Virus record (IMG/VR): IMGVR_UViG_3300023179_000070
Coordinates: 18,053-82,052 of that record
Length of the DNA: 64,000 nucleotides
Strand: one strand, 5' to 3'
Source of the DNA: a virus
Taxonomy: Duplodnaviria; Caudoviricetes
In this document: positions 1 to 64,000 of the stretch, in pieces
Position numbering within the stretch: position 1 is the first letter of the stretch
How the letters are laid out: each line of letters starts with the position of its first letter
Notes under the pieces: model-generated
The model's database searches: none
What the model saw: only the letters and a program-made list of their open reading frames with translations
Told to the model about the DNA's origin: nothing
Translations under genes and position numbers: made by a program

Positions 1-519
1 AGTTAATACAAGAAAAGAATAAATTTCTTTTTGTTTAAAATATTCTTTATTTATTAGAAATTTTATATTTAAATAGTCACTACTTCTATAAATTTTATTA
101 AATAGATCGTTTTTGCTTATATTATCTATTTCTGGATATTCACCTTCTACTCTAAAATCTTCTTGATTATCATTATTATAATCAATTTCAAATAAAAGAT
201 TTTTAAAAAATCCAAGTTTATTATTGATTCTTTTATATGATTCATAATTATTTAAAAAATCATATTTAAATATATTTTTAGCTTTATTTTTTAGTAAATT
301 AGAGAAATATTTTGTTTTCTTGGCTCCTTCTAAACTTTCCATTCTATGTTCGATTATTGGTTCATAATTTTGTAGACCCGTATAATTTTCAATTAATGTA
401 TTATCTTCATTTCTTATTTTAATATTATAACTTGGAAATGGTTGATTTATATCTATATAATTAGGAATATCTCTTAAAGTCTCCCATTCTAAAGTTAAAT
501 TGATATTTTTAATTTTCAT
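1..519 (-). CDS. hypothetical protein downstream of tail tip J, truncated at window edge
   Basis: ATG at 519 directly after the J stop; reads MKIKNINLTLEWETLRDIPNY... towards the window start; absent from the ORF track, presumably because no stop is in the window. Confidence 0.6.
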   Translation of the reverse strand, partial: MKIKNINLTLEWETLRDIPNYIDINQPFPSYNIKIRNEDNTLIENYTGLQNYEPIIEHRMESLEGAKKTKYFSNLLKNKAKNIFKYDFLNNYESYKRINNKLGFFKNLLFEIDYNNDNQEDFRVEGEYPEIDNISKNDLFNKIYRSSDYLNIKFLINKEYFKQKEIYSFLVLT

Positions 520-520
520 T

Positions 521-3500
521 TTAATATATATTATATCCTGAAGCAATTACTCTATCTAATGTTGCTTGAGTAGTTAAAGAATATAACCCAGTTGCAGCAA
601 CAGATCTTTCGCCAATTGAATTTTCAGCAAATACTCTAAAGTAATAGTTTCCAGTATAATATGGAGTTAAAAATGGAGGTATTGTTCCAGTCGTAAAATA
701 TCCAATAGATACTCCAGTATTTAGTAAATTGGATGATATTACATTATATAAATATTGCTCTGTGTTGTTACTTATATCAAAATTTGTTCCACTTTTAATA
801 TATACATAATATAATGTATTTGATTGATAATTCCCAATTGGTCTAATATTATACATTATGCTATTAACACCACCTTGATTACTTGTATAAATAGTTGTGC
901 AATTTGCATCTGCGCAATATGAATTTGAAGTCGGACTTCTAAAAATTCCACTTAAAAATAAATCTGGAGTTACTGGTGCATTTGGTCTTACTGGAACGTT
1001 TACCAAAAGTGCAGCGTTATCAATATCTGCATATTTTTGATCATTATATTCTAAAGCATTAACATTAAAAATTGTTGGATCTTTTTCTGTTATATTTAAT
1101 ACTCTATATTTTTTAGGTTTATTTAGATATGATTCTAAATAATATCCTGGATATGCTTCTCTAGAAGTATTATTAATTGGAGATCTTATGTCTAATCCTC
1201 CAGATATACCGCCATATCCAGTAGTAGATATATCTATAGACCAAACTGTATTTTGAATTAAGCCATATGGCGCATTTAATTGACTTGGGAATGTTAATTT
1301 TATATTATTTGAATATATACCAGTTCCACTAGATACTAGACTAATAAGATTACTATCAAAATTTATTGATTGAATTTGAGATTTTCTTATAAAAGAACTA
1401 TTTAATCCTGTAACTCCAGAAGATGTAATATCAAAACCAGTAGCGTATAAATCCCCAAGAGATGTTCCTAAATTTAAATTATAAGTAGGTACAAGAACAT
1501 TAAATTTAAATGAACTATTTACTCCAGTAAGTGCATATAAATTATAAGGATTATAAGGGGTATCTAATACTACACTTCCAGATGTTAATTCTAGAGTTCT
1601 ACCTGCATAAACTTGATTTTTTCTATATTGATCATAAATTGATATAATATCTCCTGGTTTTATATAGTTTCCATCAATTCCAACTTGAAAATCTACAAGT
1701 TCAGTTTCTGTATTTTCTGTTGCTAAAATCCATCTTCCAGCTCTTCTAGCTTGATTTTTACTCGTACAACCAAAAGCTGTAATTTCTGTTTCTCTAATTC
1801 CATATTTTAGAATTGCATCTTTATTTTCTACATATTCAATAGCTGGCTTGTAACTATTATTTTCATCATTATATCTTACATATGCTACAGTTTTTCTTGC
1901 TTTTTTTGATGCGTCAGAATAATTAAATGAACCATTTATTACATTACTATTATTGAATATATATATTGGATCTTTTAAAGAATCTTGAGATACTGTTATT
2001 TGCCCAGCAGAATAATATACTATAGCATTAAAAAGACTAGCCATATCATTTAAAACTTTATATGCTTCTTCTTTATTTGCTATATATAAATTGCATCTAA
2101 ATCTTGGTTCTAAGCCACCCATGCCATCTGCAACTAATTGATCACAATATTGTCCAATTTCATATAATGACCATTTATCTGTTAAATTTGAATCTATATA
2201 TTTTCCTAATCCAAATCTATTATTTGTTAATAAATCATAAAAACACCAAGCTGGATTATCTGTCCATGCTACTTTAAACTGTCCATTCCATGCTCCACTA
2301 TATGTTTTTGATATTGGATCATAATTTGTTGGAATTTTAACTTTTAAAAGTCTAACTTTATAACTTCTTTTGGGGATATCACTAAAATATCTTGCATCGA
2401 ATTTAGAAAAAACCATAGCTGTATCTGGATAAACAAATCGATCCGAATATACTTGAGTAATGCTGTGAACTTCTGTAGAATTACTTAAGCTACTAGAAAC
2501 TCCTTCATAAACACTTTTAATCACATCTATCGCCCATCCAATTTGATTTGGAAATAATTCAAACCATGGACTATTTTCTGCAAAAGGTCTTAAAGTAATT
2601 TCATATGTAAAAATCAAAGGATTTGATATTTTTCCTCTGGCCCCAACTTCATCATAAGAATAATAATTTGATATATATGGCGAATATTTAGATGTATCTA
2701 ATTGAACAACCTGACCATCTTTTAAAACCCTCCATGTTGCAAATCTAAATGATAAATTTTGTCTTTCTACATCTCCAGCATTTGATCCAGTCAATATTTG
2801 TTGATATAAAGAATTAACTTTTATATTTACTTTTAAAGCAGAAACATTTGTATTATATACATAATATCTTTTTGGAGTTAGTATTTGAGTTGCATATGCA
2901 CTTCCACCGCTTACCAAGTATGCACCATATAATGTTTCTCCTATACTTTCGGTAACTGATGTTTCTAATGGATATTTATTTATATCAACTTTTTTACCAA
3001 AATAGTCTCTTCTATCTTCATAAAGATTTAAATATGGATTATAAATCGTATGATCATTTGTTTTTTCTCCGTAATTATATTTATAATCAACAAATTGAAA
3101 ATTATAATAACCTCTAAAATCTGTTATAGGTACATCATCATAAAAAATTGATCTTGTTTCTGGATTAGAAATTGTTTGTCCATATGGTTGAAAAGTAACA
3201 CTAGTATAACCAATATCTCCAGTATTTTTTCCACTAATATTTGGGATATAGGTTCCAGATACAAATCCTTCAATTGGTCCCTCACTTATTAAATCTAAAA
3301 TATTTACTTGTGTTATAGAATTGTAAGCCCTACTATCTCTAAAACTTTGTGGAACAGCATTTTCTGTTGCTAGCGTTGTACTTGATCTAAATATTGTTTT
3401 TAAATCTGGACTATTTAATACAAGGTCATTTTTTTGCGCACCAGTAATAGCTACTCCATTAAATCCAATAATTGGATTTCCAGTTAAAACTGCAATTGGT

Positions 3501-3715
3501 GTAAAAACTGTATAATAACCACTAGGTCCATAATTGTATTTTATGGTTGTTCCTCCGAATGGAAGAGTGCTTCCACTAAAAGATAAACAAACAGCTCCAC
3601 CAGCTAAATCCATAGCTGTACTTTCTGGAAAATTATATCCACAAGCACCCATTCCCATATTTCCTGGAAAAAGGAGATATTCTAAACCATCAGCGTATTT
3701 ATTTGCATTACCCAT
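521..3715 (-). CDS. tail tip / host specificity protein (lambda gpJ-like)
   Basis: motifs DLISEGPIEG, KIPTNYDP, AWTDNPAWCFYDLLTNNRFGLG, EPRFRCN, FGCTSKNQARRAGRW; C-terminal FN3-like segment (YYFRVFAENSIG). Confidence 0.92.
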   Translation of the reverse strand: MGNANKYADGLEYLLFPGNMGMGACGYNFPESTAMDLAGGAVCLSFSGSTLPFGGTTIKYNYGPSGYYTVFTPIAVLTGNPIIGFNGVAITGAQKNDLVLNSPDLKTIFRSSTTLATENAVPQSFRDSRAYNSITQVNILDLISEGPIEGFVSGTYIPNISGKNTGDIGYTSVTFQPYGQTISNPETRSIFYDDVPITDFRGYYNFQFVDYKYNYGEKTNDHTIYNPYLNLYEDRRDYFGKKVDINKYPLETSVTESIGETLYGAYLVSGGSAYATQILTPKRYYVYNTNVSALKVNIKVNSLYQQILTGSNAGDVERQNLSFRFATWRVLKDGQVVQLDTSKYSPYISNYYSYDEVGARGKISNPLIFTYEITLRPFAENSPWFELFPNQIGWAIDVIKSVYEGVSSSLSNSTEVHSITQVYSDRFVYPDTAMVFSKFDARYFSDIPKRSYKVRLLKVKIPTNYDPISKTYSGAWNGQFKVAWTDNPAWCFYDLLTNNRFGLGKYIDSNLTDKWSLYEIGQYCDQLVADGMGGLEPRFRCNLYIANKEEAYKVLNDMASLFNAIVYYSAGQITVSQDSLKDPIYIFNNSNVINGSFNYSDASKKARKTVAYVRYNDENNSYKPAIEYVENKDAILKYGIRETEITAFGCTSKNQARRAGRWILATENTETELVDFQVGIDGNYIKPGDIISIYDQYRKNQVYAGRTLELTSGSVVLDTPYNPYNLYALTGVNSSFKFNVLVPTYNLNLGTSLGDLYATGFDITSSGVTGLNSSFIRKSQIQSINFDSNLISLVSSGTGIYSNNIKLTFPSQLNAPYGLIQNTVWSIDISTTGYGGISGGLDIRSPINNTSREAYPGYYLESYLNKPKKYRVLNITEKDPTIFNVNALEYNDQKYADIDNAALLVNVPVRPNAPVTPDLFLSGIFRSPTSNSYCADANCTTIYTSNQGGVNSIMYNIRPIGNYQSNTLYYVYIKSGTNFDISNNTEQYLYNVISSNLLNTGVSIGYFTTGTIPPFLTPYYTGNYYFRVFAENSIGERSVAATGLYSLTTQATLDRVIASGYNIY

Positions 3716-3716
3716 A

Positions 3717-4496
3717 TTAGAAAGGAAGAGTTTTTAAAGAATCTTGAGAAGCTAAATAACATTTACTATTGAATAAATATTGATTACTTCCAGTAAAACT
3801 TATTTCTAAAGTAGAACTATCATAATTTGCCATATATGCTCTATATAAAATATCATAACTGCTAAATACATTATTTCCGCCAATAATTAATTCCCCATAT
3901 CCAACTGGAACTGCTCCACCTTCTCCAACTGTATTTACTGGTCCATTAAAAAGATAAGATGTTGGTCCACCAGACTCTCCTTCTCCAGCGATAGGATTAA
4001 CTTGTTGAGCTGTAAAAGGTACACTTGGTGGAGGTTTAGAAAGCAATTGACTAGTTCCTGCTGCAATTAATCCTAGTCCTGCAAAACCAATTGCAACTGC
4101 AGGTAATACAAAAGGCGTAAATACAGCTAAAGCTACTGCGCCAACTAAAGCAAATGCACCAAGAACAATTTTAGCGATTCCGCCTCCAAAAAATCCACCC
4201 GACCCTATAATTGATGGTACAATATCTATTGTTTGTACTTTGCCTTTTATATTTAAACAAAATTCAGAATTTTTAATTTCTTCAAGATTTTTAAATTCTT
4301 TATTTTCAGTAAATAAATTAGTTTTATCAATTAAGATTTCATATTCATATTCATCTTTATAGTCAATTAACCATTTTCTTAATTTTTTAGTATTAACATC
4401 TATAGCTCTAAGAGCTTCAGAGACAGTAGATACATCTAAATCCCAAGATTCGCCAATATCTTGCCCTAATTTACCATGTAAATTTACTCTTATCAT
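3717..4496 (-). CDS. tail assembly protein (lambda gpI-like)
   Basis: N-terminal IRVNLHGKLG ubiquitin-like start, hydrophobic middle, SYLFNGPVNT..G.AVPVGYGE motif; lies between K and J. Confidence 0.88.
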   Translation of the reverse strand: MIRVNLHGKLGQDIGESWDLDVSTVSEALRAIDVNTKKLRKWLIDYKDEYEYEILIDKTNLFTENKEFKNLEEIKNSEFCLNIKGKVQTIDIVPSIIGSGGFFGGGIAKIVLGAFALVGAVALAVFTPFVLPAVAIGFAGLGLIAAGTSQLLSKPPPSVPFTAQQVNPIAGEGESGGPTSYLFNGPVNTVGEGGAVPVGYGELIIGGNNVFSSYDILYRAYMANYDSSTLEISFTGSNQYLFNSKCYLASQDSLKTLPF

Positions 4497-4497
4497 A

Positions 4498-5217
4498 TTA
4501 TGCCTTTCTATAAACTAGCTCCGTATGCCTCTTATAGAAATTACAATAATTTTCTATTTTTGAGAAACTAAGGGTAGGTTGATGTAGTATTCTATCATTT
4601 CCCATATAAAGTGCAAAATGTTTTCCTGCATTAGTTTGTAAAATTAAAACATCATTTTTTTCTAAAGATTTTTTATTTTCTATTAATTTAAATCCTTTTT
4701 TTTCTAAAAAATTTAAAGATAAATTTTTATTAAAAACATTTTGAGCATCAATAAAATCTGTATAATGAGTAATTATCGCTGAAATATCTATATTTAATTC
4801 ATTTTTCAAAAAATCTTTAATTAATGTATAACAATCATATTTTCCTATTTGAAAATATCTTCCAATATAAGATTTATTAATATTTATTGGTTCATAAATT
4901 TTAAATATCTTTTTATTTATATTATACATTATAATGGGTAAACAAAGATTTTCAGAACAAATAATATCTTGTTCACTGAAATTTTCATTATCATTAATAT
5001 GACTATGATAAATATAAAGAATTTTATCAGAATAATTCTTTATTTTTAGATAATCTATAGATGATATCATAAAATTTTCTTTTTTATTCGTAGCAATATT
5101 TTTGCATGGTATAGATATAAAATTATTATTTTTTAAAACTATAAATCCACAAATTTCTTGTGATGAATTTTTTAAAGATTCTTTTATAATAAAATTTTTA
5201 TTTTTTTTATCTATCAT
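4498..5217 (-). CDS. tail assembly protein K (JAB/MPN + NlpC/P60)
   Basis: EICG..YHSH..FSEQD JAB motif and DCYTLI..HFALYMGNDRILH NlpC/P60 motif; ATG at 5217 abuts the L stop, so it is preferred over the track start 5271. Confidence 0.88.
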   Translation of the reverse strand: MIDKKNKNFIIKESLKNSSQEICGFIVLKNNNFISIPCKNIATNKKENFMISSIDYLKIKNYSDKILYIYHSHINDNENFSEQDIICSENLCLPIIMYNINKKIFKIYEPININKSYIGRYFQIGKYDCYTLIKDFLKNELNIDISAIITHYTDFIDAQNVFNKNLSLNFLEKKGFKLIENKKSLEKNDVLILQTNAGKHFALYMGNDRILHQPTLSFSKIENYCNFYKRHTELVYRKA

Positions 5218-5218
5218 A

Positions 5219-6583
5219 TTAGACTTGTGGTTGATTTGTTCCAGGAAATCCACCAAATGGTAAAAATCCATTTAAATAATTTCCTTGATAATCTTTTGGT
5301 ATACCATGCGCGCGTTCTGATGTAGGGTCTTCTGCTCCAGGTCTTCTTGGGAAAAGAAATCCTGTATTAAAAGGATCATATTTAAATAAAGAATACTCAC
5401 CAGAAGAATATAATCTAATAAGTCTAAGAACAAATTGATTATAATCTTCTCCATTTCTATTTGTTGGCCAAATTACTGGTCTAAATGCTGGATTTTTTAA
5501 CCATCTTGATCTACAAGAAGAAATACTTTTGGCGCATGAATCTCCTACCCAATAATTAATGTTTGGAGGAGCATTAAATACATTTGATGTATGATTATTA
5601 ATACATACATAATAAAATTTTAATCCATTATTTTCTAAATAAATGAAATCTCCAGAAACATAATTTCCACTTTGTTGCCATAAACCAGAATTACCTAAAC
5701 CACCACTTATACGAAATATTGCGCCCGTGCTAGTTCCAGTTGTTGCAAAAACTCCACCAATAAATAATTGATCATTAGCTGTTGCAACTGGAGGAGCAGT
5801 TTGTAAACCTCTAATTGTTACTGGATTAGTAGTATTAGCATAAATTCCACTATGTAAATATGTTAATCTACTATTATACTCATAAAGACATCCTTCCCCT
5901 CTATATTGAAATGGACATCTATTTGATAAAATTGTACGAGCTGGTAAAACTGCATTTTCAACATCTAAAACAGATGCCAATTGATATTCTATAATATCTC
6001 TATTTTCTATTGTTTTTCTATCAATGTAATAAATATCTTTAGGTAGTTCTATTTCATAAATTCCAGTATTTGGATTATATGGATTAATATTTCCAGAAAA
6101 ATTTGACCCATCTAAATATTTTAAAAAAGTTTTAATTCTAGTAAATTTTGCTCCAATAATATCTCCCAAAGATTGAATTTCCATCCTAATATATTTATAA
6201 AATGAGTTATAAGAATTATCTGCGGATAAATTAGATATTGATATTTTTGGAGTAGGTAGTGTTCCAGCAGAAGAATATTCAAATCCTTCTGAAAAAATTG
6301 GAAATGGATAATAATAATTACCTTGCCATTTTATAGTACCATAAGGATTTGAACTAATATTAAACAAATTATAATCATTATATACTCTGAAAATACTATT
6401 ACTTATTGGTTGACTATTAGTTGTTGATTGATTTTGGTTATAATTAATTATTGATGGGGCAATTTTAGAAAGATCTATTTCATAAAATTGAATTTGCGTA
6501 GATGGAGTTAATGAAGCTATTTCTTTATTTAAAGAAGAACTTCCGCTTACAACAAGATTATAAATTTCTGAAGAAGTTGGCAT
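5219..6583 (-). CDS. minor tail protein L-like
   Basis: GTLPTPKISISN, RIKTFLKYLD, YYIDRK, CPFQYRGEGC..DSCAKSISSC cysteines, terminal LPFGGFPG. Confidence 0.9.
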   Translation of the reverse strand: MPTSSEIYNLVVSGSSSLNKEIASLTPSTQIQFYEIDLSKIAPSIINYNQNQSTTNSQPISNSIFRVYNDYNLFNISSNPYGTIKWQGNYYYPFPIFSEGFEYSSAGTLPTPKISISNLSADNSYNSFYKYIRMEIQSLGDIIGAKFTRIKTFLKYLDGSNFSGNINPYNPNTGIYEIELPKDIYYIDRKTIENRDIIEYQLASVLDVENAVLPARTILSNRCPFQYRGEGCLYEYNSRLTYLHSGIYANTTNPVTIRGLQTAPPVATANDQLFIGGVFATTGTSTGAIFRISGGLGNSGLWQQSGNYVSGDFIYLENNGLKFYYVCINNHTSNVFNAPPNINYWVGDSCAKSISSCRSRWLKNPAFRPVIWPTNRNGEDYNQFVLRLIRLYSSGEYSLFKYDPFNTGFLFPRRPGAEDPTSERAHGIPKDYQGNYLNGFLPFGGFPGTNQPQV

Positions 6584-6592
6584 AATTAAAAA

Positions 6593-7141
6593 TTAAATAG
6601 GTACTTCTATAAATTTTGCTTCAATTGTATAATTATTATAAGAAATATATGAAGGAGACCATTCTGGACAAATAAATCTTGTGGTTAAATTTGATGAAGA
6701 TTTTGAAAAAATAGTTGGAATATTATATATGAAACTTTCTTGTCCGTTTCTTTGTTTTAAAAAATGAAGAATTGAAACTGTTTCTAATTCTGATCGGTTT
6801 TCAAATGCTAAATTAAATTCAATTAAGTTATTATTTAAACCATCAACAATTCTTTGTTCATATCCATTTCCAAATTTATTAATCTTAATTCTTGGATTAA
6901 CATTAATTTTAGCATTATATGAGGGTTTCCACCAAAAATTAGGTATTAAATTTCCATTTAAAATAATATATCCATCCCAATCAACTTGAAGATTAGTAGG
7001 AGTTACTGGATTATTCCCTGCTCCTACATTAGAATCAATTATTGAATAATAATATTTACTATCACTACCAAGTACTATACTGTACTTATTATAAGTAGTA
7101 GACTGGTTCCAAGTCGGAACTGTATCATATATACTAGCCAT
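6593..7141 (-). CDS. minor tail protein M-like
   Basis: KFGNGYEQRIVDGLN motif, FICPEW, C-terminal AKFIEV; synteny with L/K/I/J. Confidence 0.85.
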   Translation of the reverse strand: MASIYDTVPTWNQSTTYNKYSIVLGSDSKYYYSIIDSNVGAGNNPVTPTNLQVDWDGYIILNGNLIPNFWWKPSYNAKINVNPRIKINKFGNGYEQRIVDGLNNNLIEFNLAFENRSELETVSILHFLKQRNGQESFIYNIPTIFSKSSSNLTTRFICPEWSPSYISYNNYTIEAKFIEVPI

Positions 7142-7162
7142 ATACCTTTTACCTCTTATATT

Positions 7163-7183
7163 TTACACTTAAAAGTAGTGTAA
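7163..7183. promoter_or_regulatory. back-to-back GTGTAA putative phage late promoters
   Basis: TTACAC 7163-7168 (minus) and GTGTAA 7178-7183 (plus) between divergent genes; the motif recurs at 13 or more gene starts. Confidence 0.65.
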
Positions 7184-7192
7184 TTATAATTA

Positions 7193-8002
7193 ATGTTTAA
7201 TGTATATTCTATAGAAAATCAGAACTTTTATCTAAATGATTCTTTAATATCTGGAATCCAAAGTTTAGGAATTAGTTATGATAATAATATAAATCCTTCT
7301 ATAGCCATCGATAATTCTAATTTGAATTATTTTGTAGGTAAACCAGTTACAGCGAATCTTGATTTAGCCTATATATTAAGTTCTAATGATAAATTTATAA
7401 GTTATACTGGCTCTAATTCATTTAGTGGTAAAGTTGAGTATGGTAACAATTATTTTACATTTTCAAGTGGATATTTAACAAATTACTCTTTAAATTATAA
7501 ATTTGGTGAATATCCCGAAGTTAATACAAAAAGTTTTATTTTAGGTGAACTTGGAAATACTTCTGGTACTTTTTCTTATACTCCAAAAGTTTTAAATAAT
7601 TTTGATATTGGTGATAATTGTTATGTAGATTTAAATTTAGCGGAAGCAGATCAAAATAATAGATTAGAATCATTTGGAATAAATATAGATATTCCAAGAG
7701 CAACAGTTTATACTATTGGAAATTATTTACCAACAAATGTAATCGTAAAATATCCAATTTCTATATCTTTAAATTTTCAATTTTCTATGAGTAATTATAC
7801 TCAAGAAAAAGTAACGAATATTTTTACTGGTATTGCCTCTAGAAATTTAACTTTAAATTTCAAAAAATATGGCACAAATCAAAACTTGTTATCTTTAAAT
7901 TTATCAAATCTAATAAATAGTGAAACTCAATTAAGATATAGTACATCTGATGATGCTAAATTAAATCTCAATTTTCAAACATATATCTTAAGCGGAATAT
8001 AA
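7193..8002 (+). CDS. putative virion structural protein (tail tube-like)
   Basis: beta-rich 269 aa protein with GIQSLGISYD and ESFGINIDIPRATVYTIG patterns; GTGTAA promoter; next to tail genes. Confidence 0.45.
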   Translation: MFNVYSIENQNFYLNDSLISGIQSLGISYDNNINPSIAIDNSNLNYFVGKPVTANLDLAYILSSNDKFISYTGSNSFSGKVEYGNNYFTFSSGYLTNYSLNYKFGEYPEVNTKSFILGELGNTSGTFSYTPKVLNNFDIGDNCYVDLNLAEADQNNRLESFGINIDIPRATVYTIGNYLPTNVIVKYPISISLNFQFSMSNYTQEKVTNIFTGIASRNLTLNFKKYGTNQNLLSLNLSNLINSETQLRYSTSDDAKLNLNFQTYILSGI

Positions 8003-8044
8003 AATTAATAGAAATATTATTTATATTATATATAATATTAATAT

Positions 8045-8506
8045 ATGACATTTCAAAAATTATTAGATTCTCAGGCATTTTTTAATATTTTTATTAAAAA
8101 TGATATTTTTTTTAATTCTTTAAAACAAAAATTTCCAGAAATTTTAGCAGATCTTACTAGTTCTAGAAATAATCCAAATTGTTCATGTAAAAATCGAGTA
8201 AAAGCTTATTTGGAATCAAAAATTACTAATGAAGTAAATTATTTTAACGATTTAATAAATATTGAAGAAATTAAAAAATTAATATCAGAAAAAAACGAAG
8301 AAATTATAAATTCTATTCCATCAAAACTAAGTCATCTTGATCAAATATATAATTTGCATAAAAATAGTGGTGGAAAAATATTTCAAATTGGCAAAACCGA
8401 ACAAGATTGGGCAAATCTTGCTAAAAAAATAACAGATGAAAGAATCAATTTTAAATCTTTTTCTATTATTGAAAAAGAAGATAAATTAGTGGTTTATTTT
8501 ATTTAA
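8045..8506 (+). CDS. hypothetical protein (NPNCSC motif)
   Basis: 153 aa ORF. Confidence 0.6.
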   Translation: MTFQKLLDSQAFFNIFIKNDIFFNSLKQKFPEILADLTSSRNNPNCSCKNRVKAYLESKITNEVNYFNDLINIEEIKKLISEKNEEIINSIPSKLSHLDQIYNLHKNSGGKIFQIGKTEQDWANLAKKITDERINFKSFSIIEKEDKLVVYFI

Positions 8507-8803
8507 ATGTTTTATCAATTTTTATTGTATTTATTTCTTTGTTTAGCAGTAACTTATGCTTGGAGTGATACGCAAATCGCTATACCATTTCGTAATTTTA
8601 TAGCAAAAATACCTTATATTCATAAACCATTACTTTGTCATGAGTGCTCTAGCTTTTGGATATCTTTAGCTATTAGTTTTTTTATTAATCCATTTGTTGA
8701 ATTAACTTATCCTTATTTTAGCAATATATTTAGTGCTTTTTGTGGATTTTTTATTAATCTTTACTTTGTTAGGAATCAACTTGTCAGGTATAAAGATTAT
8801 TAA
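8507..8803 (+). CDS. small membrane protein with CxxC (DUF1360-like)
   Basis: hydrophobic segments and LLCHECSSFW. Confidence 0.55.
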   Translation: MFYQFLLYLFLCLAVTYAWSDTQIAIPFRNFIAKIPYIHKPLLCHECSSFWISLAISFFINPFVELTYPYFSNIFSAFCGFFINLYFVRNQLVRYKDY

Positions 8804-9606
8804 TCTTTCACTTTCTTAAGTCTATCAATTAGTTCGAATATTTTAACTTTTGATATATCTGAAATAGAGTTAATATTCTCTGCATTTTCAAATTTTTCTT
8901 TGATAAGCCTTTTTTTAAGACTTTCAAAATTAACACCTTTATCTTTCATAACTTTTTCAAGTAATGCTTGAGGGGATGTAGGATTTTCATTAATAGATGA
9001 AGAATCATCGATAAGCTTTGCATCCCCTAATTCTTCTTGAGAAACAATATTAATTTTTAAGAAATTACGTACACAACGAACAAATGCTCTATTCTCCGCA
9101 ATTGCAGCCAAAAAGAATCTAGCAAAACTCTTTGTATTATTTATAGTAGCGTCAGCAAGAGATTCAAAAACTACTTCTCTTCCTCCAGTTTCATAATTTG
9201 GTAGCCAAGTAATCCTACAACTCGTTGCAAAATAGCTTTCAGATGCTGCTACTACTTTGTATTCTACGCTAGTATAGCCTCTAATTTGAGCTAATTCTTT
9301 GATTCCACCTAAAAGTATTAAAAGATCTTTATCTTGGAGCTTTGAAACATCTGTTTCTTGAGTTTTTTGACGATTAGGAACAAGATGTTCTACTTTGACC
9401 ATCTTGCGCCAATTAATTGTTCCATCATCATTAAATATATAATTAAGATTGGTATCTTCAACCAGACCATATTGATTTCTAGTAATCAAGTTTGGAGGTA
9501 TAACTTTATTTGTAATTTGCTCTTGCTGAATAGCAGTTACTCCTTCGAATAACTCTGAACTACCAATTGAAATAGTATTTTCTTCTGATTTAATTTTAGG
9601 GCTCAT
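8800..9606 (-). CDS. putative ssDNA annealing protein (Rad52/RecT-like)
   Basis: GGIKELAQIRG and AIAENRAFVRCVR resemble the annealase AExRAxxRxxR motif; located in the replication block. Confidence 0.55.
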   Translation of the reverse strand: MSPKIKSEENTISIGSSELFEGVTAIQQEQITNKVIPPNLITRNQYGLVEDTNLNYIFNDDGTINWRKMVKVEHLVPNRQKTQETDVSKLQDKDLLILLGGIKELAQIRGYTSVEYKVVAASESYFATSCRITWLPNYETGGREVVFESLADATINNTKSFARFFLAAIAENRAFVRCVRNFLKINIVSQEELGDAKLIDDSSSINENPTSPQALLEKVMKDKGVNFESLKKRLIKEKFENAENINSISDISKVKIFELIDRLKKVKD

Positions 9607-9632
9607 TTAGTAATGATACTATACATTGTATA

Positions 9633-10775
9633 TTAAGTCAACTTAAAAATATAGAAATTATCGGCTTCTTTCCAAAATTCTGGATCATCTACTACTTTAT
9701 CTCCATTTTTATTAATCCAATCATATCTAGAGATAAATTTACCTTCTGCCCCATATAATGTTCTTGAAGATTTGTAATGAAGATTATTTATATTTTTAAT
9801 ATTAAAATCTTCTTTTGTTTTATGTTTTTTATTTATAATTAAATTATAGTCGAGATAATCTAATTTAAATTTATTTAAAACTTCTTCAGCCAAAAATGAA
9901 AGCAATATATAATTTATAGAATTTATTTTTAATAATTTTACAAAATTAGGACTATTTTCTTCTTCTATTATATAAATTATTTGATTTATATTGCTTTTGT
10001 ATTTTTCAATTATTTCCTTTTTAATTGGTTTATTTGTAAATATAATACATTTTTTCTGCTGTAATAATTGTTCTAAAACTATTTCATTAAAGCAGTAATC
10101 CATTCTGACGATAGGATTTTCTACTAGAAAATTAGTTAAATTAATATTATCTTCTGGAATTATTTCATAGCTTTGTAGATTATAATCAGAACCAAAATTA
10201 ATTGTTTCTTTATTGTTATTAAATTTAATATTTAAAAGTTTTAATACTGAATAAGCTATTTCTTCTGGTTTTATATTATTGATACTTTTAGGATTTTCTT
10301 CTGCGGAATAAGATGGTTTTTTATCTCTATTAGAAGATATTAATATTTTATCTTGTTTTTTTGTCCAATATGGGCAAGCATTTTCAATATTGCTATTACT
10401 ATAAAGTGCTACTATTTTTTTATCATAACCAGAAGCAATATGTACGCCAAAACTATCTGCACCTAAATGAAGAATTGAATTTTTTATTATATATGCTGCT
10501 TGATTTATAGTTGTTTGACCACCTAAAAACGCAGTATTTAAAAATTGTTTATCATTTTTTGTTCCAATTTGGACAATTTTAATATTATATTCTTCTAAAT
10601 ATGGAATTAATATTTCTAATACTTCTTGCCAATAATCATAATTTTTAGAATTATATTTACTAAAAGGTTGAAAACATATATATTTTTCTATTGGTAATGG
10701 AAAAAATTTTTCATAAATAAAAGGTTTTCCAATTTTAACCCCACAAGATGTTGCGTATCTTTCAATTAAATGCAT
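9633..10775 (-). CDS. GT9 (heptosyltransferase-like) C-terminal half plus extra domain
   Basis: SKNYDYWQEV, IVQIG, TTINQAAYIIKNSILHLGADSFGVHIA..KKIVALYS. Confidence 0.75.
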   Translation of the reverse strand: MHLIERYATSCGVKIGKPFIYEKFFPLPIEKYICFQPFSKYNSKNYDYWQEVLEILIPYLEEYNIKIVQIGTKNDKQFLNTAFLGGQTTINQAAYIIKNSILHLGADSFGVHIASGYDKKIVALYSNSNIENACPYWTKKQDKILISSNRDKKPSYSAEENPKSINNIKPEEIAYSVLKLLNIKFNNNKETINFGSDYNLQSYEIIPEDNINLTNFLVENPIVRMDYCFNEIVLEQLLQQKKCIIFTNKPIKKEIIEKYKSNINQIIYIIEEENSPNFVKLLKINSINYILLSFLAEEVLNKFKLDYLDYNLIINKKHKTKEDFNIKNINNLHYKSSRTLYGAEGKFISRYDWINKNGDKVVDDPEFWKEADNFYIFKLT

Positions 10776-10776
10776 A

Positions 10777-12696
10777 TTAATCCTTTATATTGAATTGTAT
10801 ATTAGTTTTACCATTATGTAAATAATCTAAAAATCTTTGTGTACCTACATGTGGTAAAAATGCTATTTCAAAATAACCTTTATGATCTTGAGATCCTTCT
10901 AGCCAAATTAATTGATCCATTTGAGGTATATAATTTAAAAGCCTATGAATATGAGGATTTCCATCTAATATTTCAAAATATTCCTGCTTTACAGCAACAT
11001 AAAGATTATATTCTGGATATTGTTTTTTAATATTTTCGAATAAAGAAGTAGATAAAAATATATCTCCTATGCTTTCTGGCATTACATATAAAATTCTTTT
11101 ACCTTTATCATTTTGATCTAATAAGTCTTCAAAATTAATTTTCTTTAATTTTTGATTTTCTTGTACGGCTACATTTCTAAAATAATTTTCAATGTCTTGT
11201 CTTTTAGCACCCTTTGATAATTCGTTCATCCAATATTTACAACCATCATCATTTTGATCAACCTCTTTCATTTTCAAAATATTATGATACATAAATAATA
11301 ACCATTCAATATTATTTGGAATTTCTGGAATTTGGAAATATGGATCTTTTTCTTCTTTGCTTTCTGAAATTTTTGACCAATCTATAAATTCTTTGCTATC
11401 AATAAATGATTCTATTTGTTTGCATATATTTTCTACACCAAAGTTTTTAATTGTCCATTCTCTAGCCTTTGCTCCCATTTCTTTTCTTTTTTGAATTGGC
11501 ATTTTATAAACAATATTTAAATTTTTTGCTATTGACTCTGGAGATGTTGAAGCTTTAATAAACTCTGTTCCATGTTCTCTATATTCTGACCACTCAAGAG
11601 ATAATGAATGAGCTTCTTTTTCGCACATTTCTTCTCCACAGCTATAATTTGTAACTAATGTAATAAGCTCTGTTAATTTTGCTTCTTGAATTGGTATTTC
11701 TTGTCCACCACTAGTAAATGGATGACAGTATATATCCATTAAATTATAAATTTCATTTAATTTTTCTTCTGATACTCCTAATCCAACGTTTGTAGTTATT
11801 TGAGTTTTTTGACTTTTACAAAATCTGCAATTTAAATCTTGACCACTAAAAGGTTTTACTTCATATTCTCCGCAATTTTTACATACATAAGTAGTTAATA
11901 TTTCTTGTGGATTTACTCCAATTTCACCAGCTAATTTATGTATGTTCCAACCTTCTCCCCAATGAGTATGGAGAAGAAGGTATGTATTTTTAATCTCTGG
12001 ATTTTGTTTTTTCCATAGCGCATATCCTTGAAGCAAATTAGGAACACTTTTTCTTAATTGATTTCTAAAAACAAAACCTATAACAAATGCATCTGGAGGT
12101 ATATTATTTCTTTTTCTAAGTTGATTTCTATCAAAATCAGAAAGTCTATAAAAATCTTTATTTTCTAATGCTCCATGAAGAGTTTTTACGTGAGGAAATC
12201 CAAGTTTATGCAAAGCTTTTGTAGCGAAATCACTCCAAATCCAATAATTTTTTACTTTTCTTGCCGCTTGTATTGCCGATTCAAGAATTGGTAAAGAATC
12301 TAATGTTGTCCATATAACAGAATTGATTTTATTAAACCAAGGCTTTTCTATTGCAAAATCTACTCCCCAAATATCTTGGACTGCAATATAAACATCTGGT
12401 TTTTCTTCATTAATTACCTTGTCTAAAAGATGTGCTCCATAACTAGCCATTCTAGCCAAGTGTGGATCTCTATTTAATTGATCTAATTCTTGTTGAGTAT
12501 TTGGTAAAGAGCCTACTGTTTTCCAAGGAGTTTTACCAAAATCTGGATGATTATAAGTCATCCCACATGCATAGTGTACAATATCGTATTTATTTTTTAA
12601 ATATAAATTTTTTAATATAGCTCTTGCACTTCTTCCAAAGCCTGTTTTAGCTAAAGAAAAATCAGTTTGTATTAAAATTTTCTTTTTTCGTTCCAT
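10777..12696 (-). CDS. GT4 glycosyltransferase fused to a GT9 N-terminal domain
   Basis: TGFGR, RNQLRKS, GGQEIPIQEA (GT-B); CxxC..CxxC insert; C-terminal ILYVMPESIGDIFLSTSLFENIKKQYP..ILDGNPHI. Confidence 0.78.
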   Translation of the reverse strand: MERKKKILIQTDFSLAKTGFGRSARAILKNLYLKNKYDIVHYACGMTYNHPDFGKTPWKTVGSLPNTQQELDQLNRDPHLARMASYGAHLLDKVINEEKPDVYIAVQDIWGVDFAIEKPWFNKINSVIWTTLDSLPILESAIQAARKVKNYWIWSDFATKALHKLGFPHVKTLHGALENKDFYRLSDFDRNQLRKRNNIPPDAFVIGFVFRNQLRKSVPNLLQGYALWKKQNPEIKNTYLLLHTHWGEGWNIHKLAGEIGVNPQEILTTYVCKNCGEYEVKPFSGQDLNCRFCKSQKTQITTNVGLGVSEEKLNEIYNLMDIYCHPFTSGGQEIPIQEAKLTELITLVTNYSCGEEMCEKEAHSLSLEWSEYREHGTEFIKASTSPESIAKNLNIVYKMPIQKRKEMGAKAREWTIKNFGVENICKQIESFIDSKEFIDWSKISESKEEKDPYFQIPEIPNNIEWLLFMYHNILKMKEVDQNDDGCKYWMNELSKGAKRQDIENYFRNVAVQENQKLKKINFEDLLDQNDKGKRILYVMPESIGDIFLSTSLFENIKKQYPEYNLYVAVKQEYFEILDGNPHIHRLLNYIPQMDQLIWLEGSQDHKGYFEIAFLPHVGTQRFLDYLHNGKTNIQFNIKD

Positions 12697-13238
12697 TACC
12701 AGAGTTCGCTGTCTTCTTGGTTATCAGGATTAACTTCTTTAGTATCTTTTGTTGAATTTTTAGCTTTTTTAATAGCTTCAATTCTTTGAGCTTCAAAAAC
12801 GGAATTTAAAGAGTAAGTTAAAAATTCTTTTAATAACCTAGCTTCGTTAAAATAAAATCCAATTAAATATGATTGTTTATTTTCAACATTTTGTTTATCT
12901 TCTTTATTGACGCTATATGAAAAACCTACTTGTTTTTCATCTTTAATATAAGGCGCAAGTTTAATTTTTGTAATTTGTTTTTCAGAAGTATGATATGCTG
13001 AAAACTCTACATTTCTTTCTAGAGCATCAAGAAGTCCAGCCGCTTCTGTAAGTGAAAATTTAACTTTAACACTTTTATTAGGGTTATTTTGATTTTCTGA
13101 AAAAGATCCGATTTTTTTAGCATCGTTCCAAGAACTTTGCTTAATTAATGATCCCCATACTGAATTATCTTTAGAATTTACGCTGAAACTACAAGCTGTG
13201 CCTGTATTTTTACTATTTGGTTTATAAAATGATATCAT
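12696..13238 (-). CDS. putative ssDNA-binding protein (Whirly/PC4-like)
   Basis: ISFYKPNSKNTGTACSF start, acidic tail ending DSELW; follows dnaE. Confidence 0.4.
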   Translation of the reverse strand: MISFYKPNSKNTGTACSFSVNSKDNSVWGSLIKQSSWNDAKKIGSFSENQNNPNKSVKVKFSLTEAAGLLDALERNVEFSAYHTSEKQITKIKLAPYIKDEKQVGFSYSVNKEDKQNVENKQSYLIGFYFNEARLLKEFLTYSLNSVFEAQRIEAIKKAKNSTKDTKEVNPDNQEDSELW

Positions 13239-13271
13239 ATTAATCTATGTTACTAATTATATTTAAAAATG

Positions 13272-15863
13272 TCAATTATTTTTATCTGTCTTTTTTAGAT
13301 CATTTAATTTCATATAAATTTGATGATCTTGAATAGCTATTAAGTCTCCAAATACGCAATCATCTCTTTTTGAACCTTTGCAAATAACTATATTTCCTTC
13401 TTCAAAAGTCCTGTTATTTAATAATTTATTATTTTCAATATTATCATTAAATATTAATACGCTAATTGATGATGTTTCGTCTGATATCTTTAATCTTACA
13501 TATCTAGTTTTCTTTTCATTTTTGGAAACGCCAGTAAATACTTCTTCAATTTGACCTACAAACGCTACTTTATTATTTATTGGTTCATCTATAATCTCGC
13601 AAATATATTTTAAATTTTCTCTTTTCTCTGAGAAGATTTCCTTAAGATCTTTATTATAAGTATATCCTAAAAGTTTCTTTTCGTAATACCAATTTGCAAA
13701 ACTTTCACTTTTGCTATTTTGATTATAAATTTGTAAATATGGATCATATTTACTTTTAATCGTTTTTAATCTTGTATCTTTGATTACTACATGATTTTTT
13801 TCATCAGTAAATTTATTTAAATGTTTAATAATCTTAATAAGATCATAATCAAATTTTTCTGCGAATGAAATTGCATATTTCTTTTCTTTAGCAGTTAAAA
13901 TATTCCATAGTTGGGCTTCTAATACGATTTTACTTCTAGATTGATTAAAACCACTTAATGCTCCAGCTTGTATAAGTGCAGATAATACTCCAATATTAAG
14001 ATCTGCTTCTTCTGCTGCTTGAAAAATTTCAAATTTATTGGAATACTTATTTCTAAAACTATTAAGTTTTTCAATTGATTTATCGCTAATACCTTTAATT
14101 GACAACAATCCAAATCGGATGTCTTTTTGTTCAATTGAAAAATCCATTTCAGATTTAATGATATGAGGAGGAAGTAATTGAATATTAAATTCATGCATTT
14201 CTTTTTGAATTTTAGAAATTTCACCAATTGGATCTGGTTCATTTCTGCTCATTTTTAAAAGAGATAAGAAGAATTGTTGTGGATAATTAAATTTTAGATA
14301 AATTGTAACTGCAGCTAAGGCTGCATATGCAAGCGAGTGAGATTTATTAAATGAATAATTTGCTGAATCTTCCATGATTTTCCATAGAATTTCTCCTACT
14401 TCTTTTGGTAGTTTATTTTGTTTTACTTTTTCTTGAATCTTCTTTTGCCATGCTTTGATTTCTTCGGTTTTCTTTTTACCTACGATTCTTCTTAAAATTT
14501 CTGCTTCATCAAGAGTGAACCCAATTTTATGCGCCATTTGCATAAGCTGTTCTTGGTAAAGCGCAACTCCACCAGTTTGCTTTAAAATATCATCAAAGAA
14601 TGGATGAATACTTTCATGTTCACCATAATTTGTATATTTAGCATATTTGTCTACGAATTGAAGTGCTCCAGGTCTAGCTAAAGCAAGAACTCCACTAAGT
14701 TCTTCTAGATTTTTCGGTTTTACTTTTTGGCATACTTTAAAATTTGTATCTGCTTCAATTTGAAATAGTCCATGAGGCGATTTTAATTCTTGTAAATTTC
14801 TATAAATAGATTCATGAGACAAATCAATATCTTGGACTTTGACACCAATACTTTTGCAAACGTCATCTACAACAGAAACACTTCTTAATCCAAGAATATC
14901 AAGTTTAATATTAAATAAACTAACCCAATTCATATCAAAACTTGAAACGGCTTCTTTATCACTTGAAAATTCAGTTGGACATACTTTTTCAAGGTTATTA
15001 TAAGATAAAAGAACTCCAGAAGGATGAACTCCTTTATTTTTAATTAAATCTCTAAGTTTTAAAGCAATTTCATAAACCTCTTTATTTTCATCGCACCATT
15101 CTTTAAATTTTTCAATTTCCTCGTAAGCAGTTGTAATATCTTTGACTTGACCGAATACCTTTGGAATAAGTGAGGAAATATTCGTCATTTCTTCTTCACT
15201 TTTTTCCCCTACAATCTTTCCGCACTCTTTAATAAGTAATTTTCCACTAAGAGTATTAAGAGTTAAAATTTTACTAGTTTTGCCTTTAAATTTAGTCTCA
15301 AGATATTCAAGTACTCTATGACGATTATAATAACAAATATCCAAATCAACGTCACACATTAATGAACCATCTAAATAGGTTATTCCATCTACAACTTGCT
15401 TTTTAGCTCGAATCTTGGATATAAATCTTTCAAAATAAAGGTTATATTTAACTGGATCAATTCTAGTTACTCCAATAAGATATAAAATTAATGATCCAGC
15501 AGCAGAACCTCTACCTAATCCAACTGGAATATCATGAGTTTTACAAAAGTTAATAACATCCCAAACTAGGAGGATGTAATCAATAAATCCAAGTTCTTTT
15601 AATGTTTCTAGCTCATATTTTGCTCGATCAATATATTTCTTATAATCTAAAGAATTTTTATGAATATTTAAATCTTTAAATCCATTTAAAGCTAAAGCTC
15701 TTAAAAAATCATAATTCGATACATCTTCGCTAACATTTAAATGTCTTTTCGATTCGGCATCAATCGTAAATTCTGGTAATCTAACACCATGCAGCCCAAG
15801 ATCAACGTCTTGAAATTTTGATGAAAATACTTTATCTTCTAAAATATTATTCATCATCTTCAT
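13272..15863 (-). CDS. dnaE: DNA polymerase III alpha catalytic subunit lacking the PHP domain
   Basis: GLGRGSAAGSL, FERF, DVDLD, GVHPSG, KLDILGL, YSFNKSHS, IRFGLLSIKG, C-terminal OB fold. Confidence 0.95.
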   Translation of the reverse strand: MKMMNNILEDKVFSSKFQDVDLGLHGVRLPEFTIDAESKRHLNVSEDVSNYDFLRALALNGFKDLNIHKNSLDYKKYIDRAKYELETLKELGFIDYILLVWDVINFCKTHDIPVGLGRGSAAGSLILYLIGVTRIDPVKYNLYFERFISKIRAKKQVVDGITYLDGSLMCDVDLDICYYNRHRVLEYLETKFKGKTSKILTLNTLSGKLLIKECGKIVGEKSEEEMTNISSLIPKVFGQVKDITTAYEEIEKFKEWCDENKEVYEIALKLRDLIKNKGVHPSGVLLSYNNLEKVCPTEFSSDKEAVSSFDMNWVSLFNIKLDILGLRSVSVVDDVCKSIGVKVQDIDLSHESIYRNLQELKSPHGLFQIEADTNFKVCQKVKPKNLEELSGVLALARPGALQFVDKYAKYTNYGEHESIHPFFDDILKQTGGVALYQEQLMQMAHKIGFTLDEAEILRRIVGKKKTEEIKAWQKKIQEKVKQNKLPKEVGEILWKIMEDSANYSFNKSHSLAYAALAAVTIYLKFNYPQQFFLSLLKMSRNEPDPIGEISKIQKEMHEFNIQLLPPHIIKSEMDFSIEQKDIRFGLLSIKGISDKSIEKLNSFRNKYSNKFEIFQAAEEADLNIGVLSALIQAGALSGFNQSRSKIVLEAQLWNILTAKEKKYAISFAEKFDYDLIKIIKHLNKFTDEKNHVVIKDTRLKTIKSKYDPYLQIYNQNSKSESFANWYYEKKLLGYTYNKDLKEIFSEKRENLKYICEIIDEPINNKVAFVGQIEEVFTGVSKNEKKTRYVRLKISDETSSISVLIFNDNIENNKLLNNRTFEEGNIVICKGSKRDDCVFGDLIAIQDHQIYMKLNDLKKTDKNN

Positions 15864-16065
15864 CCTTTTGATTTATTTTGTCAATTTCTTTATTAAATTC
15901 ATTTAATCCTGTTGAAAGAATTTTCATAGAAGCCTTATCCTTCAAAGAAAAGAAAACATCAGCTTTTCCAGTTTTCTTACCTTTTTGAATAGTAATAAGT
16001 AGATATTCTATACCAGAATCATCTAGATTTTGAAGCATATCATAAATATTATCTAATGATGCCAT
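15847..16065 (-). CDS. hypothetical protein
   Basis: 72 aa ORF tightly coupled within the polymerase operon. Confidence 0.65.
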   Translation of the reverse strand: MASLDNIYDMLQNLDDSGIEYLLITIQKGKKTGKADVFFSLKDKASMKILSTGLNEFNKEIDKINQKDEDDE

Positions 16066-16066
16066 A

Positions 16067-16705
16067 TTAAATTTCTACCTGCCATTTCAATTTATTCCAT
16101 ACTTTTAAATTTAAGTCAAGATCATTTATTGCATCATGTAGTTTATCATAATCATGTTCAATACCATTTTCTTTACCTAAAGCTGTTAAAGAACTTTTAA
16201 TACCTTTTTTTCTTGTATGAAAAATCTTGTATTGATATTCAATTAAACTTTCTTTTGCATTATATGGGCTTCCATATTTAATACCTCTGGCTATAGTGTT
16301 AGTATCAATAAATTTATTAATGAGGTGATGCCAATTACATCCCATATGCTTATAATATTCTTTAATTAAATAAATATCAAATCCAAGAGTATTATGACCT
16401 ACGATATAATCTGCATGATCTAACCAATCTTTAATAGTTGGAAATATTTCTTTAGGATCATGTCCTTCTTTTTGGACTTTTTTATGATCGTATCTTGTTA
16501 TTCTAGCTGCGTCTTGGCTAATTTTTAAATCTGTTTGCCATTTTAGATAAAAATTCTTTTCGTCAACTTTTTTATCACCTTGAACTTTAATCATAGCAAT
16601 TTGCCAAGGAATATTGTGACAGAAGTTAAGACAAAGATTAAATGTCTCGCAATCAATAAATACCAAAGTCTTTTTCTTGTTATATCTTAATAAATGCTCA
16701 TCCAT
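16067..16705 (-). CDS. DEDDh 3'-5' exonuclease (DnaQ/epsilon-like)
   Basis: IDCET, GHNTLGFD, HDAINDL. Confidence 0.88.
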   Translation of the reverse strand: MDEHLLRYNKKKTLVFIDCETFNLCLNFCHNIPWQIAMIKVQGDKKVDEKNFYLKWQTDLKISQDAARITRYDHKKVQKEGHDPKEIFPTIKDWLDHADYIVGHNTLGFDIYLIKEYYKHMGCNWHHLINKFIDTNTIARGIKYGSPYNAKESLIEYQYKIFHTRKKGIKSSLTALGKENGIEHDYDKLHDAINDLDLNLKVWNKLKWQVEI

Positions 16706-17451
16706 TATTTTGTTCCTAAATAACTTTCAAAAGAAAATTCATTACTAGACATATGCTCTAATTCTGGTTTATTTAAAATACTTCTATTATTTATACAACG
16801 GAATGTAAGATATGTTTTAAAATCTTTTCTTTTATTATAATAAATACTTTTAGTCTTGTAAAGTTCTAAATTATTTTCTTGAGCATATTTTTCAATTTTG
16901 TTTTTAACAATAAGATCAAATGGTAAATCATTATCTTCAATAAAGACTATAGGTTTTGTAAAATCAAATTGTGGAATACATATAAAGTTTTTTAAAGCAT
17001 TATTAAATATAAAAGAATCATAAAATGGAATACAAAGTAATAAATCATCTGTCCAGTTTTGTTTAATAGTTTCATAATCAAGCCTTGGTTCATAATAAAA
17101 ACCAGTTTTTGCTGCTGTACTAAATAATTTAGTTAAAAGCTCATGACCTTGTTTGTTTCTAAAAAATATAACTATTTTTGAATTTTTCTGGCGAGATTCA
17201 TCTGTTTTATCATTAATAGACTCCGTGACTGTAACTCTTAATCCATAATTTAACTTAATATTATTGTTTTTCGTGTTTGTATACGCCTCAAGAAAAGATG
17301 ACATATTATCTTCAACTAAAAATATCTCTTTAAGGTTATTTTGTTTGGCGATTTGAATTATAGAATCTGGATAATCATCTGCTTCATTTTTATCCTCAAG
17401 AGTCAAAATAGATCTACCTAATGAATAATGGGATTTAAATAATGGTATCAT
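16705..17451 (-). CDS. stand-alone PHP domain of DNA polymerase III alpha
   Basis: KSHYSLGRSIL, NIKLNYGL, GFYYEPRLD match the DnaE N-terminus. Confidence 0.85.
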   Translation of the reverse strand: MIPLFKSHYSLGRSILTLEDKNEADDYPDSIIQIAKQNNLKEIFLVEDNMSSFLEAYTNTKNNNIKLNYGLRVTVTESINDKTDESRQKNSKIVIFFRNKQGHELLTKLFSTAAKTGFYYEPRLDYETIKQNWTDDLLLCIPFYDSFIFNNALKNFICIPQFDFTKPIVFIEDNDLPFDLIVKNKIEKYAQENNLELYKTKSIYYNKRKDFKTYLTFRCINNRSILNKPELEHMSSNEFSFESYLGTK

Positions 17452-17483
17452 TATCTTTAATATAACAACTTTTTAAAAAGTAA

Positions 17484-18446
17484 TCAATCTAAAAATTCAT
17501 CTTTTGTTTCATCAAGAAAATCATCTTTTTTGATAGGTGTTTGAAATCTAGGACATCCTTCATATTGTCGAGTTTCTATTTTAAATCCTTTTATATCTTT
17601 AAAATTATCTTCTAAACTAGTTTCTATAATTTCATTTTTATCATTAAGCTTAACGTAATATGTATATGGATCTTTGTATGGACATTTCCATCCTCCGACT
17701 TGACACATCCATTTATTTTTTTGATTATCTATTGCAAAATTAGATCTAGCAGATTCTTCATTAAATTTATTGATATAATCATTAATATGTTCTAAATAAT
17801 GTTCAAATCCTTTAATTTGATTATCATCAAATGATAATTCTTGGATAGGTTGTTTTGGAAATCTAAGAAATAAGAATTTTACTATTGGTTTTAATTTTGG
17901 CCATAATTTTTTGCTAGCAAGACTATACATCATCGCTTGAATATTAGCTTCAAGGTCATCACCCCTAAACTTATATTTGGAGCTTTTGTAGTCAATTATA
18001 TGCATTTCTTTTTTAATTTTAATAGGTTTATCTATAAAACCCTTAATATGATATTTAGGTTCTTCATTTACAATATCAAAAGAATATTCTGGTTTAACTA
18101 TTTCGCCACCTTCACCAAAGAAATCATTTTTAAGCCCAACTAGTATCATATCATTTAATAATTTATAATTACTTTCATCTAATTTGACTTTTGCAGCTAA
18201 TTTTTTGACTAATCTTGAGACTCCTTTATCGCCATCTATAGAATTTTTCTTGATAATTCTTTTATAGTTTTTAAGATGTCTTTTATTTAATAATAATTCA
18301 AAAATAGTATGACAAATCGTACCACGATCACTTCCATCATTAGATCTTTGTGGAATTTTTAAATGATAATTTAACCAATATGTCCATGAACATGTTTCGA
18401 GAGTTTTTATTCTTGAAGCAGATAAAGTTTTATTTTGATGGGTCAT
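17484..18446 (-). CDS. PD-(D/E)XK nuclease (Cas4/RecB-like)
   Basis: LSASRIKTLETC, GTICH, GFIDK, IIDYKSS, QAMMY, C-terminal cysteines. Confidence 0.85.
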   Translation of the reverse strand: MTHQNKTLSASRIKTLETCSWTYWLNYHLKIPQRSNDGSDRGTICHTIFELLLNKRHLKNYKRIIKKNSIDGDKGVSRLVKKLAAKVKLDESNYKLLNDMILVGLKNDFFGEGGEIVKPEYSFDIVNEEPKYHIKGFIDKPIKIKKEMHIIDYKSSKYKFRGDDLEANIQAMMYSLASKKLWPKLKPIVKFLFLRFPKQPIQELSFDDNQIKGFEHYLEHINDYINKFNEESARSNFAIDNQKNKWMCQVGGWKCPYKDPYTYYVKLNDKNEIIETSLEDNFKDIKGFKIETRQYEGCPRFQTPIKKDDFLDETKDEFLD

Positions 18447-18476
18447 AAATTTTTTTTACCCTTTTTGCTCCACTAT

Positions 18477-19382
18477 TTAGAGATTGTTTTTCCATTGTAA
18501 AATTTCTTCTTTGTTCATTTCTCCAAAATCTTTTTTAGTTGGTAAAGCTATTTTTAATTGTTTATCATCAAAATATCTTTTTAATCTTGAATGAGTTTTT
18601 TCTGCGCCAATATTACCCGCGTTATTTTTATTTGAATCATTATTTAAACTAATATAAATTTTTTTAATATCAATTCTTAAAAGATAATTTAAAATACCCA
18701 AACTAAGACTTGTTCCAAATGTTACTAAAATATTTTTAATTCCAGCTTGATATAAACTCAACATATCGCCAATACTTTCTACAAGAATAATCTCTTTCTG
18801 AGATTGTATGGCTTCTGAATTTAAAAATAATGGATAAAGAAAATCACTTTTTTCTCCAAGATGTTTCCACTTAATTTTAGAAAGATTTGTAATATCTCTG
18901 CCAGAAAATCCTATAATATTATTTTTAATATCAAATATTGGGAAAACGTATCTGTTTTTCATTTTTCCAGCTTTTCCTACTCCACCTTTAAATTGATCAA
19001 GAGTCTCATTATTAATTCCTCTTTTATTCCAATATGAATTATCGTTTTCTAAATTAGATAAAAGATCCAAATCAAACTTCTTTGTTGATTTAAGAAGTGG
19101 TTTGGAAATTTCTTTAGGTTGATGAAATGCAAAATTTTTATCTTTTAACCATTCTTTAGCTTTATTCGGATCTTCTAGTTTTAATGTCATTCCCACTAAT
19201 GAACTAAAATCGCCACTAATATTTTCTTTAAAATCAAACCAATGACCAGTATCTTTATAAATTTTTAATACAGTGTCATTATCACTATCTCTATAAAGAG
19301 GTTTAGCTCTATACTCTTTTCCAAAATCTTTTAACTTATATCCTAAATCAGTTAAAATTTGATAAACATTTACTTGATCCAT
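18477..19382 (-). CDS. dnaG: DNA primase (TOPRIM)
   Basis: RYVFPIFD..IIGFSGR, ILVESIGDMLSL, LNND..G, KDFGE. Confidence 0.88.
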   Translation of the reverse strand: MDQVNVYQILTDLGYKLKDFGKEYRAKPLYRDSDNDTVLKIYKDTGHWFDFKENISGDFSSLVGMTLKLEDPNKAKEWLKDKNFAFHQPKEISKPLLKSTKKFDLDLLSNLENDNSYWNKRGINNETLDQFKGGVGKAGKMKNRYVFPIFDIKNNIIGFSGRDITNLSKIKWKHLGEKSDFLYPLFLNSEAIQSQKEIILVESIGDMLSLYQAGIKNILVTFGTSLSLGILNYLLRIDIKKIYISLNNDSNKNNAGNIGAEKTHSRLKRYFDDKQLKIALPTKKDFGEMNKEEILQWKNNL

Positions 19383-20026
19383 TCTAATGCCTCGCTTATT
19401 ATAGGAAATTCTTTAATAAAGATTTTTTTACATTTTTCAGCAATCATTCTATGTTCTTTTTGAGTATTTTGTTCGGTTCTCAATTCAATATAATGAATCC
19501 AACTTCTTAAAGATCCTTTCATATACATTGTAGTTTGAGTGCTCAAAGGTAATATCATTCTTGCTACTTCTTTTGCTACTCCATTTTCAATCATTGTATC
19601 ATAACAATGCTGTGAAAGCGATAAAGATTCTACTAGAAGTTCATTAATTTTATCATATGCATCAGTATTTGTAGGCATAAGTATCTCTCCTACTTGTCTA
19701 TTTTTATCTCCTTGCAAACGAAGCTCAACATCTTCAAATTCATTTGCAACACTATATCTTTGACTAAACTCTTGAAAGCTAAATGATCTATGCCTAAGAA
19801 TTTGCGCTGCAATTCCTCTGCTAGTTTTTATTTCAACGCACATATCAACAAGTTCAAATGGACTCCAATGCTTATGCTTGATTAAAAATTTTAATAATTT
19901 CGGAGCAGTTTCTACATTCATTTGATTAGATGGATTACTAACTCTAGCACAAAATGCTACTAAATCTTCTGGATTTTTAATTCCTTTAATTTCTGGTTTT
20001 GTAATTGATATTAAATCTACATTCAT
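19370..20026 (-). CDS. thyX: flavin-dependent thymidylate synthase
   Basis: HWSPFE, QILRHRSFSFQEFSQRY, EVARMILP. Confidence 0.95.
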   Translation of the reverse strand: MNVDLISITKPEIKGIKNPEDLVAFCARVSNPSNQMNVETAPKLLKFLIKHKHWSPFELVDMCVEIKTSRGIAAQILRHRSFSFQEFSQRYSVANEFEDVELRLQGDKNRQVGEILMPTNTDAYDKINELLVESLSLSQHCYDTMIENGVAKEVARMILPLSTQTTMYMKGSLRSWIHYIELRTEQNTQKEHRMIAEKCKKIFIKEFPIISEALEWIK

Positions 20027-21507
20027 AATAATTCTCCATCATTTGCATTTGCATCATTAAGTTCATATTGTTCTCTTTGACGCTCTGCTACATCTGCGAG
20101 TGATCCTCTTTCTTCGATATTAAAATTTTGAACATTATAGTTTAGATAATTTTGCGACCAGATTTCTTTACCTGTGCAATCTAATCTTCTTACTAAATCT
20201 TGATGACCCGCCGCATCTTTTCCTTGGAATCTAGTTTTAGTTGGAATCAATTTGTGCGTTCCAAATGTTTGACCATCAAGAGTAATTTCATCTAAAGTTT
20301 TTCTTCTAAAGATTGCTACGAATGACGCAAACCATTGTAATCTATCTGAAAGAGAAATTACAGAACTATCATCCACAACTTCTGAACCTTTTCTATTAAA
20401 ACTTTCGCCAGTTCTATTTAATTGCATAGCTGTAATAATTGGACAATGAATTTCTTCTGAAATTCTTTTTAATTTATCAATCTTGTCGCCAATAGCTTGA
20501 TGCTCTGCCCAATTTTGACCCACTTTTTCTCCAGTCAATTTGATATAATCATAAGCAATCATAGCTTGATTACCTCTGCCGACTTTAGAAAGATACCATC
20601 TACGAATAATAGAGCATACTTGATCAATATTTTTATTTCCTACATGATAATGAAAATATTCATATTTCTTGACTTTATCCCAAGCTTCTCTTACTTTTTT
20701 TGTCATTTCTTCATTTTTACGCCAATTACCAGTTTCAAGATACCAAACTGGAACTCCACTTAAAGACGCAACCATTCTTAATTGAATATCTACTGTTTGC
20801 ATTTCAGTATCAAGAATAAGAGTTTTAGTTTTGTTTTTAGGATTAATTGAAGTTTTAAAACAGATATCATTTAACCAAGTTGATTTTCCTTGACCTGGTC
20901 TACTTGCAATTGCATAAATATTACCATTTTTTAATCCACCATACATTCTATTAAATTCGGAATATGGAGTTATCAAGCCAGTATCTTCTTTAGGGCTATT
21001 TCCAATTTCTTCAACAAGATCTTCAACTCCTTCAAAAATATTAATTGGCACATCATTTTCTGAATATGATGATATCTTTTTATTATAAATTTGATCAATT
21101 TTACCAATGATCTCATCCATTGAATCTTCGGAGTTTTTATTTACATATTCTTTTAATTTATCTGCCGTTTGAGATATTTCTCTACGAACTCTTAATTTAA
21201 TTAACTCTTTACAAGCGTTCATTGTGGCTTCTTCTGTAATCTGTGAAAAGCTTAAATTGTCAATATAATCAAATATATTAATTTCGTCTTTGAATGTAAT
21301 CCCAAGATTCTTAATCTTTTCAGCCAATAAAACTTTATCTACATTTTCACCTTTATGCTTAATATTTTTAAATACAGTATATATTGATGAATGAACATCA
21401 TTATAAAAGTCATTTTCAGTTAAAAATACATCAATATCAGCAAAAAGATCTTGATGCCTTAACAAGCCGCTTAATACATGTCTTTCTACTTGAAGAGAGT
21501 AAATCAT
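20023..21507 (-). CDS. dnaB: replicative DNA helicase
   Basis: Walker A SRPGQGKS, DTEM, YDYIKL, MQLNR. Confidence 0.92.
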   Translation of the reverse strand: MIYSLQVERHVLSGLLRHQDLFADIDVFLTENDFYNDVHSSIYTVFKNIKHKGENVDKVLLAEKIKNLGITFKDEINIFDYIDNLSFSQITEEATMNACKELIKLRVRREISQTADKLKEYVNKNSEDSMDEIIGKIDQIYNKKISSYSENDVPINIFEGVEDLVEEIGNSPKEDTGLITPYSEFNRMYGGLKNGNIYAIASRPGQGKSTWLNDICFKTSINPKNKTKTLILDTEMQTVDIQLRMVASLSGVPVWYLETGNWRKNEEMTKKVREAWDKVKKYEYFHYHVGNKNIDQVCSIIRRWYLSKVGRGNQAMIAYDYIKLTGEKVGQNWAEHQAIGDKIDKLKRISEEIHCPIITAMQLNRTGESFNRKGSEVVDDSSVISLSDRLQWFASFVAIFRRKTLDEITLDGQTFGTHKLIPTKTRFQGKDAAGHQDLVRRLDCTGKEIWSQNYLNYNVQNFNIEERGSLADVAERQREQYELNDANANDGELL

Positions 21508-21560
21508 TCAATATATATAATACCAGAACAAAAATTAAAAGTCAAGTGTAATATTAATAT

Positions 21561-22220
21561 ATGCCATGCGCTTTAACATCTAATACAGATTATCCAGGTT
21601 ATATTAAGGCGATCCTTAAGGAAATCGATGCTGGAAATGATGAAACATTAAAAGCTTGTGCTTGCTCTCTTAAAACTCCAGTAACAGATGAAGGATGTCC
21701 TATTCTTGATGAAGATGGTAAAGTTGGAGCCTTTCCATTTTGTTGGACACAAAGTGATATTAGTGGGGTTGGAGCTAATACACGCTGGCCAGTAGGTGTG
21801 AGTTTAAAGCAAGCTATGAACTTATATTGGAATACTTTAGGATTTAGCATAAAAACTAATCCACCTCCTAGATGTGCAGGAATAGGTCCTGGATGCGCTG
21901 ATATTTTAAATATAGGAGCAAAAGGAATAGATCGAGGCCTTCCAGAAGGTTTTGCTAAAAAAGAATTAGTATGTTTTCATCCATTACTACTTTTATCTAG
22001 TTCAACATCTAGTAGTGTATGTAGTTATAGCTTTCATGTTGAAGACCCTTGGCCATTTGGATGGATTTATTATCCATATGATGTGCAGAAAATAGTTAAA
22101 CAAGGCGACAATTATACATTTTACCCTTGCGCAGGTGATTTTTCATTTAACTGGAGCTACGGTTGCCAAGATTTTTGGAGCATGAATATAGAGAACGAAG
22201 GATCTTTAAAATTTACTTAA
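21561..22220 (+). CDS. Cys-rich protein, constant-N/variable-C family member 1
   Basis: shares DEGCPILDEDGKVGAFPFC and SLKQAMxLYW with 52809..53633; own GTGTAA promoter at 21546. Confidence 0.75.
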   Translation: MPCALTSNTDYPGYIKAILKEIDAGNDETLKACACSLKTPVTDEGCPILDEDGKVGAFPFCWTQSDISGVGANTRWPVGVSLKQAMNLYWNTLGFSIKTNPPPRCAGIGPGCADILNIGAKGIDRGLPEGFAKKELVCFHPLLLLSSSTSSSVCSYSFHVEDPWPFGWIYYPYDVQKIVKQGDNYTFYPCAGDFSFNWSYGCQDFWSMNIENEGSLKFT

Positions 22221-22227
22221 AAAAATA

Positions 22228-22506
22228 TTAATTTTTATCTTCTTGATTATCGTCAAAATCGTCTTCTTGATTTTTTCTGGCTATTTGATCTGTAGTTGCT
22301 TCTAAATTTAATTGATCTATACTTTGACTCCATGTATTTACATAATATAGAAGTGCCATAGCGTTTATTTGATTATCAAATTTCGTAAATACTTGAGGTT
22401 CTCCTTTACTTGAAAAATTAAATAATATATATCCTCCAAAACTGCATTCATCTATTTGCTTTAAAAGAGAGTCTGGTATTTTAAATTTTTTTTTATTAGT
22501 CACCAC
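22228..22506 (-). CDS. hypothetical protein
   Basis: 92 aa ORF behind GTGTAA at 22513-22518. Confidence 0.65.
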   Translation of the reverse strand: MVTNKKKFKIPDSLLKQIDECSFGGYILFNFSSKGEPQVFTKFDNQINAMALLYYVNTWSQSIDQLNLEATTDQIARKNQEDDFDDNQEDKN

Positions 22507-22518
22507 AAATTTTTACAC

Positions 22519-22938
22519 TTAAATAATTAAAATTCCACACTTTTCTTCTATATATTGTGGCGATAGATTTTTCAAGTCATTTTCATAGAGTTCTAAAAAT
22601 TTAAATCCATTCATTTCTAACCATTTTTCTTTTTTTACATCTCTTTTTATACTTTGAAGATATTTTAATCTAGAATTATCATGAAAAAATTTATTGAAGC
22701 TTTCATGTTGATTACCCTGTATTTCAACTGCTATTTTTTTTGTTGCATTTAATAAATCTACTTTAAGCATGCTTCCATAAACTGGAAATTCTTCATAAAC
22801 TATATGATTTTTCCAATATGGATAAAAGAATTGCTTGAATTTAAATTGTAATTTGCTTCTGGATTTTCCAGACCAATCTATTTCGTAGTTTCTTACATTT
22901 TTATTAACGAGAGTTCCGTTAATATTTAATAATCTCAT
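22519..22938 (-). CDS. Vsr/DUF559-like endonuclease
   Basis: VDLLNATKKIAVEIQGNQH..RDVKKEKWLEMNG. Confidence 0.7.
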   Translation of the reverse strand: MRLLNINGTLVNKNVRNYEIDWSGKSRSKLQFKFKQFFYPYWKNHIVYEEFPVYGSMLKVDLLNATKKIAVEIQGNQHESFNKFFHDNSRLKYLQSIKRDVKKEKWLEMNGFKFLELYENDLKNLSPQYIEEKCGILII

Positions 22939-24077
22939 GATGCAAGAGTATTAATAAATTTATTATAAAAATAGTCTACGATTGGTTTATTTTCTTCAAG
23001 ATAGGATCTTAGATTATCTATTCCTTGATGTTGCTTCTTAAGCTCTAGATCTACTTTTTTGAGTTCTTCAATAATTTCATCAGAAAAAGTAACCCATGCT
23101 CCTTTTGCTGTTGCAAATTCCCAAGCTAAAATTTGATCAATAACTTCATATTCTCTCCAAACTGAAGATCCATCTTTACGACCATATTTGATTGGATATT
23201 GAATCTTAGAATTCGTAGATTCATTTGTAGATTTTTTAATAACAATTTTAACATTGTGTCCAATAATCTTATTCTTAACTGGATCATATTTATCATTTGG
23301 TTTTTCAAGAATAAGATCTTTATTAAACTTTGGTTCAAATTCGAGAATCCAATTAGCAAAATGTAATAGTGCATTTCCACCAGTTGCAGTAGTTTGACGA
23401 ATATCTTTATTCGCTGCATAGGGATCAAGTTTAATATCAGATCTGACTTGGCTGATAAAAATAGCCATGTGACCACGCTTCGAAAGTGCAAGAGAAATCT
23501 TTTTCATCAACATTGATGATATAACCGCTCCTCCTGCAACTTTTGTGGCTTCTGTCATGCTTTTTTGAGCATCACCTTTAGTCATCAATCCGTCAACTGA
23601 ATCAAGAATAAATATATACCTCTTATTCTCATCATTAGATTGAATAAGATCTTTCATCAATTCTGAAACTGTTTCAAAAATATTACATTCAAATACAAAA
23701 CAAGTTCCATCAACCCATTCTTTAGGATTGGTTACAAACTTAATTCCAGAACGATCCTTAATTTCTTTGCTCAATCTTCCTTCTGCTTTAAAAAGTAAAG
23801 CTCTTGAATTATCTACTGATTTAAGAAAGTTTTTTGTTACCTCAAGGGCTTCTGAAGTTTTGCCTCCTTCATTCATGCCAATAAATCTATGCAAACCTGG
23901 GCATAAACCACCACCTGTAGCGATATCCAGGTTTAAACTACCAGTAGATACCTTATAATATACTTCATCTTCAAAATTATAATGATCTTCCTTATTGTCT
24001 TTCAAGAATGATAACAGTCTATCTGATGCGCTTGGACCAGATGATTCAATAATTTCTTCTTTAGGTTTTCTTGCCAT
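22935..24077 (-). CDS. recA: RecA/UvsX recombinase
   Basis: STGSLNLDIATGGG, GMNEGGKTS, LDSV, FISQVR, TGGNALLH, KGAW. Confidence 0.92.
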   Translation of the reverse strand: MARKPKEEIIESSGPSASDRLLSFLKDNKEDHYNFEDEVYYKVSTGSLNLDIATGGGLCPGLHRFIGMNEGGKTSEALEVTKNFLKSVDNSRALLFKAEGRLSKEIKDRSGIKFVTNPKEWVDGTCFVFECNIFETVSELMKDLIQSNDENKRYIFILDSVDGLMTKGDAQKSMTEATKVAGGAVISSMLMKKISLALSKRGHMAIFISQVRSDIKLDPYAANKDIRQTTATGGNALLHFANWILEFEPKFNKDLILEKPNDKYDPVKNKIIGHNVKIVIKKSTNESTNSKIQYPIKYGRKDGSSVWREYEVIDQILAWEFATAKGAWVTFSDEIIEELKKVDLELKKQHQGIDNLRSYLEENKPIVDYFYNKFINTLAS

Positions 24078-24399
24078 ATCTTATAAATTCTAACAGAGTT
24101 TTAGGCTTTTGGCAAATCTTTTTATCATTTTGCACTTTATTTTCTTCTAATTTTACTGTTTCTGTATTTAAATTTAAATTAAAACTTTCATATTCTTTTA
24201 GAATAAAAGCTTTTCCTTCTGCTTTAAGAAACCAAGCTAATGAAGGAGGTGGACTACCTAATTCTTTAAGATTATCCCAAAAATCAAAAGAATTAAATCT
24301 TTTAACTAACTTTTGGGCTATTTTAATCTCTCTTGGCCAATTAATATTTCCTTTGACAAATTTTTTAACTATAAATTGACAAAGTTTATGATTATGCAT
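24061..24399 (-). CDS. hypothetical protein
   Basis: 112 aa ORF overlapping the recA start. Confidence 0.6.
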   Translation of the reverse strand: MHNHKLCQFIVKKFVKGNINWPREIKIAQKLVKRFNSFDFWDNLKELGSPPPSLAWFLKAEGKAFILKEYESFNLNLNTETVKLEENKVQNDKKICQKPKTLLEFIRYGKKT

Positions 24400-24425
24400 T
24401 ATTAGTATAATACAATAAATAAATA

Positions 24426-25517
24426 TTAATTACAATCAATTTTTATTCTTTTTTTCCAAGAATCGGCTATTTCAGATAAGATTGAATCTAAGGATTTTGT
24501 TATTTTCCAATTAGGAAAATGTTCTTGAATTTTTGATAAGTCTGATATATAGCAAATATGATCGCCTTCTCGATTTTTTTCCATATATTCATATTTCATT
24601 TTTTTGCCAGTTATAGTCTCTATTTTTAAAAATGCTTCTAATATTGAACAGCTATTATCCCTACCTCCTCCTAGATTATATACTTCTCCAATTTTTGGAG
24701 ATTCTATGAAATTCATCATAAAATTAACTACATCTATAGAATGAATGTTATCTCTAACTTGTTTTCCTTTATATCCATAAATTTTAAATACTCTCTCTTC
24801 TAAATTACATTTTATTAAATATGATAAAAATCCATGTAATTCAACCCCACTATGATTTGGTCCAGTAAGGCATCCTCCTCTTAAACAGCAGGTTTTCATA
24901 TTAAAATACTTGCCATATTCTTGAACCATTATATCTGATGCTAGTTTTGATGCGCCAAAAAGTGAATGTTTGCTATTGTCTATAGAAAAGTTTTCATTAA
25001 TCCCATTTGTATAATTTACATCTTCATAATCCCATCTTGTTTCTAATTCTTTTAATTTTATTTGATTTGGTCTATCTCCATATACTTTATTAGTAGACAT
25101 ATGTATAAAAATCACATCTGGACAAAATCTTCTGGAAGCTTCTAGTAAGTTTAATGTTCCAACTGCATTTGTATCAAAATCTTCGAATGGAATTGTGGCT
25201 GCTAAATCATGACTTGGTTGCGCTGCGGTATGGATTATAATGTCTGGTTTTAATTTTTCTATTAAATTCAATATACCATTTCTATCTCTGATGTCTATTT
25301 CGTGATGTATGAAATTTTTATATTTCTTTTGAATTTCTAATTGATTCCAACGAGTATCTCCATTTGGACCAAAAAATATTGCTCTTTGATTATTATCTAT
25401 ACCATGTACTTCGTAATCTTGTGAATAAAAAAATGCTACAGTTTCGGATCCAATTAAACCCGAAGACCCTGTTACTAAAATTTTTTTTTTAAAGTTATTC
25501 ATTGTTTTTAATATCAT
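24426..25517 (-). CDS. NAD-dependent epimerase (CDP-paratose 2-epimerase-like)
   Basis: [34 protein letters not shown]. Confidence 0.85.
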
Positions 25518-26634
25518 TATCTATCATTTTCTTAATAAGATCATCAAATGAAATTTTGGGTTTCCAGTTTAATTCTTTTCTAGCTTTATCTGATGTTCCA
25601 AGTAAAAGATCTACTTCTGCTGGCCTATAGAATTTTGGATTGATTTGAATTAATATTTTCTTGTCCTTGGAAAGATATACTTCATGTTCTTTTTCTCCAA
25701 TCCATTCACCAATAATCCCAGCATAAGTAAAAGCTTTTTCTGCAAATTCTCTAATTGTATGAGTTTCATTAGATGAGAAAATATATTCTTTTGGTGTTCC
25801 ATCGTAATTTAGATTGTATTTATCTTGATTTAACATCATCCAAACACCTTCTACAAAATCCTCTGCATCACTCCAATCTCTTTTTGCATCTATATTACCT
25901 AATTCAAGTGGTTTAAATTCCTTATTATCTTTAATTGCATTATAAATTCTTGCTACATTTTTTGTAATTTTTCTAGTTACAAACTCTTCACCTCTCCTTG
26001 TACCTTCATGATTAAATAACCATCCTTGAATAGCATAAATATTATAAGATTCTCTATATACTTTCACTAATTGCCTAGAGGCAGCTTTACTTGCTCCATA
26101 TGGGCTTCGAGGTTTTAATGGATGATTTTCGTCTTGTGGGGTATATTGAACATTTCCAAATTCTTCGCTAGATCCAGCTTGATAAAGCCTACAAGATGGT
26201 TTATAGAGCCTAATGGCTTCTAAAATATCGAGTACTGCTGTAGAATTAGTTTGCCAAGTTTGTCTGGCAAAATCCCAACTACTTGCTACAAAGCTTTGAG
26301 CTGCAAAATTAATAAAATAATCTGGCTGTAGTTTTTCTACTGTTCTAGATATAGCGTGAGAATCAGTTAGATCAAAATTAATAAGATAAAATCTATTTGA
26401 ATTGATATGTTTAATATTTTCATGATTATAAACACTCAATCTTCTTACTCCGCCAAAAATAACATAATCTGTATTTTTGAGTAAAAAATCAACCATATGA
26501 CTTCCATCTTGACCAGTTACTCCAGTTATTACTATAGTCTTTCTTCCATTGATTAATTTACTGGCATCTTCAATATTTAATATATTGGCAGTATCTATTT
26601 TTTTACCATAATAGGTTTCTTGAATATTATTCAT
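25495..26634 (-). CDS. gmd: GDP-mannose 4,6-dehydratase
   Basis: [45 protein letters not shown]. Confidence 0.95.
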
Positions 26635-26656
26635 TATATAATAGTATTAATTTAAT

Positions 26657-27649
26657 TTATTTTTTCCAAAAAGAGTACATATTTTTATCTATTTCATAAT
26701 TCATATATTCTACTTTTTTATTTGGAAATTGAATATAATATTGGTACATTTCAGTTATAAGTTTTTCTAAATCGGTATTATCTTCAAATTTTAGTAAATC
26801 TTTAGCTTTTTGATGATCGCAGAATGCATGCACAACTTCTCTTCTTTTTTCAAGAAAAACAATTTTTGATTTATCAAAACCGAATTTTCTTCCAACATTT
26901 AAAACTAATTCGGCTCCATCTTTTATGGTAATTGGTGAATCTGATCCAATATTGAAAAAATGATCATCATAATTAGTTAGTAATTTTTCTATTGGATCAC
27001 ATAAAAATTGGCAATCAGAAAAAGCTCTAGTTTGTAATCCATCTCCAAAGATAGTAATATCTTCGCCAAGTGAAGCTTGTCTAATCCAAATTGCTATTGC
27101 ATTTCTATATTTATCCCAATAGTTTTGATATTTTGATACTACATTATGAGGCAATATTGTTGAGTACTTTAATCCGAAATGCTCATAGGCTTCTTTTAGA
27201 TCCATTTCAATTGCTAATTTTGCTATTCCATATGGATCTTTTGGATTTCTTGTGTCGCTTTCCTTGAATGGAGGGTTACCATCCCCATAAGTTGCAAAGC
27301 TAGAAAAATTAATTAATTTTTTAACATTATGATTTATACAAGCATTTATAATGTTAATTGAGCCTACGAGATTATTCTCATAGTTATATTTTCTAATAAA
27401 AGGGCTTAAAATTTCTGCTGCATAAGCTGCGCAATGTATCACATAGTCTGGTTTTTCTATTTCAAATATTTTATTAATCGAATTAGAATCACAAATATCA
27501 TTTAAATAAAATTTAATATTATCTGGTAGATTTTCCTTAAATCCTCCACTTAAATTATCTAAAGAGATAACATTATATTTTTTATCTAAAAAATATCTGG
27601 ATAAAACACTACCAATCATTCCAGCTCCACCAGTTATTAATATTTTCAT
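26657..27649 (-). CDS. NAD-dependent sugar epimerase/dehydratase (GalE-like)
   Basis: ITGGAGMIG, YGIAK, GDGLQTRAF. Confidence 0.88.
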   Translation of the reverse strand: MKILITGGAGMIGSVLSRYFLDKKYNVISLDNLSGGFKENLPDNIKFYLNDICDSNSINKIFEIEKPDYVIHCAAYAAEILSPFIRKYNYENNLVGSINIINACINHNVKKLINFSSFATYGDGNPPFKESDTRNPKDPYGIAKLAIEMDLKEAYEHFGLKYSTILPHNVVSKYQNYWDKYRNAIAIWIRQASLGEDITIFGDGLQTRAFSDCQFLCDPIEKLLTNYDDHFFNIGSDSPITIKDGAELVLNVGRKFGFDKSKIVFLEKRREVVHAFCDHQKAKDLLKFEDNTDLEKLITEMYQYYIQFPNKKVEYMNYEIDKNMYSFWKK

Positions 27650-28176
27650 TTAATATAAGCTATTAAAATATCATTACTTTCTACGCCATTTTCGAAAGTA
27701 ATTTCATAATTTTGATTAATTTCTTTTAGTTTATTAATTATTTGAGGAATGGTCATTTCATAATAACCTTCTCTAACATATCTTAAATCATCAATCATAA
27801 TAGTGTGATCGTTTCTTTGATGATTATGTATTTGGTTTAATTCTTCAATAATTGGAGAAATTTTTTTACCTTTTGCGGTATGATCTCCAGAAAAATGACC
27901 ATCTAACCAGAAAGTAATCTTATGATTTATATCTTTTGTAATATCCTCTAGTACTTCAGAGCTATCGCCAAAAAATATTTTAATATTACTATTATTTTTA
28001 AATTTCTCTACACAAAAATCATATAATGGCTGAAAAAGCTCGATACTATATAATTCTTTAAAATTATATTTTAGAGCTTCTTCTATTCCTTCTCCTTTAT
28101 ATGTACCAGTTTCAACAAATGCTTCTGATCCATTTGAATATTTATGGAATAAATCTTGTCTTAATGTTGTTGCCAT
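27646..28176 (-). CDS. class I SAM methyltransferase-like protein
   Basis: FVETGTYKG, SIEL, GDS, FWLDGH, IDD. Confidence 0.7.
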   Translation of the reverse strand: MATTLRQDLFHKYSNGSEAFVETGTYKGEGIEEALKYNFKELYSIELFQPLYDFCVEKFKNNSNIKIFFGDSSEVLEDITKDINHKITFWLDGHFSGDHTAKGKKISPIIEELNQIHNHQRNDHTIMIDDLRYVREGYYEMTIPQIINKLKEINQNYEITFENGVESNDILIAYIK

Positions 28177-28179
28177 TTA

Positions 28180-28956
28180 TTAATGATAGTTAGATATGTC
28201 ATTTATTTCAAGATATTTTGTTTTAATATACTCTTTAAATTGTGGGGTTCCGTGATGTATTGTTGGTATTCGAATATAGTTTAAATTTTCTAGCATTAAA
28301 AATATAGCGCAGTATCTTTCAAAAAATCCAGCTTGAATTCTATATTGATTATTTTCATCAAACCAATTCCATTTATTTGAAAGTATCATTACATATAACC
28401 AATTCATCAATTTAGTATAAATTTCTGTTTTTACAATAAATGCGGAGCATAGAGCTATTTCTTTATGCCAATGATCTTCAAGTTTATGATCAGTTTTAAA
28501 AAAATAATTATAATCTTTAATAATTTGCTTATAACAATTATAACCATCTCCACATAATTTATTTCTTTGATTAAGATCCATTAGAATATTTTGATTGTAA
28601 TCCTTAAGAAGCGTAGAATATTCAAATCCTAAAAGATTATTTGGTTGTATATAATTTTCGAAATCTTTATATGGTATTAAAAATTGTATATCATATTGCC
28701 CAAACCCTATGTATTCAGATTGAGTATAAATCTGCGGATTTAAAAATAAATTAAATAAAACTTGTCCTTCTGCATAGCTTTGTGATAATTGAAAATAATT
28801 AGGCAAAGAATTTAATTCTAGCTTTTGTAGTTGTTTTCTGATTTTAGATTCTCCAAAACCTACTTTTGTAAAAATTTTTATATCATTAGGCATAGAATCT
28901 GAAAAAGATTCTTCTACTGTAGAATGATATACGATATAATAATTTAATTTTTTCAT
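28180..28956 (-). CDS. putative glycosyltransferase (DUF4422-like)
   Basis: EYIGFGQYD, AGFFER; inside the glycan cluster. Confidence 0.5.
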   Translation of the reverse strand: MKKLNYYIVYHSTVEESFSDSMPNDIKIFTKVGFGESKIRKQLQKLELNSLPNYFQLSQSYAEGQVLFNLFLNPQIYTQSEYIGFGQYDIQFLIPYKDFENYIQPNNLLGFEYSTLLKDYNQNILMDLNQRNKLCGDGYNCYKQIIKDYNYFFKTDHKLEDHWHKEIALCSAFIVKTEIYTKLMNWLYVMILSNKWNWFDENNQYRIQAGFFERYCAIFLMLENLNYIRIPTIHHGTPQFKEYIKTKYLEINDISNYH

Positions 28957-29684
28957 ATATTATTTATATTATCTAGATAAAATTTTTCGTATGGATATAG
29001 ATTTGCGTCTGGTATATTTTGAATTACTGGATAATCAAACATTCCTTTAATTCCATTTGAATTTGTTGAATATTTATGGTCAAACATAAAAGCTCTATTA
29101 AATAAGGAATATTTGCCTATTCCTTTTTTCATATTGTCTTGATTTTCATTAGAAGATATATTGAGTAAATTTTGAGAAATTATATTTTTGGGATATTGCT
29201 TGTATTTATTTATATATCTAAATACCATATCTCCATCTTCTTCTCCAACCCCAAGCAATCTTTCATCAAAAAAACCTAATTCTATCATTTGAGTTCTATT
29301 AGCTACAAAATGTGACCAGCTTCCATTTATCGTAAATAAATCATTGGTTAAATTTTCTTCTACATCTTGAAAGAATTTTTTATCAGAAATTTTAACATCA
29401 TCATTTAATATTAAGATATTATCTTTTGTCGAGTTAATTATAAGATTATTCCATAATTTGCTTAATGATCTAAAAGATGTAAATATCATTGGATATACTT
29501 TGTCATATTCTGCTAGTAAATTAAGTAATTCTTTTCTATATTTTTGATCAAAATCTTCTCTAAGTGAACCATTTATGCATACTATAACTTCTAAATCTGA
29601 ATTATCTTTGATAAATTTAATTAAAGGTTTAAAATAACTATCAAATCTTTTATTAAAGGATACAATTCCTATACAATAATTCAT
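28953..29684 (-). CDS. GT2-family glycosyltransferase
   Basis: LILNDD, GFFDERL..GEEDGD. Confidence 0.78.
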   Translation of the reverse strand: MNYCIGIVSFNKRFDSYFKPLIKFIKDNSDLEVIVCINGSLREDFDQKYRKELLNLLAEYDKVYPMIFTSFRSLSKLWNNLIINSTKDNILILNDDVKISDKKFFQDVEENLTNDLFTINGSWSHFVANRTQMIELGFFDERLLGVGEEDGDMVFRYINKYKQYPKNIISQNLLNISSNENQDNMKKGIGKYSLFNRAFMFDHKYSTNSNGIKGMFDYPVIQNIPDANLYPYEKFYLDNINNI

Positions 29685-30523
29685 ATTATTGATTTTATTA
29701 TATTATAGATATTGTATTTTGTAAAGTATATTGTTTTTAGCTCTTGCAGATTAAATGTATTATTGTTATTTAAGGCATTAAATACTTCATCTACAGTTAA
29801 ATCTTTTAATTGTATAAAATTATTTTGATCATATATTTGATGAATATTTGGGCATCCATAATAAATTGGCACAGTACCGCATAAGAAACAATCAAAAAAT
29901 TTTTCTGTTACGTAATTTTTTTCTCTACTATTTTCTATAGCTACAGAATATTGATAATCAATTAAACCATCTTTTTTATCTACAATTTGACCCCTTATTC
30001 TTGCGTCAAAAATTGGCCAATTATTTCCATATATATGAAAATTTAAATTTGTATTCAAAAGTTCTAATGCAAGTTTTGTTCTTTTTCCATATAGGTAATT
30101 ATCATTGTTTGGAGTATAACTTGTTGTGAAGCTTAAAAGATGTTTTTTAGGAAAATTTGTATTTAAAAAATAATTAATATTATTAAAATAAAGCATATGA
30201 TATAATAAACACGCTGGATGTTCTTGATAAACTTCAATATTTTTAACTTTATCATCTAATAAAGATAAATCGTGAAAAAATACTTTATTACAATAAACTC
30301 CCAATTCTCTGTCCCAATTATTTGACCAACTTGGCTCCATGATAAATCCAAACGTATTTTCTCTTGAACATTTTTGTTCACAAGTTTTTTTATTAAAAAT
30401 TACTAAATGAGTATAATCATTTTTGTATGTAATTTCTGGTATTTCATAACCAATATAATTAGATATAACTCTATCATAGATAGATTTATCATCTGTCCAA
30501 TTACAATTAAATTTAATTTTCAA
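29681..30523 (-). CDS. GT10 fucosyltransferase-like
   Basis: YQYSVAIENS..NYVTEKFFDCFLCGTVPIYYG fucosyltransferase motif. Confidence 0.85.
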   Translation of the reverse strand: MKIKFNCNWTDDKSIYDRVISNYIGYEIPEITYKNDYTHLVIFNKKTCEQKCSRENTFGFIMEPSWSNNWDRELGVYCNKVFFHDLSLLDDKVKNIEVYQEHPACLLYHMLYFNNINYFLNTNFPKKHLLSFTTSYTPNNDNYLYGKRTKLALELLNTNLNFHIYGNNWPIFDARIRGQIVDKKDGLIDYQYSVAIENSREKNYVTEKFFDCFLCGTVPIYYGCPNIHQIYDQNNFIQLKDLTVDEVFNALNNNNTFNLQELKTIYFTKYNIYNIIKSII

Positions 30524-31280
30524 GATTTTTTATATAATAATTATTTACAACTGTTGGTCGAATTATACTTTTATCTTCTTGCGCGATTTTAACTTGATTG
30601 AGGTATAGGTCTTTATCTTTTGTATCTAATATTGTTACCTCATTGATTCTTGCGTGTTTTATATGTAAGAAATAAAAATCCATATATTCTTGTTTTATCC
30701 CCATTCTTTGTAGTCTATATGCTATATCATTATCTTCTCCACCCCAAACAGTAAATCTTTCATCGTAACCACCCATATTTTTTAAAGTTAAAAAATCAAC
30801 AAGAAAAAATCCACTAGCATCACTCGATCTAATTGTCTCTATTGGCATATTATCTGAATGAGTATAGTTGTTAAAATCAAAAGCGTTGCGATCCGCTGAA
30901 TCGTACCACCTTGCTGTTAGAAATTTTTCTTTAAAATTAGTATTTTTTACATATTCAAGAAAATTATTAAAATCTCTATCTAATGTAAAAATATCAGAAT
31001 CTAAACAACAAAAAATCTCTGGTTCTTGATTTTTTATTATTAAATCTTTAATGGCATAATTTATTTTAAATGATCTATAATATTCTAATGATTCTAAATT
31101 GATATGATTACTATCATCTGTTAATTTTTCTTTTCCAAAACAATATGGGAATACTTGCGAAGAGATTCCATTATAATTTAAGAAATTTGAAAGTTTTTTT
31201 ACTCTATTCAAAGAGAATTTAAAATTTTCTTTTCTTTCTTGAGCATCTCCCCATGTTAAAATAACAAAAGCTATTTTCAT
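30513..31280 (-). CDS. GT2/GT7-like galactosyltransferase
   Basis: LDSD and GGYDERFTVWGGEDND. Confidence 0.8.
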   Translation of the reverse strand: MKIAFVILTWGDAQERKENFKFSLNRVKKLSNFLNYNGISSQVFPYCFGKEKLTDDSNHINLESLEYYRSFKINYAIKDLIIKNQEPEIFCCLDSDIFTLDRDFNNFLEYVKNTNFKEKFLTARWYDSADRNAFDFNNYTHSDNMPIETIRSSDASGFFLVDFLTLKNMGGYDERFTVWGGEDNDIAYRLQRMGIKQEYMDFYFLHIKHARINEVTILDTKDKDLYLNQVKIAQEDKSIIRPTVVNNYYIKNLEN

Positions 31281-32056
31281 TTTACAAAAGGATATTTATT
31301 AAAAAAGTAAATCGGTCTGGATACATCATTGGCTTGATCAAGTTGCGTTGGAAATTTTTCTTCATTTAATTGCGGTAAGTTATCAAATTCATTTTTTCGA
31401 ACAAATGTTAATTCAAAGTTTTCTGGCATTGTCAAATTATTAAATTTACATGTTGAGCTACAGTTATTGTGATGAAAATGAATCGCGTAGTGAGTTTTGT
31501 TAATTTTTTCTATCATACGCCATTTTATTTTTTCATAAGGTTCATGAAGTTCTATCGCTATTTGTTTAAATTTCAATAATTGATTTTCATTAATTGTATT
31601 AATCCAAAGATACTCATCTCCTTCTATATCCATTTTTAAAAAAATATTATTAAAATCATTTATATAATTATGTAGATTATCTTCATTTTCAGAATTAATG
31701 TCAGATATTTGTTTTTTAATAAATTTTATTTTAGGATTATTGGTTGGTAATTCTTGGATGGAGTGATCAAAAGCCGTGCAGTTTAAGTTATATTTCTGAA
31801 TAAAAGCTTCTTCAAAAGAAATATCATCTTTTACTCCACAACTTATAAAACTATCATAATTATTTAAGTCGGCAATAATATAGCCTCCATCATTATCTTT
31901 ACCAAGTCTAATTTTTGAAAATGGTGATTTATGTATTTCTAAACATTTTAATGGAAAATCTTCTCTTATATGCTTAAATTTATCAAGTCTAACTATATCT
32001 GCAATATCTATTCCCAATTGATTTGCAAATATTATATATTGGTTTGGGATTGTCAT
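31277..32056 (-). CDS. FkbM/Methyltransf_22-like methyltransferase
   Basis: RLGKDNDGGY, LKMDIEGDE, QIAIELH. Confidence 0.8.
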   Translation of the reverse strand: MTIPNQYIIFANQLGIDIADIVRLDKFKHIREDFPLKCLEIHKSPFSKIRLGKDNDGGYIIADLNNYDSFISCGVKDDISFEEAFIQKYNLNCTAFDHSIQELPTNNPKIKFIKKQISDINSENEDNLHNYINDFNNIFLKMDIEGDEYLWINTINENQLLKFKQIAIELHEPYEKIKWRMIEKINKTHYAIHFHHNNCSSTCKFNNLTMPENFELTFVRKNEFDNLPQLNEEKFPTQLDQANDVSRPIYFFNKYPFVK

Positions 32057-33021
32057 ATTAAATTATCTATGAAATTTTTTAATTTTTCAAATTCTTTTTG
32101 ATTGTCTATTATCTCCCTAACTATTTTAGCTGATTGTTCTTGCATATAATATCTTAATTCCTTACTTTCCATATAATATAAAATTTTCATTTTAAGGTCA
32201 AGTTCTGTGTCGAAAAATAATGCTGTTTTATTTTCTAAGCACCATTGTTTTAAGCTTTTATTTTCTGAGTAAGCTCTACTTAAAAAGACTGGTCTTCCAG
32301 TAGCAAGGCTTTCTATAACAGAATATCCATAACCTTCAAGATGTTTTATGTGTATTGTACCAATGCTATTTTTTAAATTTTCAAGCATTTCTGGTCTTGT
32401 ACATTTATCGCATGGTTGAAATTGCACTTCTTTTATGCTGTTCATAAAATTAAAGCAAAATTCATAATCATGTGGAAATCCTGTTTTATAATTATTTATA
32501 TATGATCCAAAAATATTACCATCACTAACTCCTTGATATTTAAAAAAATCATAATTTACTTCTGGTTTATAGTATAAATAATTTAATTGATACTTTAAAG
32601 ATAGGAGATATCCAGTAAAATCTGCACAAAGATAATTTTTAATAATAGAAAAATCATAAGCTCCATCCCAATAATCATTTCCACTGTAGGCTACTAATTT
32701 ACTTGTATTTTTTAAATGTGGATATAATTCATTAAAAATTTCTGGTTGGGATTCTACGCATGTTAAGAATATTATTTCTGGTTTAATGTCTAAAATTTCT
32801 TGTTTTGATAATGTTAAAATATTATCACCAATTTCTTTATTTGCTTTTTCTTGATTCCAATACGTGTTCCATGCCCATATATTTTTTTTATTTTGCCATC
32901 GAACATGATGAGTTGGCTTATATTGATCTGATGGGATAATTAATGTATGGCCCATTTTTTTAAATGCAGAAGCCATATTTTGAGTTAAATAAATATGTGT
33001 ATCTGGCCAAAGTATATTCAC
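32053..33021 (-). CDS. GT4-like glycosyltransferase
   Basis: EGYGYSVIESLATGRPV. Confidence 0.72.
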   Translation of the reverse strand: MNILWPDTHIYLTQNMASAFKKMGHTLIIPSDQYKPTHHVRWQNKKNIWAWNTYWNQEKANKEIGDNILTLSKQEILDIKPEIIFLTCVESQPEIFNELYPHLKNTSKLVAYSGNDYWDGAYDFSIIKNYLCADFTGYLLSLKYQLNYLYYKPEVNYDFFKYQGVSDGNIFGSYINNYKTGFPHDYEFCFNFMNSIKEVQFQPCDKCTRPEMLENLKNSIGTIHIKHLEGYGYSVIESLATGRPVFLSRAYSENKSLKQWCLENKTALFFDTELDLKMKILYYMESKELRYYMQEQSAKIVREIIDNQKEFEKLKNFIDNLI

Positions 33022-33065
33022 TAATTATTTTAGTGAAATTAATAGTTTTTATCTATATTTTTTAA

Positions 33066-34544
33066 TTAAGAGAGAGAATAGCCATTGGTATCACCATCGC
33101 CACCATCTCCACTACCACTGCCACCTCCACCACCACCGCCTCCACCACCGCCTCCACCACTAAATGTATTATCATCAGGGAAAACTATAACTGGAGGAGG
33201 AATTCCTGGAAAAAATGGACTTAAATCTGGAGCTACATTTATTGGTATGTCATGCCCACCTTGTCCTGCTCCATTCGCTGGAGCTGGAATAAGCTCTGGA
33301 GCAACTGGAACAACTGTGCTAACTGGAATTTCTGGATTTAAACTAACTGGAGTAGTTGAAGTTGCTGGAGGAATAATAGAAGCTTGTGCAGCAGCCCATG
33401 CAGCATATGCGCTTTTTTGATTATTTTCAAATTCTCTGGCTCTTGCAGCATATTGTTGCCATATTCCAATTTCTTGAGTCAATCTTGCAATATTTAAATC
33501 CATTACTACAATTTTACTATTCCAATATAATCCACCCTCGCCAAATGGCACAATTAATTGTATATTAAATACTCCACGACCAGAACCAGTTAATCCATAT
33601 TTAAACCATCCATTACCTTCACTTCGTATCACAGTTGTTCTGTTTGCGTACCATTCAGAAAGCCATCGAGCATATCTTGCGGCGTTTTGCGCTGCATAAG
33701 CTTGCTGTTCCATTAATGTTAAATTCTTATAATATCTTGCTTCCATATCTGCAAAAATTAGGGATTTACTTGATACTACTGAATTAAGTGTTGAATTTCC
33801 GAAATCACTTGCTAAATTTGAATCCCAATAACTTGTATTTACATCACTTGCGCTCTGAACTGTATTATCTAATGTAAATTCAAAATTAATTTTATCTTCT
33901 CCAAGAAGCAATAAAGTACTTAAACATTCTTTCTTTTCTTGACCATTCGCTGGCTTATAAGTCATTGTAGCAAAGTCTGCTTTATTTGAACATGTTATAA
34001 TTTTAGGCCTAATATAAAGTTTGCCTGTTATTGTTTTTTTCTCATTCAGCGCCATGCCTCTTCCCATTTTTTTATGTGCTGCAAAAATTTCAGATAATTC
34101 ATTCGCTGCATTTTGACTTCTATACATCGTTCTTTTTGAATAATCAAAATATTCTTTTATTTTCTTTTTTATTAACTCTTCTTGTGTTACTTCTAATTCT
34201 TTCAACATTCCCTCAATTTCTTCATCCAAAGAGTTATCCATATTTTTTGCGCATCCATCTTTATGCGTATTATAATATTCTTTAATTTTAGGATCTAAAT
34301 GAGTTAATTTAGTAATTTTTACATCCCCAACTGTTTTCCATTTCCATTGAATAGCATCATTAATATCTGAACTTATAAAAGCTTGACTAAATTGAAAATC
34401 TAAAGTCCATGTAGCAATTTGAAATTTATCATTTATATATAATGGAGTATATGTACAATCACAAGAATTTGCAGATTGAGTTGATATGGTAGATTTTTGA
34501 TAGGTTTCTAATGGACCTACTATATATTTTCTAGTGTCTGCCAT
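33066..34544 (-). CDS. hypothetical late protein with Pro-rich and poly-Gly C-terminus
   Basis: 492 aa; GTGTAT promoter at 34553-34558. Confidence 0.7.
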   Translation of the reverse strand: MADTRKYIVGPLETYQKSTISTQSANSCDCTYTPLYINDKFQIATWTLDFQFSQAFISSDINDAIQWKWKTVGDVKITKLTHLDPKIKEYYNTHKDGCAKNMDNSLDEEIEGMLKELEVTQEELIKKKIKEYFDYSKRTMYRSQNAANELSEIFAAHKKMGRGMALNEKKTITGKLYIRPKIITCSNKADFATMTYKPANGQEKKECLSTLLLLGEDKINFEFTLDNTVQSASDVNTSYWDSNLASDFGNSTLNSVVSSKSLIFADMEARYYKNLTLMEQQAYAAQNAARYARWLSEWYANRTTVIRSEGNGWFKYGLTGSGRGVFNIQLIVPFGEGGLYWNSKIVVMDLNIARLTQEIGIWQQYAARAREFENNQKSAYAAWAAAQASIIPPATSTTPVSLNPEIPVSTVVPVAPELIPAPANGAGQGGHDIPINVAPDLSPFFPGIPPPVIVFPDDNTFSGGGGGGGGGGGGGSGSGDGGDGDTNGYSLS

Positions 34545-34557
34545 ATAAGTATATACA

Positions 34558-35109
34558 CTATTTTTTAATTAAATTTATAAAATTAACCATTTGATCTTTT
34601 GTAAAATCATTTTTCATTACATTAATACAATAACATACAAATTCTACATTTCCTTTTATATATCCTATATTCGGATCGATTCTATCTAGGCTTGCTTTTG
34701 TAGGAGTTTTTTTAATATCTTCATCGCCACTTGTTCTACTTAGTTCCATTTGTATTTTTGTATATGGACAAATCCCATTTTGTTTATCCCAAATTTCTTT
34801 TAAATATTCTGTAGTTAAATCTGTTATGTATCCTTTTTGTTTACTTCGTGATCTAGCTTTATTTGCGTGATACTTAAATGGACTATATTGATCTAACCTA
34901 TTAGCTTCGTGTCCTTTTAGTAAAGATATATTACCTTTATTTTTTTCTAGTTTACTTGGATTGTTTTTATAATCTGCTTTTCCAGAGCATTTTAAGCTAC
35001 AATAAAATTTATTTTGACCAGCTTTTGCTTTTCTTTTATAATCGCTCTGTCTTATTTCGTGCTCTTTATTGCATTGAGCACAGATTATTTTTGTCTTTTT
35101 TATGTTCAT
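34558..35109 (-). CDS. HNH-like homing endonuclease
   Basis: CAQC..YCSLKC zinc motif; CPYT..SLDRIDPNIGYIKGNVEFVC..IN. Confidence 0.8.
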   Translation of the reverse strand: MNIKKTKIICAQCNKEHEIRQSDYKRKAKAGQNKFYCSLKCSGKADYKNNPSKLEKNKGNISLLKGHEANRLDQYSPFKYHANKARSRSKQKGYITDLTTEYLKEIWDKQNGICPYTKIQMELSRTSGDEDIKKTPTKASLDRIDPNIGYIKGNVEFVCYCINVMKNDFTKDQMVNFINLIKK

Positions 35110-35174
35110 ATAAAATTATATATAATATAAATATAATTGTCTAATAAAAATGCAGACACAGGGATTCGTTTACT

Positions 35175-35562
35175 TGGACCCGAGAGGAATTGAACCTCTG
35201 TCTTTTAAAAATCTAAATTAAAATACTACAAGTTTAGTTCTTTTTGTTTTTAGCTTTATATAGATAAAGAACAAACATACTTAGCGATTTTATTTTTAAT
35301 ACTTAATATTAATAGAATAAAAAAACTATTAATAATAAGACATCTAATTCCGCAACTATCCAATAGATGTGTCAAGGTAGTCACGCTGTAGAACTTAGGC
35401 TACAGAAGCGGTCATCTCAACAAGAGGAACTCTTGCAGAGATATGACCTTTATATTTTGCTGTTTTGGCAGTTAATATAATTGAAACTTTTTAAGGAGTC
35501 CTCGATTCAACCTCCACTTGCATTTCAATTTATTTTCTTAAAATCGAAACCAGTACGGGCCC
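35175..35562 (-). ncRNA. ssrA: tmRNA
   Basis: 5' GGGCCCGTACTGGTTTCGA pairs with 3' CGGGTCC-A, including the G3:U70 Ala determinant; T arm AGAGG-TTCAATT-CCTCT; pk1 GGAG/CTCC + TTGAA/TTCAA; tag ORF 35469-35395. Confidence 0.93.
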
Positions 35563-35634
35563 AATGTTAAAGAACTAACTAATATTACACATTATAAAGC
35601 TTTTAATAATTTTTGACAATCTTTTTTTAAATTA

Positions 35635-36573
35635 TTAATCGCCGCAATCTTCCTTATCGTCATAATCATGTTTTGATGTTTTTTGGGCGCAACCCATAAA
35701 ATTTTCATCATTTACAGTTCCCGAATCTTTTTGAGAATTATTTGAACCTTTTGTTTCTAATCCGTCTTGGGTAATTGCAACTACTTGATGTACATAATAG
35801 GATTCTGTTCCATCTCCATTATTATGAATAAATTCAATTGTATCGCCAATTCGTACATCTTCTAAATCACAAAGAAGATTTGTTATTATTTGTTCGCCAG
35901 ATTTTAGATCTGGGTGCATCGAAGAACCCTTTATTTTAGAAATCTTAAATCCTCTTTTTAGTTTAAGTTGCGATCTTCTTGGAAGAGTATTTTGTGGATG
36001 GTTTGTTTCTTTATATGGATCGCAATCATTTTTTGAATCTTTTGGTTTCATATCTTTTGCTGCCTCAGTTAATTCTTTTGTTTGATCTTTATCTGCTAAT
36101 TCATTACATGATGGACAATCTGCTCCACAATCATGCTCATTTTCGTAAGATTCTATTCTTGTGTCGTATTGTATTTTTATTTTATATTCAGCTAACATTG
36201 CGGCTGGTATATCATCTCCTGTTTCACAATTTACCCATGAATAATTTGTGAGACATTGATCAAAAGTTGCATCAATATCTTTAATGTCTGGTGGATTTTG
36301 ATTTTTTGTTATCAATGTTCCTCCGCATGTATTTATGCACGCTTTAGAATCTTGATTTGAATTTTTAGGAATAGAATTCTCTATTTTAACTCCAGATTTT
36401 TTATCTAAGATAATTTTCGGAGGTAAAACTCCTGAAGTGCCCTGATTTTTTTTAAGTGTCCAGGGCCCAGGAGGTCTAGATGGAATAGTTTTTAAACCAC
36501 CAATGCGCTCACCATATATAATTGCATCTGTAGTTATAGTAGTCCATTTAGTTTTTCTTTTACAACATCCCAT
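35635..36573 (-). CDS. Cys-rich protein with C-terminal S24/S26 (SipW-like) peptidase domain
   Basis: KGSSMHPDL..IGDTIEF..YVHQVV..TKGSNN..D. Confidence 0.7.
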   Translation of the reverse strand: MGCCKRKTKWTTITTDAIIYGERIGGLKTIPSRPPGPWTLKKNQGTSGVLPPKIILDKKSGVKIENSIPKNSNQDSKACINTCGGTLITKNQNPPDIKDIDATFDQCLTNYSWVNCETGDDIPAAMLAEYKIKIQYDTRIESYENEHDCGADCPSCNELADKDQTKELTEAAKDMKPKDSKNDCDPYKETNHPQNTLPRRSQLKLKRGFKISKIKGSSMHPDLKSGEQIITNLLCDLEDVRIGDTIEFIHNNGDGTESYYVHQVVAITQDGLETKGSNNSQKDSGTVNDENFMGCAQKTSKHDYDDKEDCGD

Positions 36574-36580
36574 AGAATTA

Positions 36581-38071
36581 TTAGTCCTTTCCTTTATTTA
36601 AAAAGTTTTGTAATTTTCTATATTTTTTATTTTTTATTATAAGTTCTGGTATATTATTTTTAATAATTTGACGAATTTTATTTGAAATAGTATATCTTGC
36701 ATTTTTTTTCGCTGCATCTAGTGATGCATTTATATTATTTCCATATCCTCTACCAATTGCGTTTATATTATAATTAATAATTTCTACATTAGTATTATTA
36801 ACTTTTCCTTGTGAATTAAAAGAAGTTTCATCATAATTTAAAATTAAATTCTCTCTAATATAATAATTTATTTTTTGATCTAAAGCATCATCTGTTCCAA
36901 ATCCAGAGTATACAATATGAAATTGATTGTGTGTTCCAATTTTTTTATTTAATTCTGTTGAAATTAATTCTATTGTAAAATTAGTGTAAGCTGGAATTAT
37001 TCCATTCCAAGTGCCTGTATTAAATGTTTTATTTCCAGTATATAAACCTGTATAAAATTTATAAAATAAAGTATCTTTAATTGGTATATTTTGTGTTAAA
37101 TGTTGATTTTTATCTAATGAAATAAAATTATATATTCCAGTTTTTGGAAAAATATCTCCACTATAATATTCGCTTCCTAAAGTTAATGCTGGAATTTTAA
37201 TTCCTGATGAAATTTTTGTATTTATGGTAGTGGTCTTTTTATTAATTGTATTTATATTGTATACTAATGTATTTTGATATCCAGTATGAATTCCATGGGG
37301 AGAAATATAGCATATATTATATTTTTCTCCATTCCCAGTTGATATTAAAATTATTCCATTCAAATTTTTAGAATTAGTTTGATTTGTATCTAAATAATTA
37401 TATATTGGCGCAATTTTTGTATCACAAATATATGCATTATATTGCCAATTTTGTAAAGAACTTGGATAACTTAAATAAAAACCACTATAACTAGGATTTC
37501 CAGGAATTGCTCCAGAAGTATTGGATTTTGTCCATGCTCTATAAAATGTACTATTTGTAAAATCTAATCCTGTAAAAAATCCTGAAATTAAACTTGGATT
37601 ATATTTTTGATTATATTCACCTGTTAGTATTTTTGAATTTGAAAAATCTTTTGTAAAAGTAGCTCTAATAAATGTTTCATTTTTATTTAAATTAGTTATT
37701 TTTGGTTTTGTTTTATAAAATTGTTGAAAATAATCATAATTATTTGAATAAAAAATATATTCATCTGGAAAAAAATAAGATAATTGTCCAATTAATGGAA
37801 TTTCTAATTTATAATTTGTATAATTTTTTTTAAATTCTATAGGTATATGATAAGTTTGATAACTTTCTGAATTTTTTTTTGATTCAATTTTATTTTTTAA
37901 AATAAGTTCTAATTCTGGATTTTTTAAAGTACCTACATTAATTATATCTAATTTGACATTTTGTAAAGATTTATGTGTTATTTTTTCGTCATCAATAAAT
38001 TGTGATTCAGAATTTACTTTAAAAGTACTCCCAAATCCTAATTTAATTAAATCTTGTTTTGAAATTGACAT
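36581..38071 (-). CDS. hypothetical protein, probably virion-associated (SG/TG-rich)
   Basis: 496 aa, many SG/TG dipeptides as in the tail proteins. Confidence 0.6.
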   Translation of the reverse strand: MSISKQDLIKLGFGSTFKVNSESQFIDDEKITHKSLQNVKLDIINVGTLKNPELELILKNKIESKKNSESYQTYHIPIEFKKNYTNYKLEIPLIGQLSYFFPDEYIFYSNNYDYFQQFYKTKPKITNLNKNETFIRATFTKDFSNSKILTGEYNQKYNPSLISGFFTGLDFTNSTFYRAWTKSNTSGAIPGNPSYSGFYLSYPSSLQNWQYNAYICDTKIAPIYNYLDTNQTNSKNLNGIILISTGNGEKYNICYISPHGIHTGYQNTLVYNINTINKKTTTINTKISSGIKIPALTLGSEYYSGDIFPKTGIYNFISLDKNQHLTQNIPIKDTLFYKFYTGLYTGNKTFNTGTWNGIIPAYTNFTIELISTELNKKIGTHNQFHIVYSGFGTDDALDQKINYYIRENLILNYDETSFNSQGKVNNTNVEIINYNINAIGRGYGNNINASLDAAKKNARYTISNKIRQIIKNNIPELIIKNKKYRKLQNFLNKGKD

Positions 38072-38143
38072 ACATTTATGTTTAACCTTAACCCACCCAC
38101 TTCGCCCGTTTTAACTACTAGCTTTTCTGGGGCAGGTCTAAAT

Positions 38144-38363
38144 CATTTTGTTATCGTTAAATTGTTTATATTTAACATCTTTATATCACTATAAAGTTCA
38201 GACTATATCTTCTTACTTTCGTAAGTTTGGGCGCTCGTGGGCAATGTTATTGTTGGAACTCAATCGCCTAGTCGTTACACCTTACAACCTATCTTTCCCA
38301 GTTGTCTTGGCTCGGTATAATCTATTTTAGATTTCCACCGAATTCACCCAAAATGGTCATTTA
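38144..38363 (-). ncRNA. group I (IA-type) ribozyme core not interrupting any gene
   Basis: P3 TTTGGGTG/CGCCCAAA; P4 TTCGGT/ACCGAG; P5 AATCTA/TAGATT; Q ATACCGAGCCAAG; R GTAACGACTA; P7 GACTA/TAGTC; P8 CTTAC-GAAA-GTAAG; S AAGATATAGTC; P9 CTTTATA-GTGA-TATAAAG; candidate omega-G at 38144. Confidence 0.9.
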
Positions 38364-38419
38364 TTTAATAAAGAACTATTTTTTATTACACTATTTTTTT
38401 ATTTGTGTAATATAAATAT

Positions 38420-38998
38420 ATGCCTAATTTATTACCATATAGAGATTACAATGAGCACGATGTAATTAATTTATATACTTGCGTGACAGTTGCAAATAAA
38501 GGTATATTAGTTAAACCAATAACTTCCCCAAAAGATGATAATGGGACAGATAACTCTAGCGCTGGTCCATTAAAACTAACTTCTGATGGAGTTGGTGAAA
38601 GATTTAAAAATACTATAAGTGATTTATTTGAAATTGTAGGAGAGGTTTCTCCAGTTGTCAATTATAATGACGTTCCAGGACCAATAGGTATTTTATTGTA
38701 TGATGTTAGGGATTTAGATGAAAATGGTGAAAAATTAATATATAATCCACGAAAAATGGCAGAAAAAAATATAGTTCTTCCAAAAGTTCAAGCGGCACCA
38801 ATTTTAACTAAAGGAATTATTTTAATAAATGATATAGATACTTTGAGTAAAACTGGCGGTGGAGGATTACCTTCTATTGGTGCAGCTGCTTATGTTGGTG
38901 ATGATGGTAGGATAGGAACTGATGGAATAATAGTATTAGGAAAATTTTTAAGTAAAATAGATCAAAATGGTTACTGTTTGGTTAAATTAAATATTTAA
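38420..38998 (+). CDS. putative capsid decoration/cement protein
   Basis: LLPYRDYNEHDVINL, GILLYDVRDLDENGEKL, PILTKG, LGKFLS..DQNG pattern; late promoter at 38405. Confidence 0.45.
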   Translation: MPNLLPYRDYNEHDVINLYTCVTVANKGILVKPITSPKDDNGTDNSSAGPLKLTSDGVGERFKNTISDLFEIVGEVSPVVNYNDVPGPIGILLYDVRDLDENGEKLIYNPRKMAEKNIVLPKVQAAPILTKGIILINDIDTLSKTGGGGLPSIGAAAYVGDDGRIGTDGIIVLGKFLSKIDQNGYCLVKLNI

Positions 38999-39193
38999 TA
39001 AATTTTGACAATCTTTTTTATAAACAAAATTAAATTTAACTCTTGATCCATTTATATCAGAAATTAGCTGGGGTATTGCGATACATGGATATTGCTCTGG
39101 TTCATCATAAATATTCTCATTAGAAATATTATAATGCTTAACACATTTATTTGCATAAGCTGACCATCTGGCTTTATTTTTTATAATTTCCAT
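38987..39193 (-). CDS. hypothetical protein
   Basis: ATG at 39193 (MEIIKNK) preferred over the track start 39220. Confidence 0.55.
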   Translation of the reverse strand: MEIIKNKARWSAYANKCVKHYNISNENIYDEPEQYPCIAIPQLISDINGSRVKFNFVYKKDCQNLLNI

Positions 39194-39213
39194 TAATATA
39201 TTATAAAAATAAT

Positions 39214-39242
39214 TTGACAAAACTTCAAACTTAATATATTAT
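39214..39242 (+). promoter_or_regulatory. sigma70-type promoter driving a non-coding region
   Basis: TTGACA-17 nt-TATTAT with no downstream plus-strand ORF of 60 aa or more. Confidence 0.7.
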
Positions 39243-39249
39243 AAGTTTA

Positions 39250-39575
39250 CATAGTTCCCAATTAGAGCAGTTTGTTGATGTCAAATAATCAACTATCAAT
39301 CCTTGAGATAGCAATGTCCTAAGGGCTGACAACTATTAAAACCTTCATTTGTACATAATATGGCTAAAGAAGGAAATGTAGCTATAGGCATCGCAGAATG
39401 TAGTGATCGAAGCTACCTCTGATCCGTAAGTGCGATGGCCCATTCATCACTGAGATCGTGGTGAAATTTGGAGTCAAAAGAAAAGTTGGATTGATAATAC
39501 CCAACTTCAGATATTTAAAATCTGGAGGTAAAGCCCTTTTGGATATCAAAGAAAAGTTAAATAATTAGGATATCG
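39250..39575 (+). ncRNA. unassigned structured RNA (~325 nt)
   Basis: about 10 helices, a GCAA tetraloop, a pseudoknot and G-U pairs favouring the plus strand; higher GC than the flanks; own promoter. Confidence 0.6.
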
Positions 39576-39577
39576 TA

Positions 39578-40093
39578 TTAAAACCAAACTTCATTATGTA
39601 TTATTCTTAATATTTTAATCCAGTCTTTAAGATGTTCTGATATATGTATTTTGTCTGAATTTTCAAATCCATTTTTTGCTATATTATAATATATATTTTC
39701 TGATGGATAAGCTCTTCTTGCTTTATGTAAGTTTTTATAAAAAAATCCTAAAAATACTAAAAGTGATTTAGCTGTATCTTCGTCATGTTTGAATTCTAGT
39801 ATAGATTTTTTAAAAATAGGCTCTCCAATTAAATCATAGAATTTTAAACCAACTGCTTCTGAGACATATTCTTTTTCTTCAAATGAATATTTTAAATCTT
39901 TACTATATTTTATAATAGTTATTTCTGCAAATACTGGAAAACTTATATCAACAATCCCATCTATATCTTCTTCTGAAATTTTATTTAATATTTCTGGCAA
40001 ACAATCTGGATCTTGGATTAGTAAAAATGCTTTTTCTGGAGATAAGTCCAATTTTTTAGCAAAGAAATCAATATCTCTTTCAGATACTATCAC
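39578..40093 (-). CDS. hypothetical protein
   Basis: 171 aa ORF, GTG start. Confidence 0.65.
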   Translation of the reverse strand: MIVSERDIDFFAKKLDLSPEKAFLLIQDPDCLPEILNKISEEDIDGIVDISFPVFAEITIIKYSKDLKYSFEEKEYVSEAVGLKFYDLIGEPIFKKSILEFKHDEDTAKSLLVFLGFFYKNLHKARRAYPSENIYYNIAKNGFENSDKIHISEHLKDWIKILRIIHNEVWF

Positions 40094-40135
40094 TAATATT
40101 ATTACATTTTAAAAGTGTAATTTAGATTAAATATT

Positions 40136-41122
40136 ATGTTTAAATATATACTTGGATTATCAGCCTTCTTATTAGCTTCTTGCGCAGCATTCTTTTCAGT
40201 TAAAGGAATAGCTCTACTTTTTGCAGCTAGTTTTTGGAGCGTTGGAATAATGGCTGGAAGTTTAGAAATAGCAAAATTAGTTAGCGCAAGTTATCTTTAT
40301 AGATATTGGTCAGTAATACATGATTTACTTAAAAAATATATGCTATCTGCTACGATATTACTGATGTGCATAACAAGTCTTGGTATTTTTGGTTTTCTTT
40401 CTGATGCTTTTCAACGTAATTTTTCTCAATATTCTTTAAACTTAAATAAAATTCAAAGTTTAAAATCTCAACAAAATTTTTATATTTCTCAAATAGATTT
40501 CAATAAAAGCAAATTAAAAGATTTAATTGAATTACAAAAAACATATCAAACATCTCTAGATAATGCCGTTAAACAAGATGTGACTACAACTAAAACTACT
40601 GGCGGTGGATTTTTCAGTTCCGCTAAAACTGAAAAAGTAACAGATATTAAATTAGTAGAAAGTAAAAATAAAATAGTTGAAGGATCTCAAGTTAATATCA
40701 ATAACTTATTTTCTCAAATATCTACAGTAACTTCTGATCTTCAAAATTTAGAAAAACAAAGTCTAGAAAATAGTCAAGAAATAATGAGACTAGAGAGTGA
40801 TAATACAAAAGGCGAAATTGGTACATTTAAATTTGTAGCTGATGCATTTGGATTAAAAATAGAAACTGCAGTAAGAATATTTATTATATTAATTGTTATT
40901 GTTTTTGATCCATTAGCAGTATGTTTAGTTATAGCTTACAACTCAATTATTAAAAAAGTAGAAAATCAAGAATTGCAAAAAACAGAACAAAAAATTAAAA
41001 ATATTATAGATAAACCATTAGATACTTTTAAAGTATTTTATGAAAATCTACATAAAAATTTTAAACGTGGTACAAAAATGCAACATAATCCAGAATTAGC
41101 TGACCCAAATATCAAGCATTAA
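40136..41122 (+). CDS. membrane protein with long coiled coil
   Basis: three N-terminal TM segments (SLEIAKLV, TSLGIFGFLS), coiled coil, IVFDPLAV TM. Confidence 0.75.
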   Translation: MFKYILGLSAFLLASCAAFFSVKGIALLFAASFWSVGIMAGSLEIAKLVSASYLYRYWSVIHDLLKKYMLSATILLMCITSLGIFGFLSDAFQRNFSQYSLNLNKIQSLKSQQNFYISQIDFNKSKLKDLIELQKTYQTSLDNAVKQDVTTTKTTGGGFFSSAKTEKVTDIKLVESKNKIVEGSQVNINNLFSQISTVTSDLQNLEKQSLENSQEIMRLESDNTKGEIGTFKFVADAFGLKIETAVRIFIILIVIVFDPLAVCLVIAYNSIIKKVENQELQKTEQKIKNIIDKPLDTFKVFYENLHKNFKRGTKMQHNPELADPNIKH

Positions 41123-41298
41123 TATTTTTTAATTTTATAATTTTTAGTTGTAGGATCTAATTTAAGAACATGAGCTTTAGCTTTTATTAAGCCTTCTTTT
41201 GATGGAGGAAAAATTCCATGAAGAAAATTATCACTTTTACTATAAACAGCGTAATATTTAAGTTGTTTCTTCTTTTTTGTTTTGATTTTCTTTTTCAT
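41119..41298 (-). CDS. small basic hypothetical protein (59 aa)
   Basis: MKKKIKTKKKKQLKYYAVYSKSDNFLHGIFP...; read by hand, just under the ORF-track size. Confidence 0.5.
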   Translation of the reverse strand: MKKKIKTKKKKQLKYYAVYSKSDNFLHGIFPPSKEGLIKAKAHVLKLDPTTKNYKIKKY

Positions 41299-41527
41299 TT
41301 GTAATTTTTGTAAGATGCTCTCTTAGAGAGTCTCTAGCTTTTTCGCAGAAATCTTGATTTAATTGACCACAACAGTTTTTGAATTTTTTACCAGTATATG
41401 GGCAAATTGTATTTCTTGGTACTTTTGGATATATTCTTACTATTGGACTGAACTCTGTTGCCCTAGCATATTCAATCGAAGTTAATTTGTCTATATTTTC
41501 TTTATTCATTTTAATATTATAAGGCAT
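41258..41527 (-). CDS. SEC-C motif protein
   Basis: KVPRNTICPYTGKKFKNCCG. Confidence 0.65.
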   Translation of the reverse strand: MPYNIKMNKENIDKLTSIEYARATEFSPIVRIYPKVPRNTICPYTGKKFKNCCGQLNQDFCEKARDSLREHLTKITNEKENQNKKEETT

Positions 41528-41544
41528 TTATTAATTTAAATCAA

Positions 41545-42654
41545 TTATTTTCCATGAGCGAATCCTTCATACATGCTATTTGGGCTATTTCTAACAGCTT
41601 GTATGGTATTATTCCATAAACCACCGCGCATATCTTGTAAATTCCTGAAACCAAGATAACTCATAGAGCTTCTCAAACCATTAGTAAAATCATATACAAT
41701 ATCCTCAATAGATTTATTTTCAATAATTGGAATCAAAGTATTATCTCCTTCGACAAATAAATTCTTTTTGGTTCCATCATATAAATCATAATCTTCTACA
41801 ACATCTTGGCTAGCCATTCCTCTGTATTTAGCAAATCTTTTACCATCAATTTCAATAATATTTTCATCGTCTACAACATCAGACAGTCCAGCGAAAATTC
41901 TACCACAAATAACAGCATCGCATCCACTAGCGATAGCTTTTACTAAGTCTTTTGGATATCTAATGCCACCATCAGCCAGAATACTTGGTCTATGAGATGG
42001 GTTAGGTTTGTCTTGTTTAAATAAATCAACTTGAGAAAGTTCCCAATTCCTCACAGCCTTCCAAGCGTAATAGTTTCCAGTTAGACTTGGACATCCAATT
42101 CCAGTTTTAACTTGAGTTAAGCACATAGAACCTGGACCAATCAAATGTCTAAATCCGTCTGATTTAAGATTAGCTAATCTATAAACGCTTTCTTTCGTTA
42201 AAGTATTACCAACTATAACATCTTGTGAAAATCCAGCAGTTTTATACCATCTTAAAAAATCTTCTACGTTTTTAGCTAAACCATTAGCTGTATCTAAAAA
42301 GTAAACATTAGTAAAAGTACTAGTAGCTCTAATTCTTTCTTCTGCATCTTTTAAACCAATAGCAGTAACACAAAAATCACTTTCATTTTTAATAATTTTA
42401 GCTTTAGCTCTCTGATCATCAACACTCATAAATCTATGCAAAACTCCAGCTGCACCAAGTTTATTCATTTTAATACAAGATTTAACAGATGATACTGTAT
42501 CCATAGGAGAAAGAATAATTGGAATTTTGATACTACAATTTCTTGAAATTTTAGTAGTAGTATCTACTTCTTTTCTTGAGGTAATATTTGAAAAATTTGG
42601 AAGTAATGAAATATCATCATAACTTAAAGCTTCTTTGAATTCTTGTTTTTGCAT
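41545..42654 (-). CDS. guaB: IMP dehydrogenase / GMP reductase family (no CBS domain)
   Basis: SPMDTV, IGPGSMCLT catalytic Cys, ADGGIR, KYRGMAS, GLRSSMSYLG; guaB versus guaC not resolved. Confidence 0.85.
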   Translation of the reverse strand: MQKQEFKEALSYDDISLLPNFSNITSRKEVDTTTKISRNCSIKIPIILSPMDTVSSVKSCIKMNKLGAAGVLHRFMSVDDQRAKAKIIKNESDFCVTAIGLKDAEERIRATSTFTNVYFLDTANGLAKNVEDFLRWYKTAGFSQDVIVGNTLTKESVYRLANLKSDGFRHLIGPGSMCLTQVKTGIGCPSLTGNYYAWKAVRNWELSQVDLFKQDKPNPSHRPSILADGGIRYPKDLVKAIASGCDAVICGRIFAGLSDVVDDENIIEIDGKRFAKYRGMASQDVVEDYDLYDGTKKNLFVEGDNTLIPIIENKSIEDIVYDFTNGLRSSMSYLGFRNLQDMRGGLWNNTIQAVRNSPNSMYEGFAHGK

Positions 42655-42732
42655 TTCTTTATATTAAACTATTCTTCTCAAACAATCAAGAAAATAATTG
42701 ACTTAAAAATAAAAAAGTTTTAATATGTCTTT

Positions 42733-42804
42733 ATGTTTCAAACAGTTGCATGTATCATAATGGGTATTATAATATCTTTATATTGGCATTTTTCTACAAA
42801 ATGA
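42733..42804 (+). CDS. 23-aa hydrophobic peptide
   Basis: MFQTVACIIMGIIISLYWHFSTK; ATG 6 nt after TTGACT-17-TAATAT; ATGA overlap with the next gene. Confidence 0.5.
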   Translation: MFQTVACIIMGIIISLYWHFSTK

Positions 42805-43214
42805 ATAATAGAATATCATTTATTGAAGCAGCAATTCATACTGCTCAGATTTGGTCGAATAGATCAGAAGATCCATATAAAAAAGTTGGAGTATGTATCT
42901 TAAATAAAGATGGAAGAGTATTATCTGTTGGATATAATGGTCTTTTACCAAAATTTAATATTAAACAAGATTTTTTTAATGACAGAGATAATAGAAGAAA
43001 ATATATGATTCACGCCGAAATCAATGCATTATCTCTTATAAAAAGAAAAGATGATCCTTATTTATTAGCTTCTACATTATTACCTTGCTCAAATTGTGCA
43101 ACAAATATTGTTGCATATGGAGTTAAAAGTGTGGTATACTCAGAAGAATATGAAAAGGATTCTACAGCAAAAGAAATATTTAAATTTTATAATATAGAAT
43201 TAATTAAAATATGA
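42801..43214 (+). CDS. dCMP deaminase
   Basis: SVGYNG, HAEINA, PCSNC; start 42801 inferred from ATGA coupling. Confidence 0.9.
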   Translation: MNNRISFIEAAIHTAQIWSNRSEDPYKKVGVCILNKDGRVLSVGYNGLLPKFNIKQDFFNDRDNRRKYMIHAEINALSLIKRKDDPYLLASTLLPCSNCATNIVAYGVKSVVYSEEYEKDSTAKEIFKFYNIELIKI

Positions 43215-43699
43215 AATATATAATACTATTATCTTTTATAGCTAATTTTGCTATTGCACAATCTGGAGTAGTTTATGAAACATATAAAACTACAGGTAGT
43301 ACTAATGAATCACATGGAACAATTTTTACAAAACCTTTTCAAGAATATAATTATGTCAAAACTGCTAGAGGTATAGAAGTTTATGAAACATATAAAACTG
43401 GAGGAGGAAATTCAACGAATCAATCTCATGGCACAATATTCTCTAAACCTTTTCCAGAGTTTATTATAATTCAAAACAAAATGTATAGAACATATAAAAC
43501 TGATGCAAGCTCTACAAACCAATCTCATGGAACGATATTCACTAAACCCTTTGAGTCTAAGGATATTGATGAAAATGTAGATACAAAAAGTTTAAAAGAA
43601 AATATACAAACTCAAGTACGAACTCAAGAAATTCATACTGGACAAAATTATCCAAAATATGACGGAACTGGAGAAATATCTTATGGAGAAGAAAAATGA
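43211..43699 (+). CDS. secreted protein with three internal repeats
   Basis: signal peptide MKYIILLSFIANFAIA; 3x YxTYKT..NxSHGTIFxKPF. Confidence 0.7.
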   Translation: MKYIILLSFIANFAIAQSGVVYETYKTTGSTNESHGTIFTKPFQEYNYVKTARGIEVYETYKTGGGNSTNQSHGTIFSKPFPEFIIIQNKMYRTYKTDASSTNQSHGTIFTKPFESKDIDENVDTKSLKENIQTQVRTQEIHTGQNYPKYDGTGEISYGEEK

Positions 43700-44283
43700 T
43701 AGGATTAACTGGAGTAGCTAGATCTGGAAAAGATACTTTTTATTCAATACTTCAAAAGTATTTAGAAGAAAAAAATATTAAATCTCAAAGAATTGCTTTG
43801 GCAGATAATCTAAAAAAAGAACTTGGAGATTTTACTAAAGAAAAATTTAAAATAGATTTAAATAAATGTGAGGGTAAGGATAAAGAATTAATTAGACCAC
43901 TTATGGTTGCTTATGGTAAATGCAGAAGAGTTCAAACAGAAGGAAAATACTGGACATCTTTAGTAGAAACAGAAGTTAAAAATCTTAAAAAAGACAATAT
44001 TATTCCAATAATTACAGATGTAAGATATATAGAATATAAAGAAGATGAATATTCTTGGCTGAAATCACACAATGGTATTCTTATTCATATTTCTAGAAAA
44101 CTAGACGATGGATCTTTAATTCCTCCAGCTAATATTGAAGAAAAATCTAATGATAATAAACTTAAAGCTGTTGCAGATTACTCGATTTCTTGGGAAACAT
44201 GTCAAGATGTTAATTTTTTATATGAACTTATGCAAAAACAATTAAAAAATATTTATGAAAAATATATGGAGAATAAAAAATAA
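43696..44283 (+). CDS. deoxynucleoside monophosphate kinase
   Basis: GLTGVARSGKDT, ITDVRY. Confidence 0.8.
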   Translation: MIGLTGVARSGKDTFYSILQKYLEEKNIKSQRIALADNLKKELGDFTKEKFKIDLNKCEGKDKELIRPLMVAYGKCRRVQTEGKYWTSLVETEVKNLKKDNIIPIITDVRYIEYKEDEYSWLKSHNGILIHISRKLDDGSLIPPANIEEKSNDNKLKAVADYSISWETCQDVNFLYELMQKQLKNIYEKYMENKK

Positions 44284-44285
44284 TT

Positions 44286-44879
44286 ATGAATATAAATATA
44301 GACGATAATACTTTAGTAAGAAATATACAAGAAAAAAATGATGAAGAATCATTAAAAATGCTTATAAATAAACATTCTGCACTTTGTAATTCTTTGTATA
44401 AAAAATACTCAAATCCTATGGTTACATCTGGAGTTCACGTACAAGATGTAATAGATCAAAAAGATTATATTGTATACAAATCTGCAATGTCTTTTGATCC
44501 TTGTAAAAATTCCAAATTCTCAACTTGGTTGTACAATCAAGTAAGATATCAATGCCTTAATTGCATGAATGAGAATAGTCATTATTTGACACTTGAAACT
44601 GATAAATTAAACTATTTAATAGAAAAAAATACTACTCCACAAAAAGAATATAAAAATATTAATGAATATATTTTTAATATCATAGAGTCATGCTCCGATA
44701 AAAGAGTAGAAAAAATATTCAAAATGAGATATTTAAATAATACAAATAAAAAAATGTCTTGGAATAAGATAGCTAAAAAATTAAAGATTAGTACTCAAAC
44801 TGCTATCAATATTCATAATAAAGCTATCAAACTATTAAAAACGAAAGTTGAGAGTAAAAATTCTTTTGACAAAATATAA
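44286..44879 (+). CDS. phage sigma70-family RNA polymerase sigma factor
   Basis: FDPCKNSKFSTWLYNQVR (region 2), SWNKIAKKLKIS HTH (region 4). Confidence 0.85.
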   Translation: MNINIDDNTLVRNIQEKNDEESLKMLINKHSALCNSLYKKYSNPMVTSGVHVQDVIDQKDYIVYKSAMSFDPCKNSKFSTWLYNQVRYQCLNCMNENSHYLTLETDKLNYLIEKNTTPQKEYKNINEYIFNIIESCSDKRVEKIFKMRYLNNTNKKMSWNKIAKKLKISTQTAINIHNKAIKLLKTKVESKNSFDKI

Positions 44880-44900
44880 TAAAGGAGATACAATATAAAA

Positions 44901-45206
44901 ATGAATAATACAAATCAAAATACAAATAAAAATCAAAATGAGCTAGGCGCTCTTTGGAAGAAGAAAAGTAAAACAGGAATGTCATTTCTATCTGGTTATA
45001 TTAATGACCATGATGGTCAAAGAATTGATGTTGTAGTTTTTGCTAATAGTAAAAAGACAAATGAAAAGGCTCCAGATTACAGACTATACGTTTCTAAGCC
45101 ACTAGATAGTCAAAATAAGACTACAGCTTCAGCTCCAGTAGTAAAAACTGCTCCAGCAAGGAAAGCTCAACCAGTTGTTCAAGAGGATGAAGATGACATC
45201 CTATGA
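44901..45206 (+). CDS. DUF736-like putative ssDNA-binding protein
   Basis: ELGALWKK..FLSG..KAPDYR; acidic tail EDEDDIL. Confidence 0.6.
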   Translation: MNNTNQNTNKNQNELGALWKKKSKTGMSFLSGYINDHDGQRIDVVVFANSKKTNEKAPDYRLYVSKPLDSQNKTTASAPVVKTAPARKAQPVVQEDEDDIL

Positions 45207-46288
45207 GTTTAGCGTTTAACTTACCAATAAATTCAGTAAGTTTTGGTCAAGTATCTACATTAATTCTTAGAGAACTATATAATTCTAAGGTTAATGTAGA
45301 TATTTTACCTATGGGTAATATTGATTTATCTACTCAATCAGATTTAACTCAAGAATTCGCTAATTGGTTACAACAATCAATTAATTCTTCTCTTGAAACT
45401 TTTAATAGAAAGAATAAATTATTTAAATTATGGCATTTGAATGGTTCATTTGAAAGTTTTTCGAATGAACAAGTTTTACTTAGTTTTTATGAATTAGATC
45501 AACCAACAAAAATAGAATTAAATATTGTAAAAAATAATAATAAAGTTCTTTTTTCTTCAAGAGAAACAGTCGAACTATTCAATAGTCTTGGTTGTAATAA
45601 TGTAGAATATATTCCATTAGCATTTGATAAATATAATTTTAATAGAATAGAAAAAACATATTTTACAGATGATAGAATTGTTTTTAATCTAGTAGGTAAA
45701 CTAGAAAAAAGAAAACATCACCTTAAATTAATTAAACTTTGGGCTAATAAATTTGGTAATGATAAAAGATATGCACTTCAATGCTGTATTTTTAATCCAT
45801 TCATGAAACAAGAGGATCAAAATACTTTATTATCTCAAGTCTTAGAAGGTAAAAATTATTTCAATATAAATTTCTTACCATTCATGGGGCAAAATAAAAT
45901 TTACAATGATTATTTAAATAGTGCTAATGTAATTATTGGCATGAGTGGCGCAGAAGGATGGGGTTTACCAGAATTTCATTCTGTTGCTATGGGTAAATAT
46001 GGAATTATAATGAATGCTCATGGTTATAAATCTTGGGCAAATAAAAATAATAGTATTCTAGTAGAACCTAATTCTAAAATAGAAGCTTATGATGGAATAT
46101 TTTTTCCCAAAGGTGGACCTTTTAATCAAGGCAATATTTATGATTTTGATGGTAATGAATTTATCGCTGCCTGTGAAGAAGCTATAGAAAAGGTCAAAGA
46201 GAATAATACTAATAAAGAAGGTTTAAAACTTCAAGAAGAATTTACATCTGAAAAATTTGTTGAAAATATAATCTCTCATTTAAAATAA
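45203..46288 (+). CDS. GT4-like glycosyltransferase
   Basis: GKLEKRK, AEGWGLPEF. Confidence 0.78.
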   Translation: MSLAFNLPINSVSFGQVSTLILRELYNSKVNVDILPMGNIDLSTQSDLTQEFANWLQQSINSSLETFNRKNKLFKLWHLNGSFESFSNEQVLLSFYELDQPTKIELNIVKNNNKVLFSSRETVELFNSLGCNNVEYIPLAFDKYNFNRIEKTYFTDDRIVFNLVGKLEKRKHHLKLIKLWANKFGNDKRYALQCCIFNPFMKQEDQNTLLSQVLEGKNYFNINFLPFMGQNKIYNDYLNSANVIIGMSGAEGWGLPEFHSVAMGKYGIIMNAHGYKSWANKNNSILVEPNSKIEAYDGIFFPKGGPFNQGNIYDFDGNEFIAACEEAIEKVKENNTNKEGLKLQEEFTSEKFVENIISHLK

Positions 46289-46642
46289 ATGCCATTGTAT
46301 ACTTATATCCATCCAGAAACTGAAGAAACAATAGATGTTGTGCAATCTGTGCATGATAAGCATATATTTATTGATAAAGATGGAATAGAATGGAAAAGAG
46401 TTTTTACAGTTCCAGAAGTTAATACACAAGGTACATTAAAAGCGGATGCAACAGATAAACAATTTGCAGAATATACAAAAAATCAAAAAGGTTCAATTGG
46501 TGATCTTTGGGATAGAAGTGCAGAGCTTTCTGAAAAAAGAAAAAAAATCTATGGTGGTCAAGATCCAGTAAAGAAAAAGTATTACCAAGATTGGAGCAAA
46601 AAAAGAAAAGGCAGAGTACACCCAAAAAAACATTCTGACTGA
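46289..46642 (+). CDS. FmdB-like ribbon protein (cysteines lost)
   Basis: MPLYTY start and WKRVFTVP. Confidence 0.5.
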   Translation: MPLYTYIHPETEETIDVVQSVHDKHIFIDKDGIEWKRVFTVPEVNTQGTLKADATDKQFAEYTKNQKGSIGDLWDRSAELSEKRKKIYGGQDPVKKKYYQDWSKKRKGRVHPKKHSD

Positions 46643-46718
46643 ATTGTTAATAAAGTTTAAAAATTTTCTTTCTTTAGTTTAAAAAATAATGTAATATAGT
46701 TTTTGCGCTAGTTACATT

Positions 46719-48980
46719 ATGAATAAAAATACAAATGTTAAAAAAAGAAATGGTTCTACAGAAAAGTTTAATATAGAAAAAATAAACAAAGTAATTAACT
46801 GGGCAATTGATGGTTACAGTGGAGTTAGTTTAACAGATATTGAAATTAATGCTAAGATTAATATCCATGATGGAATTAATACAAAAGAAATTCATAACCT
46901 CTTAATTGAAAGCGCAGCTAATTTAATTTCCATAGAAAAACCAAATTATCAATATGTCGCAGCAAGATTATTAAACTACCAACTTAGAAAAGATGTTTGG
47001 AAAGGTAAACATGCTCCTAGATTATCAGAGTTTTTAAACCAAAATATTAAAAATAAAGTTTATGACTCAAGTATTTTGAATCACTATTCAGAAGATGAAA
47101 TAAATAAGATTGGAGAATTTATTGATCACGATAGAGATTTTATTTTTACTTATGCTGGAATCAAGCAGCTTTGTGATAAATATTTGATTAAGAATAGAAC
47201 TACTGGTCAAATTTACGAAACGCCTCAATTCGCTTATATCTTAATTTCAGCTTATGCTTTTGCAAAATATCCAGCAGAGACGAGACTTTCTTATGTCAGA
47301 AAATTTTATGATGCTATTAGTAAACATAAAATTAATCTTCCAACACCAGTAATGGCAGGAGTTAGAACATCTAGCAGAAATTATGCTAGTTGTTGCTTAA
47401 TTGGAGTAGATGATACAAAAGATAGCATTACAGCTAGTGCTACCGCTGTTAGTATGGCTACTGCTAATAGATGTGGAATTGGTATTGATGTAAGTAAAAT
47501 TAGAGCAATTGGTTCTCCTATTAAGAATGGAGAAGTTGTTCATACTGGTTTAATTCCATTTTTAAAAATCTATGAAAGTAGCGTAAAGGCTTGGCAACAA
47601 AATGGACTACGAGGTGGAAGTGCAACTTGTAATATTCAATGGTGGCATTATGAAATTGAAGATATTGTTGTATTAAAAAATAATGCAGGAACAGATGATA
47701 ATAGAGTTCGCAAACTTGATTATACAGTTGGAATGAGTAAATTATTCTATGATAGAGTATTAAAAGATGAAGATGTTACTCTATTTAATAATGCCGAAGT
47801 TCCAGAACTTTACGAAGCATGGGGAACTAAAGACTTTGATAAAGTATATAAAGAGTGTGAATCTAAAAAATTAAAGATTAAAAAGAAAATATCTGCTCGT
47901 AAATTATTTTCTCTTATTATTAAAGAAAGAGTTGAAACTGGTAGAATTTATATTCTAAATGTAGATCATGCAAACAATCACGGAGCATGGTTAGATAAAG
48001 TTACAATGAGTAATCTTTGTACAGAAGTTATTCATCCAACTATTCCATTAAATGATTATCACGATAAAGAAGGTGAAATTGGAATGTGTATTCTTTCGGC
48101 AGTAAATATGCTAGAAATAAAAAACTGGCAGGATCTTGAAAAGACTTGCGATCTTATCGTAAGATTTCTAGACGAAATTATTGAGCTTCAAGATTATTTT
48201 AATATTGCTGCTGAAAATTTTGCTAAAAAAAGAAGAAGCCTTGGAGTTGGAATTACAAATCTTGCGGCTTTCTTAGCAAAGAATGATATAAAATATAGTT
48301 CAGATAAATCACTATCTGTAGTTGATGAATGGATGGAGCATTTCCAATACTATCTATTAGAGAGTAGCGTTGAACTAGCTAAAGAAAAAGGTAAGTGTGA
48401 AAAATTTGATAGGACTAAATATGCTAAAGGTATTTTACCTATTGATACATATAAAGACAAAGTAGATGAAATAGTTAAAAGAAAGTTATCTCTTGATTGG
48501 GATAAATTAAGAAAAGACATTAAAGAATTTGGATTAAGGCATTCTACATTATCTTCTTGTATGCCTTGTGAGAGTAGTTCGGTAATTCAATGCTCAACAA
48601 ATGGAGTCGAACCTATTCGTAGCCTCATTACTTATAAAACTAGCAAAATGGGAAAACTTCCAGTTATGGTTCCAGGAATTGGAAAATATGATGAGAACTA
48701 TGAATTGGCATATGATCTAAAAGATAATACTGGATTACTTAAAATCAACGCAGTAATTCAAAAATATATTGACATGGCAATATCAACTAATGTATACTAT
48801 AATTATAGCCATTATGAAAATAATATTCTTCCAGATGCAAAAGTCATGAAAGAAATTATATATGCATATAGTCTTGGACTAATTAGTTTATATTATAATA
48901 ATACAGATGATGGAGATAAAGAACAATCCTTAAATCAAAAAGAAGACCGAGACTGCTCTAGTGGAGCGTGTAAATTATAA
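46719..48980 (+). CDS. nrdA: ribonucleotide reductase class Ia alpha subunit
   Basis: ATP cone VKKRNG, PTPVMAG, SCC, SNLCTE, TNGVEP, LYY, C-terminal CSSGAC. Confidence 0.97.
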   Translation: MNKNTNVKKRNGSTEKFNIEKINKVINWAIDGYSGVSLTDIEINAKINIHDGINTKEIHNLLIESAANLISIEKPNYQYVAARLLNYQLRKDVWKGKHAPRLSEFLNQNIKNKVYDSSILNHYSEDEINKIGEFIDHDRDFIFTYAGIKQLCDKYLIKNRTTGQIYETPQFAYILISAYAFAKYPAETRLSYVRKFYDAISKHKINLPTPVMAGVRTSSRNYASCCLIGVDDTKDSITASATAVSMATANRCGIGIDVSKIRAIGSPIKNGEVVHTGLIPFLKIYESSVKAWQQNGLRGGSATCNIQWWHYEIEDIVVLKNNAGTDDNRVRKLDYTVGMSKLFYDRVLKDEDVTLFNNAEVPELYEAWGTKDFDKVYKECESKKLKIKKKISARKLFSLIIKERVETGRIYILNVDHANNHGAWLDKVTMSNLCTEVIHPTIPLNDYHDKEGEIGMCILSAVNMLEIKNWQDLEKTCDLIVRFLDEIIELQDYFNIAAENFAKKRRSLGVGITNLAAFLAKNDIKYSSDKSLSVVDEWMEHFQYYLLESSVELAKEKGKCEKFDRTKYAKGILPIDTYKDKVDEIVKRKLSLDWDKLRKDIKEFGLRHSTLSSCMPCESSSVIQCSTNGVEPIRSLITYKTSKMGKLPVMVPGIGKYDENYELAYDLKDNTGLLKINAVIQKYIDMAISTNVYYNYSHYENNILPDAKVMKEIIYAYSLGLISLYYNNTDDGDKEQSLNQKEDRDCSSGACKL

Positions 48981-48983
48981 TCC

Positions 48984-50048
48984 ATGAAAACAGTTTTAAA
49001 CTTTAAAAATATAGACAGTACTAAACAGCCATTATTTCTTGGTGAAGATTTGAATCTTCAAAGATATGATCGTTTTAAATATCCTATATTTTTTGAATTA
49101 TTCAAAAAACAAAATGAAAATTTCTGGTGGCCTCATGAAATAGCTTTAGGAAAAGATCGTAGTGATTATAAAAACTTAACTGATACAGAAAGATTTGTAT
49201 TTGATAGTAATTTACGGTTCCAAACTCTTGGAGATAGTATGCTTTCTAGAAGTATTCATTCTCTTAAAGATTATGTAAGTAATCCAGAACTTGAAATTTG
49301 TATGAATACTTGGGCACAATTTGAGGGTATTCATAGTTATTCTTATTCTTATCTTTTAAATAATGTTTATCCAGATGCCACTAAATTCTTTGATAGTATT
49401 ATGGAAGATAAAGAGATTACAAGTCGCGCCGAATTGATTAGAAATAATTTTGATAAGATTCTCGGTGATGACGAAAAGAAAGATCCTAAACAAAAGATTT
49501 TTGATGCAATTCTTTCTATTAATGTAATGGAAGGTCTTGTATTTTATGTTTCTTTTGCTTGTTCTTTTTATTTTGGTTACAGAGGTAAGATGGAAGGTAA
49601 TTCTAAAATTATTAAATTTATTCAAAGAGATGAAGCATTACATTTTGCAGTTAGCCAAAATTTACTTAAAATTTTAAAAGAGGAAGATAAAGAAGGATTT
49701 ACTAGTATAGTTAAAAAAAGTGAAGATAAGATATACGCTTTTTATGAACAAGCAGCTAAAAATGAAAGTGAATGGTCTAAATATTTATTTAGTAGAGGTA
49801 GTCTGCTAGGTTTAAATGCAGAAGTATTAGATGGTTATTCTAAATGGCTATGTGATTCTAGGCTAAGAAGTCTTGGATATAAGAAGATTTTTAATCAAAA
49901 AGATAATCCTATATCTGGATGGTTAGATAGCTATCTAGATAGCAGTAAAGTGCAGGTAGCACCTCAAGAAACAGAGATATCTAGTTATAAAGTTGGAGCA
50001 AGGAAAACTGATATATCTGATGATGATTTTGGCGATTTAAAGTTATAA
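48984..50048 (+). CDS. nrdB: ribonucleotide reductase class Ia beta subunit
   Basis: FWWPHE, EGIHSYSY, EGLVFYVSF, RDEALH, VAPQETEISSY. Confidence 0.97.
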   Translation: MKTVLNFKNIDSTKQPLFLGEDLNLQRYDRFKYPIFFELFKKQNENFWWPHEIALGKDRSDYKNLTDTERFVFDSNLRFQTLGDSMLSRSIHSLKDYVSNPELEICMNTWAQFEGIHSYSYSYLLNNVYPDATKFFDSIMEDKEITSRAELIRNNFDKILGDDEKKDPKQKIFDAILSINVMEGLVFYVSFACSFYFGYRGKMEGNSKIIKFIQRDEALHFAVSQNLLKILKEEDKEGFTSIVKKSEDKIYAFYEQAAKNESEWSKYLFSRGSLLGLNAEVLDGYSKWLCDSRLRSLGYKKIFNQKDNPISGWLDSYLDSSKVQVAPQETEISSYKVGARKTDISDDDFGDLKL

Positions 50049-50531
50049 ATTAAAATTATAAACTGGTTCTTTCATAAGTGGATATTCTATTGTAAATCCT
50101 TTACTTTTTATTTTCTTTTCTAAACTTAAAGGTCTTCCAAGGTTTGTTTTAAAAGCGCAAATGCATTTTTTATTATTAAATCCATCTATAATTAAATCCA
50201 TATATTGTCCATATTCTTTTTTTAATTTATGCTCGTCTCTTAAAGATATACAATTTTTATTTTTTAAACATCCTACATTTACTGAATAAAGCCCTTTTGA
50301 TCCTAAACCTATATTTAAATTTAATTTAAAATCTATTTTTAAATTAGGATAGATTTTTAAAATTTCATTTTTAATAATATCTTCTTTGTTTTGTGGGCAT
50401 ACAATATCTAAATCGTTCCATCCAGTATCTGTTAAATATCCATTTAATATAAATTCTCTTACGTATCCACCAGCAATATAACCATCGTTATTAAAAATAA
50501 TATTTAAAATAAAATTATGATCAAAATACAT
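50043..50531 (-). CDS. minimal nucleotidyltransferase (polyA polymerase/CCA head-like), paralog 1
   Basis: IAGGYVRE..WNDLDI; paralog of 52375..52809. Confidence 0.65.
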   Translation of the reverse strand: MYFDHNFILNIIFNNDGYIAGGYVREFILNGYLTDTGWNDLDIVCPQNKEDIIKNEILKIYPNLKIDFKLNLNIGLGSKGLYSVNVGCLKNKNCISLRDEHKLKKEYGQYMDLIIDGFNNKKCICAFKTNLGRPLSLEKKIKSKGFTIEYPLMKEPVYNFNL

Positions 50532-50532
50532 C

Positions 50533-50630
50533 TTATTAAGATAAAATTACTATCCATTTTGAAACTAAGAACGCTAGTGCCACAATCATAACCAAGGATA
50601 ATCTGTATTAGATGTTAGAGCGCATGGCAT
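50533..50630 (-). pseudogene. internally deleted remnant of a Cys-rich family gene
   Basis: 50630-50596 matches the first 35 nt of 21561..22220 at 34 of 35 positions, then frameshift and stop; GTGTAT promoter retained at 50640-50645. Confidence 0.75.
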
Positions 50631-50672
50631 ATATAATATATACACCCTTTTCAAATAAGTGTAATTATATAC

Positions 50673-51005
50673 GTGAATTTAGATATTACATTATTATTTA
50701 ATATAGTTTTAGGATCATTATCCTTTTTAGGTGGATGGTTATTTACTAGAGTATTTTCACTATTTGATAAACAAGAAAAATTAGTTAAAGATATTAATGA
50801 TAAGACTTTTAGTGATTTTATTACTTTAAGAAAAGAAATGGAATTAGAAGGAAGAAAACATCAACAAGAAATAGCAGATTTAGCATTAAAAATAAGTACA
50901 ACTTACGTTACTAAAGAATCTTTTGATGATTATTTTGATAGAATAGAACAAAAATTAGATCGCAATTTTGATATAATACAGCAACATTTAATAAATAAAA
51001 AATAA
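50673..51005 (+). CDS. single-TM coiled-coil protein (holin-like?)
   Basis: N-terminal TM, YVTKESF..RIEQKLD; late promoter. Confidence 0.5.
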   Translation: MNLDITLLFNIVLGSLSFLGGWLFTRVFSLFDKQEKLVKDINDKTFSDFITLRKEMELEGRKHQQEIADLALKISTTYVTKESFDDYFDRIEQKLDRNFDIIQQHLINKK

Positions 51006-51043
51006 TCTTTACATTATTTTAATATATCAGTATTATACTACTG

Positions 51044-52036
51044 ATGGTTAATCATATAGATATTATATTTGGTTTAGCTTGGGGAGACGAAGGAAAGGGC
51101 AAAATAAGTAATGCTATTAGCAAAAATTATGATATTATTTGTCGTTGGAATGGTGGGCCAAATGCAGGTCATACAGTCTATATTAATGATAAAAAATATA
51201 AAACTCATATTATTCCTTGTGGAGTATTTCAAAATAAGCTTAGCATCATTGGTCCAAATTGTGTTATCAATATTGATAAATTTTTTGATGAAATAGATTA
51301 TCTTAAAAGAGAAGGATTTGATACTTCTTTAATTAAAGTAAGTCCAAAAGCACATATTATTACTGAAAGACATATTCAATATGATCTTAAATTTTTAAAA
51401 CCAAAATTAGGTACAACTGGACAGGGAATTGCACCAGCATATGCAGATAAAGCCCTAAGAATAGGTAAATTAGCAGGAAATTATTTAGATAAACAATATA
51501 TTTGGAATGGCGAACTCTATGGTAATATTCTATGTGAAGGCGCACAAAGTTTTTGGTTAGATTTAAATTATGGAGATTATCCTTATGTTACAAGTAGTGA
51601 AACTTTGCCTTATTCTGCTTGTTCATTAGGTTTTAGTCCTAAAAAAATTAGAGATATTATTGGTGTAGCTAAAATTTATGATACAAAAAGTGGAGTAGAT
51701 CCATTATTTCCAGAATCACTTTGGCAAGATGATGAATTAAATATGCTAATAGAAATTGGTCAAGAGTTTGGTTCTACAACTGGTAGAAAAAGGATAGTTA
51801 ATTGGCTAAATTTAAATAAACTAATAGACGCAATTAAAATTTCTGGAGTCAATAAATTAATAATAAATAAATGCGATATTCTTGAAAAAATACATACTTA
51901 TAAATTATTCCAAAATAATAATCTTTATAAATTTAACACATTACAAGCAATGGAATCTTTTATAAGATCTCAAATAAATCACATATTAAATGAGTATATT
52001 GAAATAATTTTCTCTGGAAATAAATCTTTAATTTAA
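51044..52036 (+). CDS. purA: adenylosuccinate synthetase
   Basis: WGDEGKGK, GGPNAGHT, GTTGQGIAPAYADK, EGAQ, YPYVTSS, TTGRKR. Confidence 0.95.
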   Translation: MVNHIDIIFGLAWGDEGKGKISNAISKNYDIICRWNGGPNAGHTVYINDKKYKTHIIPCGVFQNKLSIIGPNCVINIDKFFDEIDYLKREGFDTSLIKVSPKAHIITERHIQYDLKFLKPKLGTTGQGIAPAYADKALRIGKLAGNYLDKQYIWNGELYGNILCEGAQSFWLDLNYGDYPYVTSSETLPYSACSLGFSPKKIRDIIGVAKIYDTKSGVDPLFPESLWQDDELNMLIEIGQEFGSTTGRKRIVNWLNLNKLIDAIKISGVNKLIINKCDILEKIHTYKLFQNNNLYKFNTLQAMESFIRSQINHILNEYIEIIFSGNKSLI

Positions 52037-52052
52037 TAGTGTAAACTATTAC

Positions 52053-52268
52053 GTGAGTAATCTAAGCGAAGCATTGGCTATTTGTTCTGAATTTGCAGAT
52101 GAATATGGTATAGATTCTAAAGATAATAACAAAATTATAGTTTATATGAAAAGTGAATATATTAATGAATTAAAGAAAATGCTTGAAAATAAAAATTATA
52201 AATTAAAATCATTTCAAGTATATGGTGATGAAGCAATAGTTTATTTTATTCCAAAAAAGAGAAAATAA
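52053..52268 (+). CDS. hypothetical protein
   Basis: 71 aa; GTGTAA at 52039. Confidence 0.6.
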   Translation: MSNLSEALAICSEFADEYGIDSKDNNKIIVYMKSEYINELKKMLENKNYKLKSFQVYGDEAIVYFIPKKRK

Positions 52269-52269
52269 G

Positions 52270-52341
52270 AGCCAGAAATCGGATTCGAACCGATGACCTA
52301 CGGTTTACAAAACCGTTGCACTACCGCTGTGCTATTCTGGC
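52270..52341 (-). tRNA. tRNA-Thr(TGT)
   Basis: GCCAGAA/TTCTGGC acceptor, ACGGT-TTTGTAA-ACCGT anticodon arm, TTCGAAT T loop; no encoded CCA. Confidence 0.95.
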
Positions 52342-52374
52342 TTATTTTTATTATATCTAATATATGATAGATAA

Positions 52375-52809
52375 TCAATTTTTAAATGATAAATAAGGAA
52401 ATTCAATTGTCCAGCCAGTACTTATTAATAATTTTTCACGATCTAACTTTCTTCCGATATGCCTTTTTCTTAAATATATACAAATTTTATTTTTAGCCAA
52501 ATCCACATAATTTTTTTCATCACCAAAATATTCTACAGTTTTAAATTGTCCATCATATTGTAATAAATCACAAGAATATGGACTTTTATATCCAGTAAAT
52601 TTGTTAGGTCTAAAATCTAAAATTATATTTGGATATAAACTATGAATTTCTTTTGCTATTTTTTCTTCAGAATCTAGCGGGCATTTTATATCTATGTCTT
52701 TCCAATTATTATCTGAAGGACTACCATTCCATATCCATTCTCTAACATATCCACCAATTATAATACCATTATTTTTAATAATAGTATTTATTATAAAATT
52801 ATGATCCAT
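52375..52809 (-). CDS. minimal nucleotidyltransferase, paralog 2
   Basis: IIGGYVRE..WKDIDI. Confidence 0.65.
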   Translation of the reverse strand: MDHNFIINTIIKNNGIIIGGYVREWIWNGSPSDNNWKDIDIKCPLDSEEKIAKEIHSLYPNIILDFRPNKFTGYKSPYSCDLLQYDGQFKTVEYFGDEKNYVDLAKNKICIYLRKRHIGRKLDREKLLISTGWTIEFPYLSFKN

Positions 52810-53633
52810 TAAATAAATTCTAATTTAGAAATTGTACTAGCACCAGAATGCCTACAACTAGGAGTATCTGCAAAGATTTTTGAATAAAATTTTAATGGAG
52901 CTGCTGTTGATTGACCTAAAATTTTTACATTAACACTAAATTCACCATTATCTCTCCATCCAGATGCTCCACCATCACAACCCGCAGCGCCATTAGTAGT
53001 TGTTGATGTACATACACCATATGCACTCATAGCAGTAAAAGTAAATCTTGGATAAAAATAATAAACGTCTCCTTCTTTTTTCATTTTCATTTTAATAGAA
53101 GGCGCAAACATATCAGCAATTACTTGATCTTCACTAACTCCTGTCAATTCTATTCCATTACCAAGATGAGTTTTCGTAAGAATATCAACAGTATATGTAA
53201 AAACGGCAGGACACATTAAAAATCTCTTTTCTATAGGTTCACAAGTTAAAATATTATTTTGTGATATATATGTACATCTCTTTTTTTGAAAAAATTTGCT
53301 AACTGTACCAGTACCACAAGAACTAGTATCAGAAACTATTCCAGAAAATAACCAAGTCCAGGTTTGCCAGTATAACTGCATAGCTTGTTTTAATGAAAGT
53401 TTTAAAGGATATTCTGTATTATCTCCAACCCCATCTGCTTCTAAATTGCAACAAAATGGGAAAGCCCCCACCTTGCCATCCTCATCAAGAATAGGACAAC
53501 CTTCATCATTAGTTGGAGTTTTAAGACCACAAGCACAAGTTTTAAATGCATCATCATTTCCAGAATATACTTGAATCAATATTGTTTTAAGATAATCTGG
53601 ATAATAAGCTGAAAGTAGAGTACCACATGCCAT
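52809..53633 (-). CDS. Cys-rich protein, constant-N/variable-C family member 2
   Basis: paralog of 21561..22220; TAATG-coupled to the NTase gene. Confidence 0.75.
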   Translation of the reverse strand: MACGTLLSAYYPDYLKTILIQVYSGNDDAFKTCACGLKTPTNDEGCPILDEDGKVGAFPFCCNLEADGVGDNTEYPLKLSLKQAMQLYWQTWTWLFSGIVSDTSSCGTGTVSKFFQKKRCTYISQNNILTCEPIEKRFLMCPAVFTYTVDILTKTHLGNGIELTGVSEDQVIADMFAPSIKMKMKKEGDVYYFYPRFTFTAMSAYGVCTSTTTNGAAGCDGGASGWRDNGEFSVNVKILGQSTAAPLKFYSKIFADTPSCRHSGASTISKLEFI

Positions 53634-53685
53634 ATGTATTAAATTTACACTTGTTTTTTATTAAAAAATCAATATAATATATAAT

Positions 53686-53898
53686 ATGAAGATATTTTTA
53701 TCTTATATCCTATATGTTATAGGAGATACTATAAGCAGAACATTTATATGTTATTCATTTGGATTTAAACTTTATAATAAAGTTATGCTATGGAGCGTAG
53801 ATTTAGATAAAGAAGGTAAAATTTGGAAATATATCAAACCAAAAAAGGGTAATAAAAATGGCAAGTCTAAAAGAAATTGCAAGTCTAAAATTAAGTAA
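53686..53898 (+). CDS. hypothetical protein
   Basis: 70 aa ORF. Confidence 0.55.
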   Translation: MKIFLSYILYVIGDTISRTFICYSFGFKLYNKVMLWSVDLDKEGKIWKYIKPKKGNKNGKSKRNCKSKIK

Positions 53899-54064
53899 AA
53901 AACAAAAAAAGAAACTTTTGGCGAAAGGTAAGCTAAGAGATCCATTTGAAATATGGGTAGATCATCATAACCATAAACTTGAAATTATTAGAACTTGCAG
54001 CAGTTTTATCGGAATGTTAGTATCATGTTTAGTTATGTTAAAGGTTTTTGGTATATTAAAATGA
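53858..54064 (+). CDS. small membrane protein
   Basis: basic N-terminus, C-terminal TM. Confidence 0.55.
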   Translation: MASLKEIASLKLSKKQKKKLLAKGKLRDPFEIWVDHHNHKLEIIRTCSSFIGMLVSCLVMLKVFGILK

Positions 54065-54354
54065 ACTGGATTAAAATATTAAATTTTATTGATGGAGTTT
54101 TCGAAGAACAAAAAGATCCACCAGTATTAGGAACTCTTTATAAGATTAAAGGAGAAGATCTACCTTTTAGATATATTAGATTTACTAATGATTTTTTGTC
54201 AAATAAACCAGTATATCATTTCAAACATCATCAATTAAAAGAATACAAATTTAATGATCTTTCTAAAGTTGAAAGAAAAGCTAATCTAGAGGAAATAAGA
54301 ATATATAATCTAATAAAAGACCATATAAATGAAGTTGCAGAGAATAATGATTAA
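54061..54354 (+). CDS. hypothetical protein
   Basis: ATGA-coupled start at 54061. Confidence 0.6.
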   Translation: MNWIKILNFIDGVFEEQKDPPVLGTLYKIKGEDLPFRYIRFTNDFLSNKPVYHFKHHQLKEYKFNDLSKVERKANLEEIRIYNLIKDHINEVAENND

Positions 54355-54359
54355 TTTTT

Positions 54360-54431
54360 TGCCTAGTAACTCAATGGTAGAGTGTTTCCCTGTTAAGGAA
54401 GTGGTTCTAGGTTCAAATCCTAGCTAGGCAG
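54360..54431 (+). tRNA. tRNA-Asn(GTT)
   Basis: TGCCTAG/CTAGGCA acceptor, TTTCC-CTGTTAA-GGAAG, TTCAAAT T loop; no encoded CCA. Confidence 0.93.
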
Positions 54432-54437
54432 TATTTT

Positions 54438-54953
54438 ATGAAATATAAAAATAATAATTGTAAATTTTGTAAAAGATTAATTTTAAATAAAGGCTCACTA
54501 GTTTCTCATATGCTATGTTGTATTAAAAATAAAAATAGAGTTAAAAGAATAAGATCCTCAAAAGCTGGTAGAAAGAAAGGGTCAATCGCTTGGAATAAAA
54601 ATAAAAAATTTCCAAATAAAATTTTAAATCGAATACTATTCCAAATAAAATCTGGAGAATATAAACAATTTTGTGAAGCAGTAATAAGAAGAACAGTTAA
54701 ACAATATTTAATATATAAATATGGTAATAAATGCATGATCTGTGGTTTAACAGAATGGCAAAATCAAAAAATACCATTGGTATGTGATCACATTGATGGA
54801 AATCCACAAAATATCAACATAACAAACTTTAGAGTTATTTGTAATAATTGTGATTCATTATTGCCGACATTTAAAGGAAAAAATAAAGGCAAAGGTAGGA
54901 AAGCGAGATATTCTGGAACGATGGCTGAGAGGTCTAAAGCAGAAGCCTACTAA
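54438..54953 (+). CDS. HNH homing endonuclease between two tRNAs
   Basis: CMIC..LVCDHIDGN..N..NFRVICNNC; AWNK motif. Confidence 0.85.
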   Translation: MKYKNNNCKFCKRLILNKGSLVSHMLCCIKNKNRVKRIRSSKAGRKKGSIAWNKNKKFPNKILNRILFQIKSGEYKQFCEAVIRRTVKQYLIYKYGNKCMICGLTEWQNQKIPLVCDHIDGNPQNINITNFRVICNNCDSLLPTFKGKNKGKGRKARYSGTMAERSKAEAY

Positions 54954-55002
54954 GCTTCCGATGGTTTAATATCATCCGTAGGTTCGAATCCTACTCGTTC
55001 CG
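54915..55002 (+). tRNA. tRNA-Ser(ACT)
   Basis: GGAACGA/TCGTTCC-G, GAAGC-CTACTAA-GCTTC, long variable arm GATGG..TCATC, GTAGG-TTCGAAT-CCTAC. Confidence 0.9.
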
Positions 55003-55003
55003 A

Positions 55004-56227
55004 TTAATTTCTTTTTTTGGTAGTTAATTTTCCAGTTCCACCACTTTTTATTATATTATCAGACCAAAGAATTACAGATTTTCCAGCTAAAGTTGAACCC
55101 CAGCCAGTAACAAAATTCTTCTTACGATAAAATCTTAAATTTGCAGGAGTATTTTGAAAAGAATTTGATTGAACAGAAGGGGCATTTCCAAAAAAATTAA
55201 TTCTAGTTAAACTTGTACAATTATTAAACGCAAATCCACCAAGTGTTAATAAATTTTTAGGAAGGGTTATGTTAGTCAATTTTGAACATGATTCAAAAAA
55301 TCTATTACCTAAAGACGTTATTCCATCTGGAATATTAATTTCTTTTAAATTACTACAACCTTGAAAGCAGTTATTTCCCATACTTACTAAGTTTTTAGGT
55401 AAACTTATACTAATTAAATTTGTACAACTTTGAAAAGCTATGTCAGATATAGCTAGAACAGTTTCTGGCACAATAAAATTATTTTGCGGTTTATTTGCTA
55501 AGTATTGAATCAAAGTAGTTATATTTTTATTATATATTACATTATCAATTGAGGAATAAGATGGATTTAAAGGATCAATTATAATAGTAGTTAAACTTGC
55601 GCATCCTTGAAAAGGTGCAGAACCGATAGTTGTAACGCTTGCTGGAATTGTTATACTAGTTAAATTTGTAAAACTAAAAGCTGAAGCTCCAATTGTAGTT
55701 AATGTATTTGGTAAAGATATACTATTTATTGGCGTACGAGTAAAAGCACCTGCCTCAATTATTGTTAAATTATTACTTAGAGTAATATTAGATAAAGTAG
55801 AACAAAGTTGAAATGCTTGACCATTAATAATCGTCAGACTATTCGGAAGAACAATATTATTTAATTGAACGCACCCATAAAAAGCCGAAAATCCAATTGA
55901 ATTTAAACTATTCCCAAATGATATCGTTGTTAAATTACAAGATTCAAAAGCATTATCTTCAATGATAGTGACTCCATTTCCAATCGTAGCCGTAGTTAAA
56001 CGACCACATTGACTAAAAGCCGAAATTCCAATAGAAGTAACATTATCTGGGATGATAATGTTAGATAATGCAGTAAAAGCGAAACAAAAAGATTCAATTC
56101 GAGTTACGGTATTGCCTATTGATACGCCAGTTAATATTTTACCAGAAACTCTACTACTGGAAGTAAGAACCGTATCCGAACTTATACTTGTAGTTCCATC
56201 ATTATAATAAAAAATTGTATCTGCCAT
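55004..56227 (-). CDS. BspA-type leucine-rich repeat protein
   Basis: many IPxxVTSIGxxAFxxCxxL repeats. Confidence 0.9.
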   Translation of the reverse strand: MADTIFYYNDGTTSISSDTVLTSSSRVSGKILTGVSIGNTVTRIESFCFAFTALSNIIIPDNVTSIGISAFSQCGRLTTATIGNGVTIIEDNAFESCNLTTISFGNSLNSIGFSAFYGCVQLNNIVLPNSLTIINGQAFQLCSTLSNITLSNNLTIIEAGAFTRTPINSISLPNTLTTIGASAFSFTNLTSITIPASVTTIGSAPFQGCASLTTIIIDPLNPSYSSIDNVIYNKNITTLIQYLANKPQNNFIVPETVLAISDIAFQSCTNLISISLPKNLVSMGNNCFQGCSNLKEINIPDGITSLGNRFFESCSKLTNITLPKNLLTLGGFAFNNCTSLTRINFFGNAPSVQSNSFQNTPANLRFYRKKNFVTGWGSTLAGKSVILWSDNIIKSGGTGKLTTKKRN

Positions 56228-56249
56228 ATATAACTTAATTTACACTTTA

Positions 56250-56703
56250 ATTTGCTAACAAAAAAATGCCAAATATAATTGACAAAATTATAATATACTT
56301 ATATAATAAATAATATGAATAAAATTAAAATATTAGCACTAACTCTATTATTTTCTGCTTCTTTAGGCTTAACTGATAGCGGAACTCAAAACGAATCTAC
56401 TCCAGTCGCAGATAGTTTTCTATCTGCTGGAGATCTTGTAGTTGTTCGCCCAATCTCAACCGCAGCTACTATTGGTGCATTTGGAATTTTTGCAGTAATA
56501 GCACCATTTACTGAAATGGCTGGATGCACAGAAGAGACTTACGAGGGCCTTGTAGAAAAGACTGGTAAGTTTTCTTTTGATCGTGATCTTGGCGATTTCA
56601 AAAAGTAATATTTGCTAACAAGATTTAGCCAAATATAATATTATATTTGCTAATAGAATATTTCCAAATATAGCTCTATTTGCTAACGAAAAAATGCCAA
56701 ATA
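56250..56703 (+). repeat. four copies of ATTTGCTAA-N10-CCAAATA
   Basis: copies start at 56250, 56610, 56645 and 56678. Confidence 0.8.
56315..56608 (+). CDS. small secreted/membrane protein
   Basis: signal peptide, DLVVVRP..TM; own TTGACA-17-TATAAT promoter. Confidence 0.7.
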   Translation: MNKIKILALTLLFSASLGLTDSGTQNESTPVADSFLSAGDLVVVRPISTAATIGAFGIFAVIAPFTEMAGCTEETYEGLVEKTGKFSFDRDLGDFKK

Positions 56704-56704
56704 A

Positions 56705-56902
56705 ATGAACGAAAAATGTTCAAATATGAATCAATGTCAGCCAAATAAAGGGGCTGGAAAAGGTGATAAACCAAGAAATTGTTTCTCTAATAGGTTTAAG
56801 CAAAACTTTGATAGTATAAACTGGTCAGATGAAAAAGATAAGTCGTTGATTAAAAAAGAATTAAAAAACCATAATGGTTCATCAACATACATTTACAAAT
56901 AA
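56705..56902 (+). CDS. hypothetical phage protein
   Basis: GAGKGDKPR..NFDSINW. Confidence 0.6.
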   Translation: MNEKCSNMNQCQPNKGAGKGDKPRNCFSNRFKQNFDSINWSDEKDKSLIKKELKNHNGSSTYIYK

Positions 56903-56947
56903 TATATAAATATTGACAGATTTGACAAAGAGTAATATACTCATAGT

Positions 56948-57844
56948 ATGAGAAAAGGAGTTTGCTGTATCGTTTTAAGTCTTGCTGAACAAGATAATCC
57001 TATCAAGTTCAATACTATGACTTATGCTCGTTTCTCATCTATGGATAGAAAAGAAGCTCTTTCTGCTCTATCTTCTAGAATCCTTAACAATATGATTGTT
57101 ACATATCAATACATAAAGTATTGTGCTGACCATAATCATACTTACCGAATTTCTTCTGACTTATTTCCTCTTATTACTTATGACAAAGCTAATGTATCAT
57201 TACAAGATTTGCCAGACTACGAGAGAATACTAAATCAGTTTAATAATATCAAGAATCTAATTCAATCCAACAACGCAAGAGTTTCTTGTCATCCTAGCGA
57301 ATTTAATGTTCTTGCTAGTGATAATGATAATGCAGTAGACAAAACAATCAAAGAATTAAATCACTATGGTTGGTTTATGACCCAAATCGGTTGCTCACTA
57401 AACTATGATTCTCCTATGAATATGCACATACATAATTCCAAAGGTAATCTAAACGATATAGTAAAAAAGTTTATGAAGAATTTTGATAGACTATCAGATG
57501 ATGTTAAGTCTAGATTAGTCATAGAAAATGATGATAAAGATACTTGTTGGTCAGTTAAGAAACTTATGAAGCATTTTCATTCTGTATCTAATATTCCTAT
57601 CACCTTTGATTATCTTCATCACAAATGCCATCCAGATAATCTATCAGAAGAACAAGCATTTCATCTTGCACGAATTACTTGGGGTAATCATACGCCACTA
57701 TTCCATTACTCTGAAAGTATTGATGGTCACAAAAATCCCAGAAAACACGCCGATTATGCAACTCGTTTGCCAGATACATACGGACATAATGTAGATATAG
57801 ATTTTGAATTAAAGATGAAAGAACAATCTTTTGCAAAACTATGA
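56948..57844 (+). CDS. uvsE: UV damage endonuclease
   Basis: YRISSDLFP, SCHP, IEND, TFDYLHH, FHYSE, RKHAD, ELKMKE. Confidence 0.92.
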   Translation: MRKGVCCIVLSLAEQDNPIKFNTMTYARFSSMDRKEALSALSSRILNNMIVTYQYIKYCADHNHTYRISSDLFPLITYDKANVSLQDLPDYERILNQFNNIKNLIQSNNARVSCHPSEFNVLASDNDNAVDKTIKELNHYGWFMTQIGCSLNYDSPMNMHIHNSKGNLNDIVKKFMKNFDRLSDDVKSRLVIENDDKDTCWSVKKLMKHFHSVSNIPITFDYLHHKCHPDNLSEEQAFHLARITWGNHTPLFHYSESIDGHKNPRKHADYATRLPDTYGHNVDIDFELKMKEQSFAKL

Positions 57845-57930
57845 CTCATAAAGTATATGAAATGTTTGTTGTTATCCTTGGTGTAATTGCTAACATCGTG
57901 CTTATAATTAACGCAATACATCATTGGTAA
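57841..57930 (+). CDS. 29-aa hydrophobic peptide
   Basis: MTHKVYEMFVVILGVIANIVLIINAIHHW; ATGA and TAATG coupling on both sides. Confidence 0.55.
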   Translation: MTHKVYEMFVVILGVIANIVLIINAIHHW

Positions 57931-58592
57931 TGAATAAATATTTAATAATATCAGATATTCACCTTGGAGATAAACATTCCAGAGCAGATTTAGTTTTAAA
58001 AGTATTAAAAGAAAACAAAGCAAAAACAATTATAATTGCTGGTGATCTTTTTGACCACCACAATTTACATAGGTTAAATAAAACCCATTGGAAAGTATTA
58101 TCTAAATTACGCAAACTTTCTAAAAAATGCAAGATAATTTATTTGATTGGCAATCATTGTTTTCTTAAAGCAGAATTTATGAGTATTCTTCTTGGTTTTA
58201 ATTGCAAAGACGAACATATCATAGAATTAAAAGATGAAAAGATATTAGTGGTTCACGGAGATATATTTGATATTTATTTTACAAAATATAAATGGATTAC
58301 TAATTTTATTATTAAGGTATATTACCTAGTTAGACACTATACTCCATTTGCAGATGATTTCTTTAAATTATTTAAACACCATACAAACGATTTTGTAGAG
58401 AAAAGCTCAGATATTAAACAAAATGCCTTGAATTATATTGATATGAATGGATATGATAGTATAATTTGTGGTCATACTCATCTTCCAGAAAATGCTGATA
58501 AATATATAAATACTGGTAGTTTTTGTGAAAAAGAATGTGGATATGTTGTTATAGATAAAAAAGGCAAAATAACATTGACAAAAATTAAATAA
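57930..58592 (+). CDS. metallophosphoesterase (LpxH-like)
   Basis: ISDIHLG, GDLFD, GNH, HGD, CGHTH, NTGS. Confidence 0.85.
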   Translation: MNKYLIISDIHLGDKHSRADLVLKVLKENKAKTIIIAGDLFDHHNLHRLNKTHWKVLSKLRKLSKKCKIIYLIGNHCFLKAEFMSILLGFNCKDEHIIELKDEKILVVHGDIFDIYFTKYKWITNFIIKVYYLVRHYTPFADDFFKLFKHHTNDFVEKSSDIKQNALNYIDMNGYDSIICGHTHLPENADKYINTGSFCEKECGYVVIDKKGKITLTKIK

Positions 58593-58609
58593 AAGATATT
58601 ATATAATAT

Positions 58610-59257
58610 ATGGGAATGTTTAATTATATTAAGATAGAACAAGATTTACCTCTTAATGACGAGTTAAAAGCTCTTAATATTGATTTTAAAAAAGAAGAAT
58701 TTCAAACAAAAGACCTAGAACCAAACACAATGGATACTTATATTATCCGTGATTATAAACTTTTTGAATTAAAAGTAGAAGGTCATTGGGAAGATAATCC
58801 AGATTATGTAAAAGATGGCACTAGGTTTGGTGAATTTTTTAATAAAAATAAATGGGTAAAAGATAGCGAAGAAGAAGTATTTAGAGATGATTTTACTGGA
58901 ACAATTATTTTTGGTTGCTATATTAGAGGCAAGCATATTTTTGACAATGATCTTTTTCCAGATTGGAAATGCGTTGTAGTCAAAGGTTTAGTAGTAGAAA
59001 TGTCTCTTATTACCCCAATTCATCGTCATTCATCTAAAGATAGAATAGAATCTGATCTTAAATTTCAATTAGATTTAGAAAAACACGAAAGAAAAATGCG
59101 TTGTCCAGTTTATAGTTTTTATTTTAAATATTATATTAAAACTATGAATCTTATCGAATGGAAACTTGATGCTGGAATAAATCAAATTATAAAATTTTTA
59201 AATTGGTTGCGATGGAAAGGTATGAGAAAAGTTATAAGGTTTTTATCTCCAAGATGA
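58610..59257 (+). CDS. hypothetical phage protein
   Basis: MGMF..FQTKDL pattern. Confidence 0.65.
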   Translation: MGMFNYIKIEQDLPLNDELKALNIDFKKEEFQTKDLEPNTMDTYIIRDYKLFELKVEGHWEDNPDYVKDGTRFGEFFNKNKWVKDSEEEVFRDDFTGTIIFGCYIRGKHIFDNDLFPDWKCVVVKGLVVEMSLITPIHRHSSKDRIESDLKFQLDLEKHERKMRCPVYSFYFKYYIKTMNLIEWKLDAGINQIIKFLNWLRWKGMRKVIRFLSPR

Positions 59258-59841
59258 GAAAAAATTTTAGAGTTGTTCTTGAACTTTGGTCTAGTGCAGA
59301 TAAAATGGATGAAGAATTATTTATTAATTTATCTGAACAATCAGTAACTAAAAGAAAAACTAATCATACATATATTCCTCAAATAAGTGGTGGATGTAAA
59401 TATCCTCAAATTAATTATAGTAGAAAAGGAAAAATAATTAGAATATTATTGCATAATATTTTATTCTATCATAAGCATAGATATTTGCCAGAAGAAATAG
59501 ACCATACGGATTTTAACCCATTAAATAATACAATAGATAATTTAAAGCCATTAACTATGCAAGAAAATAGAAGGAAAAGAAGGAAAAGAGTAAAAGCAAC
59601 ATCTTCTAAATATATCGGAGTAAATTTAGATAAAAAAGCATTAAAACTTAAAACTGGAAAAATTTGGAGAGCAAGAGTTACTATACCAAAAAATCATCCG
59701 AAATACAAAAATCAAAAAGCTATTGAAAAGCATTTAGGTTTTTTTGAAACTGAAGATGAAGCTGGACAAGCGGTAAATAATGCTATAATAGAATTAAATT
59801 TACAAAATATTTCAGTAATGAATAAAATACCTACAAAATAA
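59254..59841 (+). CDS. HNH-AP2 homing endonuclease
   Basis: IDHTDFNPLNNTIDNL..EN; SKYIGV..WRARV..HLGFFETEDEAG; ATGA-coupled start. Confidence 0.85.
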   Translation: MRKNFRVVLELWSSADKMDEELFINLSEQSVTKRKTNHTYIPQISGGCKYPQINYSRKGKIIRILLHNILFYHKHRYLPEEIDHTDFNPLNNTIDNLKPLTMQENRRKRRKRVKATSSKYIGVNLDKKALKLKTGKIWRARVTIPKNHPKYKNQKAIEKHLGFFETEDEAGQAVNNAIIELNLQNISVMNKIPTK

Positions 59842-60029
59842 TGAAAACCCCTATTAAAATTGAAGTAAAAGAAGAAAATGGTTATCAATATATTGAATTA
59901 CCAGATTCTTTAATGAAAAAAATGGGATGGAAAATTGGTGATACGATTGATTGGCACGACAACAAAGATGGCACTTGGAGTTTGTTAAAAGTTACAACTC
60001 CTTCTAAATCAAAAAAAAACAAAATTTGA
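59841..60029 (+). CDS. AbrB/MazE-like DNA-binding protein
   Basis: IELPDSLMKKMGWKIGDTIDW. Confidence 0.7.
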   Translation: MKTPIKIEVKEENGYQYIELPDSLMKKMGWKIGDTIDWHDNKDGTWSLLKVTTPSKSKKNKI

Positions 60030-60060
60030 CAAGTTGGCTAGTCCAGTATAAACTGAGACT

Positions 60061-61173
60061 ATGAAGTTACCTACAATTTATAAAAAGACTAAAACTGGCA
60101 AAGTCCAAGAATGGACTATTGAAGTTAAAGGAAATCAATACCGCACAATTTCTGGTCAAACAGATGGCGAAAAGATTACTAATGAATGGACAGATTGCAA
60201 AGTAAAAAATGCTGGCAGAGCAAATGCGACTACTCCAGAAGAACAAGCTCTTAAAGAAGCAGAGGCAAAGCGTAAGCAAAAACTTGAATCTGGTTATTTT
60301 GAAGATATTAAAGACATTAATAAAAAACAATACTTTGAGCCAATGCTTGCACAAAAGTATGAAGATCACGAAATTGCTTATCCAGTTTATAGCCAACCTA
60401 AACTTGATGGTATTCGTTGCATTGTGACAAAAGATGGAATGTTTAGCAGAAATGGCAAGAAGATTATTTCTGCACCACATATTCGTCAGAATCTAGATTT
60501 ATTCTTTAAAGATTATCCTAATGCAATTCTTGATGGTGAATTATATTGTGATAAGTTTGCTAATGATTTTAATAAAATTTGTTCTCTTGTAAAAAGAACT
60601 AAACCTACTGATGCAGAATTAGAAGAAAGTGCAGATAGTATTCAGTATTGGGTTTATGATGCCCCTAGAATTGGAATCCTAAACGAAAAAGATTTATTTT
60701 ATGAAAGATATGAGTTAGTTTCTAATGCTCTTACTAAAAGAAAATATACAAGTATTGTTGTTGTTACTACTTTAAAAGTAAATAATGAAAAAGAACTTAC
60801 GCAAGCATACGAAATGTATGTAGAACACGGATATGAAGGACAAATGATTAGACTAAATAAACCTTATGAAAACAAACGAAGCAAGCATCTTCTTAAAAGA
60901 AAAGAGTTTATGGATGCCGAGTTTGTAATCAAAGGAGTAAAAGAAGGCGAAGGAAACCGCAAAGGAACTGCTGGTTATATGGAATTTACAAATGCCCAAG
61001 GTAGATATTTTAAGAGCAATATCAAGGGTGATTTTGGTTATCTCAAAGAACTTTACAAACAAAGGAATGAATTAGTTGGTAAGAAAGCTACTATAAAATT
61101 CTTTAATTATACGCCAGATGGTGTTCCGAGATTTGGTTATGTTATAGGTATTGACAGAGAGAGTTACGAATAA
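60061..61173 (+). CDS. ATP-dependent DNA ligase
   Basis: PMLA, KLDGIR, LDGELY, YEGQMIR, LLKRK, PRF. Confidence 0.93.
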   Translation: MKLPTIYKKTKTGKVQEWTIEVKGNQYRTISGQTDGEKITNEWTDCKVKNAGRANATTPEEQALKEAEAKRKQKLESGYFEDIKDINKKQYFEPMLAQKYEDHEIAYPVYSQPKLDGIRCIVTKDGMFSRNGKKIISAPHIRQNLDLFFKDYPNAILDGELYCDKFANDFNKICSLVKRTKPTDAELEESADSIQYWVYDAPRIGILNEKDLFYERYELVSNALTKRKYTSIVVVTTLKVNNEKELTQAYEMYVEHGYEGQMIRLNKPYENKRSKHLLKRKEFMDAEFVIKGVKEGEGNRKGTAGYMEFTNAQGRYFKSNIKGDFGYLKELYKQRNELVGKKATIKFFNYTPDGVPRFGYVIGIDRESYE

Positions 61174-61226
61174 TAACATATAGGTTATCTTGATTCCGTT
61201 TGTCATTATTTAGTGTAATCTATTAT

Positions 61227-61739
61227 ATGAAATATAAAATAGGTCAAAAAATAGGAAATTATACTATAACAGAATTAGTCGGAAAAACAAGATGGGATGT
61301 TCCAAAATGGAAATGTAGATGTGGTTGTGGAGCAGAAAGAGTAATAACTCAAGCTGGATTAAATAAAAAAGAAAATAAAGGTGGTTGCAGAAATTGTAGA
61401 TTACGAAGCTATGGAGAAATGCACTTGAGGTATTTCCACAATCTTCGCAGAAAAGCGGGTTATAGAAAAATTAAATGGAGTCTTACACCTAAATATATTT
61501 GGGAGCTTTTTATCAAACAAAAGAAAAAATGTGCATTATCTGGAATGGAAATTTGTTTTGTAAGAAATTTCAGAAATCATAAAGATCAAACTGCATCTCT
61601 AGATAGGATTGATTCTTCTAAAGGATATACAAAAGACAATGTTCAATGGGTTCACAAAAAAATAAATTTTATGAAGCAAGCTCTTGGAGATCAAGAATTT
61701 ATAACTTTTTGCAGAAAAGTAACAGAAAATAACCCTTGA
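61227..61739 (+). CDS. HNH-like homing endonuclease
   Basis: WKCRCGCG, CALSG..SLDRIDSSKGYTKDNVQWVH..IN; ATG at 61227 is 8 nt after GTGTAA. Confidence 0.8.
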   Translation: MKYKIGQKIGNYTITELVGKTRWDVPKWKCRCGCGAERVITQAGLNKKENKGGCRNCRLRSYGEMHLRYFHNLRRKAGYRKIKWSLTPKYIWELFIKQKKKCALSGMEICFVRNFRNHKDQTASLDRIDSSKGYTKDNVQWVHKKINFMKQALGDQEFITFCRKVTENNP

Positions 61740-61770
61740 CCCTAATTAAAATTCAATTTATATTCAATAT

Positions 61771-63969
61771 ATGAAATTAATCGAAAAACCAATCAATGTA
61801 GTCGAGTCCGATAGTTTTGAATCTGTAAGTTTTGGAATCAAGCAATCTGGACTTCCTTATATCTTTAATATCCTTCGCAATCAGTTGTATTCCAACAAGC
61901 CTCTCGCAGTTTTGCGTGAGATTTCTTGTAATGCACAAGACGCTAATATCGAGGCAAAAAGCAAAAGACCTATTGAAATTAAACTTCCTACCAAGCTAGA
62001 CCCTACTTTAACTATCAGAGATTTTGGTAATGGTCTTTCTGCTGATGATATTAAGAATCTTTATTGTTATTATGGTGAATCTACCAAACGCAATAGTAAT
62101 TCTGCTATTGGATATTATGGCATTGGTAAGTTTGCACCATTTAGCTATGGTGATAATTTTGTTTTGATTTCTTATCACGATGGTAAGAAAACTACTTATA
62201 ATGCTTTTATTGATGAAACTAAAATTGGTAAGATTGTTAAGCTCAAGGAAGAAAAATCTTCCGAGCATACTGGCGTATTAATTTCTGTTCCAATCAAAGA
62301 AGAAGATACTGAAACCTTCTTATATACTGCTAAAAATTTGTTTAAGTATTTCAAGAACAAGCCAGTTATCAAAGGTGCAAGAAAAGAAGATTTGTCTGAA
62401 ATCTATGATCGCACACCAGTATTTAAAGGTAATGGTTGGGCTTATTATAGAAATTCTCAATATGGTTCTGAATCTGTTGCTATTATGGGAGTTGGTTATC
62501 CTATTGATACAAGCGATGTGCAATTCAAAGAAGATTCTGATGAGCAAAGTATTTGCTCTCAAGGATTTGAGGTTGAGTTTGATCTCGGTGAGCTAGATAT
62601 TACTGCAAGCCGTGAGAATCTAGAATATACTGAAAAGACTAGGAAAGCTATTAGAGATAAGTTCCGCAAGATTAAGAAAGAGATGGCAGAATGTATCTCT
62701 CAACAATTTAAAGATGCTACAAATATCTATGATGTTAAAGCTCTTTATAATGAAGTCTTTGGAACTTATGGTAGTTTAGGTTATATTGTTCGTAATGCTT
62801 TGAGCAATAAAGTAAATTGGAATAATAAAACTATTAGTGATAATCATATTGATTTCAATGATAAGATTGCAAAGATGCTAGAGAATGGTAAATTGACCTC
62901 AAAGTTTTACCAGAAGTCTCGCAGAAGCTCAAAATTAAATTCAGAGAATGAAGAAAAAAGGATTCTTTGCGAAAAGACGCACAAGATTCTAGTTAATGAT
63001 ACTGGTTCAGCTATGGGAGTAACTCATCGTCTTGCTACTCTATGGAATGAACTAGGAGATCAAATTGATGGTGCTTATGTATTTACATTCGCAGATCAAG
63101 CAACGAAAGATACTTTTGACAAAGAACTTGGTCTTATTAGTGAAAATTATTTGAATCTATCTGATTATGAGAAGATTACTATTCAGAAGATTAATTCTGG
63201 AACTAGCGTTGTAACTAATAAAAATCCTAAACATTCTTCTCAAATCTTTAGGTTTAATCGTAAAGATGCTAGAAATTGGGGAACAAAATCTTCTAATTGG
63301 GAAACTATGACTATTGATCTTGCGAATGATACTGCTATCTATGTAGAGATTAATAACTTCCAAGCCCAAGGCAAAGAGCACGAATTTAGGAATGGAACTT
63401 TCAAAGATATTCTTGACAAGTATGAAGAACTTACTGGTCAGAAACTTCCAGATATTTATGGAATCAAATCTAAAACTTTTGAATCCAAGAAAAAGATTAT
63501 TAATAAAAATAAAAATCTTACAAACCTCTGGAAACATCTTGAGGATGGAATCCGCAAGGAGTATTCTAAACTATCACAGCAAATCACGGATAAAACCCAT
63601 TGGGATATGCACAATAAGGAAGATAATAATTTTGCTGATCTTGTGCAAGAAATTCAAAAGAAAGGTTTGCACGAATTGATTAAGAATGAAAATTCAGAGT
63701 TTGCTCAATATTTAAGTGCGGTTATGTTCTATGCAAAATCGAACTTTAAGAAAGTTGGCGAAGTCCTTGAATTTTTAAAATTGGCTGAAATCGAAATTAA
63801 ATTCGATAAGGTCAATCCAAGTTATGATTTGAATGTTCTATTAAAAAATATTCAAACCAGATACGAAATTCTTGATGTATTTGTCCCTCATACTTATGCG
63901 TGGCATTACAATGAAAAGAAAGAAATGACAAAGATTGTAAATTACATAAATCTTATTGACAAAAACTAA
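61771..63969 (+). CDS. rIIA: rIIA-like protein (GHKL ATPase N-terminus)
   Basis: LYSNKPLAVLREISCNAQDA, IRDFGNGL, YGESTK, IGYYGIG, ELDITASRENLEY. Confidence 0.85.
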   Translation: MKLIEKPINVVESDSFESVSFGIKQSGLPYIFNILRNQLYSNKPLAVLREISCNAQDANIEAKSKRPIEIKLPTKLDPTLTIRDFGNGLSADDIKNLYCYYGESTKRNSNSAIGYYGIGKFAPFSYGDNFVLISYHDGKKTTYNAFIDETKIGKIVKLKEEKSSEHTGVLISVPIKEEDTETFLYTAKNLFKYFKNKPVIKGARKEDLSEIYDRTPVFKGNGWAYYRNSQYGSESVAIMGVGYPIDTSDVQFKEDSDEQSICSQGFEVEFDLGELDITASRENLEYTEKTRKAIRDKFRKIKKEMAECISQQFKDATNIYDVKALYNEVFGTYGSLGYIVRNALSNKVNWNNKTISDNHIDFNDKIAKMLENGKLTSKFYQKSRRSSKLNSENEEKRILCEKTHKILVNDTGSAMGVTHRLATLWNELGDQIDGAYVFTFADQATKDTFDKELGLISENYLNLSDYEKITIQKINSGTSVVTNKNPKHSSQIFRFNRKDARNWGTKSSNWETMTIDLANDTAIYVEINNFQAQGKEHEFRNGTFKDILDKYEELTGQKLPDIYGIKSKTFESKKKIINKNKNLTNLWKHLEDGIRKEYSKLSQQITDKTHWDMHNKEDNNFADLVQEIQKKGLHELIKNENSEFAQYLSAVMFYAKSNFKKVGEVLEFLKLAEIEIKFDKVNPSYDLNVLLKNIQTRYEILDVFVPHTYAWHYNEKKEMTKIVNYINLIDKN

Positions 63970-64000
63970 AAAAGGAGTAAAACTATAAATATGAAGATAC

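What the first reader, a model, noticed from the sequence alone, without database searches (positions are those of the whole stretch)
38084..38143. Candidate natural back-splicing product: a 60-nt circular RNA
Seen: the sequence after omega-G is ATTTAGACCTGCCCCAGAAAAGCTAGTAGTTAAAACGGGCGAAGTGGGTGGGTTAAGGTT (60 nt). GACCTGCCC pairs with GGGTGGGTT, bringing both ends together. The terminal GGTT (38087-84) is complementary to the IGS GACC with the required U.G wobble. This puts a 5' splice site downstream of the 3' splice site, the layout of engineered trans-ribozyme circularisation; I know natural permuted examples only for group II introns. The circle has one stop-free frame (FRPAPEKLVVKTGEVGGLRL repeated), which is weak evidence at 20 codons. 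Alternatives: a cis P1 using ATAGTT (38379-74, with one A.C mismatch), or AAGGT acting simply as the SD of the next gene.
Basis: partly seen in the sequence, partly recalled or inferred. Interest (0 to 1): 0.85.

Follow-up and report, generated by a model that had tools for sequence, protein, structure and literature searches.

The report
Phage group I ribozyme wired backwards
A freshwater phage carries a self-splicing group I ribozyme whose splice sites are in reversed order, so it should cut itself off the front of a gene's message and release a 60-base RNA ring, a layout so far known mainly from laboratory designs.

Summary

- **Ribozyme and context:** A complete group I ribozyme (Rfam 58.7 bits) lies on the minus strand at 38397-38179. 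It sits between two divergent genes, directly behind a promoter-like motif, and has no upstream exon.
- **Guide pairing:** Its guide GACC (38358-38355) pairs with GGTT (38087-38084). That site is 60 nt after omega-G (38144) and 12 nt before the ATG of a 496-aa gene.
- **Relatives:** 36 unique sequences from viral and metagenome contigs share this layout. Guide and downstream site change together in seven combinations, always with U opposite G, plus an eighth in one contig read by eye.
- **Shuffle test:** Shuffling guides among the 23 group-1 sequences never reached the observed 23 of 23 (0 of 10000 shuffles).
- **Independent position:** The next position, not used to pick sites, pairs in 34 of 36.
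- **Upstream candidate:** ATAGTT is invariant while the guide varies. Only 3 of 36 have any matching upstream 4-mer.
- **Intervening piece:** It folds as a rod with paired ends. Its sequence is free to vary.
- **Rolling-circle frame:** Not conserved (3 of 36).

Best reading: a natural group I intron permuted in the P1 loop. It trims the message and circularises the small exon.

The parts
38385..38391 (-). Promoter-like motif GTGTAAT.
   Evidence: The motif occurs exactly 8 nt before AGTTC in 21 of 23 group-1 relatives. In the window the same motif sits 8-14 nt before the ATG of five ORFs and before the tmRNA gene. Its role as a promoter is inferred. The sigma-70 scan found nothing here.
38359..38377 (-). 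Short 5' leader (AGTTC... to the base before the guide). The inferred transcript start is near 38377. U38359 extends P1.
   Evidence: AGTTC is invariant in group 1 and lies 14-22 nt before the guide. There is no cognate splice site in it. The position before the guide pairs with the base after the site in 34 of 36 sequences.
38355..38358 (-). Internal guide sequence GACC.
   Evidence: It lies five bases before P3. It covaries with the downstream site. It occupies the same position as the guide of the canonical relative in phage K1F.
38145..38354 (-). Ribozyme core, P3 to P9.1, plus the 3' tail.
   Evidence: RF00028 scores 58.7 bits. RNAalifold on 30 permuted members recovers P3, P4, P5, P6, P7.1/7.2, P9 and P9.1, and 22 of 40 pairs show compensatory changes.
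38144..38144 (-). Omega-G, the 3' splice site.
   Evidence: It ends the conserved tail ...AAC-N-TG. In group 2 the covarying exon helix starts at the very next base. The G was required by my search rule, so its invariance is by construction.
38084..38143 (-). 60-nt exon, the predicted circular RNA. It is a rod with helix arms 38138-38130 and 38098-38090.
   Evidence: Sequence. MFE is -16.3 kcal/mol with z -2.0 and a 9-bp outer helix. Relatives keep the length (59-71 nt) and the rod shape, but not the sequence: identity to the window is 46-57% against 47% for shuffled sequence.
38084..38087 (-). 5' splice-site strand GGTT. The predicted cut lies between 38084 and 38083.
   Evidence: It pairs with GACC with U.G at the cut. 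It lies unpaired in the 3' tail of the rod. Covariation is shown.
38072..38083 (-). 12-nt leader left on the message after the cut.
   Evidence: The distance from site to ATG is 2-20 nt in group 1. This product is inferred.
36581..38071 (-). Downstream gene of 496 aa, function unknown.
   Evidence: ORF. There are no Pfam or PHROG hits, no tblastn hit in phages, and nothing usable in the protein atlas.
38420..38998 (+). Divergent 192-aa gene, which occupies the place where an upstream exon would have to lie.
   Evidence: ORF. Its homologs are in L002 (76% identity) and L003 (50% identity). It has its own GTGTAAT motif at 38405 on the plus strand.

Best explanation
This is a natural group I intron circularly permuted in the loop of P1.

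**Layout (shown by the sequences).** The RNA reads in this order:
- a short leader;
- the guide GACC;
- the complete catalytic core;
- omega-G;
- a 60-nt rod-shaped exon;
- the 5' splice-site strand GGUU;
- 12 nt of leader and then the ATG.

**Transcription start (inferred).** Transcription starts about 19 nt before the guide, so there is no upstream exon.

**Chemistry (inferred from standard group I chemistry).**
1. The rod brings GGUU back to the guide, forming a 5-bp P1 with U.G at the cut.
2. A free guanosine nucleotide attacks after U38084. This detaches the message, which now carries one extra G and a short leader.
3. The freed 3' end of U38084 attacks after omega-G (38144) and closes the 60-nt exon into a ring.
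4. The ribozyme is released as a linear piece.
5. Closing the ring also makes the cut irreversible.

**Likely role (inferred).** In this phage the promoter-like motif sits only 8-14 nt before the ATG of five ORFs. The ribozyme probably restores such a short leader to the message. The ring is either a by-product or has a role that depends on its shape, because its sequence is not conserved.
For: **Guide and downstream site**
- In 36 unique sequences with this layout, all four core P1 positions pair.
  - Position 2 of the guide shows three Watson-Crick types: G:C 24, A:U 5, U:A 7.
  - Position 3 shows C:G 29, U.G 5, U:A 1 and G:C 1.
  - U opposite G at the cut occurs in 36 of 36.
- These four positions were used to choose the sites. 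Two tests are free of that choice:
  - The adjacent position was not used, and it pairs in 34 of 36 (U:A 30, A:U 1, C:G 2, U.G 1). The flanks beyond it pair at 11-14 of 36.
  - For the 23 group-1 sequences, a cognate site lies within 25 nt of an ORF-opening ATG in 23 of 23. Shuffled guides give mean 12.0, maximum 19, and reach the observed value in 0 of 10000 shuffles.
- An eighth combination, GCCT/GGGT, is seen in L214.
- One viral contig carries two copies with different, self-consistent pairs (L004 GACC/GGTT and L007 GTCC/GGAT).

**No upstream exon**
- Only 3 of 36 have a cognate 4-mer in the 60 nt upstream.
- The stop-free run into the guide is at most 26 codons in 38 of 39 permuted members, against at least 100 codons in 12 of the 29 other intron-bearing sequences.
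- Consensus sigma-70 promoters end 18-19 nt before the guide in L087 (12 of 12 matches) and L013 (11 of 12).
- GTGTAA lies at a fixed 8 nt before AGTTC in 21 of 23 group-1 members.

**Ribozyme under selection**
- 22 of 40 core pairs show compensatory changes.

**Exon ends held together**
- In group 2, 15 of 17 pairs of a long closing helix are compensatory. The helix starts at exon base 1 and stops 4 nt before the cut.
- Nearly every exon has a rod-shaped MFE fold.

**Chemical feasibility**
- A Tetrahymena ribozyme placed upstream of its target circularises it with P1 alone (PMC10457212, abstract and section titles).
Against: - There are no RNA data: no RNA run holds the stretch. Splicing, the ring and the transcript start are all unobserved.
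- P1 is only 4-5 bp.
- P10 is weak, mostly 2 bp, and close to shuffled expectation within each group.
- Omega-G was fixed by my search rule.
- Sites at the four core positions were chosen by complementarity.
- The sequences are related, so shuffle counts are not probabilities.
- The window has a second cognate GGTT six bases upstream.
- The sigma-70 scan found no promoter in the window or in L005.
- L121 has C instead of U at the expected cut, followed by a hairpin with a T run that I read as a terminator (no terminator scan was run on L121) and its own promoter-like motif. The unit can therefore decay or stand alone.
- Of the 68 intron-bearing sequences, 19 lacked a G..C guide at the fixed offset and were not examined one by one.
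Confidence: 0.7

Rival explanations
1. First step only. The ribozyme is a guanosine-dependent self-cleaving leader that trims the message at the downstream site. The second step is absent or minor, so the 60-nt piece stays on the ribozyme or is released linear, and no ring accumulates.
For: - P10 is weak and near shuffled expectation.
- The exon sequence is unconstrained, with 46-57% identity against 47% for shuffled sequence. The ring therefore need not be the selected product.
- The site always lies just before a gene start in group 1 (d = 2-20 nt).
Against: - The 3' tail up to omega-G stays conserved in permuted members.
- In group 2 the covarying helix begins exactly at the base after omega-G and ends 4 nt before the cut. 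This places both splice sites side by side.
- Exon length is held at 75-77 nt in group 2 and 59-71 nt in group 1a.
- Engineered constructs with the same layout complete both steps without P10 (PMC10457212, section title).
Confidence: 0.17
2. No catalysis at the downstream site. The guide-like GACC and GGTT pair only to hide the start region of the gene (a structural or translational switch), or AAGG is simply the ribosome binding site.
For: - In the window and in L002 the site reads AAGG.
- The site lies next to the ATG in group 1.
Against: - U opposite the guide's first G occurs in 36 of 36 and is never C:G. That is the mark of a group I 5' splice site rather than of a plain helix.
- Only 8 of 35 gene leaders in the window look SD-like.
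- In group 2 the site lies 11-96 nt before the ATG, and several members carry an AGGA-type motif after it.
- The full catalytic core is conserved with covariation.
Confidence: 0.04
3. Ordinary cis-splicing from an upstream exon, joining a non-coding leader to the 60-nt segment.
For: In the window, ATAGTT can pair with GACCAT with one A.C mismatch.
Against: - AGTTC is invariant in group 1 while the guide takes six forms. In L002 the pairing would be three wobbles and a mismatch.
- Only 3 of 36 have any cognate 4-mer within 60 nt upstream.
- The divergent gene starts 42 nt upstream of AGTTC.
- The promoter-like motif lies 8 nt before AGTTC.
Confidence: 0.02
4. An inactive remnant of an intron left between two genes.
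For: - It lies outside any coding sequence.
- One relative, L121, looks degenerate.
Against: - The core is 83-92% identical among relatives whose exon and neighbouring coding DNA have diverged much further.
- 22 of 40 core pairs keep pairing through double changes.
- The Rfam score is above the curated threshold.
Confidence: 0.03

Closest known systems
Engineered self-targeting circularisation with a group I ribozyme placed upstream of its target (Tetrahymena STS: PMC10457212, abstract and section titles read; TRIC: PMC10415121, abstract in a search listing; ribozyme core at one end: PMC11417360, abstract in a search listing)
   Same: The order is the same: guide, core, omega-G, cargo, target site. 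P1 formed with the far end of the cargo suffices. The cargo becomes a ring without intron scars.
   Different: Those constructs are man-made, derive from a eukaryotic rRNA intron, and carry kilobase cargos. Here the element is natural and phage-encoded, a smaller core without P2 (about 215 nt from guide to omega-G) carrying a 59-143 nt rod. The RNA downstream of the site is a message that continues into a gene.
Permuted intron-exon (PIE) constructs from the Anabaena tRNA and T4 td introns (recalled; named in review listings)
   Same: The 3' splice site precedes the 5' splice site on one transcript, and the exon is circularised by the normal two steps.
   Different: PIE splits the intron in an internal loop (which loop is from my recall) into two halves that flank the exon. 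Here the core is intact and only the 5' strand of P1 has moved.
ND5-717 giant group I intron of mushroom-coral mitochondria (Chi et al. 2019, PMC6545197, abstract read)
   Same: [quoted passage not shown]
   Different: It is a eukaryotic organelle intron. The intron carries almost the whole mitochondrial genome within P8, and the precursor's intron-exon order is permuted. The circular product carries coding exons. It is known from two species, not as a family of small non-coding rings.
Circularly permuted group II introns of bacteria (Roth et al. 2021, PMC8637638, passages read)
   Same: These are natural permuted self-splicing ribozymes that stand outside ORFs and make small RNA rings of unknown function.
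   Different: The ribozyme class and chemistry differ (branching). They do not abut an ORF, whereas this family sits directly in front of a start codon.
c-di-GMP-II riboswitch / group I ribozyme of Clostridioides difficile (passages in PMC9481103; the detail of an alternative GTP attack site near the start codon is recalled)
   Same: It is a group I ribozyme in a 5' leader whose reaction decides what leader the message carries.
   Different: It has a normal upstream 5' splice site and an aptamer. No other Rfam family scored in the 1.3 kb around this intron, and here there is no upstream exon.
Canonical relatives with the same core in phage genes (K1F DNA polymerase; Proteus phage terminase with an HNH gene; L137)
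   Same: They have the same P3-P4 sequence, and the guide lies directly before P3. L137 even shares the AAATAAAT stretch before the guide.
   Different: In those the matching splice-site strand lies a few bases upstream, forming a local P1 hairpin inside an ORF.

Membership tests
Group I intron ribozyme (Rfam RF00028) | Covariance-model score at or above the curated threshold | tested here: met
   58.7 bits against 50, E 5e-14; the same score. The filtered whole-window gathering scan missed it.
Group I intron ribozyme (Rfam RF00028) | Core helices kept by compensatory change | tested here: met
   P3, P4, P5, P6, P7.1/7.2, P9 and P9.1 are recovered, and 22 of 40 pairs are compensatory in 30 sequences. 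P7 and P8 are seen only in the Rfam alignment.
Group I intron ribozyme (Rfam RF00028) | P1 between the guide and the 5' splice-site strand, with U.G at the cut | tested here: met
   36 of 36 have U.G and covarying neighbours, but the strand lies downstream of omega-G.
Group I intron ribozyme (Rfam RF00028) | Guanosine-dependent self-splicing | not testable with these tools
   This needs transcription and incubation in vitro.
Canonical intron (interrupts a gene; exons ligated linearly) | An upstream exon that pairs with the guide, and a reading frame or RNA gene restored by ligation | tested here: not met
   Only 3 of 36 have any cognate 4-mer upstream. Stop-free runs into the guide are at most 26 codons in 38 of 39. 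An in-frame stop lies between the site and the ATG.
Permuted, back-splicing ribozyme | 3' splice site upstream of the 5' splice site on one transcript | tested here: met
   Covariation places the 5' splice-site strand 59-143 nt after omega-G. That both lie on one transcript is inferred.
Permuted, back-splicing ribozyme | A covalently closed exon detected | not testable with these tools
   No RNA run is listed as holding the stretch. Only DNA contigs could be laid.
Allosteric 5'-leader group I ribozyme (C. difficile type) | An adjacent ligand-binding aptamer and a normal upstream splice site | tested here: not met
   At E up to 10, only RF00028 and a chance snoRNA match were found in 37600-38900. 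There is no upstream site.
Lariat-capping (GIR1) ribozyme | A match to the GIR1 model. A double pseudoknot core without P1 is a further feature that I recall. | tested here: not met
   No match other than Intron_gpI and a chance snoRNA match at E up to 10; whether Rfam holds a GIR1 model I know only from recall. A covarying P1 is present.

The most novel reading that the evidence does not exclude
Aquatic phages carry a family of dedicated ring-making ribozymes. The permuted group I core is kept because the small, exonuclease-proof dumbbell RNA it releases acts during infection, for example as a decoy or sponge for a host factor. The same reaction also gives the downstream gene a short leader. 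The ribozyme would then be the first natural counterpart of the self-targeting circularisation used to manufacture circular RNA, working with a 5-bp P1 in phages from lake, pond and other freshwater samples.
Probability: 0.3. Interest if true: 0.95.

Novelty: new variant of a known kind. Interest (0 to 1): 0.86.

Why it matters
- **A new natural case.** It would be the first group I intron permuted in P1. As far as my searches reached, it would also be the first natural back-splicing group I ribozyme in a phage or bacterium.
- **A family, not a single case.** There are 36 unique sequences in two groups that sit before different downstream genes.
- **Engineering anticipated.** Nature would have arrived at the ribozyme-first circularisation design that RNA engineers published in 2023-2024.
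- **Possible tools.** The family offers compact ribozymes from phages of lake, pond and other freshwater samples that could be useful for making circular RNA.
- **Circular RNA in phage infection.** It makes small circular RNAs in phage infection directly testable.
- **Survival outside a gene.** It suggests how a self-splicing intron can persist outside a gene, as a self-removing leader in front of genes that normally have almost no leader.

Tried and rejected
**Readings rejected**
- **Cis P1 with ATAGTT:** rejected. AGTTC is invariant and the guide is variable.
- **Shine-Dalgarno reading:** rejected.
- **Rolling-circle ORF:** rejected. Only 3 of 36 exons have a stop-free circular frame, and lengths are mostly not multiples of 3.
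- **AGTTC pairing with GAACT after P7:** considered and dropped. Members with GATCT keep AGTTC (read by eye).

**Analyses that gave little or nothing**
- **Consensus fold of the 15 group-1a exons (MAFFT plus RNAalifold):** none found, because the sequences are too divergent. Single folds were used instead.
- **P10:** only about 2 bp, and near shuffled expectation within each group.
- **Sigma-70 scan:** 0 sites in window 37950-38600 and 0 in L005.
- **Function of the downstream gene:**
  - No Pfam or PHROG hits.
  - 9 of 10 homologs or counterparts had no PHROG hit, and one had a weak hit of unknown function.
  - No tblastn hit in phages.
  - Nothing usable in the protein atlas.
  - The search for related loci with the 496-aa protein found none.
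- **A cultured phage with the permuted form:** none found. The Pseudoalteromonas H101 and Proteus phage hits look canonical or unclear.
- **Genome contigs:** only one permuted member, in a Spirochaetales bin.

**RNA evidence**
- No RNA holder was listed.
- Read laying could use DNA contigs only. They showed no change at the guide or the site, and several co-occurring relatives whose contigs part from the window at 38144-38148. None of this bears on expression.

**Sequences not examined**
- Of the 68 intron-bearing sequences, I did not examine one by one the 19 without a G..C guide at the fixed offset, nor the 9 truncated or J8/7-less ones. L011, L027 and L074 look like cut permuted members, and L137 looks canonical.
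- L121 was dropped from the counts as degenerate.
- L136 was dropped because its sequence is cut off.

**Literature**
- Searches listed no natural phage or bacterial permuted group I intron. Only 20-25 of 27-88 hits were listed each time.
- Supplements were not consulted.

Full report
**Observation.**
- It follows a G at 38144. That G ends a group I intron found by Rfam on the minus strand at 38397..38179 (RF00028, 58.7 bits, gathering score 50, E 5e-14, and the same score).
- The default filtered scan of the whole window missed the intron.
- GACC lies at 38358-38355, five bases before P3. GGTT lies at 38087-38084.
- The helix 38138-38130 / 38098-38090 is the outer helix of the minimum-energy fold. 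One circular reading frame is free of stops.

**Context.** The intron does not interrupt a gene.
- It lies between a plus-strand ORF that starts at 38420 (192 aa) and a minus-strand ORF that starts at 38071 (496 aa).
- Neither ORF has a Pfam or PHROG match.
- The window is part of an 82-kb viral contig with 27.5% G+C that also carries DNA polymerase, helicase, recombinase and tail genes.
- DNA runs that hold the stretch come from lake, pond and other freshwater samples.

**Relatives.** Three searches brought in related sequences.
- The 192-aa protein led to L002, which has the same layout and the intron, and to L003, which lacks the intron.
- A 19-base P3-P4 stretch found 16 viral loci.
- After removing duplicates and chance matches, 68 unique sequences carry the intron core.
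- Thirty-nine had a G..C tetramer at the fixed offset before P3, a recognisable J8/7 and a downstream ORF. Without the degenerate L121 and two duplicates, 36 remain. Group 1 has 23 sequences, including the window. Group 2 has 13 and sits before a different downstream gene of about 126 aa.

**Covariation of the guide with the downstream site.** The guide takes six forms, each paired with its own downstream tetramers (seven combinations in all):

| Guide | Downstream tetramer |
|---|---|
| GACC | GGTT |
| GATC | GGTT |
| GGTC | GGCT or GACT |
| GTCC | GGAT |
| GGCC | GGCT |
| GGGC | GCCT |

- Per position, counts were as follows:
  - Guide base 2 pairs as G:C 24, A:U 5 and U:A 7.
  - Base 3 pairs as C:G 29, U.G 5, U:A 1 and G:C 1.
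  - The first G always faces U (36 of 36).
- These four positions were used to choose the sites, so two checks free of that choice matter more.
  - The base before the guide and the base after the site were not used. They pair in 34 of 36, with three Watson-Crick types, while positions further out pair in 11-14 of 36.
  - For group 1 I asked whether a cognate tetramer lies within 25 nt upstream of any ATG that opens a long frame. Own guides give 23 of 23. Guides shuffled among the sequences give a mean of 12.0 (sd 1.9, maximum 19) and reach 23 in 0 of 10000 shuffles. Relatedness inflates such counts, so this is not a probability.
- L214, from a genome bin, adds GCCT/GGGT (read by eye).
- One viral contig carries two copies with different, self-consistent pairs.

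**No upstream exon.**
- Only 3 of 36 sequences have any cognate tetramer in the 60 nt upstream.
- The longest stop-free run entering the guide is at most 26 codons in 38 of 39 permuted members. It is at least 100 codons in 12 of the 29 other intron-bearing sequences, which look like ordinary introns in genes.
- In group 2, consensus sigma-70 promoters end 18-19 nt before the guide in L087 and L013. L005 gave none.
- In group 1 the sigma-70 scan finds nothing. However, GTGTAA (20 sequences), TTGTAA (2) or GTGTAT (1) lies exactly 8 nt before AGTTC in 21 of 23.
- In the window the same GTGTAAT sits 8-14 nt before the ATG of five ORFs. It also precedes the tmRNA gene, followed by the same AGTTCTTT start.
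- From this I infer that GTGTAAT is a phage promoter, that the RNA starts near 38377, and that this phage makes messages with almost no leader.

**The exon.**
- Length is 59-71 nt in the window's subgroup, 120-143 nt in a second subgroup, and 75-77 nt in group 2.
- In group 2 a long closing helix has compensatory changes in 15 of 17 pairs. It begins at the first exon base and ends four bases before the cut, so both splice sites sit at one end of a rod.
- The group-1a exons are too divergent for a consensus fold. Nearly all fold singly as rods with the ends paired.
- Against the window, the core is 83-92% identical, the first 240 nt of the gene 54-82%, and the exon 46-57%. Shuffled exons give 47%.
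- The exon is therefore constrained in shape, length and its last four bases, but not in sequence.
- A stop-free circular frame occurs in 3 of 36, so the coding idea is dropped.

**The ribozyme.** RNAalifold on 30 permuted members recovers P3, P4, P5, P6, P7.1/7.2, P9 and P9.1, with compensatory changes in 22 of 40 pairs. It is under selection as a fold.
- The canonical relative in phage K1F DNA polymerase has its guide in the same place, but matched to the exon a few bases upstream.
- L137 has a local P1 hairpin whose loop matches the window's leader.
- This fits a break in the P1 loop.

**Mechanism.** The layout is shown. The chemistry is inferred from how group I introns work.
1. The rod returns GGUU to the guide.
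2. A guanosine nucleotide cuts after 38084 and stays on the message, which keeps a 12-nt leader.
3. The new 3' end attacks after 38144 and closes a 60-nt ring.
4. The ribozyme leaves as a linear RNA.

Closing the ring would make the cut irreversible. P10 is weak, but engineered constructs of this layout work with P1 alone (PMC10457212, abstract and section titles).

**Rivals.**
- **Cleavage without ring closure (0.17):** this is the main rival.
- **Pairing without catalysis:** this does not explain the invariant U.G or the conserved core.
- **Cis-splicing and an inactive relic:** both are contradicted by the evidence above.

**Known relatives of the idea.**
- Coral mitochondrial ND5-717 is reported as the first natural group I intron removed by back-splicing (PMC6545197, abstract).
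- Permuted group II introns make rings in bacteria (PMC8637638, passages).
- C. difficile has a group I ribozyme in a leader (PMC9481103, passages).
- My four completed searches listed no natural phage or bacterial case. Five later searches timed out.

**Limits.**
- There are no RNA data.
- Omega-G was set by my search rule.
- The window has a second cognate GGTT at 38093-38090, inside the rod.
- Twenty-eight intron-bearing sequences were not analysed in detail.

Noticed in passing
window 35174-35562 (-) and 35590 (-): The phage carries a tmRNA gene (RF00023, 105 bits). It is preceded by the same GTGTAAT motif and an AGTTCTTTAACATT leader. That leader plus the first tmRNA bases closely resembles the leader, guide and P3 start of the permuted introns in L047 and L132.
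   Followed up: partly
window, plus strand 7178, 21546, 38405, 40115, 61213: GTGTAAT lies 8-14 nt before the ATG of ORFs, which suggests a phage promoter that makes messages with almost no leader. Only 8 of 35 long ORFs have an SD-like motif.
   Followed up: partly
L004 and L007 (one viral contig): One phage contig carries two permuted introns in front of two different genes, with different and self-consistent guide/site pairs (GACC/GGTT and GTCC/GGAT).
   Followed up: partly
L121, oriented region after the intron: This is a degenerate or stand-alone copy. It has C instead of U at the expected cut. A hairpin with a T run that I read as a terminator (no scan run) and a second GTGTAAT..TAGTT motif follow, directly before the ATG of the gene.
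   Followed up: partly
L020, L051, L096: These introns have the same P3-P4 stretch but another layout. The bases before P3 pair with a stretch after a conserved CCCCATC far downstream, with compensatory changes and without a U.G. L020 and L051 also start with AGTTCTTT. This is unexplained.
   Followed up: no
window 38144-38148, DNA contigs of runs X1 and X6: Several co-occurring relatives share the intron core but part from the window exactly at the end of the intron. The conserved core is therefore a mosaic boundary between variable segments.
   Followed up: no
window 34558-35109 (-): A free-standing HNH endonuclease gene (phrog_3322, E 7e-25) lies between the tmRNA gene and the next structural-looking gene, about 3 kb from the intron.
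   Followed up: no
L214 (contig binned as Spirochaetales): This was the only permuted member found in the genome-contig scan. It has guide GCCT and site GGGT, 4 nt before an ATG. It is probably a phage contig in a bin.
   Followed up: partly
L041 and L079, downstream of the intron core: tRNA-like sequence follows these intron cores, which suggests relatives associated with tRNA genes.
   Followed up: no
window 52270-52341 (-), 54360-54431 (+), 54915-55002 (+): There are three tRNA genes in the phage window.
   Followed up: no

Follow-up and report, generated by a model that had tools for sequence, protein, structure and literature searches.

The 64-kb stretch of DNA analysed here (hereafter the window) was taken from an 82-kb uncultured-virus record; the window is AT-rich and includes genes for a tmRNA and three tRNAs. 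Between two divergent genes that start at 38420 (plus strand) and 38071 (minus strand) there is a gap of 348 nt, which is taken up by a group I element. Its parts and neighbours are listed below in their order on the minus-strand RNA (A2 is the alignment of the 17 loci of group A, to which the window belongs; group B is a second set of relatives; both are described further on).

38420 (start), plus strand: 192-aa gene, divergent upstream neighbour of the ribozyme
38373..38391, minus strand: promoter-like element GTGTAAT-N6-AGTTC, with GTGTAA at 38391-38386 (composite motif and its conservation)
38359..38363, minus strand: P10 strand TAAAT, the 5' flank of the guide, complementary to 38143-38139 (ATTTA)
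38355..38358, minus strand: internal guide GACC, the ribozyme strand of P1 (A2 columns 11-14)
38179..38352, minus strand: catalytic core (RF00028, 58.7 bits; pair counts on A2)
38156..38176, minus strand: P9.1 hairpin of 7 bp (6/7 pairs doubly changed, 100% of cells pair)
38144..38155, minus strand: 3' tail GATAACAAAATG, ending in the candidate omega-G 38144, with the predicted 3' splice site at 38144/38143 (conserved tail)
38084..38143, minus strand: 60-nt "exon", the predicted circle (RNAfold and homology to the group B helix)
38138-38130 with 38098-38090, minus strand: closing helix of the 60-nt piece, 9 bp (RNAfold)
38084..38087, minus strand: P1 target GGTT, with the predicted cut between 38084 and 38083 (complementarity and relatives)
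36581..38071, minus strand: 496-aa gene (open reading frame), its ATG 12 nt after the predicted cut

Neither neighbouring gene belongs to a Pfam or PHROG family. A locus that encodes a 50% identical relative of the 192-aa gene (L003) differs in its neighbours and lacks the ribozyme. For the 496-aa protein there are 60 homologues, none of them named, and no sequence match in the PDB; its AlphaFold model (pLDDT 78) is beta-rich and retrieved nothing with Foldseek at an E of 0.001 or better, and the best VIA-align hit, to CUB-like beta sandwiches (Z 6.3), lies inside the noise range of that tool. No open reading frame of at least 40 aa on the same strand enters the ribozyme from upstream among the ORFs of the window, and an RNA-gene scan of the window placed no tRNA near it. 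Since neither an RNA gene nor a same-strand ORF lies upstream of the ribozyme in the window, no gene is seen to be interrupted here, in agreement with the preliminary description, which had seen no upstream tRNA or coding exon. A transposon-borne intron of the IStron kind was considered and rejected, as the 496-aa ORF and a 312-aa ORF show no transposase, TnpB or other Pfam/PHROG family. The same holds for an intron with an inner homing endonuclease, as the sole HNH ORF (34558-35109) is 3 kb distant, on the far side of the tmRNA.

The ribozyme is immediately preceded by the promoter-like element, whose GTGTAA ends 27 nt before the guide. Its composite form, GTGTAA-N7-AGTTC, is present in two copies in the 64-kb window against 0.09 expected, the other copy being placed directly before the tmRNA (35572-35590). 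Given that GTGTAAT alone is not enriched in the window (9 occurrences vs. 7.8 expected) and that a sigma-70 scan of this stretch returned 0 sites, the promoter call is based on the composite and on its conservation. Among the relatives outside group B, GTTC always follows the start of TGTAA by 14 nt and precedes the guide by 13-21 nt; group B relatives carry TTGACA/TATAAT-like promoters that end 9-15 nt before the guide. The earlier proposal of an own promoter, i.e., GTGTAA plus a boxA-like motif, gains from both the frequency of the composite and its fixed register in relatives. We infer that transcription would start ca. 15-20 nt before the guide; AGTTCTTT, which we take to be boxA-like, probably represents the first transcribed bases.

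The ribozyme core

The Rfam group I intron model (RF00028, Intron_gpI) matches positions 38179-38397 of the minus strand with 58.7 bits (gathering threshold 50, E 2.8e-14, 700-nt scan of 37900-38600), the match covering model positions 1-253, and so a covariance-model check suggested in the preliminary description places the element above the curated cut-off. Across the whole 82-kb record this was the one RF00028 match, with the same score, and a motif search revealed no second copy. When all 4227 Rfam families were compared with 37900-38600 at E values up to 10, only RF00028 and a chance HgcG fragment were retrieved, and no riboswitch family was found by Rfam scans in this stretch or in 16 related loci. 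Scans of the whole window (gathering and E-value modes, default filters) missed the ribozyme, an effect of filtering. Such losses recurred among relatives, i.e., in one locus whose ribozyme is seen in the alignment (L002), in 5 of 16 loci and in 6 of 10 loci (all 10 with the motifs), and a missing Rfam row was therefore never taken as a missing ribozyme. Besides the window, 15 further loci exceed the curated cut-off of RF00028. The helices of the core, all on the minus strand and mapped on A2, are:

38352-45/38233-26, minus strand: P3
38341-36/38317-12, minus strand: P4, invariant
38332-29/38323-20, minus strand: P5
38311-09/38281-79, minus strand: P6, invariant
38305-01/38288-84, minus strand: P6a, 4/5 pairs changed on both sides
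38273-69/38205-01, minus strand: P7, invariant
38268-63/38245-40, minus strand: extra hairpin between P7 and the 3' strand of P3
38225-21/38216-12, minus strand: P8 with GAAA loop, 3/5 pairs changed on both sides
38196-90/38185-79, minus strand: P9 with GTGA loop, 3/7 pairs changed on both sides

This mapping reproduced exactly the P3-P9 coordinates of the preliminary description together with its GAAA and GTGA loops, its guide at 38358-55 and its candidate omega-G, and P2, which had been noted as missing, is absent in the Rfam alignment as well. The core is contiguous from P3 to P9.1, with P3 and P7 crossing, and about 215 nt separate the guide from the terminal G. An extra hairpin between P7 and the 3' strand of P3 is a feature of phage-type introns of subgroup IA. 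Over the 17 rows of A2, 98.1% of 1037 cells form pairs, as opposed to 34-42% with slid partners; 22 of 61 pairs are doubly changed, and the covariation score was reached by none of 500 shuffles. Most of the compensatory changes sit in P6a, P8, P9 and P9.1, and they indicate that the core is under selection. P4, P6 and P7 are no evidence either way, owing to their invariance. Also invariant in A2 are the junction strands and P7 strands typical of active introns. The fold is that of a group I ribozyme, a known class, and the element is predicted to be active.

Guide and target in related loci

Relatives were collected with a 17-nt pattern, which gave 21 stretches in viral contigs, and with a 25-base gapped pattern, which gave 112 in metagenome contigs. 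Together with the window this amounted to 132 matches (117 distinct sequences), 86 of which have a compact core. A guide beginning with G at the expected offset and a tail motif (TAAC, followed a few nucleotides later by a G) are present in 55 of these 86, both features being part of the selection rule; one further locus of the same layout by eye was dropped by the regular expression (L010). After three conventional-looking introns (L015, L077, L108) and two truncated loci (L028, L106) had been set aside, 50 loci were evaluable. A target as described below was found in 48, of which 17 (group A) and 18 (group B) were aligned and 13 left unaligned. Group A, which includes the window, has the GTGTAA-N7-AGTTC element and, behind the ribozyme, a homologue of the 496-aa gene; group B, which is marine and abundant, comes from other phages, and several further lineages have longer inserts. 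No cultured phage in the collection searched was found to carry a full-length copy, i.e., no record covers at least 80% of either query.

In the window, the parts follow each other on the RNA as guide (38358-55), core (38352-38179), omega-G (38144), insert (38143-38084) and target (38087-84). The target GGTT thus lies 60 nt past omega-G and 270 nt downstream of the guide, and the start codon (ATG) of the 496-aa gene follows after 12 nt. The first aligned relative has another guide, GGTC, and a matching downstream site, GGCT. Throughout the evaluable set, in 48 of 50 relatives, the terminal G is followed downstream by a 4-mer that ends in U and is complementary to the guide of the same locus; of the two exceptions one has a single mismatch (L026) and one a C instead of U at the cut site (L085), and a further locus is ambiguous, its guide fitting only after a one-base shift (L146). 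The description of a free-standing ribozyme with its own promoter and no host gene thus extends to this family: the intergenic architecture that had been proposed as a search target in related phages recurs in 48 of the 50, with a conserved promoter-like element directly in front.

Guide and target pair in cis and have co-evolved. Eight guide:target combinations occur in the 48 loci, namely GGCC:GGCT (25), GTCC:GGAT (7), GACC:GGTT (6), GGTC:GGCT (5), GCGT:ACGT (2) and, once each, GATC:GGTT, GGTC:GACT and GGGC:GCCT, so that all four Watson-Crick pairs are seen at the middle position. On a tree of the 48 cores, built without the guide, at least 14 guide:target switches are needed; locus counts as such are not independent events, given the kinship of the relatives. 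All aligned rows keep G.U at the predicted cut site (17/17 in group A, 18/18 in group B), and next to it A2 has G-C in 6 rows, U-A in 5 and A-U in 4 (2 rows are off by one column). P1 is short (4 bp plus 1); in group B the pairing runs up to 3 bp past the cut site and there too it covaries. As the rule that picks the target uses the guide itself, we swapped guides among those 47 loci whose ORF start had been called automatically. A strict target no more than 49 nt before the ATG was present for the own guide in 38 of 47 loci and for swapped guides in 22 of 282 cases; with G.U pairs allowed the figures were 41/47 and 113/282, a much weaker contrast because several guides share targets. Three contigs harbor two or three units, and their guides differ (L004/L008, L076/L086, L146/L152/L154).

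The window contains a second GGTT (38093-38090) 6 nt from the first, which would give a piece of 54 nt. The cut at 38084/38083 is preferred because this second copy is buried in the closing helix and because 54 nt falls below the 60-80 nt range of group A; the choice of 60 over 54 nt is a comparative one, and 38093-90 is the less likely site. Upstream of the guide, where a conventional intron would have its 5' splice site, no GGTT is found within 60 nt in the window, and an own-target 4-mer appears within 60 nt before the guide in only 6 of 48 loci. Taken together, the comparisons suggest that the 5' splice site is probably downstream of the core, i.e., that P1 is permuted.

The association with the 496-aa gene was also approached from the protein side. 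A single-sequence search for loci encoding this family gave none, and a search of viral contigs with a protein alignment gave 16, with identities of 27-44%. All 16 have the group I core motifs upstream on the same strand; Rfam listed 4 of the 10 that were scanned, with the motifs in all, and a guide:target pair of their own was recognized by eye in 6 of 7 new distinct loci. The ribozyme layout is kept across loci whose downstream proteins are only 27-60% identical. In group A the predicted cut site precedes the start codon by 2-20 nt, and the bases after the cut are A-rich.

Proposed reaction and its alternatives

Group A loci have 60-80 nt between the two predicted splice sites and group B loci 75-79 nt, usually 76; in the other lineages the segment measures 105-184 nt. 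In the window, RNAfold gives the 60-nt piece -16.3 kcal/mol (z -2.1) with its ends paired together, the closing helix leaving ATTTA (P10) and AAGGTT (P1) free. Group B has at this place a helix of 10 bp that begins right behind the terminal G and extends as far as the last base in front of the target; 99.4% of its cells pair and 8 of 10 pairs are doubly changed. Most loci show the same tendency, as their minimum-free-energy fold pairs the first bases of the piece with those just before the target and leaves the target free. Such a helix holds the two splice sites side by side, which is more than a plain cut would need. At the 3' site, T-G-G is invariant in 18/18 group B rows, and in the window the G at 38144, already proposed as omega-G, follows a conserved GATAACA tail, consistent with the role assigned to it. 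The P10 that had been proposed between TAAAT and ATTTA is present as 5 bp between 38363-59 and 38143-39, and this run is among the longest of the 48 loci. Over the family P10 averages 2.17 bp, vs. 1.43 bp with permuted partners (0/1000 permutations as high), and reaches at least 3 bp in 15/48; its role seems to have been taken over by the exon-exon helix.

Four group B units (L018, L058, L065, L132) have a T-run 31-97 nt past the cut site and no gene directly behind. In L065 a second promoter precedes the next ORF, and a hairpin with a U-run after the cut site was read by eye; T-runs were counted because the loop of this hairpin exceeds the limit of the terminator scan. Judged by their sequences, these four units look like self-contained RNA genes. 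As to the identity of the piece, two candidates were discarded: a tRNA or permuted tRNA (aragorn on doubled pieces found genes in 0/48) and a known RNA family (RF00028 was the sole match in 16 scanned loci).

We propose that the locus probably encodes a ribozyme-first group I element with a permuted P1, in which a cis cut would free the mRNA and back-splicing would close a circle of 60 nt. Transcription starting at the phage promoter close before the guide would yield an RNA without a 5' exon. The P2-less core (P3-P9 and P9.1) would fold, and GACC at 38358-55 would pair in cis with GGUU at 38087-84. In the first step, free guanosine or GTP would attack between U38084 and A38083, giving an mRNA that begins at 38083, carries an extra 5' G and has an A-rich leader of 12 nt. 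In the second, the 3'-OH of U38084 would attack behind omega-G 38144, with the 9-bp exon-exon helix and the 5-bp P10 keeping it at that site; the products would be a circle of 60 nt (38143 to 38084) and a linear ribozyme. The cis cut at 38084/38083 we consider quite likely. Completion to the circle is somewhat less so and yet probable, as the tail and terminal G are kept, the helix of group B is present, the length of the piece is nearly fixed and 4 of 48 units have no gene behind them. The preliminary description had offered three activities, and two of these, back-splicing and leader processing for the 496-aa gene, would be the halves of this one favoured cis reaction, whose target covaries with the guide. 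The third, trans-splicing onto GGUU-containing RNAs such as tRNA T-arms, gains nothing from the comparisons, as the guide changes together with its own downstream site.

The element could also do no more than process the leader, i.e., make the G-dependent cut at 38084/38083, with exon ligation absent or a useless side reaction. The position of the cut, 2-20 nt before the ATG both in group A and in most other non-B loci, would suit such a function, as would the company of the 496-aa gene family in 16/16 protein-selected loci, the lack of sequence conservation in group A pieces and the weak P10. Against it stand the exon-exon helix that compensatory changes have kept and of which a plain cut has no need, the retained terminal G and tail, the almost constant length of the piece and the 4 of 48 units that lack a gene directly behind, and we regard leader processing alone as unlikely.

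Improbable, in our view, is a structured 5' leader without catalysis that acts as a stabiliser, an antitermination platform or a translational barrier, the guide:target complementarity merely closing it. In its favour are a boxA-like element in common with the tmRNA promoter and the position of the ribozyme at the 5' end of the predicted transcript, but the invariant junction and P7 strands, the G.U pair in 35/35 rows and the Rfam scores above cut-off in 16 loci are catalytic features, the retention of which is not expected from selection for a scaffold alone.

Very improbable is an action in trans, whereby the free 5' guide cuts GGUU RNAs (e.g., host tRNAs) or splices the 3' piece onto them. 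Engineered trans-acting group I ribozymes do have the guide near the 5' end, as here, and a 4-nt guide has many possible targets; against this, the guide varies among close relatives always together with its own downstream site, and different guides on one contig fit specificity in cis better than a shared host target. Least probable is that the element represents an ordinary intron whose upstream exon went unrecognised, or the decaying remains of one that lost its gene: same-clade relatives do look like ordinary introns (about 10 have open frames through the upstream 150 nt, Vibrio phage VEN has one with a homing endonuclease in its terminase gene, and conventional relatives were found in terminase and DNA polymerase genes), but in the window the upstream region has neither a same-strand ORF nor a GGTT close to the guide, only 6 of 48 loci have an own target there, and a remnant would not keep its layout by compensatory changes next to proteins so divergent.

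Returning to the back-splicing unit, we tentatively postulate that promoter, ribozyme, folded RNA and target form a stand-alone device of lake and sea phages that may make small circles (60 nt here, 76 nt in the second group) with a job of their own, e.g., as nuclease-proof decoys or regulators, while the same reaction may give the next late mRNA a defined, G-tagged and nearly leaderless 5' end. The joint drift of guide and target would keep units in one genome orthogonal. Group A pieces are not alignable in sequence and the fold z-scores over all 48 pieces are modest (+0.9 to -3.9), which argues against a sequence-specific role for the circle.

Comparison with known systems

To our knowledge, group I ribozymes in nature are introns, i.e., self-removing passengers. 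Judging by the comparative evidence, a group I enzyme seems here to have been converted into an independent device for RNA processing that heads a phage transcript; at least 48 distinct loci have retained this arrangement, as have all sampled relatives (16/16) of one phage gene family. Full-text searches of the openly accessible literature returned no natural phage or bacterial group I case of this layout; in the literature searched it was found only in engineered constructs and in one coral mitochondrial intron.

Conventional phage group I introns (RF00028) share the core and the 3' tail and also score above the cut-off. They interrupt genes, have their P1 hairpin before the core and often carry a homing endonuclease, whereas the phage element interrupts no gene and has its P1 target behind the core. 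In Clostridioides difficile, a c-di-GMP-II type riboswitch aptamer is joined to a group I ribozyme in a 5' UTR; the phage element differs in having no riboswitch match and only about 27 nt between promoter motif and guide.

Closer in position is the lariat-capping ribozyme GIR1, which, like the phage element, precedes an ORF, cuts just behind itself and tailors the 5' end of an mRNA. GIR1 resides in a eukaryotic twin-ribozyme intron, branches to a 3-nt lariat without a G.U-bearing P1 and has its own Rfam family. For the phage element, in contrast, the ordinary guanosine pathway is expected; RF00028 is the one Rfam family that it matches significantly. GIR1, which is mentioned in PMC8637638, is a group I derivative located upstream of a homing-endonuclease ORF. 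The same source presents circularly permuted group II introns of bacteria, self-splicing ribozymes with a permuted domain order, as natural producers of RNA circles, and a search of its text showed no group I counterpart (PMC8637638). These belong to another ribozyme class with another chemistry.

Permuted intron-exon (PIE) constructs resemble the phage element in that the 3' splice site comes before the 5' splice site on the transcript, which gives a circular exon. They are derived from the Anabaena pre-tRNA and T4 td introns. Their core is interrupted in a peripheral loop, with one half on either side of the exon, whereas in the phage element the core is unbroken and the substrate strand of P1 is the one part that has moved. 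Natural back-splicing has been reported for the giant group I intron ND5-717 of corallimorpharian mitochondria (Chi et al. 2019, PMC6545197). This intron spans 18-19 kb inside a protein gene and is permuted by the layout of the transcript on a circular genome (PMC6545197). The phage element, by comparison, is compact and stands alone, with a promoter of its own and an exon that is non-coding and 60-184 nt long.

The engineered circularising constructs come closest, since they share with the phage element a 5' guide, an intact core, a terminal G, an insert and a U-ended target. Their parent is a eukaryotic intron of class IC1. Long added guides or antisense arms are used in them, in place of the 4-5 bp P1 and exon-exon helix seen here, and the phage element, known here from sequence, is natural, P2-less and compact. 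Constructs with this order of parts are described as making circular RNA (PMC10457212; PMC10415121; PMC11417360). In PMC10415121 a P10 likewise forms between the start of the insert and the 5' part of the guide, comparable to TAAAT/ATTTA here. If the reaction occurs, the phage element would be the natural counterpart of these circular-RNA constructs and the first case of circles made by phages through group I chemistry, and it would provide a new way to set the 5' end of a bacterial mRNA, with guanosine or GTP as a possible input signal.

Guide:target pairs in phages with several units

Where a phage has two or three ribozyme-first units, i.e., a promoter, guide, group I core, terminal G, short exon and the unit's own guide target, the guide:target pair is different in every unit (3 contigs). 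Guides GACC and GTCC, each with its own target, occur together on a 31.6-kb contig (loci L004 and L008), as do GGCC and GGGC, likewise with their own targets, on a 132-kb contig (L076 and L086), and a 147-kb contig carries three units with the guides GGCC or GCCA (L146), GACC (L152) and GTCC (L154). Judged from the sequences of these three contigs only, such differing pairs would prevent cross-reaction between the units of one phage. The double reading in L146 concerns a guide that fits its target only with a one-base shift, and here an extra G in P3 adjoins the guide. Two further relatives are atypical: L026 has a single mismatch in P1 (the guide:target pairing), and in L085 the predicted cut site carries a C where U is expected, the unit being followed by a terminator-like hairpin.

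Apparently stand-alone units, tRNA-associated relatives and their detection

Four units of group B, the relatives with TTGACA/TATAAT-like promoters (L018, L058, L065 and L132), show a T-run 31-97 nt past the predicted cut site, the next ORF lying 82-134 nt past the same site and, in L065, being preceded by a second promoter. These four look like stand-alone RNA genes that would yield the 76-nt piece and the ribozyme as sole products. Related cores are also found next to or within tRNA genes, followed by a complete tRNA in L036 and by a tRNA 3' half in L068; within the ribozyme's clade, these two may represent ordinary introns of tRNA genes.

The speed filters of Rfam lose AT-rich ribozymes of this class in scans of more than a few kilobases. 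Copies that are present but unlisted include the window's own (scan of 1-64000), L002, L145 and others, and in scans of related loci the ribozyme was present yet unlisted in 5 of 16 and 6 of 10 loci. Surveys at default settings will undercount the ribozyme-first class.

Other features of the window and the shared promoter-like element

Beyond the ribozyme, the following features were located in the window:

33066-34544, minus strand: 492-aa ORF with a proline/glycine-rich tail and a 13-glycine run at its end
34558-35109, minus strand: HNH endonuclease ORF (PHROG 3322), directly after the tmRNA
35174-35590, minus strand: tmRNA (RF00023, 105 bits) with its upstream element
54915-55002, plus strand: tRNA scoring 56.8 bits, with a long variable arm

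The 492-aa ORF matched no family in Pfam or PHROG. On the strand opposite the tRNA, a weak match to RF04351, a plastid 3'-UTR family (36 bits vs. a cut-off of 68), is probably due to chance. The GC profile rises to 0.42-0.43 at 39214-39573, a gene-free stretch two genes from the ribozyme.

A GTGTAAT-N-AGTTC element is present in two copies in the window, one 5' of the tmRNA and the other 5' of the ribozyme. AGTTCTTTAA resembles the boxA antitermination box of rrn operons.

Follow-up and report, generated by a model that had tools for sequence, protein, structure and literature searches.

A gene in the gap between two open reading frames

The locus described here raises the question of what occupies a 358-nt gap between two minus-strand open reading frames (ORFs) of an uncultured phage and, if the product is an RNA, what that RNA does. 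The gap lies in a 64,000-nt stretch of DNA (here called the window), which is part of an 82-kb uncultured virus record with about 25% G+C and an estimated completeness of 53%. The gene content of the record includes lambda-like tail proteins, Pol III alpha, DnaB, ribonucleotide reductase, three tRNAs, and a tmRNA. Inside the gap, the G+C content reaches 39.5%. An initial annotation, made from the letters alone, had described a structured RNA preceded by a TTGACA-17-TATTAT promoter, and both its coordinates and its promoter proved to be right. The features of the gap and its borders are the following:

38987-39220, minus strand: 77-aa ORF, left flank of the gap
39214..39242, plus strand: sigma-70-type promoter, TTGACA-17-TATTAT
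39249..~39562, plus strand: RNA gene of ~315 nt, a conserved block running from ACATAG to past purine strand 2
39578-40093, minus strand: 171-aa ORF, right flank of the gap

The promoter matched at 11 of 12 positions and was the top sigma-70-like site between 38900 and 40200. Among the unique copies of the element for which upstream sequence was available, TTGACA was exact in 90 of 91, and a TAnnnT box followed 17 nt later in 81 of these 90. The letters of the promoter spacer vary freely, and conservation restarts at ACATAG; from the promoter spacing, transcription is predicted to start at about 39249-39250. On the 3′ side, conservation fades at about 39562, beyond purine strand 2, and no plus-strand terminator was found. 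A conserved reading frame was not detected; depending on the copy, the maximal stretch without a stop codon in any of the frames measures 42 to 99 codons.

Distribution and conservation of the family

A search of IMG/VR with the neighboring 171-aa protein yielded 31 loci. The RNA element was present at 88 to 96% nucleotide identity in 22 of them and as a diverged copy in 2, and 4 further contigs carried it elsewhere, giving a total of 28 of 31 contigs; the remaining 3 are fragments with a completeness of 35 to 54%. The adjacent protein displayed 74 to 99% amino acid identity over these relatives, compared to the 88 to 96% nucleotide identity of the RNA, and the values for one locus (L019) were 77% for the protein and 90.8% for the RNA. 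Judged by these identities, the RNA is conserved better than its neighbor protein.

Further viral and metagenome loci were added by pattern scans with the invariant motifs, and copies were then counted by nhmmer. This resulted in 164 matches, of which 148 are full-length copies (93 unique sequences). The copies fall into three clades at 25% distance (A, B, and C) and 13 subclades at 12% distance. Over 94 sequences, 108 of 311 columns are invariant. All copies reside either in metagenome contigs or in AT-rich phage contigs of up to 173 kb that belong to a single group, and the record and RNA library labels indicate lake or freshwater sources. No copy of the family was returned when 185,579 bacterial and archaeal species, each represented by one genome, were scanned with two patterns: the first gave 0 stretches, and the second, a 5′-domain pattern, gave 66 stretches without a family member (the best reached 12.4 bits beyond the pattern alone). 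A blastn search of GenBank phage records with the RNA element gave no match. Scanning viral contigs with the 5′-domain pattern revealed no new clade, and 4 of its 65 matches were due to chance. Look-alikes were removed from the other scans: 14 of 68 two-motif matches were lysine-rich coding repeats, and the 47 loci outside the family that single-motif scans returned had none of its other signatures and represented coding sequences that resemble the motif.

A knotted fold supported by compensatory changes

Helices were derived by clade-by-clade comparison combined with a tree-aware count of simultaneous changes. The resulting model comprises 13 helices with 74 pairs and three crossing interactions (double change denotes a change on both sides of a pair):

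39254-39257 with 39265-39268, plus strand: hairpin H1; 99.3% paired, double change in 3 of 4 pairs
39274-39279 with 39288-39293, plus strand: hairpin H2; 73% paired on MAFFT columns
39296-39302 with 39488-39494, plus strand: long-range helix LR1; 85% paired, double change in 6 of 7 pairs
39307-39311 with 39333-39337, plus strand: Px, outer stem of the Px/Py hairpin (39307..39337)
39315-39318 with 39328-39331, plus strand: Py, inner stem of the Px/Py hairpin, with a 9-nt loop that bears the 5′ strand of LR2
39321-39327 (Px/Py loop) with 39532-39538, plus strand: long-range helix LR2; 99.2% paired, double change in 4 of 7 pairs
39342-39346 with 39369-39373, plus strand: hairpin D2; 83% paired, double change in 4 of 5 pairs
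39378-39382 with 39412-39416 (inner loop of D3), plus strand: PK2; 96.8% paired
39389..39437, plus strand: domain D3, three stacked stems (39389-39395 with 39431-39437, 39398-39400 with 39425-39427, and 39405-39409 with 39420-39424); 96.1 to 99.5% paired, double change in 8 of 15 pairs
39443-39450 with 39458-39465, plus strand: hairpin H6; double change in 8 of 8 pairs
39505-39512 with 39520-39527, plus strand: hairpin H8; 79% paired on MAFFT columns, double change in 4 of 8 pairs

LR1 encloses a four-stem junction formed by Px/Py, D2, D3, and H6, and it is the most striking helix of the model. Its strands covary within clade C alone (GUAGUCC/GGACUGC, GUAGUCUC/GAGACUAU, GGUUUC/GAGAUC, and UUUGUCU/AGACAAA), and it extends to 10 bp in one locus (L233). 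LR2 crosses LR1 and is found as AAGGGCU/AGCCCUU, GAAGGCU/AGCCUUC, CAGGCU/AGCCUG, and GAAGACU/AGUCUUC; this 7-bp helix replaced a GGGC/GCCC alternative given by RNAalifold. PK2 likewise changes by clade (GUAGC/GCUAC, GUAGG/CCUAC, GUGGC/GCCAC, and GUGGA/UCCAC). In the tree-aware count, the pair 39315-39331 of Py showed seven simultaneous two-sided switches from U-A to C-G and was 100% canonical, and several pairs of D3 and H6 showed three to six such events each. For H2, reading by eye indicated that clades B and C keep the hairpin with other letters and lengths (GGAU/AUCC and AUAGUUUU/AAAAUUAU). Covarying pairing between the 5′ and 3′ ends of the RNA was not found. A contact of the H1 loop with the NGGA motifs of the purine strands was rejected, as its basis was only two clade-level changes and L048 contradicts it.

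The model was scored on a 37-sequence MAFFT alignment (A2) against 500 shuffles, which ignore relatedness, so that the resulting fractions are not probabilities. The proportion of paired cells was 91.0% compared to 79.5% after shuffling, the covariation score was 0.379 compared to 0.189, and 341 cells with a double change were counted where 108 ± 8.5 were expected; none of the 500 shuffles reached any of these three values. A double change was seen in 44 of the 74 pairs. When partners were slid by one to three columns, pairing decreased to 34 to 48% and the scores to 0.056 to 0.121. The low values of H2, H8, D2, and LR1 on MAFFT columns are at least partly due to length variation that MAFFT did not resolve, and registers of these four helices set by eye pair better than the MAFFT columns.

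G-U combinations occupied 515 cells and A-C combinations 90 cells when the 13 helices were counted over 94 sequences. This excess of G-U indicates that the functional strand is the plus strand. The folding energy of the plus strand was −79.1 kcal/mol (z = −2.03), and the minus strand gave a z of −2.70; by itself, thermodynamics provides a weak argument and leaves the strand undecided. Since the folding energy is only mildly beyond that of shuffled sequences, the case for the structure rests on the comparison with relatives.

For every stem listed in the initial annotation, the two complementary strands do occur in the sequence of the window. Comparison with relatives retained 5 of its 12 helices: GTTGAT/ATCAAC, which corresponds to H2; CCTTC/GAAGG, which is D2; CATCGCA/TGCGATG, the outer stem of D3; TTCATCAC/GTGGTGAA, equivalent to H6; and CAGAT/ATCTG, which forms the inner part of the longer stem H8. 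The other seven (ATAGTT/AACTAT, CCTT/AAGG, GATA/TGTC, GTAG/CTAC, CAAAAG/CTTTTG, AAGTTGG/CCAACTT, and a TATGGCTA/TAGCTATA pseudoknot) lacked covariation. Taken jointly, they were 79.6% paired compared to 79.2% in shuffles, with a covariation score of 0.115 compared to 0.114 (reached by 182 of 500 shuffles) and a double change in 4 of 39 pairs. For the outermost helix, ATAGTT/AACTAT, clade B is informative: CUAU has become CCAU while the 5′ AUAG is unchanged and the internal AUAG has become AUGG, so that AUAG/CUAU of the Px/Py hairpin is replaced by AUGG/CCAU. Because CUAU and the internal AUAG change together, CUAU pairs internally (in Px) and not with the 5′ end. The CAAAAG of CAAAAG/CTTTTG is invariant while its proposed partner drifts to noncomplementary letters, and AAGUUGG/CCAACUU can form in clade A only. 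That sequence looks like a terminator on the minus strand, where it would, however, be disrupted by CC-to-UU variants, which are common.

The expectation of a pseudoknot in the RNA was borne out, but by helices other than the one drawn: the TATGGCTA/TAGCTATA pairing is missing in clade B and overlaps the covarying PK2. Of three GATC sequences that had been assigned to loops or linkers, one does lie in a variable hairpin loop, but two belong to a stem that covaries from GAUCG/UGAUC to GGAAU/GUUCC or GGAGU/GCUCC, and GATC sites are not conserved. In its long-range part, the fold proposed in the annotation is largely wrong.

Two matched purine strands

The longest invariant blocks of the RNA are two purine-rich strands of 18 nt:

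39469..39486, plus strand: purine strand 1, NGGAGUYAAAAGAAAAGU, invariant except for N and Y
39540..39557, plus strand: purine strand 2, NGGAUAUYAAAGAAAAGU, invariant except for N and Y

Both follow the layout GGA, short linker, AAA(A)GAAAAGU, and they lie 71 nt apart. Their variable letters are matched: N1 equals N2 and Y1 equals Y2 in 94 of 94 sequences, with the combinations (in the order N1, N2, Y1, Y2) UUCC in 59, GGUU in 14, AACC in 13, UUUU in 7, and GGCC in 1. These concerted changes correspond to about three events, and the seven clade A sequences with Y = U (UUUU) form a single subclade. A covarying partner of the strands was not found in the family alignment. The matched letters are suggestive of a partner shared by both strands, not proof of one.

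We searched for such a partner in the phage itself. Within the 64-kb window, the complement of the purine strands was not enriched (11-mer, 20 occurrences compared to 11 ± 3.7), and no match to the complement of the 18-mer was found within three mismatches. Duplex energies of the two strands with the phage tmRNA did not stand out from those of shuffled sequences, which equaled them in 25 of 200 and 123 of 200 cases.

Presence in RNA libraries

A small share of the words of the stretch was present in 22 metatranscriptome runs of lake or freshwater origin, which represent 21 studies. Contigs on the RNA were obtained in all four lake metatranscriptome runs examined, which came from four studies, and covered 39260-39567. 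By run, they extended over 39267-39415 and 39386-39567, over 39268-39432, over 39260-39676, and over 39265-39471. One contig stops exactly at 39260 against adapter-like letters, and two extend beyond 39567. Positions 39032-39251 were uncovered in the four runs, which may be explained by the lower conservation of the flank rather than by silence. These data place the RNA in RNA libraries, with a common left boundary near the predicted start, although the contigs carry no strand information and carry-over of DNA is possible.

Comparison with Rfam models

The gathering scan of the window with the 4227 models of Rfam 15 returned only the tmRNA and the three tRNAs. With one copy per clade as the query, lax scans gave only Termite-leu (E of 3.5) for clade A, only Spd-sr37 and Ref70 (E of 1.5 and 3.2) for clade C, and leuA-Halobacteria and others (E of at least 0.47) for clade B, and no family recurred among the clades. 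These negative results are meaningful because the same tools detected the tmRNA and a group I intron of the window. In full-text literature searching, at the level of abstracts, we found no published description of the RNA.

The annotation had called the element a novel phage noncoding RNA, and had named a match to an Rfam family or a lack of covariation as findings that would speak against this. We found strong compensatory change, a conserved promoter of its own, and no Rfam family in any of the three clades, an outcome that favors the annotation on this point. Very probably, the element is a genuine, separately transcribed structured RNA that represents a new family.

Genomic neighborhood

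To describe the surroundings of the RNA gene, we considered unique copies flanked by 900 nt or more of sequence; the upstream flanks in clade B were 0.9 to 7.6 kb long. Within 800 nt upstream of the RNA, a tmRNA gene was present in 40 of 53 clade A copies and 9 of 10 clade C copies, in divergent orientation each time, and in none of 11 clade B copies. The spacing is typically 289 to 300 nt, so that in 49 of the 63 copies of clades A and C the two RNA genes share a divergent promoter region of about 290 nt. Rfam confirmed the tmRNA in 8 of 10 loci scanned. In the sequences collected here, the back-to-back position with a phage tmRNA is the commonest gene arrangement of the RNA. The window itself is an exception, in which the tmRNA is 3.7 kb from the RNA and the roughly 3.4 kb between them hold three ORFs and the group I intron:

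35175-35562, minus strand: tmRNA (Rfam RF00023 and ARAGORN)
38179-38397, minus strand: group I intron (RF00028, 58.7 bits in a lax local scan), about 1 kb from the RNA

On the downstream side, the next gene is convergent with the RNA in clades A and C. The RNA gene is, in terms of its sequence context, a portable, self-contained unit. The neighbor proteins did not match any family of Pfam or PHROGs; with NCBIfam, only a 328-aa protein gave a match, to glyoxalase and far under the cutoff (16.6 compared to 165 bits), and the 171-aa protein had no usable match in Atlas. A gene for SmpB was found in none of three RNA-bearing relatives that are 87 to 100% complete, and the record of the window also lacked a match; an RVT_1 reverse transcriptase gene was likewise found in 0 of these 3 relatives.

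An RNA that may act in trans

To our knowledge, large intricate RNAs with many invariant positions are rare, and those that are understood are ribozymes, riboswitches, or core machines. The RNA described here is compact (~315 nt) and combines three covariation-supported crossing helices with twin strands that change in step. As the best explanation, we propose a stand-alone knotted RNA whose twin strands act in trans on a partner, a reading to which, taken as a whole, we assign a probability of about 50%. A rigid knotted core would hold out the two invariant, apparently unpaired 18-nt strands, which would constitute the working part of the RNA. During infection, the RNA would serve in trans as a scaffold or decoy, its strands binding either a dimer or two copies of a protein or nucleic acid partner. 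Taken by itself, the step by which the RNA works through presenting its twin strands to a partner is tentative and, in our estimate, less likely than not. Such a mode of action would have parallels in CsrB/RsmZ and 6S RNA, which are protein-sequestering RNAs. The likeness would concern the action model only, namely a stand-alone scaffold with repeated single-stranded GGA sites; unlike those RNAs, the phage RNA has only two sites, and these are embedded in a knotted core.

The partner could plausibly be part of the translation or ribosome rescue machinery, because the gene is divergent from the tmRNA gene, at a distance of about 290 nt, in two of three clades. The pairing of the two genes weakly suggests such a link. 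A more specific reading, a new functional class tied to the phage tmRNA in which a small RNA-only assembly, a ribozyme, or an RNA cofactor acts together with tmRNA, seems doubtful to us; if true, it would mean that phages reprogram ribosome rescue with two cotranscribed RNAs, the tmRNA being carried without an SmpB gene. The family thus offers a handle on two questions, the role of orphan ornate phage RNAs and the reason why phages carry tmRNA. Its abundance suffices for detection in the lake RNA libraries of several studies, and the size of the RNA makes probing, cryo-electron microscopy, and pulldowns tractable.

Alternative roles for the knotted core

The knotted core could instead be a ribozyme that cleaves itself or that cleaves, in trans, the tmRNA precursor or a host RNA. 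The high proportion of invariant columns (108 of 311) and the three crossing, tertiary-type helices would fit catalysis, as would the failure of all 4227 Rfam families to match and the position beside an RNA gene that needs processing. However, no known catalytic motif and no evident cleavage site were found, and the topology fits neither RNase P nor group I introns, although the scans detected a true intron 1 kb away. We regard this role as unlikely.

The invariant columns and the crossing helices would suit a ribozyme or an RNA-only assembly just as well as the scaffold or decoy proposed above.

An assembly of the latter type would be a homo-oligomer of the GOLLD/ROOL kind, in which LR1, LR2, PK2, or the twin strands would be contacts between copies. 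ROOL and OLE RNAs are about 600 nt long. GOLLD and ROOL are phage-encoded, ornate RNAs that often lie near tRNA islands, and many GOLLD RNAs exceed 800 nt (PMC12286853). The same study describes covariation-supported contacts of GOLLD and ROOL that proved to be intermolecular, among them a GOLLD kissing loop first found by covariation, and a symmetric A-A helix between the chains of OLE (PMC12286853). Covariation cannot separate intramolecular from intermolecular pairs, and identical twin strands would suit symmetric contacts. Like GOLLD and ROOL, the present RNA is phage-encoded, has its own gene and many covariation-supported helices and pseudoknots, neighbors other RNA genes (a tmRNA here, tRNA islands there), and comes from lake-derived sequence. 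Unlike them, it carries twin identical single strands and is so far confined to one phage group. With ~315 nt, it is far below the sizes given above for GOLLD, ROOL, and OLE and shows no similarity to their Rfam models, and membership in GOLLD or ROOL was rejected for lack of such a match. We consider a homo-oligomer unlikely.

The initial annotation had alternatively suggested an RNA-primed origin of replication, in which a persistent hybrid formed through the polypurine tracts would prime leading-strand synthesis. The gene lies inside a zone of the window (~38 to 44 kb) that contains both the minimum of the cumulative GC skew and a switch of gene orientation, it has two polypurine tracts, and a divergence point is also found in clade B. 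The skew change, however, coincides with the switch of gene strand, which alone explains it, and the genes flanking the RNA in the clade C loci are all on one strand. Moreover, a primer would not need selection on 13 helices with G-U pairs, nor are the GATC sites kept. Because of this selection on 13 RNA helices and the three different genomic contexts, an origin is disfavored, and we consider it very unlikely.

Synteny largely refutes a cis-acting leader or riboswitch, for which nrdA was the candidate target. In five of five clade B loci examined, nrdA follows the RNA on the same strand after 110 to 130 nt. The next gene is convergent in clades A and C, however, and the nrdA upstream region (TGTTAATAAA, a T-rich tract, and TGTAAYAT) is the same in the window, although 7 kb lie between nrdA and the RNA there. 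Since this region is kept without the RNA, the RNA is not an nrdA leader; it also matched no riboswitch family, and the probability of a cis-acting role is close to negligible.

Very divergent forms of known RNAs

Just as remote is the prospect that the element is a very divergent RNase P RNA, tmRNA, group I intron, or tRNA with an intron, or the template RNA of a reverse transcriptase, given that the lax Rfam matches in the three clades were unrelated and inconsistent (E of at least 0.47). The initial annotation had seen no RNase P, tmRNA, or intron signature, in agreement with our finding that the models of all three leave the RNA unmatched.

For group I introns, RF00028 gave no match at E up to 10 in 39100-39700. 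In the group I core, P7 is located directly beside the 3′ strand of P3, whereas in the phage RNA the second knot strand is separated from the third by three domains and about 160 nt. An intron inside a host gene was rejected as well, since the RNA has its own promoter 7 nt upstream and the flanking genes are on the opposite strand. An intron-containing tRNA at the 5′ end was not reported by a default ARAGORN scan of the whole window; the intron mode covered only 38000-38600. Retron or DRT template RNAs were dismissed because RVT_1 was found in 0 of the 3 RNA-bearing relatives mentioned above. In ToxI-like type III antitoxins, tandem repeats immediately precede the gene of a ToxN-type toxin on the same strand; the phage RNA has just two 18-nt repeats, spaced 71 nt apart, and the neighboring 171-aa gene is convergent and without a Pfam match.

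With tmRNA, the element shares its occurrence in the same phages and the character of a pseudoknot-rich stable RNA of 300 to 400 nt. Its ends, unlike those of tmRNA, are unpaired, and it is without a T-arm motif and a tag reading frame; RF00023 and ARAGORN reported only 35175-35562 and not the element. Bacterial RNase P RNA is of similar size and also has long-range helices, but RF00010 and RF00011 gave no match at E up to 10, and the order of elements differs. In RNase P, P2 and P4 are nested, with P4 inside P2/P1, whereas LR1 and LR2 cross. A GAGG(U/G)AAAG(C/U)C stretch that follows hairpin H8 resembles the CR-I element of RNase P RNA.

A possible inserted stretch between the tmRNA and RNA genes

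In most relatives (phage or metagenome contigs carrying the structured RNA gene), the distance between the tmRNA and RNA genes is about 290 nt, whereas about 3.4 kb (35563-38986) lies between them in the window. This stretch, which looks like an inserted cassette, encodes a 312-aa protein and contains two further open reading frames (ORFs) of 496 and 192 aa, with a group I intron between them.

Features of the window
35175-35562, minus strand: phage tmRNA (105.4 bits)
within 35563-38986: 312-aa protein with a weak match to signal peptidase S26
38179-38397, minus strand: group I intron matching RF00028 over the full model (58.7 bits, E 1.9e-14)
38987-39220, minus strand: 77-aa ORF
39228-39200: promoter-like site TTGAAG-17-TATAAT
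54914-55003, plus strand: tRNA-Ser of 90 nt, anticodon ACT (ARAGORN)

The intron was detected by a lax local scan only, the RF00028 match having been missed by the gathering scan of the whole window. It is situated in the noncoding gap between the 496-aa ORF (36581-38071, minus strand) and the 192-aa ORF (38420-38998, plus strand), and neither a split protein frame nor a tRNA was found around it.

The spacer that usually separates the tmRNA and RNA genes is occupied almost exactly by the 77-aa ORF, which is retained in clade C (one of the sequence groups of RNA-gene copies) with 40-49% amino acid identity. The ORF may encode a small protein that shares a transcript with the tmRNA, driven by the TTGAAG-17-TATAAT site. 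For this tmRNA, ARAGORN predicts an unusual tag, AKTAKYKGHISARVPLVEMTASVA. A search for SmpB genes in the record containing the window and in three relatives (87-100% complete) found none.

Other features of the window

A conserved region upstream of nrdA is common to the window (46640-46718) and clade-B loci (for example, positions 7930-8037 of locus L057). It comprises, in this order, TGTTAATAAA, a T-rich tract with TTTTCTTT, and TGTAAYAT, and probably serves as promoter or leader of nrdA. In the tRNA-Ser the anticodon begins with A, which is unusual. At about 36000-44000, the cumulative GC-skew minimum and a sign change of the AT skew were observed; both coincide with the switch of gene strand from mostly minus to mostly plus.
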